NCBI GenBank assembly: GCA_041166945.1
Contig: JBEEGQ010000425.1
Span: 1-47,322 of the forward strand
Direction of reading: 5' to 3'
Origin: Verrucomicrobiota bacterium
GTDB lineage: Bacteria; Verrucomicrobiota; Verrucomicrobiia; Limisphaerales; JADJPG01
Length of the DNA stretch: 47,322 nt
The notes beneath the pieces are model-generated. The model was not told the origin of the DNA and ran no database searches. It saw only the letters and a list, made by a program, of their open reading frames with translations. Shown one piece after another: positions 1 through 47,322 of this stretch (position 1 is the first letter of the stretch; each line of letters begins with the position of its first letter). Made by a program: the position numbers and the translations under genes.

Positions 1-2
1 CG

Positions 3-2021
3 TATTGCTGGGAGGAGCGCGATCGCGGCAGCGGACAGGCAATCACGGCAACCCAAACCGCCAGCCTTCCCTTGTTCCGATCCTTTCCACCCACATCCAG
101 TCCTGCGCGGACTTTTCCCCGCTGGACGGACCTTCTCAACAACACGGCCTCCGCAAGCGAAAGGCTTCCGACGCTCTCCCGCTCGATGAACTTTCGCGTC
201 ACCGCCCGCGACAATCGCGCGGGCGGCGGGGGTGTCACCACCGACGACATCATAGTCACCATCGTCGGGACAGCCGGTCCGTTCACGATAACCGCCCCCA
301 ACACGGCGGTGACCTGGTCCGGCTCGCAAACCGTGACCTGGAATGTGGCCGGCACCACTGCGTCGCCCATCAATGCCGCCACGGTGAACATCCTGCTGTC
401 GACCGACGGCGGCGTCACGTTTCCCTTCGTCCTCGCAACAAACACCCCCAATGATGGCGCCGAAATGGTCCTGCTTCCGAACGTTGCGACGTCGCAGGCA
501 CGGATCAAGGTGGCCGCGGTGGGAAATGTTTTCTTCGACATTTCAGACGTCAATTTCACCATCGCCAGTGCCATTCCGACCCCGCAGATCGCGTGGGTGG
601 GATCGACTCTGGTCGCTGAAGACTGCCTGCCTTTCAACGGGATTATTGATCCAGGCGAAATCGTGACGATGACTTTCGCCCTGCGGAACATCGGCTCGGC
701 CAATACCACTAGTATTGTGGCCACCCTCACGGCCAACGGCGGAATCGTCCCACTGAGCGGCCCTCAGAACTTCGGCGCGTTGCCGGCCGGTGGCGCATCC
801 GTCTCGCGACCCTTCACCTTTTTGACCACGGCCGCCTGCGGCTCGACGGCGACCGCGACGCTGCAGATTCAGAGCGGCCCCTTATTGTTCCCGGCCGTGA
901 CAAACCTCTTCACGCCCGGCGCACAAGTGCTCGCGACAAACTCCTTCGCCAACACCGCCGCGATCACGATCCCGTCGCACTTCGCCGCGACGCCTTATCC
1001 TTCGGCCATCAATATCTCGGGGGTCGCCGGCGTCATTACGAAGGTCACCGCCACCCTCAGCAACCTCACGCACACCTCAGCTGCCGATGTGGATGTCCTG
1101 CTCGTGGGTCCGGATGGCCAGAACGTTTTGCTCATGTCCGACACGGGCGGCGCTGTCGCGCTCTCGAATGTCACGCTCACCTTCGACGATGCGGCTGCCG
1201 GATCACTGCCCGCGAGCACCCTCATTTCGTCGGGAATTTATAAACCGACCAATGTTGCGCAGGATGAAACCTTTTCGGCGCCCGCGCCTGCCGCGCCCTA
1301 CGGGGCTGCGCTATCGGTTTTCAATGGACTCGGCGCCAATGGCGTTTGGTCGCTGTATGTTTACGACGATGCAAACCGCGATTCGGGGAGCATTGCCAAC
1401 GGCTGGCGGCTGACGTTCAATCTCCAAACGACGATCTGTTGCACGAATATCCCAGTGCCAGGGCTCTCCGTGGGCGACGTGGCGGTGATCGAAGGGAACA
1501 GCGGACGTTCCGAAGCGACGTTTCCCGTCCGGCTTTCGCGAGCTTCCGCGCAACCGGTGACCGTCAGCTTCAACACCGCCAATGGCACCGCGCTGGCCGG
1601 CGCCGACTACGTGGCCACCAACGGCACCGCGCAATTCGCTGTGGGGATCACCAACCAAAATATCACGGTGGGGATTCTTGGAGACATGTTGTTTGAGGGT
1701 GACGAAACCTTTTCAATCCTGCTCAGCGCGCCGGTCCATGCCACGCTGGCGCGCAGCCTCGGCACGATGACCATCCTGGACGATGAATCGAGGATCACGG
1801 CGGTCCCGGCGACGAAAGAGAGCCTGTGGCTGCGGTTCAACAGCGTCACCGGCGCCACCTACCGGGTTGAAAGTGCGGAGGCATTGCCGGCGACGAACGG
1901 GTGGATCCCTGTTCCTGGCGCGGCGCTGCTTCCGGGAACGGGCGGATTCCTCCAGGTCCTGGCCACCAATTCACCGGTGGCGCCGCACCGTTTCTATCGC
2001 GTCCGCCAACTCACGCCGTGA
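3..2021 (+). CDS. Secreted multidomain protein, 5'-truncated by the window edge: proprotein-convertase P-domain, Calx-beta domain, and a C-terminal beta-rich tail ending RFYRVRQLTP
   Basis: Frame 3 is open from nt 3, so the TTG at 72 in the ORF track is probably not the true start. P-domain-like motifs: 'AADVDVLLVGPDGQNVLLMSDTGG' and 'NGVWSLYVYDDANRDSGSIANGWRLTF'. Calx-beta-like motifs: 'VGDVAVIEGNSG..VSFNTANGTALAGADYVATNGT..GDMLFEGDETFSILL'. Stop TGA at 2019-2021. Confidence 0.8.
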   Translation, partial: YCWEERDRGSGQAITATQTASLPLFRSFPPTSSPARTFPRWTDLLNNTASASERLPTLSRSMNFRVTARDNRAGGGGVTTDDIIVTIVGTAGPFTITAPNTAVTWSGSQTVTWNVAGTTASPINAATVNILLSTDGGVTFPFVLATNTPNDGAEMVLLPNVATSQARIKVAAVGNVFFDISDVNFTIASAIPTPQIAWVGSTLVAEDCLPFNGIIDPGEIVTMTFALRNIGSANTTSIVATLTANGGIVPLSGPQNFGALPAGGASVSRPFTFLTTAACGSTATATLQIQSGPLLFPAVTNLFTPGAQVLATNSFANTAAITIPSHFAATPYPSAINISGVAGVITKVTATLSNLTHTSAADVDVLLVGPDGQNVLLMSDTGGAVALSNVTLTFDDAAAGSLPASTLISSGIYKPTNVAQDETFSAPAPAAPYGAALSVFNGLGANGVWSLYVYDDANRDSGSIANGWRLTFNLQTTICCTNIPVPGLSVGDVAVIEGNSGRSEATFPVRLSRASAQPVTVSFNTANGTALAGADYVATNGTAQFAVGITNQNITVGILGDMLFEGDETFSILLSAPVHATLARSLGTMTILDDESRITAVPATKESLWLRFNSVTGATYRVESAEALPATNGWIPVPGAALLPGTGGFLQVLATNSPVAPHRFYRVRQLTP

Positions 2022-2056
2022 AGGGCAAGGCGCAAGGCGCCTGCGCGCCCGTTGTT

Positions 2057-4510
2057 TTATTTCAGGTGCGATAATTTTCGCACCACCCATTCGACGGTGA
2101 CCACGGAGAGCATCAGGATGAAATAAAGCGGTGAGGCCCACAGTTCGACCTCCATTGGAGACTGCACGCGCTCTGTTTTTGCGCTGATCAATTCGGGCAG
2201 CTTGTGCAGGTCTTCCTCGCGAAAAAACTGGCCGCCGGTGGTGGCCGCGAGTTCCCTGAGCAATCCCTCGTTCATCGCCGTTTCGCCAAATTCGAACTTC
2301 GGCTCGCTGACATTGAAATCGAGCAAGGTCGCCGGATCGCTTTCGACCCAAAAGCTGTAAGCTCCGGCGGCGGGCGCCACGAACTCGCCACGATACATCG
2401 CCGGTTGCTCGGGGATCGATCGCAGGATGACCTCGGGCCGCGCGCCGCTCCCATTTTTCAATCCGAACGCGGCCTTCACTGACGGTTCCAGGATCGGGTC
2501 AAAACCGACTCCACTGTAAAGCCGCGCATAAACAGTCACGCGATCGCCCGTCAAATAATTCTGTCGATCGGTGGTCAGCTGAGTCCGCCGTGAAACGCCG
2601 AGCAGACGCTGGATTGAAACGCGTTGCGCGATCTGGCCCCACATCGCCGTGTAATAGAAGTCGCCGGCGTTCTTGCGCCAGCGCCAGGTGTTGTCGGTGC
2701 CAATATACAGGACCTGCCCGAGGCCATATTGCTGGACCGCGACGACGGGCATCTTTCCAAAGCGCGATTCCTTGGCGGGATCGGGATCGACCAGGAGCAC
2801 TTCGGCGGCGGGTTTCGGACGCGAAACCCGGGCCACCCAGTAAACCGGCGGGAGCTGCGCCCACAATTGCGCGTTCTCCTCGTCCTTGTCCGAAAATCGC
2901 AGCATGGCATTGGCTCGCCCCGCGGCGGTGAGTTGCAGTTTCACGGGCTTTTCTGCGATTGGATCCTGGCTGGATTCAAGCGTCGGCGGATCAAATTCCA
3001 CGGGCAAAAGCTTATCGATCGCGCTCCGCCGGTATTGTCCCGGCATGAAACGCTTTCCGGCCACCACCAGCAGACCGCCGCCAAAGTCGCTGACCAGCTT
3101 GTTCAAATTATCCTGGTGCTGCGCGTTCAGGATTTTCGGGTCCACATCACCCAGGATCACGAGATCATATTTGAAGAGCTCATCACGACGGGCGGGAAAT
3201 TCCGGCAAATAAGGGGAGTCGGCGACCCGGCTGATTCCCTTGTCGCCTTCGACCAGATAACATTTCAACTCCACGCGACGATCGCGCAACAGCATCGCCT
3301 GGAGATAACGAAATTCCCATCGCGGCGCCTGGTCCACGAGCAGAACCTTGATCTTCGCATCGATGACCTTCAATCGTTGCATCCGCGAGTTGTTGTCCTT
3401 CACGGTTTCGTCGGGGCGGGCCTCGATGCTGGCGGTCAGCTCGAACTCGCCGAGGCTTTGGGGTGTGAATTTCAACGCCACAACCTGTTCGCCGTCGCCG
3501 CTGAAATTGATGGTCCGGGTCGCCACGGTCTGGTCCCCGAGCTTCAGTTGCAGCTCCGCCGATTCCCCGGACAATCCCTGGGCGCGCACACGCACCGTCA
3601 CCGGCACTTCGTCCTTCACAAAGGTCACATCCGGCGCGAACAAATTCTGGATGATGATATCGCGCGGGCTGGTGATGCCGACGCCGTAGATGAACAGGGG
3701 GACATTCTCCTGCCGCGCGAGCGCCGCTGCGTCCCGGGGCTGGCTGCCGGAATTATTCACCCCATCGGTCACCAGGACGATGCCCGCCAGCGGCTGGCCG
3801 CGCTTGCGATTGAGCACCTCGCGGATGCCATCGCCAATCGCCGTCGTCGGGGCGGTGGCGCCGAGCCGGTCGACCCAGTCAAACTGGTCCACGGACACTG
3901 CGCCATCCTTTGCGGGCGAATTGGTTTCGGCCTTGCGCGCCGACAGTTCGGCGACCCCCTGGCCGAAGCTGAACGCCGACAGATCAAATTCCTTGTCGAG
4001 ACGCGGCAACAAATTCAGGCGCTCGTTCTTGAGAATGGCCTTCGTCAGGTCGAGCCGGGCGACCTGTTCGTATTCGCGCGCGTGGCTGCGATCGAGCGCC
4101 TGGTTCAGGCCGGCCCTGGGATCCAGCAGATTCCTCGCGATGGCCGCCCGCTTCTGATCGTTCGCGTCGAGACGCGGATCCTTAATTTGCATCGATGAAC
4201 TGCCGTCGAGCAGCATGACGAGCACGCGGCGGACGCTGCCTTCGACCGTGAATGCCAGCACCGGACGCAGCAGCAGCGCCAACAACAGCGCCATGAAAAT
4301 GACACGCAACACCGTCAGCGTGTGACGCCGCCATCGCGGGAGCGTCACCGGACTGGCCTTGTACATCCAGAACACCAGACCCGCGGCCGCTAAAACCAGC
4401 AGCACCCACCAACCTGTCCCCAGCCCGCCCCGGAATGCCAGGGACGCCTTGGCGATATGCACCGCGTCATTCGCGGGCACACCCAGGAGTTTGAGCAGGA
4501 GGTCGGTCAT
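2057..4510 (-). CDS. BatA_N (N-terminal double-transmembrane) / von Willebrand factor A domain membrane protein, about 817 aa
   Basis: The maximal ORF is 2057-4558. The likely start is the ATG at 4510 ('MTDLLLKLLGV'). Two N-terminal TM segments are followed by 'RVLVMLLDGSSSMQIKD', a VWA MIDAS-like DxSxS motif. The long C-terminal region has 'LLVDQAPRWEFRYL', typical of these Verrucomicrobia/Planctomycetes giants. It is convergent with the upstream + strand gene. Confidence 0.8.
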   Translation of the reverse strand: MTDLLLKLLGVPANDAVHIAKASLAFRGGLGTGWWVLLVLAAAGLVFWMYKASPVTLPRWRRHTLTVLRVIFMALLLALLLRPVLAFTVEGSVRRVLVMLLDGSSSMQIKDPRLDANDQKRAAIARNLLDPRAGLNQALDRSHAREYEQVARLDLTKAILKNERLNLLPRLDKEFDLSAFSFGQGVAELSARKAETNSPAKDGAVSVDQFDWVDRLGATAPTTAIGDGIREVLNRKRGQPLAGIVLVTDGVNNSGSQPRDAAALARQENVPLFIYGVGITSPRDIIIQNLFAPDVTFVKDEVPVTVRVRAQGLSGESAELQLKLGDQTVATRTINFSGDGEQVVALKFTPQSLGEFELTASIEARPDETVKDNNSRMQRLKVIDAKIKVLLVDQAPRWEFRYLQAMLLRDRRVELKCYLVEGDKGISRVADSPYLPEFPARRDELFKYDLVILGDVDPKILNAQHQDNLNKLVSDFGGGLLVVAGKRFMPGQYRRSAIDKLLPVEFDPPTLESSQDPIAEKPVKLQLTAAGRANAMLRFSDKDEENAQLWAQLPPVYWVARVSRPKPAAEVLLVDPDPAKESRFGKMPVVAVQQYGLGQVLYIGTDNTWRWRKNAGDFYYTAMWGQIAQRVSIQRLLGVSRRTQLTTDRQNYLTGDRVTVYARLYSGVGFDPILEPSVKAAFGLKNGSGARPEVILRSIPEQPAMYRGEFVAPAAGAYSFWVESDPATLLDFNVSEPKFEFGETAMNEGLLRELAATTGGQFFREEDLHKLPELISAKTERVQSPMEVELWASPLYFILMLSVVTVEWVVRKLSHLK

Positions 4511-4622
4511 CGGGCGCGCATGGTAGGGACAGATGAGGTTTAGACCAGAGAAATTCAACCAATCTCAAGAACGGATCGACGCCGGTTCGCGTGATTGCGC
4601 CAGGCGCCTCCACCGATTAAAA

Positions 4623-5837
4623 ATGGCGCGCATGTTCTGCTCATTCCACGCCTCCGGCCGCGCACGACACGCGGGCCGATGCCTCGCCGCGGCTCTCGCG
4701 CTCGGCATGGCGGGCTGCGATTCCCGCCAGCACGCCGGGGACGGCATCACCTACACGCACGATACGGTGACGCGCGTCCCATGGTCCATTCATGTTCTGA
4801 AGATTGATCGTTCGCGGCGCGATCTGGAATGGCACACGACCCTCGCCCAGGGTCATGTGGTCGGGTTGAGCACGCTCGTGCAACAGGTCCAGGCGCTGCC
4901 CCGCTCCCTCGGCCAACCGCTCGCCGCCATCAACGGCGATTTTTACATCGCGGATGAACGGAGCCCCTATGTGGGCGACCCGCGCGGCTTGCAGGTCCTG
5001 GACGGTGAACTCGTGAGCGCGCCGAGCGATCAGGCGAGCTTTTGGATCGACGCCAATGGCGGTCCCCAGGCGACAAATCTCGTCTCGGAACTGCGCGTTT
5101 TTTGGCCCGGGAAAATCGAACCCGCGGCGACGCCGTTGGGATTGAATGAAGAGCGCGCAAAAAACTCAGCCGTCCTCTACACGCCGCGATTTGGCAATTC
5201 GACACGAACCCGGGGAGGCGTCGAGCTGATCCTCGAACGCGATAGCGATGAAGCCTGGCTCCCGCTGCGGGCCGGTCTCGACATTCCCGCCCGAGTGCGG
5301 GAGGTGCGCGCGGGCGGAAACGCCCCACTCGATACCAATACGATGATACTGTCGTTGTCACCGGGTCTGCTCACAAATTTTCCCGCGCTTCTTCAGGTGA
5401 CAACCGGCGCGGTATTGCGTGTTTCCACTGCCACAATTCCCTCGCTGGCTGGCGTCAAGACGGCCATCAGCGGTGGCCATGTGCTGATTCGTGACGGCAA
5501 AAAAGTCGGGCTGGGCGTGCCGGATTCGAGGGATTTCAAGTTTCGATCCGTGCACGAACGGCATCCCCGATCCGCCGTGGGCTCCAACCGTGACCATTTT
5601 TTTCTGGTGGAAGTCGATGGACGTCAGCCCGGGTTGTCGATGGGGATGACCCTCTCGGAGTTGGCGGATTACATGTTGAAATTGGGATGTGACATGGCGG
5701 TGAGCCTCGATGGCGGAGGGTCATCGACGCTGTGGCTCCGGGGCAAGGTGGTCAACAGCCCGAGCAATGGCGGTCCGCGCTCGATCGCCAACGGCCTGGT
5801 AATTATTCGGAAACTTTCCGGGCCCGGCGAGCGTTGA
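4623..5837 (+). CDS. Phosphodiester glycosidase family protein (NAGPA/DUF2233-like), paralog 1
   Basis: The ATG at 4623 gives the signal/lipoprotein-like N-terminus 'MARMFCSFH..LALGMAGC'. Motifs: 'PWSIHVLKIDRSR', 'AINGDFY', 'HPRSAVG', 'FFLVEVDGRQPGLSMGMTLSELADYMLKLGCDMAVSLDGGGSSTLW'. The maximal ORF starts at 4533. Confidence 0.85.
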   Translation: MARMFCSFHASGRARHAGRCLAAALALGMAGCDSRQHAGDGITYTHDTVTRVPWSIHVLKIDRSRRDLEWHTTLAQGHVVGLSTLVQQVQALPRSLGQPLAAINGDFYIADERSPYVGDPRGLQVLDGELVSAPSDQASFWIDANGGPQATNLVSELRVFWPGKIEPAATPLGLNEERAKNSAVLYTPRFGNSTRTRGGVELILERDSDEAWLPLRAGLDIPARVREVRAGGNAPLDTNTMILSLSPGLLTNFPALLQVTTGAVLRVSTATIPSLAGVKTAISGGHVLIRDGKKVGLGVPDSRDFKFRSVHERHPRSAVGSNRDHFFLVEVDGRQPGLSMGMTLSELADYMLKLGCDMAVSLDGGGSSTLWLRGKVVNSPSNGGPRSIANGLVIIRKLSGPGER

Positions 5838-5992
5838 ACCGTTATTGCAATGACGCCCGTGACCTCGAAATGCATCGAGTGGCTGTCCATGAAAGATCCC
5901 GGAACGATAAGAAGGGTTGCACGGTCTAACCCGAAGTTGTCATTCTGCGGGTCCTGTCCTTCGCATGGACGTCGGTTGATGACCTGGACGAG

Positions 5993-7225
5993 GTGGCGGC
6001 GAGTTTTATGACTGTGGGAATGTGCGAGACAAGTCGATGGCGTTGGGGGTGGTGCCGTGCCGCGGTGCTTTCATTGTTCTGCTTAAGCCATCCCGCGCAC
6101 CCCTTGCAGGCCAGCGGCGACAAACCCGCTGTCACTGCTCCTGCCCCTCGCAGCCGCGGCATGTCGTATCTTCATGATATCGTCGAGGAGGAACCGTGGT
6201 CGATTCATGTTCTCAAAATCGATCGTTCCCGGACCGATTACGAATTTCACACCACGCTCGCCAAGGGCAGCGCATTGGGATTGAGCACCCTGAGCGAACA
6301 AATTAAATCGCTGCCCCGTGAATTCGGCCAGCCCCTGGGTGCGGTGAACGGCGACTTTTGGAAGGATGGACGCCAATATGACGGCGACCCCACCGGCTTA
6401 CAGATCCACGATGGCGAGCTGGTGAGCGGGCCGTGCGCCCGCGCCTGTTTCTGGATCGATCCCTCGGGCCAGCCGCACGCCACCAATGTCCTCGCGCAAT
6501 TCGAGCTCATCTCTCCCGAAGGACTCCACGTGGCATTCGGCTTGAATGAGGAACGAACCAATGGCGGCGCGGTTCTTTTCACGCCAACTTTTGGGACCTC
6601 GACGCACACACGGGGCGGCCGCGAATTGGTCCTCGAACCGGAGGGCCACCATCCGGCCGAATGGCTGCCCCTCCGCTCCGGCCACACATACTCGGCGCGC
6701 ATCCGTGAAATTCGAGAGACAGGCGACACGCCCCTCGAGCCGGGACGCGCGGTCTTGTCGCTGAGTTCACAGGTCTCCGAACGCCTCTCGCGCCTGGTGG
6801 TGCATTCGGTGTTGAAATTTACCCTGGGCACAACGCCCGACCTTCGCGGCGTAAAGACCGCCATCGGCGGCGGCCCGATGCTCGTGAGAGCGGGCAAAGC
6901 CGTCGTCTTCACCGGCTCCCAGCCGCGCCATCCGCGCACTGCCCTGGGATGGAATGACCGCTACTTTTTTCTCGTGGTGGTGGATGGACGCCAGTCTGGT
7001 TTGTCGGTTGGCATGTCCTTTCCCGAACTCTCCACCTATCTCCTCAAGATCGGCTGCACCGAGGCCATCAATCTCGATGGCGGCGGCTCGTCGACCTTTT
7101 GGGTCCGCGGCCAGGTGATGAACAGCCCCTGCCAGGGAAGCGAACGGCCCATGGCCAACGCGCTTGTCCTCGTCCAAAAGCCCAAAAACACCGGCGCTCC
7201 CCGCCCCCCCCTTCTCCAACCCTGA
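5993..7225 (+). CDS. Phosphodiester glycosidase family protein (NAGPA/DUF2233-like), paralog 2 (tandem duplicate of 4623-5837)
   Basis: It is block-for-block similar to paralog 1: 'PWSIHVLKIDRSR', 'AVNGDFW', 'HPRTALG', 'FFLVVVDGRQSGLSVGMSFPELSTYLLKIGCTEAINLDGGGSSTFW'. The start is ambiguous: GTG 5993, ATG 6008 or ATG 6020. Confidence 0.85.
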   Translation: MAASFMTVGMCETSRWRWGWCRAAVLSLFCLSHPAHPLQASGDKPAVTAPAPRSRGMSYLHDIVEEEPWSIHVLKIDRSRTDYEFHTTLAKGSALGLSTLSEQIKSLPREFGQPLGAVNGDFWKDGRQYDGDPTGLQIHDGELVSGPCARACFWIDPSGQPHATNVLAQFELISPEGLHVAFGLNEERTNGGAVLFTPTFGTSTHTRGGRELVLEPEGHHPAEWLPLRSGHTYSARIREIRETGDTPLEPGRAVLSLSSQVSERLSRLVVHSVLKFTLGTTPDLRGVKTAIGGGPMLVRAGKAVVFTGSQPRHPRTALGWNDRYFFLVVVDGRQSGLSVGMSFPELSTYLLKIGCTEAINLDGGGSSTFWVRGQVMNSPCQGSERPMANALVLVQKPKNTGAPRPPLLQP

Positions 7226-7393
7226 CGCATCATCGGATGCTCGACTCCCTTTCCAGCGCCCTGCCAAATTCGCGGGCGACGTCCGGCGTCCGGCATGCCG
7301 TCGTCTCGTCATGCGCCGCCGTTCGTACCCCCGCTCCTCATGACTTCAAGCTCCAACCAGTCCCGCAATCCAGGAACGCCGCCAGGTAACGCC

Positions 7394-8041
7394 ATGCGCG
7401 TCATTCTCGCGGGAGCTGTCATACTGGCCGCATGCGCGATAATATACTTTTCCTTGTGCCCGCTTCCGCCGCGATTCGACCGCGCGCCGCATCGGGGCCT
7501 CGGCGAGGTGCTCGGCGCTGAGGCGCTCAAACTTCGCGACGCCAGCAGCCGTTTCATCGTCATCATTCGCGATACCGAATCCTTCAAGGCGCCGGCTGCG
7601 ACCGCGGAACTGGAGGGCTTTCGACAGGCGCTAAAAAAAGGCGGCGCCAAAATCAGCTCTACCCACATTCTAAAGTTGGATCCATTGCGGGTCGTCGGCG
7701 TGCCTCCGGGCGATTTTTTTGAGCTCCTGCGAAAAAGTTCGGAATCCGATGTCATCGTCTCCTTTCAGGGCCCGCCCGCCCTCAGCCCCGAGCAACTGGC
7801 CAAGCTGGGCAGCAAACGACCTCACGTGCTGGCGGTCTGCTCGGGATCGTTGCCGCGACAAATCGATCTGCAAAAAATCTTTGCCCAAAAACTTCTTCAC
7901 GCCGCCGTGATCAGCCGTCCGGATGCGGCCTCACCTGCCGGCACGTCCCGAGGAGCGCGGGCCGCGTTCGATCGAATGTTCAAACTCGTCACGGAACAGG
8001 ACATCGACGACCTGGCGCCGGCGCGAGGATCCCATCCATGA
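7394..8041 (+). CDS. Hypothetical membrane-anchored protein (single N-terminal TM helix, alpha/beta-looking ectodomain)
   Basis: The ATG at 7394 gives 'MRVILAGAVILAACAIIYF'. The maximal ORF starts at 7295. Its stop overlaps the next gene's start as ATGA at 8038-8041, which suggests co-translation with the pseudopilin-like gene. I recognise no family motif. Confidence 0.5.
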   Translation: MRVILAGAVILAACAIIYFSLCPLPPRFDRAPHRGLGEVLGAEALKLRDASSRFIVIIRDTESFKAPAATAELEGFRQALKKGGAKISSTHILKLDPLRVVGVPPGDFFELLRKSSESDVIVSFQGPPALSPEQLAKLGSKRPHVLAVCSGSLPRQIDLQKIFAQKLLHAAVISRPDAASPAGTSRGARAAFDRMFKLVTEQDIDDLAPARGSHP

Positions 8042-8748
8042 AACCCTCCCCCGCCCTCTCAGGATCGGTTGCGGGAGATCAGCGCGGTTTTGCTCCGGCC
8101 GATTTGATGGTTCTGCTGGCGGTCGCCTCGATCCTGGGGGCGATTGCGATCCCGCTCATGGCACGAACCCGCTCCCGCGCCCATCTGTCGCAATGCCTGG
8201 CCAACGTGACTCAAATCAATCGCGCCATCCTGATGTATGCCGACGAACATCAACGGCGCCTTCCGCAGATGTCGAATTGTCCCGCGCCGGGCCACTGGTG
8301 GTTTTACAAGGAACAAGTCAAAAGTTACGCGGGCCTTTCCGGCGCCTCGTCGCGCGAGGACAAGGTGTTCGCGTGCCCGGATGATCGCGGCTACTCCGAT
8401 GGCGAAAAACCGCTGCCCTTCTGTTTCAGCAGAAAGCACGATTACACCAGCTATGTGTTCAACAGCGTCGACCTTCCCGGCATTCCCAATGTGGCGGGAC
8501 GCGACCTCTCCTCGATCCAGGAGCCGGCGCGCACTCTCCTGGTCATGGAATGGACCGCCCACGCGCCGCTCTCGTGGCATCACAGCTGCACCGGCCGCGC
8601 CAATACGCCGTTTTATAATGACGCCGAAAGCGTGGTCGGTTTTGCGGACGGGCATGTGGCGTTTATCCCCATCTATTTCGATGGCTCCAATCCCGCCTAC
8701 TCGCGCGAGCCGGTTTCCGGTTACGCATACAAGTACGGCGGCGACTAA
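8038..8748 (+). CDS. Pseudopilin-like protein with a degenerate prepilin N-terminus and an H-X9-DG-type C-terminal motif
   Basis: 'GFAPADLMVLLAVASILGAIAIPLM' resembles a prepilin cleavage/methylation segment, but Asp replaces the canonical Glu at +5. 'LSQCLANVTQINRAILMYADEH' is DUF1559-like. The C-terminal 'GFADGHVAFIP' fits the H-X9-DG family pattern. Confidence 0.7.
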   Translation: MKPSPALSGSVAGDQRGFAPADLMVLLAVASILGAIAIPLMARTRSRAHLSQCLANVTQINRAILMYADEHQRRLPQMSNCPAPGHWWFYKEQVKSYAGLSGASSREDKVFACPDDRGYSDGEKPLPFCFSRKHDYTSYVFNSVDLPGIPNVAGRDLSSIQEPARTLLVMEWTAHAPLSWHHSCTGRANTPFYNDAESVVGFADGHVAFIPIYFDGSNPAYSREPVSGYAYKYGGD

Positions 8749-8829
8749 AACTCGAACTTTCCTAGTTCGCAAAATAGGGTAGGATGTGCGCAAGCCTCGC
8801 TAGCCGTTAGCACTTACAAAGCATTTGTC

Positions 8830-10755
8830 ATGAAGAAGTTGTCATTTATGCTCGCTGGCGCCCTGCTGGCTGCGAATGCAGCCCTGGCAGCGACCACCAA
8901 CATCGGCCCATGGACGCCTCTTTTCAAAGGCGTCGACATCTCCTACGCGCGCGTTTTTGGCGCAGGCAACGAGCGCACAGAGGCCATCAACTGTCTCCGC
9001 ATCGATCTGACCGACCCCGACATCTCCCTGTTGACCACGCCCAAATGCACCAACAACTGCGCTCCGTATGAAGTCCTGGCGGAGAACACCAGCCATTTCC
9101 TCGAACAATACGGCCTTCAAGTGGCCGTCAATGGCAGTTTCTATTCCTCGAGCCTCGGCCCCAACGACGTCCCTCTCGGGACCTCCGAACAGGTGCTGGG
9201 ATTTGCCGTCAGCAAAGGCGTCGTCGTCTCGCCCGCCGACGACAGCACGCACGCTGTCTCCATGTTTTTCACGTCGAATAATGTGCCCGTGTTCGTTCCT
9301 CAAAACTGGCCGCCGGTCGATGCCAACGGTTATTACACCGCCATCACGGGGAATATTCTGCTCCTCAACAACGGCGTGAATGTGGGCACCAACCAAAATG
9401 ATTTCGATCCCCGCACCGCCATCGGCATTTCCGAAGACAACCGGTTTCTCTATTTGATGACCGCGGACGGACGGCAGGGCCTCTCGTGGGGGGTGAACCC
9501 GCCGTGGAGCGATGGCTTGAATTTTTATGAGACGGCCGACTGGCTGGCCCGCTTTGGAGCTTACAACGCCTTTAACATCGACGGCGGCGGTTCCACCACG
9601 ATGTCCATGGCCGATTGCCGCGGGGCCAGCCTCCGGCTCAATCGATCCAGTTTCGTTTACCAATACGGCCGCGAACGGAACATTGGCCATAACTTCGGCG
9701 TGTATGCGAAACCCGCCATCACCGGCATCCGCAACCTGAACGTCCTGCCTGGAACGACGACGGCGATCGTCACCTGGGACACGGATTTGCCCGCCGACAC
9801 GCAGCTGGAATACGGGCTCACCAGCAGCCTCGGCAGCTCGACGCCGCTCAACACGCGTCCCGTGCGAACACATATCGTCACCCTCTCGGGCCTGTTTTCC
9901 GGCACCAACTATTATTTTCGAGCGCGCTCCTCGGATGGCGTCGCGCTGAATCTTTCGGGCTGTTCATTCACCACCACGGGCACCACCACCCGCATTCCTC
10001 TTCTCAGCATGACCAGCCCATGGAAATACACGACCAACAACCTCGATGGTTTGAATTGGAAAAGCCTGGCCGATGATGATTCCACATGGATGGGTCCCAG
10101 CAACGCCTGTTTCCATATCGAAAACACGGTCAGCGGGGGCATCACGTTCGCCCCACGGAATACACTCCTGCCGCCCGGTTTCGTCGTGCCCATCTTTCGC
10201 ACCTATTATTTCCGAACCCCGTTCACTTTTACCGGCAGCACCGCCGGAGTGTCGCTCACCTTTTCCAACTACATCGACGATGGCGCGGTCTTCTATTTGA
10301 ACGGCGTTGAGCTGAATCGCATCCGGGTCGGAGCATCGCCCACCTACGCGACCTTCGCCACCGGCGGCCCCTGCGCGGCCACGGCGTATGCCAACGACGC
10401 CGCCGTCATCTGTCCCGACATGTTCAACATCTCGGGCAATCTCATAACCAATCTGATTCAGGGAACCAACATGCTCGCCGTCGAAGTCCATAATCTCAGC
10501 GGCGGCGTGACCTCGCAGGACATCTTTTTCGGCAGCGCCTTGTTCGCCAACGTCGCTGCCGCCGCGGTGCCCCGACTCCTTGTCCATTCGGAAAACGGGC
10601 TCACCACCATCTTCTGGAATGGCCCCGGCTTCACCCTCCAGCGCTCATCCAATCTTTCTTCACCCACCAACTGGTCAGACGTGCCCGGACCAGTGACCCA
10701 GGGCAGCTACACCGCCTCCAACAATCCAACCTTCTTTTATCGCCTTCGGAATTAA
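8830..10755 (+). CDS. Secreted phosphodiester glycosidase paralog 3, fused to an FN3-like domain, a '[21 protein letters not shown]' beta-sandwich module, and a C-terminal tail ending FFYRLRN
   Basis: Signal peptide '[20 protein letters not shown]'. Glycosidase core: 'AVNGSFY', '[11 protein letters not shown]', '[12 protein letters not shown]'. FN3-like: '[29 protein letters not shown]'. The module '[45 protein letters not shown]' is one I associate with CotH/lamin-tail-domain proteins. Confidence 0.85.
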
Positions 10756-10768
10756 CGTCTCCATCGCC

Positions 10769-11446
10769 ATGCAAGCACGTTCCTCGCTTTCTTTCGATTT
10801 CGCCCGCTCCCGCGGTTTCACCCTCATCGAACTGCTCGTCGTTATCGCGATCATCGCGATCCTGGCGGGATTGCTCCTGCCCGCCCTCGCCAAGGCCAAG
10901 CAACGCGCCAAGGACACCGAATGTCTTAATAATCTCAAGCAGGTCGCGATCGGTTTGCGTCTCTGGTCCAATGACAACGAGCATCATTTCCCCTGGAAAG
11001 TCGACGTGACGGACGGCGGCAGCCTCAATGCCCCCCAATGGGTCGATCATTTCCGCGTCGTCTCCAACGAACTCGCCACCCCAAAGGTCCTCCTCTGCCC
11101 GCGCGAGGATGGCAAAACTCAGGCCCCCGACTGGCTCAACATCGCCGGCTTCGACAACGTCAGCTATTTTGCAGGCCTCACCGCCGATGACGAAAATGCC
11201 CAGTCACTGTTGACGGGCGATGGCAATATTCTCGGTGGCGGCGGCGGGTTCGACCCTTATTGGATCAGCCTCAAATCGCTCGATGGCTTCTGGGAAAACA
11301 ATGTCCACATCAAGCGCGGGCATCTCGCGATTTCAGATGGCAGTGTGCAGATGACGAGCTCGCAGTTGCTGCAGGCACAAATCGCCGCCGCGTTGAACGC
11401 CGGCTCCACAAACGTCACTCTCTCCAAGCCGCAAGGCACACTCTGA
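10769..11446 (+). CDS. Prepilin-type N-terminal cleavage/methylation domain protein (type II secretion pseudopilin-like, DUF1559-like)
   Basis: Canonical '[44 protein letters not shown]'. C-terminal '[11 protein letters not shown]'. Confidence 0.85.
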
Positions 11447-11471
11447 ACGCCACGCCGGCCCCCTTTCGTTT

Positions 11472-13103
11472 TCACGGCAGCCGCTCGATTCGCAAGCTGT
11501 CCGCGTCAAACCACGCCTCCCCGGCGGAAGCCCGCAGTGCACAGACCAAATCCACTTCGGTTTCCCGGCCGCGAATTTCAAAGGTCACCTCAAGCGGCGT
11601 CCATCCGGAATCCCCCGTCGCCCAATGGACCCCCGACGGTTTGCTGCCCGAGACATCGAGCGCCGCTCCATGATGCCGCCCAAACGGGAGCGGCTTCAAT
11701 CGCGCCGTCTGCACCCTGCCGCCGAAACGATAACGTCCCGGCGCGAGCAACAGCTTCGCGCGCCACGACGCCGACGTCGTCGGACCCGCCCGCACGTGAA
11801 ATGACAATCGCCCGTCCGGCGCCGGTATCGCGTCCAGTTTTCCTCCCGCCGGTTTATCCGTCGGCCGCCAGCCGATTGGTTTCGCGATGCCGTTCTCGAA
11901 GGCCAATGGCGTTGGCGGTGGAACCGCCAGTTGACGAGCAACCTCCAAAGTCCGCAGCCGGATCTGTTTGCACAGGATCGCCACGGCGCGTTCGAGCGGG
12001 CGCGCCTCGTTCCGCGGCAATCCGCCGGCCAACCCCGCCGCCCATTCGCGAACACGGTTGGTGAGTGTGGGCGCTTGCAGCACATTTGTAAAAAGCATGC
12101 CCAGCCGCGTTCGATATTCCCTCCGGCCTTGAGCGGTTTCCATCGTCGCTTGCGCCAGCAGTCCGGCGAAATGCGGGTGCAACGGCAAATCCGCGCGGCC
12201 GAAAAGCTGGTCCATTCCTGCCGGCAGAAACACGAACCGGTCTGACGCCGGATCGTGATAAAGCCGATAGTTGTTTCGCGCCAGACAGTACCCATCCCGA
12301 TGGCCAGCCAGAATTTCCATCGCCATGAAGGACTCGAATCGATCCACGTCCAGCACCTCTCCCAGCCGCTGCCAGCGCCGTCCGAGGTCCGGTTCCTGCG
12401 CTGCGTCTACAAGCCGCCGAAGGTCCGCGCCGTCCGCCGGGCCGCTGCCGGAACTTCGCTTCAACGGCCCGTTGATTTCGCTGCCCGCCCCGGGATCATA
12501 AAGATTTCCATTAGTGCTCTTAAAATGGCGTTCAAGAAATTCCGCCGCGAACGCCTCCTTCAAAACGTAAAGACCCAGACGCCGATCGTTTAATTCCACG
12601 ACCGCATGGGTGACTCTCGGTGCCGGGATATTCGCCGCGCGAAACAGTTCGCTCCCCAGCTTTTCGTTGAGATAACTTGCGTCCTCCACCGAATTGTTCA
12701 AGTGCACCTTGCTCAGTCCATGAAATCGCTGGTCCGGGACAAATTCATCGAAGCGGATCGTGACCGCAGGCTTGTCATCAAGCGGCCGAAAGCTTCCCGT
12801 GGCTCCTTTGAGATGCAGACCGGCGTCGCGCCAGATTTGAGCTCCTTCGCGAACCGTCGCCCGCACATATGCGCGGCTGTCCCGGCGCAGCGATTTCATT
12901 CCGGGTTCACTCACCTCGATCCGAATCCGCAATGGCTTCGGCTCCGCCAATATTTCGGGCTCGGCCGCCATGCCGCGATTTTGAAACATCGCCAACATCA
13001 TCACGGCGAAGGCCAGGCAGCCCGTGCGGACATTGCCCCCGCCATCGGCGCGCCACTTCTCAGGCCCGCGTCCAAACCCGGCCTGGAAGCGGACGCTTCC
13101 CAC
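11472..13103 (-). CDS. CotH kinase family protein (secreted)
   Basis: Motifs: 'LHLKGATGSFRPLDDKPAVTIRFDEF', 'LSKVHLNNSVEDASYLNEKLGSELFRAANIPAPRVTHAVVELNDRRLGLYVLKEAF', 'GHRDGYCLARNNYRLYHD'. The start is uncertain. The maximal ORF reaches 13271 but would overlap the upstream gene by 142 nt. GTG 13103 keeps the signal-like 'GCLAFAVMMLAMF' segment. ATG 13001 is the first ATG. Confidence 0.85.
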   Translation of the reverse strand: MGSVRFQAGFGRGPEKWRADGGGNVRTGCLAFAVMMLAMFQNRGMAAEPEILAEPKPLRIRIEVSEPGMKSLRRDSRAYVRATVREGAQIWRDAGLHLKGATGSFRPLDDKPAVTIRFDEFVPDQRFHGLSKVHLNNSVEDASYLNEKLGSELFRAANIPAPRVTHAVVELNDRRLGLYVLKEAFAAEFLERHFKSTNGNLYDPGAGSEINGPLKRSSGSGPADGADLRRLVDAAQEPDLGRRWQRLGEVLDVDRFESFMAMEILAGHRDGYCLARNNYRLYHDPASDRFVFLPAGMDQLFGRADLPLHPHFAGLLAQATMETAQGRREYRTRLGMLFTNVLQAPTLTNRVREWAAGLAGGLPRNEARPLERAVAILCKQIRLRTLEVARQLAVPPPTPLAFENGIAKPIGWRPTDKPAGGKLDAIPAPDGRLSFHVRAGPTTSASWRAKLLLAPGRYRFGGRVQTARLKPLPFGRHHGAALDVSGSKPSGVHWATGDSGWTPLEVTFEIRGRETEVDLVCALRASAGEAWFDADSLRIERLP

Positions 13104-13129
13104 GAGAGCAGCCGCGTCCAGTGACCCGC

Positions 13130-15370
13130 CTATTTCGATCGGCTGAACCACTGTCCTAAAAAGGTCTCCACCGCCGCCAGCGCGAGGCAAAGGATGACAA
13201 TCGGAAGCCAGAATTCGAGGCCCGTCCGGCCTTTTTCCACCAGGCCCCGCAGCGACATGTTGGGCGACCATGTCACGACATTCGCCACGTCCCGCAATGT
13301 CGTCAACTGCGCGGGGGTCAACTCATCCAAACTGGATTCGGATGGGTCGGATTGCGCCGCGAACTTCAGCGCGAACGGCGGCTCGCCCACCGTGGCGTCA
13401 TAAATGCCGGCCAGATCCGTCTGCTCGAATTGCACTGTCGGCCAGCCGTTGGCCAGCTCGACCCGCCGCATCTCGCGCACCACATCCCTCTGCCGCGGTT
13501 TGAAAAATGTCGCGTCCTTGTCCAGGTATTCCGAAGGCACCCGCCGCACGAAACGATCGCCCACGCGAATATTCAATCCCTCGTCCTGTCGCTGCACGAT
13601 GCTTCCCAGCGTGCGATGGATCAACGGCACCCACGCCAGCCGGACGGCCAGATCGTTCCATGCCGTGTCAGCCGTGCTGCTGAACTGCACAACCCGCCCC
13701 AGCCCCCAAGGCCGCTCCATCATCGCCGGTGTGCCATCCGAAAATTTCAGAACCACTCGCGGCAATCCCGCATCGCTCCCCGCCATCAGCGCGCCCGCCC
13801 CTCTCGATGCCCCTCCCCCTGCATCGCCGGTGGTCGCCTTGTTGCCCGGACTGCGCGCGATCTCCGCCGGTTTCAATTCGTAATACTTGAAGAATCGCGC
13901 GCTCCCGAGCTTGCCCGATCCCGGGTCATTCCACAGATCCACAATGGGATGCTCGTAGTCCTTTTCCTGCAGCGTTACGAATTTATCCTCCTGGTCCGAC
14001 TGGCCCCGCGCCGCTCCAAATTCGGCCGGCAGCATCTTCAGCCGCTTGAACAATTGATCATTGTAAAATGGAACCGACACACGGCCGCCGGGAAAAATCA
14101 TCAACCCGCCTCCGCGCCGCAAATAGCTCTCCACCGCGCGCACTGTCGCCTCCCCGAAATCCGGGACATTCGCCAAAACCACCGCGTCATAGTCGTCCAG
14201 GCGCGCCTGTGACAATTCCGGTCCCGTGATGGTCGCCGTCTTGATGAAATAATCCGGCGCGGCATCGGGCGTCACCGGCACCAGCGCGTTCCGGAGATAA
14301 AAAACTTCGCTGTCCCGCGCTTCCGATCCCGGTTCGCCGTCCACGAGCAGCACCTTGACCTCCTTGATCGCGCGCACGGCGACCGTGCGATGATCGTCCG
14401 CCGGCAATCGATCCTCCCCAATCCGCGCCGTCACCGCATGGAATCCCTCCGTCCGGAGTTTTGTAAACATGGTGACGCTTTTCGTCGCCCCGCCCGGAAT
14501 CGAATCCAGCGTGAACTCATCCGTCGGCGGTTCGCCATCCACGCTCAAACTGACGCGCGTGTTGCGCACCTCTTCCTTCCCGTGATTGGCCACGCGCGCC
14601 TCGAAGCGGAGCGGTTGTTTCACCGGGCTCAGTCCGCTGGCCAGGCGCAGATCGCTCAGGCTCAGGTTTTTTTCCTCGTGCTCATTCACCAGGATGATAT
14701 GGGCCTTGATCTCCGACTTGCTGCGCTCCAGCGCCCGATGGATCTCGGATAATTGCCGCCAGCCATTGGCCCCGCCATCCGTAACGAGGTAAATCTCCTT
14801 TCTCAGCGCCAACCGGCCTTTCAACGTGTCGAGCGCCTTTTCGACGGCGGGAAAAACATCGGTCGCCCGATCGGTCAACGGCGCCTCGCGCAGGATTTTG
14901 CGGGCCAGGTTCAGATCGAAGGTCGGCTCAGGTATCGCCCCTTGAACAACGTCGCTCGCCAAAAAGACCGCCGTGGCGCTGCCGGAAGGCATCGAATCGA
15001 GGGCTTGTTCCGCCACATGACGCGCCTTGTCAAATCGTGTCGCGGTGCCGTCGCTCATCCCCATGCTTTGTGAATTATCCAGGATGATGACCCCCGTCAC
15101 TTTCGACTGCCCCAATACATCGTTGGCGTTGCTGAGGATCGCCGGGCGGGCCAGCGCGAAGGCGAGCAACGCCAGCAACAGGCAACGCAGCGCCAGCAGT
15201 ATCATGTCCTCGATGCGCATCCGCCGCTGGTTCTGTTCCACACTCGTTTTCAGGAACAGCATCGCCGCCCAAATCACCTTCTGAAAACGCCGCCGATTGA
15301 GGAGGTGAATGATGATTGGCACCGACACCGCGGCCAATCCAGCCAGCATGATGGGATTGAGGAAACTCAC
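13130..15370 (-). CDS. BatA_N (aerotolerance-regulator N-terminal) / VWA domain membrane protein, 746 aa
   Basis: N-terminus 'MSFLNPIMLAGLAAVSVPIIIHLLNRRRFQKVIWAAMLFL' is the classic BatA_N double-TM motif. VWA MIDAS: 'VIILDNSQSMGMSDG'. A C-terminal TM segment is present. It is a paralogous architecture to 2057-4510. Confidence 0.8.
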   Translation of the reverse strand: MSFLNPIMLAGLAAVSVPIIIHLLNRRRFQKVIWAAMLFLKTSVEQNQRRMRIEDMILLALRCLLLALLAFALARPAILSNANDVLGQSKVTGVIILDNSQSMGMSDGTATRFDKARHVAEQALDSMPSGSATAVFLASDVVQGAIPEPTFDLNLARKILREAPLTDRATDVFPAVEKALDTLKGRLALRKEIYLVTDGGANGWRQLSEIHRALERSKSEIKAHIILVNEHEEKNLSLSDLRLASGLSPVKQPLRFEARVANHGKEEVRNTRVSLSVDGEPPTDEFTLDSIPGGATKSVTMFTKLRTEGFHAVTARIGEDRLPADDHRTVAVRAIKEVKVLLVDGEPGSEARDSEVFYLRNALVPVTPDAAPDYFIKTATITGPELSQARLDDYDAVVLANVPDFGEATVRAVESYLRRGGGLMIFPGGRVSVPFYNDQLFKRLKMLPAEFGAARGQSDQEDKFVTLQEKDYEHPIVDLWNDPGSGKLGSARFFKYYELKPAEIARSPGNKATTGDAGGGASRGAGALMAGSDAGLPRVVLKFSDGTPAMMERPWGLGRVVQFSSTADTAWNDLAVRLAWVPLIHRTLGSIVQRQDEGLNIRVGDRFVRRVPSEYLDKDATFFKPRQRDVVREMRRVELANGWPTVQFEQTDLAGIYDATVGEPPFALKFAAQSDPSESSLDELTPAQLTTLRDVANVVTWSPNMSLRGLVEKGRTGLEFWLPIVILCLALAAVETFLGQWFSRSK

Positions 15371-15471
15371 GCGCGGATAACGGCAGTCGGCACCCGCGGA
15401 CGGTACCCGGCGCCCCTGTCAGCCGCAAGACGGTTCTGCCATCCCGAATCCCATTCGCGTGTTCGGCGCTC

Positions 15472-15591
15472 GGTGTCCACCCTTTAGGGTGTTCGTCCCG
15501 CCCATCACACCCCAAGACACCCTAAAGGGTGGACACCAAGCGGGTCGACGCCCGCATTCCCCGCCGCGTTCGGTGTCCACCCTTTAGGGTG
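15472..15591. repeat. Three copies of the 20-mer GGTGTCCACCCTTTAGGGTG: two direct copies exactly 100 bp apart and one inverted copy between them
   Basis: Copies at 15472-15491 (+), 15518-15537 (reverse complement) and 15572-15591 (+). Each has the internal palindrome CACCC-TTTA-GGGTG. Copies 1 and 2 can form a 20-bp stem with a 26-nt loop. The flanks are also similar ('CATTC..GCGTTCGGTGTCC'). Confidence 0.85.
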
Positions 15592-15656
15592 TCCGGGCCA
15601 CGCACCAGAACACCAAAGAATGGGACACATCATTTTGTCGGGTTGCGGTTGGTATC

Positions 15657-15793
15657 GCGGCCTTTCAGGCCGCATGAATTTGTGGGGTAACGTCCCCCAG
15701 CCCATTGGGCTGGGTTGAGGAATTATCGGCCCTTTGGGCCCAAGCCCCAGCGCCAACGGCGCTCCATCCCTCAGCCCAGGGCATCGCCCTGGG
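15657..15793. repeat. Cluster of five short GC-rich stem-loops (REP-like palindromic units)
   Basis: GCGGCC-TTTCA-GGCCGC (15657-15673). CCCAGCCC-ATT-GGGCTGGG (15696-15714). GGCCC-TTT-GGGCC (15728-15740). AGCGCC-AAC-GGCGCT (15749-15763). CCCAGGGC-ATC-GCCCTGGG (15775-15793). Confidence 0.7.
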
Positions 15794-15899
15794 TAACGCC
15801 GCAAAAATCCCCGCGCACCAACGAAGCGCGATATTCCGCACGCCGCCCCCAGCGAGCTCAAACATGTTTTCACCCCAACGCGACACCAAAATTCGGCAT

Positions 15900-16979
15900 C
15901 TACGGCGGAAAACCAAAGGAAAGTTTCACCGCCGAATACTCGGGATGCACACCCCCATCACGCGCGCGAATGATCAGCGCCGGCTCGTTCCAGGTCCGCC
16001 CCCGCATCCCTTCAGGCAGATCCTCCCCGCGCATCATTCCAAACAATCCCAGTGACGGCCGCTCCCCCTCGCGCAAGATCACCTGGCGCCGCCGCACAAT
16101 CACCAACCCCGCCGCCGCTGCCCCAGCCTGCACCCGCTGCTCCTGTTCGCCGGTCGTCGTCGGGAAGACGCACGCAAAATAACCGCCCCGTTCCAAGTGC
16201 GCCGCAGCCACCGCACAATAGTCCGCCACCGAACCACGCAACTCAAAACGGCAGGCCACCTTTTGCGGATGATCCCCTTCGATCCCGCTCCCTGGCGGAA
16301 AATACGGCGGGCTGCCCAGCACCAAATCGAAACGTTCATCGGCGCCCAGCACGGCTGGATCGCGAAAATCACCCAGCCGGATCTCATAACGCGTCGTCAG
16401 TCCATTCCAGCGCGCTGATTTGCGCGCCAGCCGCACGCTCTCCTCCTGTGCCTCGATGGTCACGAAACGCGCCCCCGTCAATCGCCAGGCCGCGATCATC
16501 CCAACGGACCCGATCCCGCTCCCCAGATCCAGCGCGGTCCGAGCGCTTGGACACCATGTCGTTCCGTGCCACGCCGTTAGCACGTCATCGGTCGAAAAAC
16601 GATGGCCGTTCTCCAGTTGGAACAATCGGAAATGGCCGCTGATGGCATCGAGAGTCTCGCCGGGTTCAACACCCGGTTCACCGGTCACCGCGCCCGGCGG
16701 CACTGGTCCGGGCTTGGCCCATCCTTTGAATGTCGAGTCAACCGTCACGCGCCATTCTGTTCCAAAAATCCGCCGGTCCGCGAGCGCGAAACCGGAATTC
16801 GCGCCTTGTCCCAACCCTTCCGCCCGGGTTACAACCACGCTCAATGCATTCGCTTCCCACCAGGCAACCTGCGTGCGGGTCACCCTGGCTCGCGCCGCAC
16901 CAAGGCCGTTGCGTGCACACTCGTAGCGCAGCCGTCCCGGCTGCGAGTTCCCGCACCGTCCCGGTGCGCGGAATCCCAT
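15900..16979 (-). CDS. Class I SAM-dependent methyltransferase (small-domain / tRNA m6A37 TrmN6-YfiC-like)
   Basis: 'HRFSTDDVLTAW', 'ALDLGSGIGSVGMIAAWRL' (motif I), 'FDLVLGSPPYFPPGSG' ((N/S)PPY-type motif IV). The start is uncertain: ATG 16979, GTG 16985, or internal GTGs at 16703 and 16688, which would give a length of about 260 aa typical of the family. Confidence 0.75.
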   Translation of the reverse strand: MGFRAPGRCGNSQPGRLRYECARNGLGAARARVTRTQVAWWEANALSVVVTRAEGLGQGANSGFALADRRIFGTEWRVTVDSTFKGWAKPGPVPPGAVTGEPGVEPGETLDAISGHFRLFQLENGHRFSTDDVLTAWHGTTWCPSARTALDLGSGIGSVGMIAAWRLTGARFVTIEAQEESVRLARKSARWNGLTTRYEIRLGDFRDPAVLGADERFDLVLGSPPYFPPGSGIEGDHPQKVACRFELRGSVADYCAVAAAHLERGGYFACVFPTTTGEQEQRVQAGAAAAGLVIVRRRQVILREGERPSLGLFGMMRGEDLPEGMRGRTWNEPALIIRARDGGVHPEYSAVKLSFGFPP

Positions 16980-17065
16980 CCGCACCGCGCTCCCCCGAAA
17001 ACCTCAGGCGGCGAGCACAACCAATTCACCACCACCCGTTCACCGACATCCATTGGAGATTGCCC

Positions 17066-18511
17066 ATGCCAGAAACCCATCGTTTTCCAAAACTTTTCTT
17101 CGCGCTGCTCGCGATCCTGCTGGCGGCCGGCGCCGTCATCGCCGCGGATGCCAAACCCGCGCCCGCGACACACACCGTGGCCAAAGGCACCCTCAAGGCC
17201 AAAGTCCAGCTCGATGCCGTCTTCGAGTCGGTCGACATGACGCCCGTCAAAATTGAAACCAAAACGTGGACGGACCTCACTGTCCTGGAAGCTGTGCCCC
17301 ATGGCGCCCGCGTGAAAAAAGGCGAGCGGCTCGTCAAAATCGACACCGAAAAATTGCTCGAACAAATAAAGGAACAGGAGCAGGACGCCCCCGGAACCGT
17401 CATTGCTCTCGAGACAGCCGTCGCCGAACTGGCCAATCTCGAGGAGACCACCCCCCTCAAACTGGATGCCGCCAAACGCACCGGCCGCGTCGCCACCGAG
17501 GAGCTCGCCTATTTTGAATCCACCGGACGCGCCCAGCGCGAAAAAAACAGCCGGTTCAATCTCAAGAGCGCCGAGCAACGTCTCGAAGGCGCCCGGGAGG
17601 AACTCAAGCAACTCGAGAAAATGTACAAGGCCGATGATCTCACCGAGGAGACCGAGGAGATCATTCTCAAGCGCCAAAAATTCACCGTCGAGGCGTCGGA
17701 GATCAGCCTTGAATCAACGAAGCTCATGGTCGATCGCGATTTCAAAACCCTCATCCCCCGCGAACACGAAACATTGAAGGCCACCAAAAAGGATCAGGAC
17801 TTCGCCCTCAGTCTCTCCCAGCTAGCCCTCCCCAAAACCCTCGCCAAAAAACGTCTCGACCTCGACAAGCTCAAACGCGACCAAAAAAAGGCGGACAAAA
17901 AATTCGCGGACTTGAAGAAGGACCTCGAAAACCTGTCGGTCATTTCCCCCGCCGACGGCATTGTTTATTACGGCGCCTGCGAAAACGGCAAATGGACCTC
18001 CGGCGGCATCGTGGCGAAAAAACTGGTGCCCACGGGCAAGCTTTCCGCCAATGAAGTTTTCATGACCATCGTCAACCCCGCCCGCATGCAACTTCGAGCG
18101 GTTGCCACCGAAGCGGACCTGGCCAATCTCAAATCCGGAAGCCATGGCACTGCCTCCCCCGTCTCCGCGCCGGACAAAAAATTCCCGGTGAAACTCGATG
18201 AATTGGGCACGCTGCCGCTCCCCGGCGGCGGCTTCGAAGCCCGGCTCTCCTTCGAAAAGGATTCCACCCTCCATCTCATGCCCGGCATGAACGCCAAGGT
18301 GGCCATCGGCGAATCCGGCCGGGGCGAGGTTCTTCTCGTCCCAAAGGACTCCATCGTCACCGAAGGAAAAAAAAGTTTCGTCTATCTTTCCAAAGAGGGC
18401 ACCAAAAGCGAAAAGCACGCCATCAAGACCGGCGAGAATGACGGTAAAATGATCGAAATCCTCGACGGCCTCAGCGAAGGGGATAAAATTCTCGCGACCC
18501 GCCCCGACTGA
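17066..18511 (+). CDS. HlyD-family / efflux periplasmic adaptor-like protein with a long coiled coil
   Basis: The ATG at 17066 gives the signal/anchor 'MPETHRFPKLFFALLAILLAAGAVIAA'. The maximal ORF from 16730 looks non-coding upstream. Barrel-sandwich start 'GTLKAKVQLDAVFES'. About 200 aa of heptad-rich E/K/L sequence. C-terminal beta domains 'ISPADGIVYY', 'VLLVPKDSIV..FVYL'. Confidence 0.75.
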   Translation: MPETHRFPKLFFALLAILLAAGAVIAADAKPAPATHTVAKGTLKAKVQLDAVFESVDMTPVKIETKTWTDLTVLEAVPHGARVKKGERLVKIDTEKLLEQIKEQEQDAPGTVIALETAVAELANLEETTPLKLDAAKRTGRVATEELAYFESTGRAQREKNSRFNLKSAEQRLEGAREELKQLEKMYKADDLTEETEEIILKRQKFTVEASEISLESTKLMVDRDFKTLIPREHETLKATKKDQDFALSLSQLALPKTLAKKRLDLDKLKRDQKKADKKFADLKKDLENLSVISPADGIVYYGACENGKWTSGGIVAKKLVPTGKLSANEVFMTIVNPARMQLRAVATEADLANLKSGSHGTASPVSAPDKKFPVKLDELGTLPLPGGGFEARLSFEKDSTLHLMPGMNAKVAIGESGRGEVLLVPKDSIVTEGKKSFVYLSKEGTKSEKHAIKTGENDGKMIEILDGLSEGDKILATRPD

Positions 18512-18520
18512 GGAACGCGC

Positions 18521-19777
18521 ATGGATCGTTCTCCATTGGCAGCGCGGCTTTGCAAGGCGCTGTTGCCCGAACCGCGCCGATGGGCAATCTGCGGCACGGC
18601 ACACTGGCAGTCTGCGCTACGCGGATGGCTGGTCCTGATGTTCGCGCTGGGGTTGCAAGCAGCGACGGCGGCCGAAAGGGCGCGCGATCTGAAGCCTCCT
18701 TCCCAGGCGCAGATCGAAAAATCCATCGAGCGCGGGGTCGGTTATCTGTTGAAAGCCCAGAACAAGGATGGCTCGTGGGGTTCCGCGACGCTCACCAAGG
18801 ATCTCAACATCTTCGCCTCCGTCCCCGGCTCCCACCAGGCGTTTCGCGCCGCGGTCACTTCGCTGGGCATCTCGGCCTTGATCGAAACGGGCGCTGCCGA
18901 CACCAACGCCATCACCGGCCTCGCTCTCCAGCGGGCGGAGACGTGGTTGCTGAAAAATCTTCCCCATGTCCGCCGCGCCGACGGCGTGGCGATTTATAAT
19001 GTGTGGGCGCATGGTTACGGCATTCACGCGCTCGTTCACATGTATCGTCGCGAGACAAAAAACAAAACGCGCCGCGATGAAATCCGGAAATTGATCCTGC
19101 TTCAGATGGATCTCCTGCGCCGCTACGAATCGGTGGACGGCGGCTGGGGTTATTACGATTTTCGTTTTCAAACCGCGCATCCCTCCTCGGATTCGATCAG
19201 CTTCGTCAACGCCACCGTGCTCCTTGCATTTCATGAGGCACAGGACGCGGGCATCGAACCGCCCACCAACATCGTCCGGCGCGCCATTGCCGCCACGCTT
19301 CGCCAGCGCAAAAATGATTTCACATACGAATACGGCGAGTATCTGAAATACCGGCCGATGATGCCCATCAACCGGCCCGGCGGCAGCCTCGGCCGCTCCC
19401 AGGCCTGCAACCTCGCTCTCCGCGCCTGGGGCGATACCAATGTCACCGACACCGTGATGACCAACTGGCTCCAAAAGCTCATCGACCGAAACGAATGGCT
19501 CTCCTTCGGCCGCAAACGCCCGGTCCCTCACGAGTCCTGGTTCCAGGTCGCCGGTTACTTTTTTTATTACGGCCACTATTACGCCGCGTTGTGCGTCGAG
19601 AAGGTCGGCCTTGAAAAAGCCGGGCGTTTCCAGGGCCATCTCGCAGCGATCATCACATCGCTCCAGGAAAAGGATGGGTCCTGGTTCGATTTTCCCTTCT
19701 ACAATTATCATCAGCCTTACGGCACATCATTCGCCCTCATGACGCTCGCCCGCTGTCGCAATCCGGTGAAGGATTAG
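18521..19777 (+). CDS. Prenyltransferase/squalene-oxidase repeat (alpha-alpha toroid) protein, secreted
   Basis: Repeats 'KAQNKDGSWGS', 'ESVDGGWGYYDF', 'LQEKDGSWFDFPF'. AGGA lies 7 nt upstream of ATG 18521. The gap to the preceding gene is only 9 nt. Confidence 0.7.
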   Translation: MDRSPLAARLCKALLPEPRRWAICGTAHWQSALRGWLVLMFALGLQAATAAERARDLKPPSQAQIEKSIERGVGYLLKAQNKDGSWGSATLTKDLNIFASVPGSHQAFRAAVTSLGISALIETGAADTNAITGLALQRAETWLLKNLPHVRRADGVAIYNVWAHGYGIHALVHMYRRETKNKTRRDEIRKLILLQMDLLRRYESVDGGWGYYDFRFQTAHPSSDSISFVNATVLLAFHEAQDAGIEPPTNIVRRAIAATLRQRKNDFTYEYGEYLKYRPMMPINRPGGSLGRSQACNLALRAWGDTNVTDTVMTNWLQKLIDRNEWLSFGRKRPVPHESWFQVAGYFFYYGHYYAALCVEKVGLEKAGRFQGHLAAIITSLQEKDGSWFDFPFYNYHQPYGTSFALMTLARCRNPVKD

Positions 19778-19783
19778 CTCCCG

Positions 19784-21076
19784 ATGAAGCTCCTCCTCGT
19801 CGGCTCGGGCGGCCGCGAACATGCCCTCGCTTGGAAGCTCACGCAGTCGCCCCACCTCACCCACCTCTGGTGCGCCCCAGGCAACGCCGGCATCGCCACC
19901 GAGCGCTGCTCAAAAAATGGCGCGCCGGTCGAATGCGTCCCGCTCGCCGCCGACGACCTCCCCGCGCTGCTCTCTTTTGCTCTCGAATATCGTCCGGACC
20001 TCACGGTCGTCGGCCCGGACAACCCGCTGGCGCTCGGCATCGTCGATCTTTTTCAGGCCAGCCATCTCCGCATCTGGGGTCCCAATCGGCAGGCGTCACA
20101 ATTCGAGGCGTCCAAGGCGTTCGCCCAGGATTTCATGGAGCGTCACGGGATTCCCACCGCGCGCTCCGGCACCTTCGAGCGCCCCGCGGACGCCCGCAAG
20201 TTTGCCGCATCGCTCTCGGGACGCTGCGCCGTCAAGGCGGATGGCCTCGCTCTGGGAAAAGGAGTGCTCCTCGCCGGCAACATCCGGGAAGCCGAACAGG
20301 CCATCGATCAGATCCTGGTCGACGCGGCATTCGGCTCCGCCGGCAAACGCATCGTCATCCAGGAATTTCTCGAAGGAATGGAAATTTCATTGCACGCGAT
20401 TTGTGACGGCAAAACCGCCCGTCTCTTTCCCGTGTCGCAGGATCACAAACGCGCGCTCGATGGCGATCGCGGATTGAACACCGGGGGCATGGGCGCGTAT
20501 TGCCCGGCGCCGTTTCTGACCGACGCCGAGCTCGCTGCGACGGGCCGCGCCATTTTGGATCCCTGGCTCGAGGGTTGCGCCGCCGAAGGAATTGATTTCC
20601 ACGGGATCCTTTATCCGGGCGTCATGCTGACGGCATCCGGTCCAAAAGTGCTCGAGTTCAATGCCCGCTTCGGGGATCCCGAAACCCAGGTCTACCTGGC
20701 CCGGCTCGAAAACGATCTCGTGGAACTCCTCGACGCATCCGTCAACGGCTCGCTCGCCAGCCTCGATCTCAAATGGAAATCCTCCGCAGCCGTCTGCGTT
20801 GTCATGGCCTCCGCCGGTTATCCCGGAAATTATCCGAAGGGAAAAATAATCAGCGGCCTCGATGATGCCGCCCTCCTCCCGAATACAAAAATTTTCCACG
20901 CAGGCACGTCACGCGTCGATGGCCGCACTGTGACCAGTGGCGGACGCGTCCTCGGCGTCACCGCATGGGCTCCCACCCTCGCCGCAGCGCGCGCCGCGGC
21001 GGCAACAGCGGTCGATAAGATAAAGTTCGACGGCGCCCATTGGCGAACGGATATTGCCGCGAAGGCCCTGCGCTGA
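19784..21076 (+). CDS. purD: Phosphoribosylamine--glycine ligase
   Basis: 'MKLLLVGSGGREHALAWKL', ATP-grasp 'VLEFNARFGDPETQVYL', 'SGGRVLGVTA'. The 430-aa length is typical. Confidence 0.95.
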   Translation: MKLLLVGSGGREHALAWKLTQSPHLTHLWCAPGNAGIATERCSKNGAPVECVPLAADDLPALLSFALEYRPDLTVVGPDNPLALGIVDLFQASHLRIWGPNRQASQFEASKAFAQDFMERHGIPTARSGTFERPADARKFAASLSGRCAVKADGLALGKGVLLAGNIREAEQAIDQILVDAAFGSAGKRIVIQEFLEGMEISLHAICDGKTARLFPVSQDHKRALDGDRGLNTGGMGAYCPAPFLTDAELAATGRAILDPWLEGCAAEGIDFHGILYPGVMLTASGPKVLEFNARFGDPETQVYLARLENDLVELLDASVNGSLASLDLKWKSSAAVCVVMASAGYPGNYPKGKIISGLDDAALLPNTKIFHAGTSRVDGRTVTSGGRVLGVTAWAPTLAAARAAAATAVDKIKFDGAHWRTDIAAKALR

Positions 21077-21118
21077 CGTCTCGATCCCATTTTCGGCACG
21101 AGGGACTTTGATGATTTT

Positions 21119-22165
21119 ATGAAACGATTGTATGCGACGATTTTTTTGATCGGAACGATCCTGGCCGGCCGCGCGGCCGAACCGGTGAACTTTCAGGAGC
21201 TGTTCGATTTGCTGAAGGGAAACCTCGTCGGCGTTTCCGAAGCCGAATTGAATAGCGCCGCCGTCGCAGGGATCGTCAAGCAGCTGGGCCCCAAAGTTTC
21301 CTTGATCGGCGATGAACCGGCGCCGGGGGCCACGAATGGTCCGCCCATGTTGACCTCGGCGGTTTTTGATCGGTTTTACGGATACGTGCGCATCAGCCGG
21401 GTCGGCGCGGGTCTGGACCGCGAGTTTACCAACGCCGTGCAGCGGCTCCTCGCGACAAACAAAATCAAGGGGCTCGTCCTCGACCTCCGCTTTGCCGGAG
21501 GACAGGATTATGCCGCGGCGGTGGCAGTGGCCGACCATTTCTTTGCCAGCGAACAACCGTTGATCGATTGGGGGGAAGGCTGGAAAAAATCCGGCTCCAA
21601 AGCCGAGGCCATTGTGAAACCCGTGGCGTTGCTCGTGAACCGCCAGACAGCTGGCGCCGCGGAAGCCCTCGCGGGAATGCTGCGCCTCTCGGATGTGGGA
21701 TTGCTCATCGGCACCAACACGGCCGGGCAGGCGAGCAAATCGAAGGAATTCACTTTGAAGAGCGGGCAGCGGGTGCGCATTGCGCAGTCACCGGTCAAGG
21801 TGGCAAAGGACCGCGAACTTTCCGCCGGCGGCCTCAAGCCGGACATCGAGGTGGACGTGAGCGCCGAGGACGAACAGATCTGGTATGAGGACGCGTATAA
21901 AGTCCTCCCTAGGACGGGACGTTTCTCGGCCGGCGGAACGAACGAGGTGAGTCTGTTGATCACCAACCGCCCACCCCGGCGGCATCTGAACGAGGCGGAG
22001 CTGGTCCGGATGCGCAACGAAGGATTGAATCCCGACAGCGAACTATCCGCACCGGCCGGACGCAAAGGAGACATTGCGCCGCCGATTTTGAACGACCCCT
22101 CGCTGGCGCGGGCGATTGATTTATTGAAGGGGCTTGCGGTGGTGCAACAGTTCCGTTCGATTTGA
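21119..22165 (+). CDS. Peptidase S41 (C-terminal processing protease)-like protein, probably catalytically inactive
   Basis: Signal peptide 'MKRLYATIFLIGTILAGRAA'. S41-core-like 'LVLDLRFAGGQDY' and 'ALLVNRQTAGAAEALAGMLRLSDVGLLIGTNTAGQA'. Aligned from memory to E. coli Prc '[33 protein letters not shown]', the nucleophile Ser aligns to Gly and the general-base Lys aligns to Gln. Confidence 0.65.
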   Translation: MKRLYATIFLIGTILAGRAAEPVNFQELFDLLKGNLVGVSEAELNSAAVAGIVKQLGPKVSLIGDEPAPGATNGPPMLTSAVFDRFYGYVRISRVGAGLDREFTNAVQRLLATNKIKGLVLDLRFAGGQDYAAAVAVADHFFASEQPLIDWGEGWKKSGSKAEAIVKPVALLVNRQTAGAAEALAGMLRLSDVGLLIGTNTAGQASKSKEFTLKSGQRVRIAQSPVKVAKDRELSAGGLKPDIEVDVSAEDEQIWYEDAYKVLPRTGRFSAGGTNEVSLLITNRPPRRHLNEAELVRMRNEGLNPDSELSAPAGRKGDIAPPILNDPSLARAIDLLKGLAVVQQFRSI

Positions 22166-22204
22166 GAGGTCGCGGGAGGCAATCTTAAAAAGATGGAAAA
22201 GGTC

Positions 22205-22233
22205 TTGCGCGGTGCCGGGGTGCTCTCTAGATT
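22205..22233 (+). promoter_or_regulatory. Candidate sigma70-like promoter for the tRNA gene
   Basis: TTGCGC (22205-22210), a 17-nt spacer, then TAGATT (22228-22233). This ends 14 nt upstream of tRNA nucleotide 1. It is a pattern match only. Confidence 0.3.
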
Positions 22234-22247
22234 GACGCCCCCTGAAT

Positions 22248-22324
<77 letters not shown>

Positions 22325-22328
22325 ATTT

Positions 22329-22361
22329 CGGCCCTGAAACGAAAGTTTCAGGGCCGTTTTT
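22329..22361 (+). terminator. Rho-independent terminator after the tRNA
   Basis: CGGCCCTGAAAC (22329-22340), GAAA loop, GTTTCAGGGCCG (22345-22356), followed by TTTTT (22357-22361). Confidence 0.75.
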
Positions 22362-22563
22362 GTTGGTGTTTTCGCACTTTCCCCCTTTTCGACCCATTTT
22401 GTGAAACAAGGCGAACTTCTTGAAATATCCCGACCAAAAACCAACCAAACCACCAACCACTGCCAACCACGCCGCGCAGGCTTCCAGCCTGAAGGGCCGC
22501 CTGAACTCAGAAGATTCAGGCATCACCCCGTAATTGTCCGACGGGTGGTGCCAGGCTGTGCGC

Positions 22564-22743
22564 ATGAATTATCGAAATGCGTCGGAGGAAACGATTGAAA
22601 CTATCGCGGGATTCGGGTCCGGGGCTTTGGTGAGGACAGCAGGCGGGCGCTATCGGTTCCAGGGCGGGAGCCGCGAGGATCTGATGAAGGCGAAGGAGTG
22701 GATCGCGTTGTTCGCGCCGGAAATGGTCTTGGAGGGCGAGTAG
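22564..22743 (+). CDS. Hypothetical small protein (59 aa from ATG 22564)
   Basis: ORF only ('MNYRNASEETIETIAGFGSGALVRTAGGRYRFQGGSREDLMKAKEWIALF..'). I recognise no motif. It is the first ORF of the island after the tRNA and is co-oriented with the downstream ORFs. Confidence 0.25.
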   Translation: MNYRNASEETIETIAGFGSGALVRTAGGRYRFQGGSREDLMKAKEWIALFAPEMVLEGE

Positions 22744-22846
22744 CAGACGAACGATCTAAGGAGGCGTTACTCCGTCCGGGGCGGCAACCGGGTAGCTGGT
22801 CAATACGCAGGATGCAGGTGGGCCCGGATTCTGGTATGCGCAGTGC

Positions 22847-23254
22847 ATGAAAAGACATCGCACATCTGATAGGTGGTCAGCGGAACCGATTGAGGAGGCG
22901 CGAAAAGCAACGGCGGAACGGGTAAAGCTGAACCACGAATTGCTGATTGCAATGGCCCACGCGTTGGACGGAATCGAGAAGACCCAGCGAAAATTCAGGA
23001 CTGTGGTGTTGCTCAGACTGTCCAGGATCGAAACCATGTTGCAGATGATCCACGGCGCTCAGATTGTCGAAGCGCATCTCTCGAAACCGGCCTGCGAGGA
23101 GAAGGCGAGCGAGCACGCTGAGGCTGCGGAAACCTACATATCAGAGCACAGCCGCGAACTCGGGCTGAAAATGGTCAGATTCATCTATGGGGAGTCCGAA
23201 GAGCCAATGGTGCGGCGCGACAGAAGGCGGAAATGGTCGGACTGGGAGATTTGA
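22847..23254 (+). CDS. Hypothetical all-helical protein (135 aa)
   Basis: ATG start. The composition is helix-rich, charged and non-repetitive ('..LNHELLIAMAHALDGIEKTQRKFRTVVLLRLSRIETMLQMIHGAQIVEAHL..'). No recognisable family. Confidence 0.4.
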   Translation: MKRHRTSDRWSAEPIEEARKATAERVKLNHELLIAMAHALDGIEKTQRKFRTVVLLRLSRIETMLQMIHGAQIVEAHLSKPACEEKASEHAEAAETYISEHSRELGLKMVRFIYGESEEPMVRRDRRRKWSDWEI

Positions 23255-23400
23255 GGCGGTGGCACGCCGGACGGAAGTTCGGGGCTGCAAAGGGTGAGGA
23301 GTTCTGAAAAGGTCTCGTTCCATCAAGTTGGTGAACGACAAAGTCTGGGAACACTAGCGGCGCGATAAGGCAGAACGCGATTCCTCTCTCCAAGGACCTG

Positions 23401-23937
23401 GTGTGCACGTTCAAACGGTATTTCCAAGTGGTGCGGAACTCGAACGACCAGCCGACGATTCAGAATCCGTTCTTCCACCTGAGCGGCGATGGGTTTTGGT
23501 CGCTCGTGCCCGCGCCAAGGCAGGCACCGAGGTATCGGCCGGGCGCAACATCCGGGGCGCCGAGCGTGGCGGAGTTGCACCGCACGGGTTTGACGATGAT
23601 GATGGCGCGCTTTCTGGTAAGCCCCTTTCAATGTACGCACGCCCACATCGAAAGCGGGCCTTCCACCGACCACGCCCACGAGTTCGAGCGTTTCTGGGAA
23701 ATCGACAATCTTCCTGGCCGGGAACTGCTGCAAGCTTGTGCAGAGATTTATGACCGTCTCGACGATTTGGTTCGAGACGCGCATCGGCGACTTGGGTGGA
23801 GCATGCTGTCTCACAGACCAGAAGGCTCGCAGAGAGCCCTGCCCTGTATGGTTGCCAAGCACCGGACAGTGCGGACCGTTGTGAAGGAAGGACGCGAAGT
23901 GTGGGAGAACGAACCGCTCGGATTACACGGTCACTGA
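23401..23937 (+). CDS. Hypothetical protein whose first ~40 aa resemble the N-terminal recognition-domain motif of HNH_2-type (ScoMcrA-like) restriction endonucleases. Probably a truncated or chimeric remnant
   Basis: 'FKRYFQVVRNSNDQPTIQNPFFHLSGDGFWSLVP' matches the '..RY...V......P..NPFFHL..DGFWHL' signature as I remember it. No HNH motif follows. The upstream sequence has stops in this frame, and the start is a GTG. Confidence 0.35.
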   Translation: MCTFKRYFQVVRNSNDQPTIQNPFFHLSGDGFWSLVPAPRQAPRYRPGATSGAPSVAELHRTGLTMMMARFLVSPFQCTHAHIESGPSTDHAHEFERFWEIDNLPGRELLQACAEIYDRLDDLVRDAHRRLGWSMLSHRPEGSQRALPCMVAKHRTVRTVVKEGREVWENEPLGLHGH

Positions 23938-24060
23938 GGAAGTGCCCGCTCAATTCCTCGAAGAAAATGGGATTTGAAGCAGCGTTTGGCGAAACCATCG
24001 CAAAACGCACTTTGGCTGGAACCGCCATTGTCCGACCCCATGTGAGAATCTCGTTCGCAA

Positions 24061-24972
24061 ATGAAGAAGGAATCTTACAAACTTCCGGGCATGAGGGGTC
24101 CAAAGCAGCAGTTCGGCGGCGACTGGACCGCACAGAAACTTGAGTGTGTCCGCAAGTATCTCGTCGCCTACGCAACGATAATGCAGAAGCAGAAATTCCG
24201 CTTCGCATACATCGATGCATTCGCCGGGACCGGTTACAACACGCCAAAGGCAAGGAAGGAGGAAGGTGCGCCACCGTTTCTCGAGCTCGCCGGCGAGGAC
24301 GCCACCAGCTTTCTCGACGGCTCTGCCCGCATTGCTCTCAAGGTGGAACCACGCTTCACCAAATACCTTTTCATTGAAAAGGATCCCAAGCGATTCGCTG
24401 AACTTGGCAAGCTGAAGGAGGAGTTTCCAGCGCTGGCGAGCGACATCGTGCTGATCAACGCGGATTCGAACGCTTACCTGCGGGATATCTGTGAAAACCG
24501 ACGATGAGAACAGAATCGGGCGGTGCTGTTCCTTGATCCCTACGGAATGCAGGTGACGTGGGACACGATGAAAGCCATCGCAAAGACAAAGGCGATCGAC
24601 CTATGGATACTATTCCCGCTCGGCATTGGGGTGAACCGTCTGCTGCGCCGGGACGCGAAAATCAGCGAAGGCTGGCAGCGACGGCTTGATGATTTTTTCG
24701 GCACTCCGCATTGGCGAGATGCCTTTTACCAAATGAAAACGGAGCAAGGCTTGTTCGGCGAAGAGGCGCAAACCGAAAAAACAGCTGACTTCCGCGCCAT
24801 CGGAAAGTTCTTCGTGGAGCATCTGGGCACAATCTTTCCTGGCGTCGCGAAGAATCCGCTCGCGCTCCACAATTCTGTGAACACACCGCTTTATCTGCTA
24901 TGTTTTGCCGCGGGCAACGAGCGCGGAGCAAAAACGGCTGTCAAAATTGCCCAGGACATTTTGAAACCATGA
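24061..24972 (+). pseudogene. tcmP: Three-Cys-motif partner protein TcmP homolog, interrupted by a single in-frame TGA (24505-24507)
   Basis: ORFs 24061-24507 and 24523-24972 are in the same frame (frame 1) and are separated only by 'CGA CGA TGA GAA CAG'. The read-through product would be '..DICENRR*EQNRAVLFLDPYGMQVTWDTMKAIAKTKAIDLWILFP..'. The N-terminal 'WTAQKLECVRKYLVAYATIM..FAYIDAFAGTGY' and 'LFLDPYG' fit my recollection of the TcmP family. Confidence 0.7.
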
Positions 24973-26111
24973 CCACGTTCCTCGACACGACGGCCGCAAC
25001 GCTGGAAGCCAGTACAGGGCGTCCAGAAACTGTTCCCTCGCCTCATCGAGGAGGAAGCTCTGGATTCAGCGGTGACAACCGCGTCGGCATGTGGTCGTCG
25101 CCTGCCGTCATCGCGCCGAACAACTTTGTTTACAAGAGCCTCTCGAATTGGGCGCTCAACATCGCGGTGGGCTGCTCACACGCGTGCCGGTTCTGCTACG
25201 TGCCCAGCGCGGCAACCATCAAGCAGGGACCGAAGCTCGCGGAATACGGGGTCAACGACCCGGACGCCGAATGGGGCGATTACGTGCTGCTCCGCCCGTG
25301 GGAAGAAAAAAAATTCCTTGCGTCGCTGCGCGCGGCGGAGTGCATGTCCCGCTCGCAGCTCAAACCTGACGGAAATCGCGCCGTGATGTATTGCAGCACC
25401 ACGGATCCATACCAGGTCATCCACCATCCGGACCCGGAGCGGCGGCGGATCCTTGGGCAGCACGCCCGCCTGCTTACGCGCCGTTCGCTGGAACTCATCC
25501 GCGACGAGTCCACTCTCAACGTTCGCATCCTGACACGCAGTCCCCTGGCCCGGGCGGATTTCGATTTGTTCAAGAGTTTCGGGCGTCGTCTGCTCTTTGG
25601 CATGAGCTTGCCGACTTTGCGCAACGATCTCGCCAAGGTTTACGAGCCAAAGGCCCCGGCGCCATCCCAGCGCCTCGCAGCGCTTCGATCTGCCCGCGAA
25701 GTGGGTTTGCATATCTATGTGGCCATCGCGCCCACTTACCCGGAAAGCGATGAGGCCGACTTGCGTGCCACCCTTCGCGCCGTGGCCGACGTCGAACCCG
25801 TCACGATCTTTCACGAACCGATCAATATTCGCGCTGAAAACGTGCAACGAATCCAATCTCACGCCGACGAACTGGGGATAGAATTAAAGACTGAGGTTTT
25901 CGCCTCGCGCGAGCAGTGGCAGGACTACGCAGTGAACGCATTGAAAACTGTGGAACGGCTGGCTGGCGAATTAGGCATTGCAGATCGCCTCCATCTCTGG
26001 CCCGACAAATCGCTTGGCAACGTGGGGGTTGCCAATCGAATGCCCAAGCCGAAGGAATATCTGCAGTGGCTGCAGAAGTGGTGGACCCGGATCAGCGAAT
26101 GGCCCGAATGA
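24969..26111 (+). CDS. Radical SAM-like protein with a CxxxCxxC three-Cys motif (SplB/COG1533-like), partner of TcmP
   Basis: ATG 24969 overlaps the tcmP stop (ATGA at 24969-24972). 'NIAVGCSHACRFCYVPS' is CX3CX2C. 'YCSTTDPYQ', 'ILTRSPLARADFDLFKSF..LFGMSLPT' and 'VAIAPTYPE' resemble the partial TIM barrel strands of COG1533 proteins. Confidence 0.8.
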   Translation: MTTFLDTTAATLEASTGRPETVPSPHRGGSSGFSGDNRVGMWSSPAVIAPNNFVYKSLSNWALNIAVGCSHACRFCYVPSAATIKQGPKLAEYGVNDPDAEWGDYVLLRPWEEKKFLASLRAAECMSRSQLKPDGNRAVMYCSTTDPYQVIHHPDPERRRILGQHARLLTRRSLELIRDESTLNVRILTRSPLARADFDLFKSFGRRLLFGMSLPTLRNDLAKVYEPKAPAPSQRLAALRSAREVGLHIYVAIAPTYPESDEADLRATLRAVADVEPVTIFHEPINIRAENVQRIQSHADELGIELKTEVFASREQWQDYAVNALKTVERLAGELGIADRLHLWPDKSLGNVGVANRMPKPKEYLQWLQKWWTRISEWPE

Positions 26112-26189
26112 CAAGTGTCGCGCCAGCGACTCGATGAATTCAAACGCGACACGAGAGCACGTGCAGCCGTCTTTTGCGGAGCTCCTTAT

Positions 26190-26792
26190 TTAGGGCAATG
26201 TCACGGCTCGGTAGAAGCGGCGGGCGGAAAAGGGCGAGGTAGTGTCGAGGAAGAACTGAGGCGAGTTCGACAAGGTCAGATCGGTCAAAGTCTGCCAGAG
26301 GGTTTGGTTCGTGAGGTTGCCGGTGTACTCGACCCGGTAATTGAATCCGGTCTGTCCCGCGATTGTCAGGCCGGCGAACATCTTCACGTTCAGGGTTGCG
26401 GCCTGCGGGAGGATGTCGATGTTCAGGCGCGCGATTCGAACGCGCGTCACGCCGTTGACGGTGGTGAACTCGCCCCCGAAAATCACTTTGCCGTCGTCTT
26501 GCAGCACGACTGGAAAGACCCACGGTGAAATTTGCGATTTCGGGCCGAGACCCGGAACAAAGGTGGCATCGAGGCCACCGTCGGCGCCGAGTCGTGCGAT
26601 GCCGGTCCTGGCGGCACCGTTAACGATGCTGAATACTCCGCCAAGCATAACTATGCCGTTCCCAGGTCGGCGCTTTCGGCACAGCCGCGAACGCCGGTGC
26701 TGGTTCTGAAAATGAGCCCTCCTTTTGCAGGGGCCAGCATGGAGTTTTCGTGGTTGCCCAGTTGGGTAAACACTTTCAAAGTGCATACGCAC
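26190..26792 (-). pseudogene. C-terminal fragment of a delta-60-repeat secreted protein with a tail ending RRFYRAVTLP
   Basis: Two delta-60-type repeats: 'GGVFSIVNGAARTGIARLGADGGLDATF' and 'DDGKVIFGGEFTTVNGVTRVRIARLNID'. These are followed by a 72-aa tail. The first ~45 codons of the ORF look non-coding (R/K/H-rich). Repeat-like sequence continues upstream only in another frame, which suggests a frameshift or truncation. Confidence 0.6.
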
Positions 26793-26855
26793 TAAAAGGT
26801 GGGACGACCCCTTGTCGACCGCCTCCTGATGGATGCCTTGCGCCGTGCGGAATTT

Positions 26856-27563
26856 ATGAAACGACTGACAATCCTTGCTATTCTGGTGTCCCTCGGCGCA
26901 CTGACGGCTTTAGGGAGACCCGTCAAGATGTATGACATCAAGAAGTTGACTGCTGATGCCAAGCTTGTCTTCGTTGGTCGAGTAAAGGGGGTCAAGCCCT
27001 CGGGCATCACGACGAGCTTGAGTTATCCAACCTGGGAGGGAGTCGTCTTTGAGTGGCTGCGTGTTTACGTTGAAGTGGTCGAACCAATCAAGGGTACGAA
27101 AAAAGGTGAAATCATCCAAACGGCCATGCTTGCCGTGAACGCGAGCAAGGGTCCTCGTCCCATTATAAATGCGCCCGGCATGCTTGAACCGACGAATGGC
27201 AATGCTTTCTTATTCTTTCTCGTGCCCACGACCAAAACGAATCTCTTCGCTGCGATCACCTCGCCCTTCGATGACGATCAAGCAGTTTTTCCTCTCGACC
27301 GAAACTCCTGGAAGAACACCACTTTTTCAAAGGACTCAGAATACGCTGAACGACATAGAGTAACCTGGAGTCTGGTAGACGACCAGGGCCGCATTCTCCC
27401 GGATGGAGCGGATTCGTTTCGGAAGACTTATGCGAAAGAAATCGCAACTGCAGGTTCAAATCGTGTCGTCTATCTGCAATGGGAAAAGTACACCAATCCG
27501 GGCGGATGGAGTCACAACATCCCGAAAGGGATGGGGCCCGTGACGAATGTTAACAAAAGGTGA
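26856..27563 (+). CDS. Hypothetical secreted protein (235 aa), low GC relative to flanks
   Basis: ATG 26856 gives the signal peptide 'MKRLTILAILVSLGALTALG'. The composition is non-repetitive and beta-rich. No family recognised. Confidence 0.55.
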   Translation: MKRLTILAILVSLGALTALGRPVKMYDIKKLTADAKLVFVGRVKGVKPSGITTSLSYPTWEGVVFEWLRVYVEVVEPIKGTKKGEIIQTAMLAVNASKGPRPIINAPGMLEPTNGNAFLFFLVPTTKTNLFAAITSPFDDDQAVFPLDRNSWKNTTFSKDSEYAERHRVTWSLVDDQGRILPDGADSFRKTYAKEIATAGSNRVVYLQWEKYTNPGGWSHNIPKGMGPVTNVNKR

Positions 27564-27895
27564 AGCCCGAAGTGGCCGCTGATCTCCAAATGCAGCCAGC
27601 GCATCCGCGCTTGGGGATCGCTATTCGCCGATGGCGAAACTTCTGCCAGCAGTGGCGTCATTGTTATCTTTTGCTATTGGTGTTGTTCTGGGTGGTTTGG
27701 CAAGTAGCAGCAATGGCGATCCAGCGGCTCGAAAACATTCGCATGGGCGGGCTGCATCCAGTTGAAGTGCTTTTCCTGATGGACGTTCTCAAGTTGATGT
27801 GGCTTCCTCCTTTAGTTGGGGTGCACGACGAGAAAGTTAAGAATGCCAATGTTGGCTTTTTTTTGAAACAATAGTCACGAGTATGCGAGTGACAT

Positions 27896-28243
27896 ATGAA
27901 AACTTCTTCTCCTGACCCCAAATCCATCCTCCAACAAATCGCTGCCATTTCCGCCATGGAGACAGGCAAGCTTTCCTCCTACGTGCCCACCGGGCGGCCC
28001 CCGTCCACTCAACCCTACTTCAAACTCCAGTCCTGGCAGAACGGTAAGAACATCACCCGTCACGTGCGCTCCGAGCAGGTCCCCCAACTCCAGGCCGCTC
28101 TCGAAGGACATGCTCGATTCCTCCAGCTCTGCGAGCAATATGCCCAGCTCATGGTGGCGCGCACCCGCGCGGATTGGGAAAAGGACTCAAAAAAAAAGCA
28201 GATTCCACCGTACACCAGGCGTTCACCGAAGAACTCCAAGTAG
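27896..28243 (+). CDS. ISKra4-family transposase, N-terminal part (orfA, frame 2)
   Basis: 'ISAMETGKLSSY..YFKLQSWQNGKNITRHVRSEQVPQLQAALEGHARFLQLCEQYAQLMVARTR' matches the N-terminal region of ISKra4 transposases as I recall it. The frame changes at the A9 run at 28189-28197. Confidence 0.75.
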   Translation: MKTSSPDPKSILQQIAAISAMETGKLSSYVPTGRPPSTQPYFKLQSWQNGKNITRHVRSEQVPQLQAALEGHARFLQLCEQYAQLMVARTRADWEKDSKKKQIPPYTRRSPKNSK

Positions 28244-29514
28244 TCCTCCACCCCGTGCTGCAGGATTTACCTGCTCCCTTGCTCCAAATGGAAACGGTAT
28301 TTCGGCAATGCCTCTTGCAAGCGGGACTCAAAATCTTCGGCCCTTTGCTCCAGCAGCGGGTTGATCAGATCGACGCCCACTATCAACCCAAGCCCCAGTC
28401 CCGGCGTCATGGCCGTCGGCCCCTTGATGTCAGCACTCTCTTTGGTCAGGTCACCGTGCTGCGTGACTATTACCACGGGCCTGATGGAGGTCACTGTCCG
28501 GCCGATGCTCAGCTAGGATTGGAGGGCAGCACGACTCCTGCGCTGGCTCGGTTGGTCTGCCGGGCTGCTGCCCAGCAGCCTTACGGAGCCGCCAGTCGGG
28601 ACCTGCATGAGTATGGCTCCATCCAAGTCGATGAACGCCAGATTCAGCGGGTGGTTCAGCACATTGGACCGGCCTGTGAACCGTGGCTGGCCAGCCTGAC
28701 TTCTTCGGCCAAGGCCGTCCCCATCCTTTATGTGACCTGTGATGGCACAGGCACGCCCATGCGAAAGGAAGAACTCCAAGGTCGCAAAGGCCGCCAGAAA
28801 GATGGCTCAGCCAAAACCCGCGAGGTCAAGTTGGGAGCGGTGTTCACTCAGCACAAGGTCGATGAGAAAGGCAGGCCGATGCGCGATCACCAATCAACGA
28901 CTTATGTCGGCAGTTTTAAAGGTGCCGATGCCTTTGCCCTCCTCTTGCGCGATGAGGCCCGACGGCGCGCCGTGGGAGCCGCTCAACAGGTCATCTTTCT
29001 GAGCGACGGGGCCGCTTGGGCAGAGGAGATCCCTGGCCAGTGCTTTGCCGGGGCCGTCAGCATCCTGGATTTTTATCACACTGCCCAAAGGGTCCATAAA
29101 TTGGCCTCATTGTTACAACCTGCGGATAAGAATCTAGCCTCCCGCTGGATTAAACTCTTGCTCAAGGACCAGGTCGCCAAGGTCATTACGCAGGTCAAGA
29201 CACTTCAGGAGTCCTTGCCAATGCTCAGCGATCCCGACGACAACTTAGGATTCATGGAACGGCATCAGCACCGAAAGAATTACGGGACCTATCGGAAAAA
29301 GGGTTTGTTCATCGGCAGTGGAGTCATTGAAGCGGGTTGCAAGAACGTCGTCGGCAAGCGGCTCAAGCAATCTGGCATGTTTTGGTCAGAATCAGGGGCC
29401 ACCTGTGTCCTACACTTCCGAACTTTGTTGTTAAGTCAGCGCTTCGATGCCTTCTGGAAACACCGTCACAACGTTCACGCCTCCAAAAACGACTGCCTCC
29501 ACCTGGCGGCGTAA
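28174..29514 (+). CDS. ISKra4-family transposase, catalytic/C-terminal part (orfB, frame 1)
   Basis: 'LYVTCDGTGTPMRKEEL', 'REVKLGAVF', 'VIFLSDGAAWAEE', 'ILDFYHTAQRVHKLA', 'GLFIGSGVIEAGCKNVVGKRLKQSGMFWSESGA..LHFRTLLLSQRFDAFW' are highly characteristic of ISKra4 transposases. Confidence 0.85.
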   Translation: MGKGLKKKADSTVHQAFTEELQVVLHPVLQDLPAPLLQMETVFRQCLLQAGLKIFGPLLQQRVDQIDAHYQPKPQSRRHGRRPLDVSTLFGQVTVLRDYYHGPDGGHCPADAQLGLEGSTTPALARLVCRAAAQQPYGAASRDLHEYGSIQVDERQIQRVVQHIGPACEPWLASLTSSAKAVPILYVTCDGTGTPMRKEELQGRKGRQKDGSAKTREVKLGAVFTQHKVDEKGRPMRDHQSTTYVGSFKGADAFALLLRDEARRRAVGAAQQVIFLSDGAAWAEEIPGQCFAGAVSILDFYHTAQRVHKLASLLQPADKNLASRWIKLLLKDQVAKVITQVKTLQESLPMLSDPDDNLGFMERHQHRKNYGTYRKKGLFIGSGVIEAGCKNVVGKRLKQSGMFWSESGATCVLHFRTLLLSQRFDAFWKHRHNVHASKNDCLHLAA

Positions 29515-29715
29515 CCTGACATTGGAACAATCCTGTCGTGCGCCCCTTTAGTTGCCATCGTGCTTTATGCGCTTTCGTTCGCGCTCAGAAAGCTGAATAC
29601 TGTGGAGGCAATCGCCGGAAGCGCGCTGTGTTCCGCAATGATTTTCGCCTTCATACTTAGCGTGGCTTTGGTTCGGGTGAGTTTTTGAGCTGGGCGTTCG
29701 ACGCCGCTCCATAGC

Positions 29716-30063
29716 GTGACATCAAACACAAACAGAGGCCTTTGGCGATTCATTGCCCTTGCAGGTTTCACGTTGACCGCCGCTGGGCTGTTCGGGGTAC
29801 TCCTTCAGGGCCGCTTTTACGAAGGCGGTTTCCCGACCGCTGCCACGGCGGGGGAAGTTTGGGGCGCATTCACTTGGCCGACTGCTTGCACTTCAGTTGG
29901 CAGTTTAGTGATCGCAACAGTCACATTGAGCAGCCCGCTCACTTCCTCATGGAGCGCACGTCGACGACTCGTTGGGCTGGCCGCGTTCGCACTCGTTGTT
30001 TTAGCAGTCTGCTTCGGCTGCGGCTACTTCGCAGTCAATCGAGTCGCGAAAATCCTGAACTGA
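29716..30063 (+). CDS. Hypothetical integral membrane protein (115 aa, about 4 TM)
   Basis: The GTG start is the first start after an in-frame stop at 29686. Hydrophobic segments: 'WRFIALAGFTLTAAGLFGVLL', 'VWGAFTWPTACTSVGSLVIATV', 'LVGLAAFALVVLAVCFGCGYFAV'. Confidence 0.4.
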   Translation: MTSNTNRGLWRFIALAGFTLTAAGLFGVLLQGRFYEGGFPTAATAGEVWGAFTWPTACTSVGSLVIATVTLSSPLTSSWSARRRLVGLAAFALVVLAVCFGCGYFAVNRVAKILN

Positions 30064-30145
30064 TGCTCGGGAGCACTGACGCTCCACCGACAAAATCCGA
30101 CGCGTTTAACTGTTGGCAACGTGCCGCCGCCGGCCCGCCGTTTTT

Positions 30146-30802
30146 TCAACGCCGGGCCTTGCTGGTTGGCCGGGCGCGCGCCTGTGCCCGGACGCGGTAA
30201 AGCCGCTCGGTGAAACCGCCTTCATCCAGAAAGGCTTTTTCCTGGGCGCAGATCTGGCGGTCTAGAAGGCTGCACGCTACCGCGAGCAGCGCCAGTGCGC
30301 CGTTGGCGGCTATCTCTGGAAAGGTAGACACTGTGGACTTGGTGGACGGTATGGACTTTAATCGGCCTTTGCCCCATCCACTTTGTCCATGCCATCCAGT
30401 GGGTCCATCATGCACCGCCCGCACCCAAGCCGCTACGTCATCGGCGGTGGCCGGGCGTGCCGCTATCAGTTCTGCCCGGCGCGTGTCCTCTCTGGGCCAC
30501 TGCCCCAGCCTGCGCTGCCTCAAGTAATCCTCATAGTCCAGCCGGAGTTCCTCCAGACTGGCGCGAGCCACGTTGGTGAGTTTGAGTTCCATTTTCTTGG
30601 ACGTGCCGCTGGCCTGGCTGCCTTCGGCAATGTTCTGCACGCCACTCCGCGCGGCCTGCACCATCTGATCATGCGTGCGGCTGCGTTTGTCCATGTAGCG
30701 GTCGCAGAAACGCACGGTCACGTCGTAGGCCAGTTGCGCCACCTGAAAGCTTTTCAGCTTTCGGTAGCCTCCGTGCAGCGGAATGAGTGTCTCGTCACTC
30801 AT
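30146..30802 (-). CDS. Four-helix-bundle protein (23S rRNA intervening-sequence protein family) with a four-helix-bundle suffix domain
   Basis: 'FQVAQLAYDVTVRFCDRY..DQMVQAARSGVQNIAEGSQ..SKKMELKLTNVARASLEELRLDYEDYL', with C-terminal '..LDEGGFTERLYRVR'. Its ATG overlaps the stop of the hsdM fragment (ATGA on the minus strand at 30799-30802). Confidence 0.8.
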   Translation of the reverse strand: MSDETLIPLHGGYRKLKSFQVAQLAYDVTVRFCDRYMDKRSRTHDQMVQAARSGVQNIAEGSQASGTSKKMELKLTNVARASLEELRLDYEDYLRQRRLGQWPREDTRRAELIAARPATADDVAAWVRAVHDGPTGWHGQSGWGKGRLKSIPSTKSTVSTFPEIAANGALALLAVACSLLDRQICAQEKAFLDEGGFTERLYRVRAQARARPTSKARR

Positions 30803-31017
30803 CGGGTCAGCGCGATTTCCTGTTTCTTAAGCAGTTTCTCGCGCACTTCGGCCCCGGCGGCTTGGGCTTTCTGGTATTCGGCAAGCAGCTCGGCAGGTTC
30901 GCGGTGCGGGTCGTCCACGGCGTGCGGATTCTTCACGTCGAAGTTGTAACCGCGCGCGGCGATGTCCGCCAAGGCGAATTCGGTTTCCTTGTGCCTGCTC
31001 TCCTGGCCCGGTTCCAT
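30799..31017 (-). pseudogene. hsdM: C-terminal remnant (about 70 aa) of a type I restriction-modification methyltransferase subunit HsdM
   Basis: 'ETEFALADIAARGYNFDVKNPHAVDDPHREPAELLAEYQKAQAAGAEVREKLLK' matches the conserved HsdM C-terminus ('..ei.a.gynLdiKNP....e..dP.ell..'). No methyltransferase core lies upstream. AT-rich non-coding sequence begins at about 31100. Confidence 0.6.
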
Positions 31018-31269
31018 GGTGGGTGAGGCCCGGATCCTGATGCCGCAGAGCGGCGGCTGGATTTTCCGGCGCTTCGCCAGGCAGCCAAAGACAGGAAAAT
31101 TTTAATTGTCGCAATGCGAAACGGGCAAGGTGAGGAGCTATAAAAAAGCCGACACCAAGCGGGTGAGGGCGGAAAGGGCTGTGAAAAGATTGTGAATAGA
31201 AACCAACAGCTTTTGCTCGCGCCGGGCCCCGCGGTTTGAAGTATTATTGGAAAACTAAAAAATTGACGC

Positions 31270-31953
31270 ATGGCTACCGAAGAAAGAGTGCTCTGTTTTC
31301 AGCGGCTACTTCTCGAAGAACTCGGAACGTTTCAGGGGCTCAGCCTCGACGTTGAGAAATACCTGCCCGTTGTCACCTCCCCTTCCCAGATTCTTTATCT
31401 CAACAGGAGCGATGCCGAAAAGGACCGGCGCTATAAACAGCTCATCCCGTACGTCCTCATCCTCTGCAACGATAAAATACTGCGCTATCGACGCGGCAAA
31501 GGCGGGCAGGAAACGCGCCTGCACGGATTGTACTCTGTGGGAGTCGGCGGGCACATCTCCGAGGAGGACAACGAACTTTTTTCAGCGCGCGTCGGGTATC
31601 ATGAAGGCATGCGCCGGGAATTGGTGGAAGAAGTCGCCATCGAGGAGTCGAACGAGGCAGCGGTCGCTGTCATCAATGATGACAGCACGGAAGTTGGGTT
31701 CGTCCATTTTGGAGTCGTTCACGTGATGCGCGTGGCCAACGAGGCGGTCGTGGGGCGACGCAGCGGCATTGTCAGTCCAGAATTTGTTTCCGTCGCTGAA
31801 GCGGTGAAAGATTTGGCCGAATACGAATCCTGGTCCCGCTTCTGCCTGGAACAGCTCGATTCCCTCCTGGCCAAAGCCGCTGCGTTAGGGGTCAGAGGCC
31901 ACGAACGCTCTCTTCCTCCAGCGGCGACTATTGCAGCCGGAGCGGGAAGATAA
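31270..31953 (+). CDS. NUDIX/MutT-family phosphoesterase-like protein (COG4112-like)
   Basis: 'YKQLIPYVLILCNDKILRYRRGKGGQETRLHGLYSVGVGGHISEED..YHEGMRRELVEEVAI' is a degenerate Nudix box (G-x5-E-x7-REL-x-EE-like). Confidence 0.6.
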   Translation: MATEERVLCFQRLLLEELGTFQGLSLDVEKYLPVVTSPSQILYLNRSDAEKDRRYKQLIPYVLILCNDKILRYRRGKGGQETRLHGLYSVGVGGHISEEDNELFSARVGYHEGMRRELVEEVAIEESNEAAVAVINDDSTEVGFVHFGVVHVMRVANEAVVGRRSGIVSPEFVSVAEAVKDLAEYESWSRFCLEQLDSLLAKAAALGVRGHERSLPPAATIAAGAGR

Positions 31954-32021
31954 TCACACGAAACCGACCCTCGGGCAGCTGGCTCCCGCTTCCCGGCGGG
32001 GGTTCCCAGACGAGATTTATT

Positions 32022-32104
32022 GCCGCGAAAGAACGCAAGGAACGCAAAAAGAGGCGCGACGTGAGGTTCATGTTTCCTATGTGTTCTTTGCGCTCTTTTG
32101 CGGC
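32022..32104. repeat. Imperfect 24-bp inverted repeat (hairpin element) rich in GAACGCAA units
   Basis: GCCGCGAAAGAACGCAAGGAACGC (32022-32045) against the reverse complement of GTGTTCTTTGCGCTCTTTTGCGGC (32081-32104). About 20 of 24 positions are complementary. Confidence 0.6.
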
Positions 32105-32129
32105 AACCATCCCCTCAAAAAACCGGAGG

Positions 32130-32248
32130 CGCGGCATTTATGCCGCTTCGCGCCTAATTCGAGGCGGGGCCGTCGATGCGCAACTGGCGTCACCGTGAAG
32201 ATTCCGGAACCGTCCTTCGATCCACTTTGAAGCGGCATAAATGCCGCG
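32130..32248. repeat. Perfect 20-bp inverted repeat pair flanking 79 bp (MITE/REP-like)
   Basis: CGCGGCATTTATGCCGCTTC (32130-32149) and its exact reverse complement GAAGCGGCATAAATGCCGCG (32229-32248). Each arm contains the GCGGCA-TTTA-TGCCGC hairpin. Confidence 0.85.
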
Positions 32249-32371
32249 CTCCGGCCGGCATTCGACCGTGCACTTGCACAGTTCAATGCCACCCCTTCGA
32301 GTCTCGGGTAGAGGGTCTACCGCGTCCGTGTCACGCCTTGACCATTCGCGCCCCGACTTCGGGGAAGGCGG

Positions 32372-33394
32372 TCAGTGGCCTACACGCGGAGTCCGCACGT
32401 GGAGTTGCTCCAGCCGGCATTGGGTGGGGGTTTTGTCGGGACGCCAGCGAATGAATTTTGTGCCGTGCCGGAAACGTTCGGCGGTCACATGATCGAATTC
32501 CACCTCCACGACCAATTCAGGCCGGAGTGGTTGCCACAACACCGAACGTTTTGTGCTCCAGCGACTCGGTCCGCCGGGAGCACGACCCGTGAAGCCCGGA
32601 GGTTCCACCAGTTTTTCCAACCGGCGCGCCAACGCGGCGCGTTCCGTGGCCTTTAACCCCGAACAAAAACCCACGTGATGAAGGAGCTTCGAATCGTCAT
32701 ACAAACCGAGCAGCAGGGAGCCGACCTGATGCCCTTTTTCCGCATAACGGAATCCGCCCACCACGCAGTCCGCCGTCCGCCGCGGTTTGATCTTCTGCAT
32801 CGCGGTGCGTTCGCCCGGACGATATTCCGCATCCAGCCGTTTCGCGATCAGACCGTCGAGACTTCCTCCCGCGCTACCAAACCATTTCCTGGCGATGCTC
32901 AGCCGCGATGTGGCCGGGGAGAGTTGAAACGGACTGCCGCGTTTAAAATATTTTGCGGCAAACTGTTCGAGCCGACGACGACGCTCGCGGAGCGGGAGGG
33001 GCAACATCGATTTTCCGCGCTCGTCGCACAGCAAATCGAAGATGTGCATTCGCGCGGGCGTTTCGCGGGCCAACCGCTGGACCCGGCTGGCCGCCGGATG
33101 AATGCGCATCAGTAAACGATCGAAAGAAAGCACCCGGCCTTCCGGGACGACGATCTCGCCGTCCAGTACGAATTTTCGCGCGCTTATCGCGAGAAGTGCT
33201 TCGATCAATTCTGGAAAATAACGCGTCAAGGGCTGTCCCGACTTCGATTGCAGCTCGATTTCCCGGCCGTCGCGAAATATCAAGCAGCGGAACCCGTCCC
33301 ACTTGGGTTCGTATTGCCAGGCAGCGCCAGTCGGGATCTCGTCCACGGATAACGCATCCATCGGTAGCAGTCCGGGAAGGACTTCTAATTTCAT
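32372..33394 (-). CDS. ATP-dependent DNA ligase (adenylation + OB domains, LigC/LigD-ligase-domain type), 340 aa
   Basis: ATG 33394 ('MKLEVLPG'). The maximal ORF reaches 33649. Motif I 'YEPKWDGFRCLIF', motif III 'VLDGEIVV', motif IV/V 'LDGLIAKRLDAEYRPGERTAMQKIK', OB-domain 'VEVEFDHVT..RFRHGTKFIRWRPDK'. Confidence 0.9.
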   Translation of the reverse strand: MKLEVLPGLLPMDALSVDEIPTGAAWQYEPKWDGFRCLIFRDGREIELQSKSGQPLTRYFPELIEALLAISARKFVLDGEIVVPEGRVLSFDRLLMRIHPAASRVQRLARETPARMHIFDLLCDERGKSMLPLPLRERRRRLEQFAAKYFKRGSPFQLSPATSRLSIARKWFGSAGGSLDGLIAKRLDAEYRPGERTAMQKIKPRRTADCVVGGFRYAEKGHQVGSLLLGLYDDSKLLHHVGFCSGLKATERAALARRLEKLVEPPGFTGRAPGGPSRWSTKRSVLWQPLRPELVVEVEFDHVTAERFRHGTKFIRWRPDKTPTQCRLEQLHVRTPRVGH

Positions 33395-33699
33395 GCCGCA
33401 TTCACGAGCATTTTTCGTGCGCTGCAATTTTTTTGCCGCAGCGGATCGGTTTGGAGGTGCGGCATCCGAGCAGATTGCAACGCGGCATCCGGCATCCTGC
33501 AATTTGAACGAGCTTTGCCGGTTTGTTTGCCGGAGCAAGTCCGATTGAATTCCCGGAAAACCAGACATAACCGGAGCCCGGGCTCCGATCTCGAGGCTGG
33601 CATATCCGAAGCTCTTTCGCCGCCATCGATCCAGGGTGGCAGGAGCCACGCCACCGGATTGACGACGCCAAATAATCGACGGTCAACAACGGGCCGACC

Positions 33700-34290
33700 A
33701 TGAATGAATTGTCCCGCCGCAAATTTCTCACGGTCTCGTCGGCAATGAGCGGCGCGTTAATGATCCCGGGGACGGCCGAGGGCCCCGGCGAGAAGCCCGC
33801 GCCCGTCACCGCGTCCCCGCAGATCCTGGATCTGCATCTGCAAATCAATGGCGAGAGCCGGCGTCTCTCGGTCGATTCGCGAACGACCTTGCTCGATGCG
33901 CTGCGGGAACATCTCGGCCTGACAGGCACCAAAAAGGGATGCGATCACGGCCAGTGCGGCGCCTGCACGGTGCACCTGGATTCCACGCGCGTTCTCTCCT
34001 GCCTGACGCTGGCCGCGATGGTGGGTGAACGGAAGGTGACAACCATTGAAGGAATCGGGGGTGCCGATGGCGCGCTGCATCCCATGCAACAGGCGTTTAT
34101 CGAACACGATGCGTTCCAATGTGGCTACTGCACATCGGGTCAAATTATGTCGGCAATCGCATGCGTCCATGAAGGTCACGCGGACACCGATGCGAGGATT
34201 CGGGAATATATGAGCGGCAACCTCTGCCGGTGCGCGGCCTATCCGAATATTTGCGCCGCGATCCGGCAGGCAAAGTCGCACAAGGCTTGA
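33700..34290 (+). CDS. paoA: Aldehyde oxidoreductase (xanthine dehydrogenase family) 2x[2Fe-2S] small subunit with a TAT signal, PaoA-type
   Basis: Twin-arginine signal 'MNELSRRKFLTVSSAMSGALMIPGTAEG'. 'GCDHGQCGACTV' and 'QCGYCTSGQIMS..NLCRCAAY' are the two [2Fe-2S] motifs. Confidence 0.85.
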   Translation: MNELSRRKFLTVSSAMSGALMIPGTAEGPGEKPAPVTASPQILDLHLQINGESRRLSVDSRTTLLDALREHLGLTGTKKGCDHGQCGACTVHLDSTRVLSCLTLAAMVGERKVTTIEGIGGADGALHPMQQAFIEHDAFQCGYCTSGQIMSAIACVHEGHADTDARIREYMSGNLCRCAAYPNICAAIRQAKSHKA

Positions 34291-34367
34291 ATGATTCCGA
34301 CTAGGACTTGGAACCAACGGTGCTTTTCATGATGAACCATTCCGCGAGCTGACCGGGGGGAAGGATT

Positions 34368-35396
34368 ATGCGAGCCCTGACATTTCAAAAAGCGGCCAGT
34401 GCGGACAACGCCGTGCAGGCTGCCCTGGCTGCGGCTCCGCAGGCAGGCGTTGCGGCGACGGCGGCGCCCGGGCAGTTCATCGCCGGAGGCACAACGATTC
34501 TCGACTTGATGAAGCTCGACGTGATGCGTCCCCAAACGCTGATCGACATCAATCCCATCGGGCCGGGGGCCAACGACGGCATCGAGGTGACTGCGGCAGG
34601 AATCCGTTTCGACGCGCTGGTCCGGATGTCGCGGGCCGCGGAACATCCGGCGATTCTGCGCGATTACCCGGTGATTGCCCAATCCCTCCAACTTGCCGCG
34701 AGCGCGCAGGTGCGCAACATGGCGAGCCTCGGCGGGAATGTGCTGCAACGCACGCGCTGCGAATATTTCCGGCATACCTGCTGGGGGGCGTGCAACAAGC
34801 GCGATCCGGGATCCGGTTGCGCGGCGCTGGAAGGAGTGAATCGCCAGCATGCTATCCTCGGCGCGAGTGCGGACTGCATCGCGACCTACCCCGGAGATTT
34901 TGCGCAAGCTCTCATCGCGCTCGATGCGACGCTGGAAATTGCGGGCGCGCAGGTTAAGCGAACGATTCCGTTTTCGGAGCTGCATCGGCCGCCGGGCAAC
35001 ACACCGCACATCGAAACCACCCTGGCGCCCGGCGAATTGATCACCGCCATTTTCGTTCCAGCCGGCTCATGGACGCGCCGTTCGCGGTATCTGAAAATTC
35101 GCGATCGGGACTCGTATCAATTTGCACTGGCCTCGACGGCGGTGGCGCTGGATCTCGACGCGGGCATCGTCCGGGAAGCGCGCATTGCGCTGGGAGGCAT
35201 GGCGACCGTGCCGTGGCGATCGAAGGCGGCGGAAGCGGTCCTGAAAGGGAAGAAACTGGACGAAGCGGCGGCGCGCGCCGCCGGAGAGGCCGCATTTGGC
35301 GGCGCCCAAACTCGCGAACATAATCTTTACAAGGTGTCTCTTGGAAGACGAACGCTGGAGCGGGCGTTGCTCGAGACCGCATCGATGGAAATTTAA
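34368..35396 (+). CDS. paoB: Aldehyde oxidoreductase FAD-binding subunit with a [4Fe-4S]-type Cys cluster, PaoB-type
   Basis: 'FIAGGTTILDLMKL', 'ASLGGNVLQRTRCEYFRHTCWGACNKRDPGSGCAALEG' (four Cys, as in PaoB), CO dehydrogenase flavoprotein C-terminal-like tail. GGGGGAAGGA lies upstream of the ATG. Confidence 0.85.
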   Translation: MRALTFQKAASADNAVQAALAAAPQAGVAATAAPGQFIAGGTTILDLMKLDVMRPQTLIDINPIGPGANDGIEVTAAGIRFDALVRMSRAAEHPAILRDYPVIAQSLQLAASAQVRNMASLGGNVLQRTRCEYFRHTCWGACNKRDPGSGCAALEGVNRQHAILGASADCIATYPGDFAQALIALDATLEIAGAQVKRTIPFSELHRPPGNTPHIETTLAPGELITAIFVPAGSWTRRSRYLKIRDRDSYQFALASTAVALDLDAGIVREARIALGGMATVPWRSKAAEAVLKGKKLDEAAARAAGEAAFGGAQTREHNLYKVSLGRRTLERALLETASMEI

Positions 35397-35397
35397 C

Positions 35398-37671
35398 ATG
35401 CCCGCCGCCGCACGCGATCCCAAAGCCAACATGGGCCAGCCGGTTCCCCGCATCGAGGCGCGGCTGAAAGTGACCGGCCTCGCCCGTTACGCCTCCGATG
35501 AACCGGTCCACAATGCAGCGCACGCCGCGCTGGTCACGAGTTCGATCGCGCTCGGGCGGATCACAAAAATGGATCTCGCCGCCGCCAGGGAGGTGCCGGG
35601 TGTGCTGGAGATTTTTACGCACGAAAATGCGGGCGGGATCAAGGCCTCCAGATTTTTCCACGAGGGCGGAACCGCGGCCACGACCGTCGTGCCACTCGCT
35701 TCGACGCGGATCCATCATGCCGGTCAAATCGTCGCGATGGTGGTGGCGGAAACGTATGAAGCGGCGCGCGAGGCTGCGTTCAGGGTGAAGGTGGACTACG
35801 AGGAGCAGAAGCCCGCAGCCACTTTTGACTCACCGGGCGTCGAGACCGTTGCGATCGCGAAAATTTCGAAGGAACACAAGGATCCGGCCGTGGGCGACGC
35901 CGAAGCGGCGTTTGCAGCCGCGGATGTGAAGGTGGATTCTGAATTCGCGACGCCCCCGCAGCATCACAATCCGATGGAGCTTTTCAGCACAACCTGCGTG
36001 TGGTCGAACGACGAGCTCACCATCTACGAGCCCAGCCAGTTTGTTTATTGTCTCAAGAATGGTGTTGCTGAACAGCTCGGGATCGATGCGCAAAAAGTTC
36101 GCGTGATCAGCACTTACGTGGGGGGCGCGTTCGGCTCCAAAGCGTCTGTGACCCCGCGCACCGCCATTGTTGCGTGGGCAGCGCGCCACCTGCGGCGGCC
36201 CGTGAAGCTGGTCATGACCCGCGCCCAGGCTTACACGACCACGACGTATCGCGCGGAAACCCGGCATCGCATCCGCCTCGGCGCGAGACAGGATGGCCGG
36301 CTGGTCGCGTATCTCCATGACGGACGCGAGGTGACGTCGCGTTCCGATGACTATTATGTCGCGGGCACCACCAACAGCGTGCGCATGTACGCGTTCGGCG
36401 CGGCGGCGACGAAGGCCAGCGTCGTGAAGACCGACCGCAGCACACCGGGTTTCATGCGGTCGCCGCTCGAGGTCCCCTACATGTTTGCACTCGAAGCGGC
36501 GATGGACGAGATGGCGGAAAAACTGAACATGGATCCCGTCGAGTTTCGCCGCATCAACGACACGAAAAAGGATGTGATCACCGGCAAACCCTACAGCAGC
36601 CGGTCGCTGATGGAATGTTACGCCGAAGCGGCCCAAATTTTTGGATGGTCTCGCCGCAATCCGAAGCCGGGTTCAATGCGCGACGGCGACTGGCTCATCG
36701 GGTGGGGCTGCGCAACAGCGACCTATCCGACGCTGGCTGCGCCAGCGACCGCGCGGGTGCAACTTTATGCCGAAGGCCGCGCGCGAGTCCAACTGGCAGC
36801 GCACGACGTGGGCACCGGCACTTACACGATCGTGGCCCAGCGGGTCGCTGAACGCCTCGGTCTGCCGGTGGATGCCGTCCAGGTCCTCATGGGCGACAGC
36901 GCCCTCCCGCCCGCGCCGGTGTCGGGCGGATCCAATGTGACCGCCAGCGTTTGCTCCGTTCTCGGCAAGGCCTGCGATGCGATTCGCGAAAAAATATTCC
37001 ATGCGGCGACGCGCGAGGGACCCCTCGCGCGGCAGTCCGCGGCAAAACTGGATTTAAAGGACGGCGCCATTGTCTCGCCGGACGGACGGAGCGAGAAGCT
37101 CGAGGCGGCATTTAACGCGATGGGCACGAGCGTCATCGAGGAATACGCCGAATGGTTTCCACCAGGCAAATCCCCCAAGGATGTGAAGGGTCTGTACAAA
37201 GGGTCGGCCGGAATCACCGGCGGACCGAACTGGGATAAGATTGCGTTCGCCTTCGGCGCGGAATTTGTCGAATTGCGCATCCATCGATTGACCCGCGAAA
37301 TTCGAGTACCGAGAATCGTGGGCGCGTTCGCGGCGGGCCACATCATGAATCCTCGCACAGCGCGCAGCCAACTGATGGGCGGGATGATTTGGGGCATCAG
37401 CTCGGCCTTGCACGAGGCCACCGAGATCGATAAACGCCATGCCCGATTCGTGAACACGGACATCGCTGAATACCTGATTCCTGTAAATGCCGATGTGCCG
37501 TCCGTTGAAGTGATCCTGATGTCGGAAACCGACAGTTTTGTGCCGTCGGGAGTGAAGGGCCTCGGTGAGCTGGCGAATGTAGGAACATCCGCGGCGATCG
37601 CCAGCGCTGTTTATCACGCCACCGGCAAGCGGGTGCGGGAATTGCCGATCACGTTGGACAAGCTGCTCTGA
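35398..37671 (+). CDS. paoC: Aldehyde oxidoreductase molybdopterin-binding large subunit, PaoC-type
   Basis: ATG 35398 lies 2 nt after the paoB stop. 'RIEARLKVTGLARYASD', 'QHHNPMELFSTT', 'VGGAFGSK', 'GVKGLGELANVGTSAAIASAVYHATGKRVRELPIT'. Confidence 0.9.
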   Translation: MPAAARDPKANMGQPVPRIEARLKVTGLARYASDEPVHNAAHAALVTSSIALGRITKMDLAAAREVPGVLEIFTHENAGGIKASRFFHEGGTAATTVVPLASTRIHHAGQIVAMVVAETYEAAREAAFRVKVDYEEQKPAATFDSPGVETVAIAKISKEHKDPAVGDAEAAFAAADVKVDSEFATPPQHHNPMELFSTTCVWSNDELTIYEPSQFVYCLKNGVAEQLGIDAQKVRVISTYVGGAFGSKASVTPRTAIVAWAARHLRRPVKLVMTRAQAYTTTTYRAETRHRIRLGARQDGRLVAYLHDGREVTSRSDDYYVAGTTNSVRMYAFGAAATKASVVKTDRSTPGFMRSPLEVPYMFALEAAMDEMAEKLNMDPVEFRRINDTKKDVITGKPYSSRSLMECYAEAAQIFGWSRRNPKPGSMRDGDWLIGWGCATATYPTLAAPATARVQLYAEGRARVQLAAHDVGTGTYTIVAQRVAERLGLPVDAVQVLMGDSALPPAPVSGGSNVTASVCSVLGKACDAIREKIFHAATREGPLARQSAAKLDLKDGAIVSPDGRSEKLEAAFNAMGTSVIEEYAEWFPPGKSPKDVKGLYKGSAGITGGPNWDKIAFAFGAEFVELRIHRLTREIRVPRIVGAFAAGHIMNPRTARSQLMGGMIWGISSALHEATEIDKRHARFVNTDIAEYLIPVNADVPSVEVILMSETDSFVPSGVKGLGELANVGTSAAIASAVYHATGKRVRELPITLDKLL

Positions 37672-37680
37672 GAACTTTGG

Positions 37681-37838
37681 CAGTCCAAGGTCCAAATTGT
37701 CGAAATGGCTCACGTGGTTTTCTTCCTTTATTTTGGACGGCGGGGACATGTCCCCGCTTTTCCTGCGCCGTCATTGGGTGAGCATGGTCGAAGCATGGAG
37801 CCAAAGCGGTGGCATGCCACCGCAGTCCAAGGTCCAAA
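37681..37838. repeat. Intergenic repeat cluster: a 16-bp direct repeat (x2) plus two perfect palindromes
   Basis: CAGTCCAAGGTCCAAA at 37681-37696 and 37823-37838. An 18-bp perfect palindrome GCGGGGACATGTCCCCGC at 37740-37757. A 16-bp perfect palindrome CGGTGGCATGCCACCG at 37807-37822. Confidence 0.85.
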
Positions 37839-38040
37839 AAACCGACGCGGTTTATCACGGTCTTTTTTCTCCATGCCACGAGCGATGTCCGTTGCTGCCA
37901 CCAATGCCGGACCATCGCGAGCTGGGAGGCGCGGCGTCGGCGAAACCAACAGGTGGGTTGTGTCCGCAGCCGTCGAAATCCCGGAGATAACGCTCTGAAG
38001 ACGGTTGACGGGCGGGGGGCGGGGAACAAGCATCCTGTCC

Positions 38041-39081
38041 ATGCCCAAACTCGCATGCATCGCCCGCTGCTTCTTCGCCATCTCAATATTCGTTGGCAGC
38101 TCGTTATCAGCCGCGGCTCAATGGACGAATGTCACGGGCAACCTTGCCGGCATCGATTCGGAATGTGGCAACCTTTGCCTGCTCTCCCTGGTTCCCGGTC
38201 AGGATCGCATTATTGCCGGCATCGCCAAACGAGGGCTGTGGCAGACCACGGATGGCGGTGACCATTGGGCGCCACTCGGCCAGGCGACGGATTCCGACGC
38301 CATCGTCAATCGGCCGTCGAGGATCTTTTACGATCCGGCCAATGCAAATATTTTTTGGGAAAGCGGCATTTACAATGGGCCTGGCGTCTATCGGACCACC
38401 AATGGCGGGCAATCATTTCAACACCTCGGGAACGCGCGTCACAACGATGACGTGAGCGTCGATCTTTCCGACCCGCGACGCCGGACGCTGCTGGCCGGAA
38501 GCCATGAACAATCGCGGTCGGTGTGGAAATCGGTGGATGGCGGACAAACCTGGACCAACATTGGCACGGCACTGCCCGAAGGAAGCAAATTTTCATCGAA
38601 CCCATTGCTCGTCGATGCAGCGACCTATCTTGTCAATTCGTCGGGCTGGGGAAAAGGGACCGGAGGAATTTTTAGGACGATCAACGCCGGGGCGACGTGG
38701 ACCCAGGCGAGCCATCTAGAAGCAAACGACGCTCCTGTCGTGGCATCGGACGGGTCGATCTATTGGCCACTGATGTATGATCGGGGGCTGGTGCGGAGCA
38801 CGGATCGCGGGGAGACCTGGAAGCAGGTTTGCGGTCCCGGCCAAATCAAGGGCTCGAAAATCATCGAACTGCCGGGGGGCAAACTCGCTGCCGTGGCTGG
38901 CAAGACCATCAAGGTTTCCTCGGACCAGGGGGCGAGTTGGAAACCGGTGATGGATCCCCTGCCCGTTCCAGCCAGCGGATTGATCTATTCCCCCGCGCGC
39001 GGGTCGGTGTTCATCTGGCATTGGGACTGCGGAAACAAGGTGCTCACCAACGCCATCTGGCGGCATGCCTTCATTCCATGA
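38041..39081 (+). CDS. BNR/Asp-box repeat beta-propeller protein (sialidase/Ycf48-like fold), secreted
   Basis: Signal 'MPKLACIARCFFAISIFVGSSLSAAAQ'. Six Asp-box-like repeats: 'TTDGGDHWAPLG', 'TTNGGQSFQHLG', 'SVDGGQTWTNIG', 'TINAGATWTQAS', 'STDRGETWKQV', 'SSDQGASWKPV'. Confidence 0.8.
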   Translation: MPKLACIARCFFAISIFVGSSLSAAAQWTNVTGNLAGIDSECGNLCLLSLVPGQDRIIAGIAKRGLWQTTDGGDHWAPLGQATDSDAIVNRPSRIFYDPANANIFWESGIYNGPGVYRTTNGGQSFQHLGNARHNDDVSVDLSDPRRRTLLAGSHEQSRSVWKSVDGGQTWTNIGTALPEGSKFSSNPLLVDAATYLVNSSGWGKGTGGIFRTINAGATWTQASHLEANDAPVVASDGSIYWPLMYDRGLVRSTDRGETWKQVCGPGQIKGSKIIELPGGKLAAVAGKTIKVSSDQGASWKPVMDPLPVPASGLIYSPARGSVFIWHWDCGNKVLTNAIWRHAFIP

Positions 39082-41435
39082 CGCCGGCCCGGAAGGAATT
39101 GAACCGGCGCGATTTTTTGCGCCTCACCGCCGCCGTCGCCGGAGGAACGCTCCTGGCAGAACCGGTTGAACCTCGCGCGTCCGAGCGTTCGCAGCGGACG
39201 TCGATAGGAGTGGGCGACTTGCCGAAAGGATCGGCTCCTGCCCCTGTCGCAACGCCGCATTTTCCCGATCGCCTGCACGCATTTATCTGGCGGAATTGGT
39301 CCCTGGTAACGGTTGCGAAAATGGCGGCGGTGATTGGGGCGAGGCCGTCCGACGTTTTGAAACTCGGCCTCGCGATGGGGCTTCCACGTCCGAGATCGAT
39401 CCCGAGGGATCAGTCCCGGCGTTCCTACATCACGATTGTGAAGCGGAACTGGCATCTGCTGCCGTACGAACAGTTGCTGTCGCTGTTGGATTGGACACCG
39501 CAGCAGTTGGAGTTCGCGTTGCGCGAAGACGACTTTCTTTACGTCAAGCTGGGCAACCTGAAGCCGCGATGCCAACCGTTGAAGTTTGCAACGCCATCGC
39601 CTTCCGCCCTGGCGCGCGCGCGGCAAATTGCGAGTGTCCTGAAGGAGGAATTTCCACGCCCCATCCTCGACGATGGCGAACCGCTGTTCCACTTCGTGAA
39701 GGACCTATCGAGTCCGGTGAAAGCCCGCGAACGGACGGGACAGGCCTCGATGGTCTCCCCGCGATTTTGCTACTCGTATTTCGCGCTCTATGGCGATCCG
39801 TTGCTGGATACGGCAACCGACCCTTATCCGGATGGCTATCTCGCGCGGCTGCGCAACTGCGGCGTGAACGGCGTCTGGCTGCAAGGCATGCTTTCAAAGC
39901 TCGCTCCCTTTCCCTGGGCGCCGGAGTTGAGCGAACATTACGAAACCCGGCTGGACAACCTACGCCGGCTGGTCGCGCGGGCCCGCAAGTTGGACATCGG
40001 AATTTATCTTTACCTGAACGAGCCCCGTTCGATGCCATTGAAGTTTTTTGCGGCGCATCCGGAGTTGAAAGGGGTTGTCGAAGGGGATTACGCCGCTCTT
40101 TGCACAAGCCATCCCGGCGTTCGCAATTACATTCGCGACGCGCTTGGCCAGGTGTGCCGGGCTGTCCCGGACCTCGCTGGATTTTTTACCATCACAGCCT
40201 CGGAAAACCTGAGCAACTGCTGGTCGCATGGAAACGGCAGAGGCTGCCCGCGCTGCGGGACGCGATCGCCCGCGGATGTCGTCGCGGAAGTCAACGGGTC
40301 GATCCTTCAGGGCATCCAACAAGCCGGCAGCCGTTCGCAGTTGATCGCGTGGGACTGGGGATGGAATGACGCCTGGGCCGGCGACGTCCTGCGACAGTTG
40401 CCGCGGGAAATCGCGCTGATGAGCGTCAGCGAATGGAGTCTTCCGATCGAACGCGGCGGGGTGAAGACGAGCGTGGGAGAATATTCCATCTCATCCATTG
40501 GCCCCGGGCCGCGCGCGACGCGTCATTGGCAAATGGCCCGCGAGCGGGGGATGAAAACTCTCGCGAAAATTCAGGCTGGCAACACCTGGGAACTCTCGGC
40601 GGTTCCCTACATCCCGGCAGTCGAAAATGTGGCCCGGCATGCCGTGAACCTGAGGAATGCAAAGATGGATGGATTGATGCTCGGTTGGACGTTGGGAGGA
40701 TATCCCTCGCCGAACCTGGAAGTCGCAGCGGAAATTTCCAGCGCGCCGGACGTCTCAGCGGATGCGGCGATGCAACGGGTCGCCGCGAGACGTTTTGGCG
40801 CGAATGCGGGACGGGCAGTGGTCAGCGCGTGGAAACAATTCAGTGCCGCGTTCAGCGAGTTTCCATTCCACGGCGGCCTGGTTTACGCCGCACCGTTGCA
40901 GTTGGGGCCGGCCAATCCGTTGTGGAGCGAACCGACCGGCTATGTGCATTCGATGGTCGGTTTTCCCTACGACAACCTCGATGGCTGGCGCGCGGTGTAT
41001 CCCGTCGACGTCTTCATCGCGCAATTTGAAAAGATCGCCGCCGGTTTCGAGCGAGCGCTGGGGGAGTTGAGGACCGCCTCGGGCGGCCTGCCGATGAAGA
41101 GGGCGGAAAAAACGGAGTTAGGACGCGAACTGGACGTCGCTGAGGCCGCGGCGATCCATTTTAAAAGCGTCGCCAACCAGGCGCGTTTCATTGAAGCGCG
41201 GAAGGGGCTTTCCGAGGCCGGAAAAGGAGAGCCAAGGTCAGCTCTGGTTGTGGAACTGGAGCGGGTGATACGGGATGAACTGCGCCTGGCCAAGCGGCTC
41301 CTGGCCATTCAAAGCCGCGACTCGCGGATTGGATTCGAGGCATCGAACCATTATTTTTACGTGCCCGCCGACCTCGTTGAGAAAGTGTTGAACTGCCGCG
41401 ACCTTTTGGATCGCTGGCTGCCGACGCCCGCTTGA
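39078..41435 (+). CDS. TAT-signal exported protein, possibly a glycoside-hydrolase-like TIM-barrel enzyme (function uncertain)
   Basis: ATG 39078 overlaps the upstream stop (ATGA). 'MTPARKELNRRDFLRLTAAVAGGTLLA' is a TAT signal. 'GVNGVWLQGMLSKL', 'IGIYLYLNEPRSMP' and 'FFTITASENLSNCWSHGNGRGCPRCG' look like TIM-barrel strand ends. The family was not confidently recognised. Confidence 0.6.
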   Translation: MTPARKELNRRDFLRLTAAVAGGTLLAEPVEPRASERSQRTSIGVGDLPKGSAPAPVATPHFPDRLHAFIWRNWSLVTVAKMAAVIGARPSDVLKLGLAMGLPRPRSIPRDQSRRSYITIVKRNWHLLPYEQLLSLLDWTPQQLEFALREDDFLYVKLGNLKPRCQPLKFATPSPSALARARQIASVLKEEFPRPILDDGEPLFHFVKDLSSPVKARERTGQASMVSPRFCYSYFALYGDPLLDTATDPYPDGYLARLRNCGVNGVWLQGMLSKLAPFPWAPELSEHYETRLDNLRRLVARARKLDIGIYLYLNEPRSMPLKFFAAHPELKGVVEGDYAALCTSHPGVRNYIRDALGQVCRAVPDLAGFFTITASENLSNCWSHGNGRGCPRCGTRSPADVVAEVNGSILQGIQQAGSRSQLIAWDWGWNDAWAGDVLRQLPREIALMSVSEWSLPIERGGVKTSVGEYSISSIGPGPRATRHWQMARERGMKTLAKIQAGNTWELSAVPYIPAVENVARHAVNLRNAKMDGLMLGWTLGGYPSPNLEVAAEISSAPDVSADAAMQRVAARRFGANAGRAVVSAWKQFSAAFSEFPFHGGLVYAAPLQLGPANPLWSEPTGYVHSMVGFPYDNLDGWRAVYPVDVFIAQFEKIAAGFERALGELRTASGGLPMKRAEKTELGRELDVAEAAAIHFKSVANQARFIEARKGLSEAGKGEPRSALVVELERVIRDELRLAKRLLAIQSRDSRIGFEASNHYFYVPADLVEKVLNCRDLLDRWLPTPA

Positions 41436-41576
41436 GGGCGGGTCTTTGAGGCTGCGCCTGTCGGCGCTGTGACGGAGTGGGACAGACCTGCGAGCTCTGC
41501 CGTCGTCAGAGGATGGCTCAGCCGAATAGCCGAACATCTCCCAATCGTGCTGAAAACTGGCATCGGACGGGCGCCT

Positions 41577-41616
41577 GCCGGTTAACAACCGGCGATACAG
41601 CCGACTGCCAGTCGGC
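41577..41616. repeat. Two adjacent GC-rich palindromes in the intergenic region upstream of the TetR gene
   Basis: GCCGGTT-AAC-AACCGGC (41577-41593) and GCCGACTG-C-CAGTCGGC (41600-41616). Confidence 0.7.
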
Positions 41617-41758
41617 GCTACGGGCGCAGCAGCGCAAAAGGTGGTGAGTCGTCTGATTATTTCGGACTCGTCTGGGCTTGGGGACCTTGCTGCGCCCGAG
41701 GACGGGCGCGCTCCGCGCTGGCTTGACAATGGGTTTCAAATGAGTCAGTGCTCAGTTT

Positions 41759-42400
41759 GTGAATCGGCGTTCAGTTATTGATGCAGGCGTCAGTGCTTTG
41801 CCGCGTCGAGAGCGGGATCGGCTGCGGCGGCGGGCGGACATTCTGCGGGCGGCCGAGATGGTCTTTGCCGGGAAGGGTTATCACGACGCATCCATCGAGG
41901 AGATCGCCGGGGCGGCCGAGTATGGCACGGGAACAGTCTATCTTTATTTCAAGGACAAGGAGGCGCTGTATCTGGAGCTTTTTGAGGGAAAAATCCGGGA
42001 GCTGATCCAATTCATCCGGGATCGAATGGGCGCGGAACAACAACCGGCGCGGGCATTGAGGGAACTGATCCAGGCGCGCATGGATTATTTCGATCGGAAC
42101 CGGGGCTTCTTCCAAATCTACGTGCGGGAGGGGATGAACCTTGGATGGAGCAAGCACCAGCGATGGGATGGAGTGCACCGGCTTTACGAGGAATACCTGG
42201 ATCTCCTGACGCGATGGATCCGAAAAGGACAGCAGCAGCGGATTTTTCGACGGAACGATCCGCGGCGCCTGGCCATTGCGCTGTCGGGGATGATGATCCA
42301 ACTGACGCAGGACTGGTTGAAGAGCAACGAGCACCAGCCGCTGACGGAACAGGTGGAGTTTGTTTTCGATCTATTTTTACGAGGGGCATCCTCTCCATAA
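41759..42400 (+). CDS. TetR/AcrR family transcriptional regulator
   Basis: HTH region 'RRADILRAAEMVFAGKGYHDASIEEIAGAAEYGTGTVYLYFKDKEALYLELF'. GTG start. It lies directly upstream of the efflux genes. Confidence 0.9.
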   Translation: MNRRSVIDAGVSALPRRERDRLRRRADILRAAEMVFAGKGYHDASIEEIAGAAEYGTGTVYLYFKDKEALYLELFEGKIRELIQFIRDRMGAEQQPARALRELIQARMDYFDRNRGFFQIYVREGMNLGWSKHQRWDGVHRLYEEYLDLLTRWIRKGQQQRIFRRNDPRRLAIALSGMMIQLTQDWLKSNEHQPLTEQVEFVFDLFLRGASSP

Positions 42401-42403
42401 GGA

Positions 42404-43828
42404 ATGCGTGTGACTCGATCGATATGGGGATGGGCGAGCCTGCTGGTGGCGCTGGCGGGATGCAGCGTGGGGCCGAATTATCACGCACCCAAACCGCAGT
42501 TCCCCGCCGAATGGCTCGAGGCGAAGGAGGGGACGCTCACGAATGCGACGATGGCACTGGCCGCGTGGTGGACCAACTTCAATGACGCGACGCTGGATTC
42601 GCTGGTGGGAGCGGCGATCCGATCCAATTACGATTTGAAGGCGGCGGAGGCGCGATTGCGGGCGGGCCGGGCATTGCGGGGGGCGGTGTTGTCGGATTTT
42701 CTTCCCGCCATTGACGCCAACGGGTCGTATACGAAGGCGCGCCGGAGCCAGAATGCCCTGGCGTTTCCCGTCCGGCTCATCGACACCGAAACGTACCAGG
42801 CGGGGTTCGATGCCTCGTGGGAAATCGACGTGTTCGGTGGCAAGCGCCGCGCGCTGGAGGCGGTGAACGCAGATTTGCAGGCGATCGAGGAGGACCGGCG
42901 GATGGTGTTGGTTTCGGTGGTTTCGGAGGTGGCGCGGAATTACATCCAGTTGCGGGGGACGCAACAGCGCCTCGGATTGGCCCGGAAGAATTTAGGGACC
43001 CAGCAGGAGACACTGGAGATCACGCAGCAGCGCTTCAAAGCGGGATTGGCGGCGGACCTGGAGGTTTCCCAAGCCCGGGCCGTGTTCGCGACGACGCGAT
43101 CGCAGCTGCCGCAGATTGAATTGATGGAGAAGGAATATCTTCATCGACTGAGCCTGCTTTTAGGGAAGGCGCCGGGCGAGCTGGGGACGGATCTCGAGAG
43201 CGGAGGTCCGATTCCGCCCACGCCTCCTGAGATTCCGGCGGGTTTGCCTTCGGACTTGCTGCGGCGGCGGCCCGACGTGCGTCGTGCGGAGCGGCAGCTG
43301 GCGGCGGCGACGGCGCGCATCGGCGTGGCGACGGCGGAGTTGTTTCCAAAATTCTCGCTGACCGGCGTTGCCGGTTTTCAAAGTTTGCGCGCGGCCAACT
43401 TGATTTCGCCTGGAAGCGAATTCTGGTCGTTTGGACCTTCGGTTCGATGGAGGATCCTGGAATATCCGCGTCTCCGGGCGCAGGTGCGGGCGCAGAATGC
43501 GCAGCAGGAACAGGCGTTGGCGCAGTTTCAACAAACCGTGCTGACGTCGCTCGAGGAGGTGGAAAATGCGCTGGTGGCGTACGAGAAAGAGAAGGAGCGC
43601 CAAGCGGCGTTGATCGAAGCCGTCGATGCCAATCGGCGGGCGTTTGATCTGGCGAACCAGGTTTACACGAGCGGCGTTGCGGAATTCCTCAATGTGTTGG
43701 TCGCCGCCCGCAGCCTTTATGAAGCCGAGGATGCGCTGGCCCAAAGCCGAGGCGCTGTCTCCGTCAACCTTGTGGCCCTTTACAAAGCCCTCGGCGGGGG
43801 CTGGGAATCGGAAGCGAACACTCCATGA
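42404..43828 (+). CDS. RND efflux outer-membrane factor lipoprotein (NodT family)
   Basis: Lipobox 'LVALAGCSVGPNYHAPKP', 'WWTNFNDATLDSLV', two TolC-like repeats, 'ALYKALGGGW'. AAGGA lies before the ATG. Confidence 0.9.
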   Translation: MRVTRSIWGWASLLVALAGCSVGPNYHAPKPQFPAEWLEAKEGTLTNATMALAAWWTNFNDATLDSLVGAAIRSNYDLKAAEARLRAGRALRGAVLSDFLPAIDANGSYTKARRSQNALAFPVRLIDTETYQAGFDASWEIDVFGGKRRALEAVNADLQAIEEDRRMVLVSVVSEVARNYIQLRGTQQRLGLARKNLGTQQETLEITQQRFKAGLAADLEVSQARAVFATTRSQLPQIELMEKEYLHRLSLLLGKAPGELGTDLESGGPIPPTPPEIPAGLPSDLLRRRPDVRRAERQLAAATARIGVATAELFPKFSLTGVAGFQSLRAANLISPGSEFWSFGPSVRWRILEYPRLRAQVRAQNAQQEQALAQFQQTVLTSLEEVENALVAYEKEKERQAALIEAVDANRRAFDLANQVYTSGVAEFLNVLVAARSLYEAEDALAQSRGAVSVNLVALYKALGGGWESEANTP

Positions 43829-45048
43829 ACTTCAAATCCAACCAGTCTCCGGCAAACGACGCCCAAACATGTTGCCAACGATTGCACCGGGGGCTCCCAA
43901 GGCCGGAGATGATTATCTTTTGGATCGCGATGGCGGGGTTTGTCGCCGGATGCTCGCGCGGATCCGAGAAACCGGCACCCGGTCGGGGCAAGGGAATGCC
44001 TGTGCCGGTCACAATCGCGACGGCCGTGCAGACCAATTTCGCGGTGCAGTTACAGGCGATTGGCGCCATACGTCCCCATGCGACAGTTTCAGTGAAACCG
44101 CGTGTGGATGGGCAGTTGGGGCAGATTGGGTTCAAGCAGGGCCAGGAGGTGAAAGAGGGCGACTTGATTTTCCAGATCGAACCGCGCGCATTCGAAGTGG
44201 CGCTGAAGCAATCCGAAGCTGTCCTCGCCCGCGATGTGGCATCGCTTCAAAACGCCGAGGCCGAGATGCGGCGGACTGATGAGCTGGCGAACACGAAAGC
44301 TATTTCCGCATCGGCGGTGGATGTGAACCGCGCGAAAGCGGCCTCCTTGCGCGCGACAGTGGAAGCGGACAAGGCGGCGGTGGAAATCGCGACGGTGCAA
44401 CTCTCCTATTGTTCGATCCGCTCCCCGATCACGGGACGGATGGGGCTGCTGCTCGTGGACAAGGGGAATGTGGTCAAAAACGGGGAGACCATTCTCGCGG
44501 TGATCAACCAGACCCGGCCGATTTACGCGGATTTTTCAATTCCGCAGCGCTCGCTTCCAGAGGTTCGCGAAGCGATGGCCAGCGGCGCGCTGGCCGTGGA
44601 AGCGCAGCCGCCCAACGACGGAACCCGCCCGGCGACCGGTCAACTCGAGGTGATCAACAACCAGGTGGACAGCTCGACAGGAACGGTTTTGTTGCGAGCC
44701 GTTTTTCCGAACCCGGCTGAAACTTTATGGCCGGGCCAGTTCGTGAACGTCGTGTTGACGCTGCGCCAGATGACCAATGCGATCACCGTGCCGTCAGCGG
44801 CCGTGCAAAGCAGCCAGAACGGCGAATTCGTTTATGTGGTCAAGCCTGATTCCACGGTTGAGAAACGGCCGATGGTTCTCGGGCCAGTCCGTGGCGGCCA
44901 ATCGGTGGTGCAATCCGGCGTGAGCGCCGGGGAAACGGTCGTTACCGACGGCCAGCTGCGATTGGTGCCGGGATCGACGGTGGCGACCAAAGGACTGGCG
45001 CCGGCGTCGCGCGGCAACACCAACGCGCCTGGAGGACCGCGCCCGTGA
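43825..45048 (+). CDS. RND efflux periplasmic adaptor (membrane fusion protein, MdtA/AcrA-like)
   Basis: ATGA overlap with the OMF stop. An alternative start at ATG 43909 gives a lipobox 'MIIFWIAMAGFVAGCS'. 'GDLIFQIEPRAFEVAL', 'YCSIRSPITGRMG', 'VPSAAVQSSQNGEFVYVV'. Confidence 0.9.
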   Translation: MNFKSNQSPANDAQTCCQRLHRGLPRPEMIIFWIAMAGFVAGCSRGSEKPAPGRGKGMPVPVTIATAVQTNFAVQLQAIGAIRPHATVSVKPRVDGQLGQIGFKQGQEVKEGDLIFQIEPRAFEVALKQSEAVLARDVASLQNAEAEMRRTDELANTKAISASAVDVNRAKAASLRATVEADKAAVEIATVQLSYCSIRSPITGRMGLLLVDKGNVVKNGETILAVINQTRPIYADFSIPQRSLPEVREAMASGALAVEAQPPNDGTRPATGQLEVINNQVDSSTGTVLLRAVFPNPAETLWPGQFVNVVLTLRQMTNAITVPSAAVQSSQNGEFVYVVKPDSTVEKRPMVLGPVRGGQSVVQSGVSAGETVVTDGQLRLVPGSTVATKGLAPASRGNTNAPGGPRP

Positions 45049-47322
45049 ATCTTCCGGAGCTGTTCATCCGCCGGCCGGTGATGACCACGCTGGTGATGTC
45101 GGGCATTCTGCTGTTCGGACTCGCCGGCTACCGCTACCTGCCCGTCAGTGATCTCCCAAATGTTGACTACCCTACGATTCAGGTGTCGGCGGGGTTGCCC
45201 GGGGCGAGCCCCGAGACGATGGCTTCGGCGGTGGCAACTCCGCTGGAGCGGCAGCTTTCCACGATCGCGGGCATCGATTCGATGTCCTCGGTGAGCGCGC
45301 AGGGTCTGTCCCAAATCACGATCCAATTTTCGCTGTCACGAACGCTGGACGCGGCAGCGCAGGATGTGCAGTCCGCGATTTCAAAAGCCTCGCGGCAGCT
45401 GCCGCCCGGGATGCCGACGCCGCCGACGTTCAACAAGGTCAATCCCGCGGACCAGCCGATCCTGTTTGTCGCGCTGTCATCGGACACGCTGCCGCTTTCG
45501 ACGGTGGATGAATATGCGCAGACGCTGATGGCGCAGCGCATCTCGATGGTGAACGGGGTCGCGCAGGTTTCGGTGTTTGGCGCGCAGACCTACGCGGTGC
45601 GGGTGCAATTGGATCCGAATGCGCTGGCGAGTCGCGGCATTGGGATCGACGAGGTGCATAGCGCGATCGCGGAAGGGAACGTGAATCTTCCGACCGGAAC
45701 CCTTTACGGCCCGAGCCAGGCGTTCACGGTCCAGGCCAGGGGCCAGTTGTTAAAGGCGGCCGATTATCGCCCGCTGATCGTGGCGTATCGCAACGGGCAG
45801 CCCGTGCGGCTCCAGGAGCTGGGACGGGTGCTGGACAGCGTTCAGAACGACAAGATTGCCAGCTGGGTCAACGGCACGCGATCCATTGCGCTTTCGATCC
45901 AGCGACAGCCGGGCGAAAACACGGTCCGGGTGGTGGACGATATTCGCAAATTGATGCCGACATTTCGCGCGCAACTCCCGGCGTCGGTCAACTTCGAGAT
46001 TCTCTACGACCGTTCGCAAACGATCCGCGAGTCGGTTCATGACGTGGAATTCACGCTCGGACTGACGGTGTGCCTGGTGGTGATGGTGATCTTCCTGTTC
46101 CTGCGAAACCTCTCGGCGACCATCATTCCCAGCCTGGCGTTGCCGATGTCGATCATCGGCACATTTGCGGTGATGTACCTCCTCGGCTACAGCATCGATA
46201 ATCTTTCGCTGATGGCACTGACCTTGTCGGTGGGGTTCGTGGTGGATGACGCGATCGTGATGCTGGAAAACATCGTCCGCTACATCGAGGCGGGAGACCC
46301 GGTCTTTGAGGCAGCATTGAAAGGGTCGAAGGAAATTGGGTTTACCATCGTCTCGATGACATTGTCGTTGTCGGCGGTGTTCATCCCGGTCCTTTTCATG
46401 GGCGGCATCCTGGGCCGGCTTCTGCATGAGTTTGCGATGACGATTGCGGTGGCGGTGCTCGTCTCGGGTTTTGTGTCGCTCACTCTGACGCCGATGCTAT
46501 GCAGCCGATTTGTGCGCGCGCAGCAGGATGTGCGTCATGGCCGCATCTACCGTGTCACCCAGCGGGTCTTCGATGGCATGTTGCACACTTACGACTGGAG
46601 CCTCCAGCGGGTGCTCCGGCACCGGCTGTTGACAATGGCGGTGTCCGCGCTGGTGCTGGCCGGCACAGTCTACCTGTTCATCGCGATCCCGAAGGGCTTT
46701 TTTCCGAGCGAAGATACCGGCCAGATGTTTGCGGTGACGGAAGGGGGCCAGGATATTTCGTTTGAATCCCTGGTGAAACATCAGCAGGAGGTGATGCGGA
46801 TCCTGGACCAGGAAACCAACATCCTGAATTACACCTCGTCGGTGGGCGCGAGCGGTCCGACCACCACACCGAACAACGGACGAATTTTCATCCGGTTAAA
46901 GCCGAGGTCCACGGGCCGGCCGCACGTGGATCAACTGATCCAGCGGCTCCGTCCGAAGCTGGCGTCCATTCCGGGAATGAATGTGTTCGTTCAGAACCCG
47001 CCACTCATCCGCATTGGTGGCGCCATCACGAAAAGCCTGTATCAATTCACCATTCAAGGACCGGACCTGGGTGAACTTTATCAGTGGGCGCCCATCGTCC
47101 AGTCGAAAATGGCGGCGCTTCCAGGTTTCCAGGATGTCTCGACGGATCTGCAAATCGCCAGCCCGCAGGTGTTGGTGGAAATTAACCGGGACCAGGCGAC
47201 AGCGCTGGGAGTCACCGCCGACCAGATTGAAAATGCGCTTTACGACGCGTACGGATCGCGGCAGGTCTCGACCATTTATGCGCCCGTGAATCAATATTGG
47301 GTGATTATGGAGGTGCTTCCCG
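45045..47322 (+). CDS. RND efflux permease (AcrB/MdtB/MdtC family), 3'-truncated by the window edge
   Basis: It is not in the ORF track because frame 3 stays open to the window end. GTG 45045 overlaps the MFP stop (GTGA). My translation: 'MNLPELFIRRPVMTTLVMSGILLFGLAGYRYLPVSDLPNVDYPTIQVSAGLPGASPETMASAVATPLERQLSTIAGIDSMSSVS..', and the last codons give '..YAPVNQYWVIMEVLP'. Confidence 0.9.
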   Translation, partial: MNLPELFIRRPVMTTLVMSGILLFGLAGYRYLPVSDLPNVDYPTIQVSAGLPGASPETMASAVATPLERQLSTIAGIDSMSSVSAQGLSQITIQFSLSRTLDAAAQDVQSAISKASRQLPPGMPTPPTFNKVNPADQPILFVALSSDTLPLSTVDEYAQTLMAQRISMVNGVAQVSVFGAQTYAVRVQLDPNALASRGIGIDEVHSAIAEGNVNLPTGTLYGPSQAFTVQARGQLLKAADYRPLIVAYRNGQPVRLQELGRVLDSVQNDKIASWVNGTRSIALSIQRQPGENTVRVVDDIRKLMPTFRAQLPASVNFEILYDRSQTIRESVHDVEFTLGLTVCLVVMVIFLFLRNLSATIIPSLALPMSIIGTFAVMYLLGYSIDNLSLMALTLSVGFVVDDAIVMLENIVRYIEAGDPVFEAALKGSKEIGFTIVSMTLSLSAVFIPVLFMGGILGRLLHEFAMTIAVAVLVSGFVSLTLTPMLCSRFVRAQQDVRHGRIYRVTQRVFDGMLHTYDWSLQRVLRHRLLTMAVSALVLAGTVYLFIAIPKGFFPSEDTGQMFAVTEGGQDISFESLVKHQQEVMRILDQETNILNYTSSVGASGPTTTPNNGRIFIRLKPRSTGRPHVDQLIQRLRPKLASIPGMNVFVQNPPLIRIGGAITKSLYQFTIQGPDLGELYQWAPIVQSKMAALPGFQDVSTDLQIASPQVLVEINRDQATALGVTADQIENALYDAYGSRQVSTIYAPVNQYWVIMEVLP

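What the first reader, a model, noticed from the sequence alone, without database searches (positions are those of the whole stretch)
24061..26111. Translationally coupled TcmP / three-Cys (CxxxCxxC) radical-SAM gene pair: an uncharacterised two-gene module in a tRNA-linked, defence-relic island
Seen in sequence:
- A ~300-codon TcmP-like reading frame has 'FAYIDAFAGTGY', which resembles the FxGxG SAM-binding motif I of DNA methyltransferases, and 'LFLDPYGMQVTW'.
- Its stop overlaps (ATGA, 24969-24972) the start of a 380-aa protein carrying 'GCSHACRFCYVPS', the CX3CX2C signature of radical SAM/SplB-like (COG1533) enzymes.

Established knowledge: to my knowledge the TcmP family is named only for its adjacency to such a three-Cys protein, and no biochemical function has been assigned.

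Inference: the neighbours are a truncated HNH_2-type endonuclease N-terminus, an hsdM relic coupled to a four-helix-bundle protein, an IS element and orphan ORFs. That is the kind of context in which anti-phage or nucleic-acid-modification systems accumulate. A methyltransferase-fold partner plus a radical-SAM enzyme could install or repair an unusual DNA/RNA modification.
Basis: partly seen in the sequence, partly recalled or inferred. Interest (0 to 1): 0.75.

Follow-up and report, generated by a model that had tools for sequence, protein, structure and literature searches.

The report
Broken TcmP gene, SOS-type radical-SAM partner
The two overlapping genes are real, but the methyltransferase-like TcmP gene is broken here, and its radical-SAM partner is a photoproduct-lyase-like enzyme that sits beside the DNA-damage repressor gene lexA in relatives and is paired there with five very different TcmP versions, so this looks more like DNA-damage biology than a phage-defence relic.

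Summary
Window 24061-24972 matches TcmP (TIGR04474, 215.6 bits against a cut-off of 53). Its stop overlaps (ATGA) the start of a 380-aa radical SAM protein with CX3CX2C.

The TcmP frame carries an in-frame TGA at a codon that is Trp in 120 of 120 homologues. TGA is this window's commonest stop codon, so this copy is a pseudogene.

The partner is not the family's usual three-Cys protein. Of 80 TcmP loci from other genomes, 65 hold DUF5131 (the PADLOC candidate PDC-M41), 14 hold this SplB-like radical SAM instead, and one is a truncated contig.

In 71 non-redundant loci the radical SAM stays intact and 72-100% identical. Its upstream gene belongs to five TcmP subfamilies that share only 21-24% identity, and is often broken or lost.

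The only recurrent neighbour is lexA, divergent and adjacent with a palindromic box in 9 of 44 informative loci. Only 1 of 140 flanking ORFs matched a clear restriction-enzyme family.

My best reading is a DNA-damage-linked radical-SAM DNA enzyme with an exchangeable TcmP accessory. A defence or modification role is not excluded. I rate it a new variant of a known kind, of moderate interest.

The parts
24027..24064 (+). Conserved non-coding leader or promoter-like element (ATTGTCC...N...GTTCGCAAATGA) ahead of type-1 TcmP genes. It overlaps the first possible ATG at 24061; the true start may be the ATG at 24091.
   Evidence: The TCGCAAAT(G) half recurs at a fixed distance of about 45-55 nt before the conserved FGGxWT codons in about 11 of 19 type-1 loci. 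The TTTGTCC half recurs in about 6, and also in type-0 locus L006. In L129 the ATG inside the element is followed by a stop, so there the element is non-coding. Among the 80 genome loci, both halves occur only in verrucomicrobial L009, and the second half also in L013. Two other loci (L011, L029) have weak single matches. Its function is inferred.
24061..24504 (+). TcmP pseudogene, 5' part (codons 1-148), with SAM-binding motif I (IDAFAGTG).
   Evidence: TIGR04474 scores 215.6 bits when the stop is read as Trp. This part matches HMM positions 2-138.
24505..24507 (+). Premature in-frame TGA (codon 149) replacing an invariant Trp (TGG to TGA).
   Evidence: The column is W in 120 of 120 homologues. 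TGA ends 11 of 17 long ORFs in the window. The same stop is present in JGI contig Ga0467038_0001866, which is 100% identical over 14.3 kb.
24508..24972 (+). TcmP pseudogene, 3' part (codons 150-303 plus stop), with motif IV (LDPYG). It also carries His254 (24820-24822) at an Arg that is invariant among close homologues.
   Evidence: HMM positions 141-292. For R254H, the window deviates at 2 of 62 invariant columns, the stop codon included.
24969..24972 (+). ATGA overlap of the TcmP stop and the radical SAM start (translational coupling).
   Evidence: The same 4-nt overlap occurs in type-1 pairs L009, L041, L060 and L061.
24969..26111 (+). SplB-like (COG1533-type) radical SAM enzyme, 380 aa, intact.
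   Evidence: PF04055 scores 35.8 bits against 29.5. There are weak hits to PA0069, Rv2578c and mobile-pair-B models. The best structural match is spore photoproduct lyase, E = 2e-4, TM 0.43-0.48. There are 2203 homologues, and the top 120 are 64-88% identical (119 of them 72-88%). The window deviates at 1 of 131 invariant columns, C260S at 25746-25748.
25173..25196 (+). Codons of the CX3CX2C [4Fe-4S]/SAM cluster motif (C69, C73, C76).
   Evidence: The three Cys are invariant in alignment A2.

Best explanation
The locus is a two-gene operon. The conserved working part is a spore-photoproduct-lyase-like radical SAM enzyme of the kind that belongs to bacterial DNA-damage (SOS) regulons.

Proposed mechanism (inferred):
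- The CX3CX2C [4Fe-4S] cluster cleaves SAM to a 5'-deoxyadenosyl radical.
- That radical abstracts a hydrogen from a damaged or modified base in DNA, reversing or processing the lesion.
- TcmP is a SAM-binding, methyltransferase-fold accessory translated just before the enzyme. It is always found beside a radical SAM enzyme of this clade. I infer that it supplies or changes the nucleic-acid target, by flipping out a base, methylating it, or both.

The accessory is exchangeable and dispensable. Relatives carry five deeply divergent TcmP subfamilies in front of an almost unchanged radical SAM gene, and TcmP is often broken or lost while the radical SAM gene stays intact. This window holds such a decaying copy. 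TcmP is cut by a nonsense mutation at invariant Trp149 and has also lost a conserved Arg, so the radical SAM gene is probably working alone. Its position near a tRNA gene and an IS element is incidental.

Shown: family membership, folds, the pseudogene, partner exchange, partner decay, and adjacency to lexA with a box in relatives. Inferred: SOS control of this operon, DNA as the substrate, and the division of labour between the two proteins.
For: 1. Radical SAM identity and fold. The motif is invariant and PF04055 passes its gathering score. The six best PDB matches are all spore photoproduct lyase (E = 2e-4 to 7.5e-4). The best NCBIfam matches are PA0069 and Rv2578c.
2. SOS genes in the literature. 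PA0069 is one of 15 SOS genes of P. aeruginosa (bioRxiv 10.1101/2022.03.14.484287). Rv2578c has a LexA ChIP-seq peak with RecA-dependent induction (PMC3381160). PMC8565304 states that COG1533 SplB is SOS-regulated in several species, citing among others the Verrucomicrobia study. SplB-like genes are also linked to ImuB-C (PMC3765255).
3. lexA adjacency. lexA lies divergently adjacent to the TcmP-radical SAM pair in 9 of 44 informative non-redundant loci, across four TcmP subfamilies. In L095 and L096 it is followed by imuB-dnaE2. LexA is the commonest family among 140 flanking ORFs. A palindrome, TACTATCC-N4-GGATAGTA, sits at each of these lexA starts with 0-2 mismatches. The only other hits in 840 kb are five 4-mismatch matches and the L143-148 group, which keeps a perfect box plus a 5' remnant of lexA.
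4. The radical SAM gene is autonomous and TcmP is accessory. The radical SAM reading frame is open over its full length in all 94 loci. TcmP has in-frame stops in the window, L099 and L172, and frameshifts in L124 and L149. Only a C-terminal remnant survives in L134-137, L163/164 and L142. It is absent in L092, L138 and L161.
5. Exchange. All five upstream subfamilies pass TIGR04474 (119-215 bits) yet share 21-24% identity. Radical SAM identity between partner types (mean 82%) equals identity within types (82-83%). In L102 and L104 the DNA is 94% identical from the start to the stop of the radical SAM gene, with no similarity in the partner gene.
6. TcmP needs such a partner. Of 80 TcmP loci, 65 hold DUF5131, 14 hold the SplB-like enzyme, and 1 is a truncated contig. 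RadicalSAM.org places DUF5131 and spore photoproduct lyase in neighbouring subgroups, Megacluster-5-2 and 5-3 (PMC9477430).
7. TcmP looks like an enzyme. It has a class I methyltransferase fold, with motif I D52, A55 and G56 and motif IV D159 and P160 invariant across 65 diverse members.
Against: - No lexA and no box lie anywhere near the pair in this window. Adjacency holds in only about 20% of informative loci.
- The box overlaps lexA's own start and promoter region, so control of the divergent TcmP operon is inferred, not shown.
- Homology to PA0069 and Rv2578c is weak (51-59 bits against cut-offs of 360-430). Identity to spore photoproduct lyase is 12-14%.
- Extreme diversity of an accessory subunit is more typical of defence or specificity modules than of repair.
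- The usual TcmP-DUF5131 pair was picked up by its embedding in BREX, DISARM or type I RM loci. In Gordonia phage BaxterFox a TcmP-like gene lies between the repressor and the integrase, where temperate phages commonly carry lysogeny-expressed accessory genes (my own knowledge).
- The cyanobacterial TcmP/radical SAM intergenic regions showed no match to the cyanobacterial LexA box as I recalled it.
- No biochemical data exist for any member.
Confidence: 0.45

Rival explanations
1. Defence or epigenetic DNA-modification module. The pair is a variant of the TcmP-DUF5131 candidate system PDC-M41. TcmP chooses the DNA target and the radical SAM enzyme performs an unusual modification, or restricts DNA that lacks it. 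The diversity of TcmP subfamilies reflects an arms race with phages.
For: - TcmP hits PDC-M41A at 1.3e-121, and DUF5131 partners hit PDC-M41B and PDC-M30B at about 1e-119.
- PDC candidates were defined by embedding in BREX, DISARM or type I RM systems.
- TcmP-DUF5131 occurs in phages. In Gordonia phage BaxterFox it lies between the repressor and the integrase.
- A variable partner in front of a conserved catalytic gene, with cassette-like exchange, resembles specificity subunits of modification systems.
- In one lineage an HNH nuclease replaces TcmP.
Against: - The radical SAM protein has no PADLOC hit, and neither do the window's neighbours.
- Only 1 of 140 flanking ORFs matched a restriction family.
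- Flanks are housekeeping or CAZyme-type genes.
- TcmP has no PHROG family.
- The radical SAM gene persists intact after loss of TcmP, which is unexpected if the two only work together.
- No PDC-M41 member has been tested.
Confidence: 0.25
2. Writer-eraser (toxin-antidote-like) selfish cassette. TcmP places a harmful mark on DNA, and the SplB-like enzyme removes it. That would explain why TcmP can be lost freely while the radical SAM gene is kept.
For: - Decay is asymmetric: TcmP is broken or lost in at least 11 non-redundant loci, while the radical SAM reading frame is always open.
- The genes are tightly coupled through the ATGA overlap.
- The cassette is exchanged between lineages.
- Spore photoproduct lyase, the nearest fold, is a direct-reversal enzyme.
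Against: - The radical SAM gene stays highly conserved long after TcmP is gone, so it has a function of its own.
- Radical SAM relatives such as PA0069 and Rv2578c are discussed in the SOS literature as single genes. To my knowledge they have no TcmP partner; I did not check their neighbourhoods.
- No toxicity data exist.
Confidence: 0.1
3. RNA-modification pair. TcmP is an rRNA or tRNA methyltransferase and the radical SAM enzyme modifies the same RNA.
For: Structural neighbours of TcmP include the tRNA enzymes Trm1 and TYW4, an RlmJ-like DUF519 protein, KsgA and RsmD-like methylases.
Against: - These hits have low TM-scores (0.3-0.45) and reflect the generic methyltransferase fold.
- The radical SAM enzyme's nearest fold acts on DNA.
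- The recurrent neighbour is lexA.
- The pair is mobile, variable and dispensable, unlike housekeeping RNA-modification genes.
Confidence: 0.05
4. The TGA is a sequencing or assembly error, or is read through as Trp, and the module is functionally intact in this organism.
For: - It is a single-base difference from TGG.
- The rest of the frame is open and 86% identical to an intact homologue.
- The second contig with the same stop may come from the same reads.
- From general knowledge, near-cognate tRNA-Trp read-through of UGA would restore the original residue at a low level.
Against: - TGA is the main stop codon here.
- The copy has also lost the invariant Arg254 and a near-invariant Pro.
- Five other non-redundant loci show independent stops or frameshifts in TcmP, so decay is a pattern in this family.
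Confidence: 0.1

Closest known systems
TcmP / DUF5131 'three-Cys' pair (NCBIfam TIGR04474 + Pfam PF07505; PADLOC candidates PDC-M41 and PDC-M30)
   Same: The upstream gene is a clear TcmP (215.6 bits). It is 53-69% identical to most of the TcmPs that sit beside DUF5131 in other phyla. The layout is the same: TcmP first, then a Cys-motif radical-SAM-superfamily partner immediately after.
   Different: The partner here is a 380-aa CX3CX2C SplB-like enzyme, not the ~245-aa Cx6Cx2C DUF5131. There is no DUF5131 anywhere in the window. The recurrent neighbour is lexA rather than defence genes. TcmP is a pseudogene here.
SOS-regulated SplB-like radical SAM proteins (COG1533; PA0069 and Rv2578c families)
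   Same: These are the best NCBIfam matches. The fold class is the same. The link to LexA is the same in kind: published for PA0069, Rv2578c and COG1533 in several phyla, and seen here as lexA adjacency plus a box in relatives.
   Different: Scores are far below the family cut-offs (51-59 bits against 360-430). To my knowledge those families are not described with a TcmP partner. No LexA box lies at this window's copy.
Spore photoproduct lyase (SPL, e.g. PDB 4FHC)
   Same: It is the closest solved structure (E = 2e-4, about 260 aligned columns). It is a radical SAM partial TIM barrel that acts on DNA.
   Different: Identity is 12-14% and TM only 0.43-0.48. No spore-photoproduct-lyase model of NCBIfam came up among the hits. 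The host lineage, Verrucomicrobiota going by the names on homologues, does not form spores as far as I know. The catalytic Cys and Tyr of SPL were not mapped.
Radical SAM mobile pair A/B (TIGR04471 / TIGR04470)
   Same: DUF5131 partners hit model A (78 bits), and the window's enzyme hits model B (46.8 bits). So the two alternative TcmP partners resemble two proteins that NCBIfam names as the A and B members of one mobile pair.
   Different: Both scores are far below the cut-offs (355 and 410). No A-type gene is present here.
RsmD / Trm1 / RlmJ-type N-methyltransferases
   Same: TcmP shares the class I fold. It also has a motif I (DxFAGxG) followed by a motif IV-like 'DP(F/Y)G' loop. RsmD-like methylases are its only weak sequence matches in the PDB (E = 0.13-0.74).
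   Different: No sequence match is significant. The aromatic residue of the loop is not kept in all TcmP subfamilies (IDPTG, LDQCG). Methyl transfer has never been shown.

Membership tests
TcmP (NCBIfam TIGR04474) | Score above the curated cut-off over the full model. | tested here: met
   215.6 bits against 53, covering model positions 1-261 of 263, with codon 149 read as Trp.
TcmP (NCBIfam TIGR04474) | Adjacent to the three-Cys protein the family usually accompanies (DUF5131/PF07505). | tested here: not met
   The downstream gene is PF04055, not PF07505. A DUF5131 HMM finds nothing in the window. In other genomes 65 of 80 TcmP loci have DUF5131. That PF07505 is the family's named partner is my recollection; the census is the test.
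TcmP (NCBIfam TIGR04474) | Intact reading frame. | tested here: not met
   There is a TGA at 24505-24507 at a Trp that is invariant in 120 of 120 homologues.
Radical SAM superfamily (PF04055) | CX3CX2C cluster motif, a Pfam score above gathering, and a partial TIM-barrel fold. | tested here: met
   C69, C73 and C76 are invariant. The score is 35.8 bits against 29.5. All top fold matches are radical SAM enzymes. The model has pTM 0.71, but the cluster-binding N-terminus is low-confidence.
Spore photoproduct lyase | Sequence-model match, plus the catalytic Cys and Tyr relay. | tested here: inconclusive
   SPL is the best structural match, but at 12-14% identity and TM 0.43-0.48. It does not appear among the NCBIfam or PDB sequence hits. 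An invariant Cys142 exists, but I could not test whether it corresponds to the SPL hydrogen donor.
PA0069 / Rv2578c radical SAM families (NF033668, NF038135) | Score above the curated cut-off. | tested here: not met
   59.1 bits against 360, and 51.2 bits against 430. The protein is a relative, not a member.
PADLOC PDC-M41 candidate system | Both components present: A (TcmP) and B (DUF5131). | tested here: not met
   A is met at 404 bits. The downstream protein has no PADLOC hit at all. B-type proteins score about 396 bits in other loci.
LexA (SOS) regulon | A LexA operator upstream of the operon. | tested here: not met
   No TACTATCC-N4-GGATAGTA with 4 or fewer mismatches occurs anywhere in the window, and there is no lexA in the window. 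In relatives, the box lies between lexA and the pair in 9 of 44 informative loci.
LexA (SOS) regulon | Induction by DNA damage, or LexA binding. | not testable with these tools
   This needs EMSA or ChIP and expression data. It is published only for distant relatives.
Defence-island gene | Enrichment next to known defence genes across homologous loci. | tested here: not met
   Among 140 flanking ORFs from about 46 loci, the shown top-25 Pfam families (of 94 matched) include one type I restriction family (1 ORF). LexA is the top family with 6 ORFs. Annotated contexts are mostly housekeeping. I made no formal enrichment test against a genome background.

The most novel reading that the evidence does not exclude
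TcmP proteins are interchangeable targeting subunits that reprogram radical SAM DNA enzymes of one clade (DUF5131 or SplB-like). In Verrucomicrobiota, a LexA-controlled SplB-like enzyme is repeatedly refitted with different TcmP cassettes. That would make a damage-induced, retargetable system for DNA modification, repair or immunity of a kind not yet described.
Probability: 0.2. Interest if true: 0.8.

Novelty: new variant of a known kind. Interest (0 to 1): 0.55.

Why it matters
TcmP and DUF5131 are large families known only from bioinformatics. TcmP alone has 3463 clusters at 50% identity with E <= 0.001. SplB-like radical SAM genes recur in SOS regulons of many phyla, yet no substrate is known outside spore formers.

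Three results give a concrete handle on both problems:
- TcmP is always paired with one of two related radical SAM clades.
- The SplB-like partner sits beside lexA.
- Five divergent TcmP subfamilies are swapped in front of a nearly unchanged enzyme.

Together these suggest a shared DNA substrate. They also name natural 'with TcmP' and 'without TcmP' variants to compare, and they separate the DNA-damage reading from the phage-defence reading in a testable way.

For this window in particular, annotation pipelines would call two TcmP fragments. The correct call is one pseudogene.

Tried and rejected
- Sequence searches of both families against the PDB gave only chance-level hits. Fold comparison was needed.
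- The diverse TcmP alignment A3 was too variable for the genome scan. I used A1 instead.
- The verrucomicrobial LexA motif as I remembered it (TGTTC-N4-GAACA) and the Gram-positive box found nothing meaningful. I derived the box from the lexA-adjacent loci instead. The 2016 paper on that motif is not held in the library.
- My recalled cyanobacterial LexA box pattern did not match the cyanobacterial intergenic regions. That test is inconclusive.
- No copy of the 3' end of tRNA-Met marks an island boundary. No terminal inverted repeats were found for the ISKra4 element.
- The sigma-70 and terminator scan around the pair was at background level.
- The 'HNH_2' reading of 23401-23937 was not reproduced. 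JGI's precomputed Pfam label for it is PF26900, Phage_lambda_Ea47.
- The viral-contig scan found one orphan radical SAM homologue (56% identity) without TcmP.
- Searches for TcmP, PDC-M41 and DUF5131 in the paper library found only annotation tables and one superfamily listing.
- I considered TGA being read as Trp (alternative genetic code) and rejected it, because TGA ends most long ORFs here.
Full report
**What is in the window.** The frame 24061-24972 (+) translates to 303 codons and contains FAYIDAFAGTGY and LFLDPYGMQVTW. [quoted passage not shown] It also matches PADLOC PDC-M41A at 1.3e-121. Its TGA stop overlaps the ATG of the next gene in an ATGA at 24969-24972. The next gene, 24969-26111, encodes 380 aa with C69-x3-C73-x2-C76 at 25173-25196. 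That protein passes Pfam Radical_SAM at 35.8 bits against 29.5. It hits the PA0069, Rv2578c and 'mobile pair B' radical SAM models of NCBIfam, but far below their cut-offs. It has no PADLOC hit.

**TcmP is a pseudogene here.** Codon 149 (24505-24507) is TGA. In an alignment with 120 homologues that column is Trp in every one. The homologues are intact proteins, mostly of 293-303 aa. TGA ends 11 of the 17 long ORFs in the window, so it is a true stop in this organism. Besides the stop, the copy has His at the otherwise invariant Arg254 (24820-24822) and Leu at a near-invariant Pro. That fits relaxed selection better than a base-calling slip. A JGI contig that is 100% identical over 14.3 kb carries the same stop, but it may derive from the same reads. 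By contrast, the radical SAM gene deviates at 1 of 131 invariant columns, C260S at 25746-25748.

**Folds.** An AlphaFold model of an intact TcmP (mean pLDDT 80.7) matches only class I SAM-dependent methyltransferases. Among them are AzeJ, an RlmJ-like DUF519 protein and Trm1, with E about 1e-6 and low TM-scores. Across 65 diverse TcmPs, the motif I residues D52, A55 and G56 and the motif IV-like D159 and P160 are invariant. That argues for a working SAM site. The radical SAM model (pTM 0.71, N-terminus poorly predicted) finds spore photoproduct lyase as its six best PDB matches, with E = 2e-4 to 7.5e-4 and TM 0.43-0.48.

**The usual partner of TcmP is a different protein.** A scan of one genome per species returned 80 TcmP loci from many phyla. 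In 34 of 37 loci checked, the gene just downstream is DUF5131/PF07505 at E down to 1e-106, about 245 aa with a Cx6Cx2C motif. It is the same protein as PADLOC PDC-M41B and PDC-M30B. Over all 80 loci, 65 contain DUF5131. Five verrucomicrobial loci instead have the SplB-like radical SAM gene directly downstream. Nine cyanobacterial loci have a related radical SAM gene divergently upstream. The remaining locus is a truncated contig. So TcmP is accompanied by one clade or the other, and never by both or neither. RadicalSAM.org lists DUF5131 and spore photoproduct lyase as neighbouring subgroups, Megacluster-5-2 and 5-3 (PMC9477430). The window's pair is thus a minority variant in which a related radical SAM enzyme stands in for DUF5131.

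**A conserved enzyme with a changing partner.** The metagenome scan and the contig look-ups gave 71 non-redundant loci with this radical SAM gene. Its reading frame is open over its full length in all 94 loci examined. Pairwise identity is 72-100%.

The gene upstream is one of the following:

| Upstream gene | Size | Non-redundant loci |
|---|---|---|
| TcmP type 0 | ~285 aa | 25 |
| TcmP type 1 (the window's) | ~300 aa | 18 |
| TcmP type 2 | 378 aa | 3 |
| TcmP type 3 | 371 aa | 5 |
| TcmP type 4 | ~440 aa | 3 |
| HNH protein | ~195 aa | 3 |
| none, remnant or undetermined | - | 14 |

All five types pass TIGR04474 at 119-215 bits. The three pairs of types that I compared directly share only 21-24% identity or less. 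Radical SAM identity between loci with different partner types (mean 82% for type 0 against type 1) equals that within a type (82-83%). In L102 (type 0) and L104 (type 1) the DNA is 94% identical from the start to the stop codon of the radical SAM gene and unrelated upstream. The enzyme's short N-terminal tail follows partner type only loosely. The window's type-1 TcmP is also 69% identical to a TcmP that sits beside DUF5131 in an acidobacterial genome.

**TcmP decays and the enzyme does not.** Besides the window, in-frame stops occur in L099 and L172, and frameshifts in L124 and L149. Only a C-terminal remnant of TcmP survives in L134-137, L163/164 and L142. No trace is found in L092, L138 or L161. 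TcmP therefore depends on a radical SAM partner, but the radical SAM gene does not depend on TcmP.

**The link to lexA.** In L094, L095 and L096 the gene divergent from the pair is LexA (LexA_DNA_bind plus Peptidase_S24). In L095 and L096 it is followed by imuB-dnaE2. A search of all loci found the same arrangement in 9 of 44 informative non-redundant loci, across TcmP types 0, 1, 2 and 3. Each has a palindrome, TACTATCC-N4-GGATAGTA, with 0-2 mismatches at the lexA start. The only other hits in 840 kb are five 4-mismatch matches and the L143-148 group, which keeps a perfect box and about 300 bp of the lexA 5' end.

Among 140 ORFs flanking the pair in about 46 loci, LexA is the commonest Pfam family, with 6 ORFs. 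The families shown include one restriction-enzyme family, matched by one ORF. The rest are scattered, mostly housekeeping families.

The literature agrees:
- PA0069 is an SOS gene of P. aeruginosa.
- Rv2578c has a LexA ChIP peak (PMC3381160).
- SplB-like genes associate with ImuB-C (PMC3765255).

In this window there is no lexA and no box.

**How it most likely works.** Shown: family membership, folds, the pseudogene, the either-or pairing with two related radical SAM clades, the exchange and decay of TcmP, and adjacency to lexA. Inferred: the enzyme uses its [4Fe-4S] cluster and SAM to make a 5'-deoxyadenosyl radical that acts on a damaged or modified DNA base under SOS control. Also inferred: TcmP, translated just before it, binds SAM and supplies or alters target recognition, or methylates the target. 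In this window TcmP is dead and the enzyme probably works alone. The ATGA coupling means that the premature stop may also lower its translation. I put this at 0.45.

**Rivals.**
- A defence or DNA-modification module like PDC-M41 (0.25). The PDC candidates came from embedding in BREX, DISARM or type I RM loci and are untested. TcmP-DUF5131 occurs in a Synechococcus phage. In Gordonia phage BaxterFox it lies between the repressor and the integrase. A variable partner is typical of specificity subunits. Against this stand the missing defence context and the autonomy of the enzyme.
- A writer-eraser cassette (0.10).
- An RNA-modification pair (0.05).
- Separately, the stop codon could be an error or leaky (0.10).

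**Comparison with what is known, and novelty.** The upstream gene is a member of the TcmP family by sequence, but it is broken and lacks the usual DUF5131 partner. The downstream gene belongs to the radical SAM superfamily and is a relative, not a member, of the PA0069, Rv2578c and spore-photoproduct-lyase families. I found no paper that describes TcmP paired with an SplB-like enzyme, the swapping of TcmP subfamilies, or the lexA linkage of such pairs. I rate it a new variant of a known kind. Interest is 0.55: the instance in this window is a decaying copy, but the family-level pattern is unexpected and testable.

**What led nowhere.**
- PDB sequence searches.
- LexA motifs recalled from memory.
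- Island and IS boundaries.
- The promoter and terminator scan.
- The HNH_2 reading of 23401-23937.
- The viral-contig scan, which found one orphan homologue.

Noticed in passing
L040 5902-7872 (-); also L042 and L053: The cyanobacterial relatives of the radical SAM gene that sit beside TcmP are 652-657 aa, with an insertion right after the Cys motif. The best NCBIfam match is 'intein-containing Rv2578c family radical SAM protein' (131.5 bits, below its cut-off).
   Followed up: partly
L090 (Gordonia phage BaxterFox KU963263) 4463-5488, strand opposite to annotated genes 39-41: A DUF5131-like ORF (370 bits to my DUF5131 HMM) runs antisense to three small annotated genes and is convergent with the TcmP-like gene 42. 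The region lies between the immunity repressor (43) and the integrase (37). The deposited annotation is probably wrong on this stretch.
   Followed up: partly
L157, L159, L170, L175, immediately upstream of the radical SAM gene: In one lineage a ~195-aa HNH protein (weak hits to the HNH regions of Cas9d, IscB and Cas9 models) takes the place of TcmP in front of the same radical SAM gene.
   Followed up: no
L130 7064-8035, L160 7142-8113, L168 7052-7792: Homologous genes of 247-324 aa recur directly downstream of the radical SAM gene in three loci. They are probably the DUF6602 family that was counted four times among the neighbours. The window has no counterpart.
   Followed up: no
window 25746-25748: The window's radical SAM protein has Ser260 where all 47 close homologues have Cys (motif YPECDE). 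The position is at least 90% Cys in the larger set. The effect is unknown.
   Followed up: partly
L143-L148, around 4560-4820: A perfect LexA-type box and about 300 bp of the lexA 5' end persist upstream of a type-2 TcmP-radical SAM pair, although the rest of lexA is gone. The operator region may travel with the pair.
   Followed up: partly
window 28174-29514 (+) and 27896-28243 (+): An ISKra4-family transposase (235.6 bits against a cut-off of 205) is preceded by a small ORF with a weak DUF6788 match. The JGI contig for this region ends inside the transposase, as expected for a repeated element. No terminal inverted repeats were found.
   Followed up: partly
window 30146-30802 (-): A four-helix-bundle protein (TIGR02436) carries the 'four helix bundle suffix' domain (TIGR04258, 68.7 bits).
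   Followed up: no
window 32372-33649 (-): An ATP-dependent DNA ligase (DNA_ligase_A_M plus DNA_ligase_A_C) lies at the far edge of the lower-GC stretch (about 22-32 kb, GC 0.52-0.59 against about 0.61 elsewhere). It is followed by xanthine-dehydrogenase-like genes.
   Followed up: no
window 31270-31953 (+): A 227-aa ORF has no Pfam or NCBIfam match but hits PHROG phrog_8902 (unknown function) at 7.7e-30.
   Followed up: no
L102 1-192; L104 1-93 and 6188-6379: A repeat of about 190 bp (92-96% identical) flanks the pair in two loci that carry different TcmP types but 94%-identical radical SAM genes. It could be a mobile or recombination-prone element.
   Followed up: no
L004 9325-10053 and L005 2407-3192: A UPF0167/CbrC-like (colicin E2 tolerance) gene lies just downstream of the pair in one lineage.
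   Followed up: no
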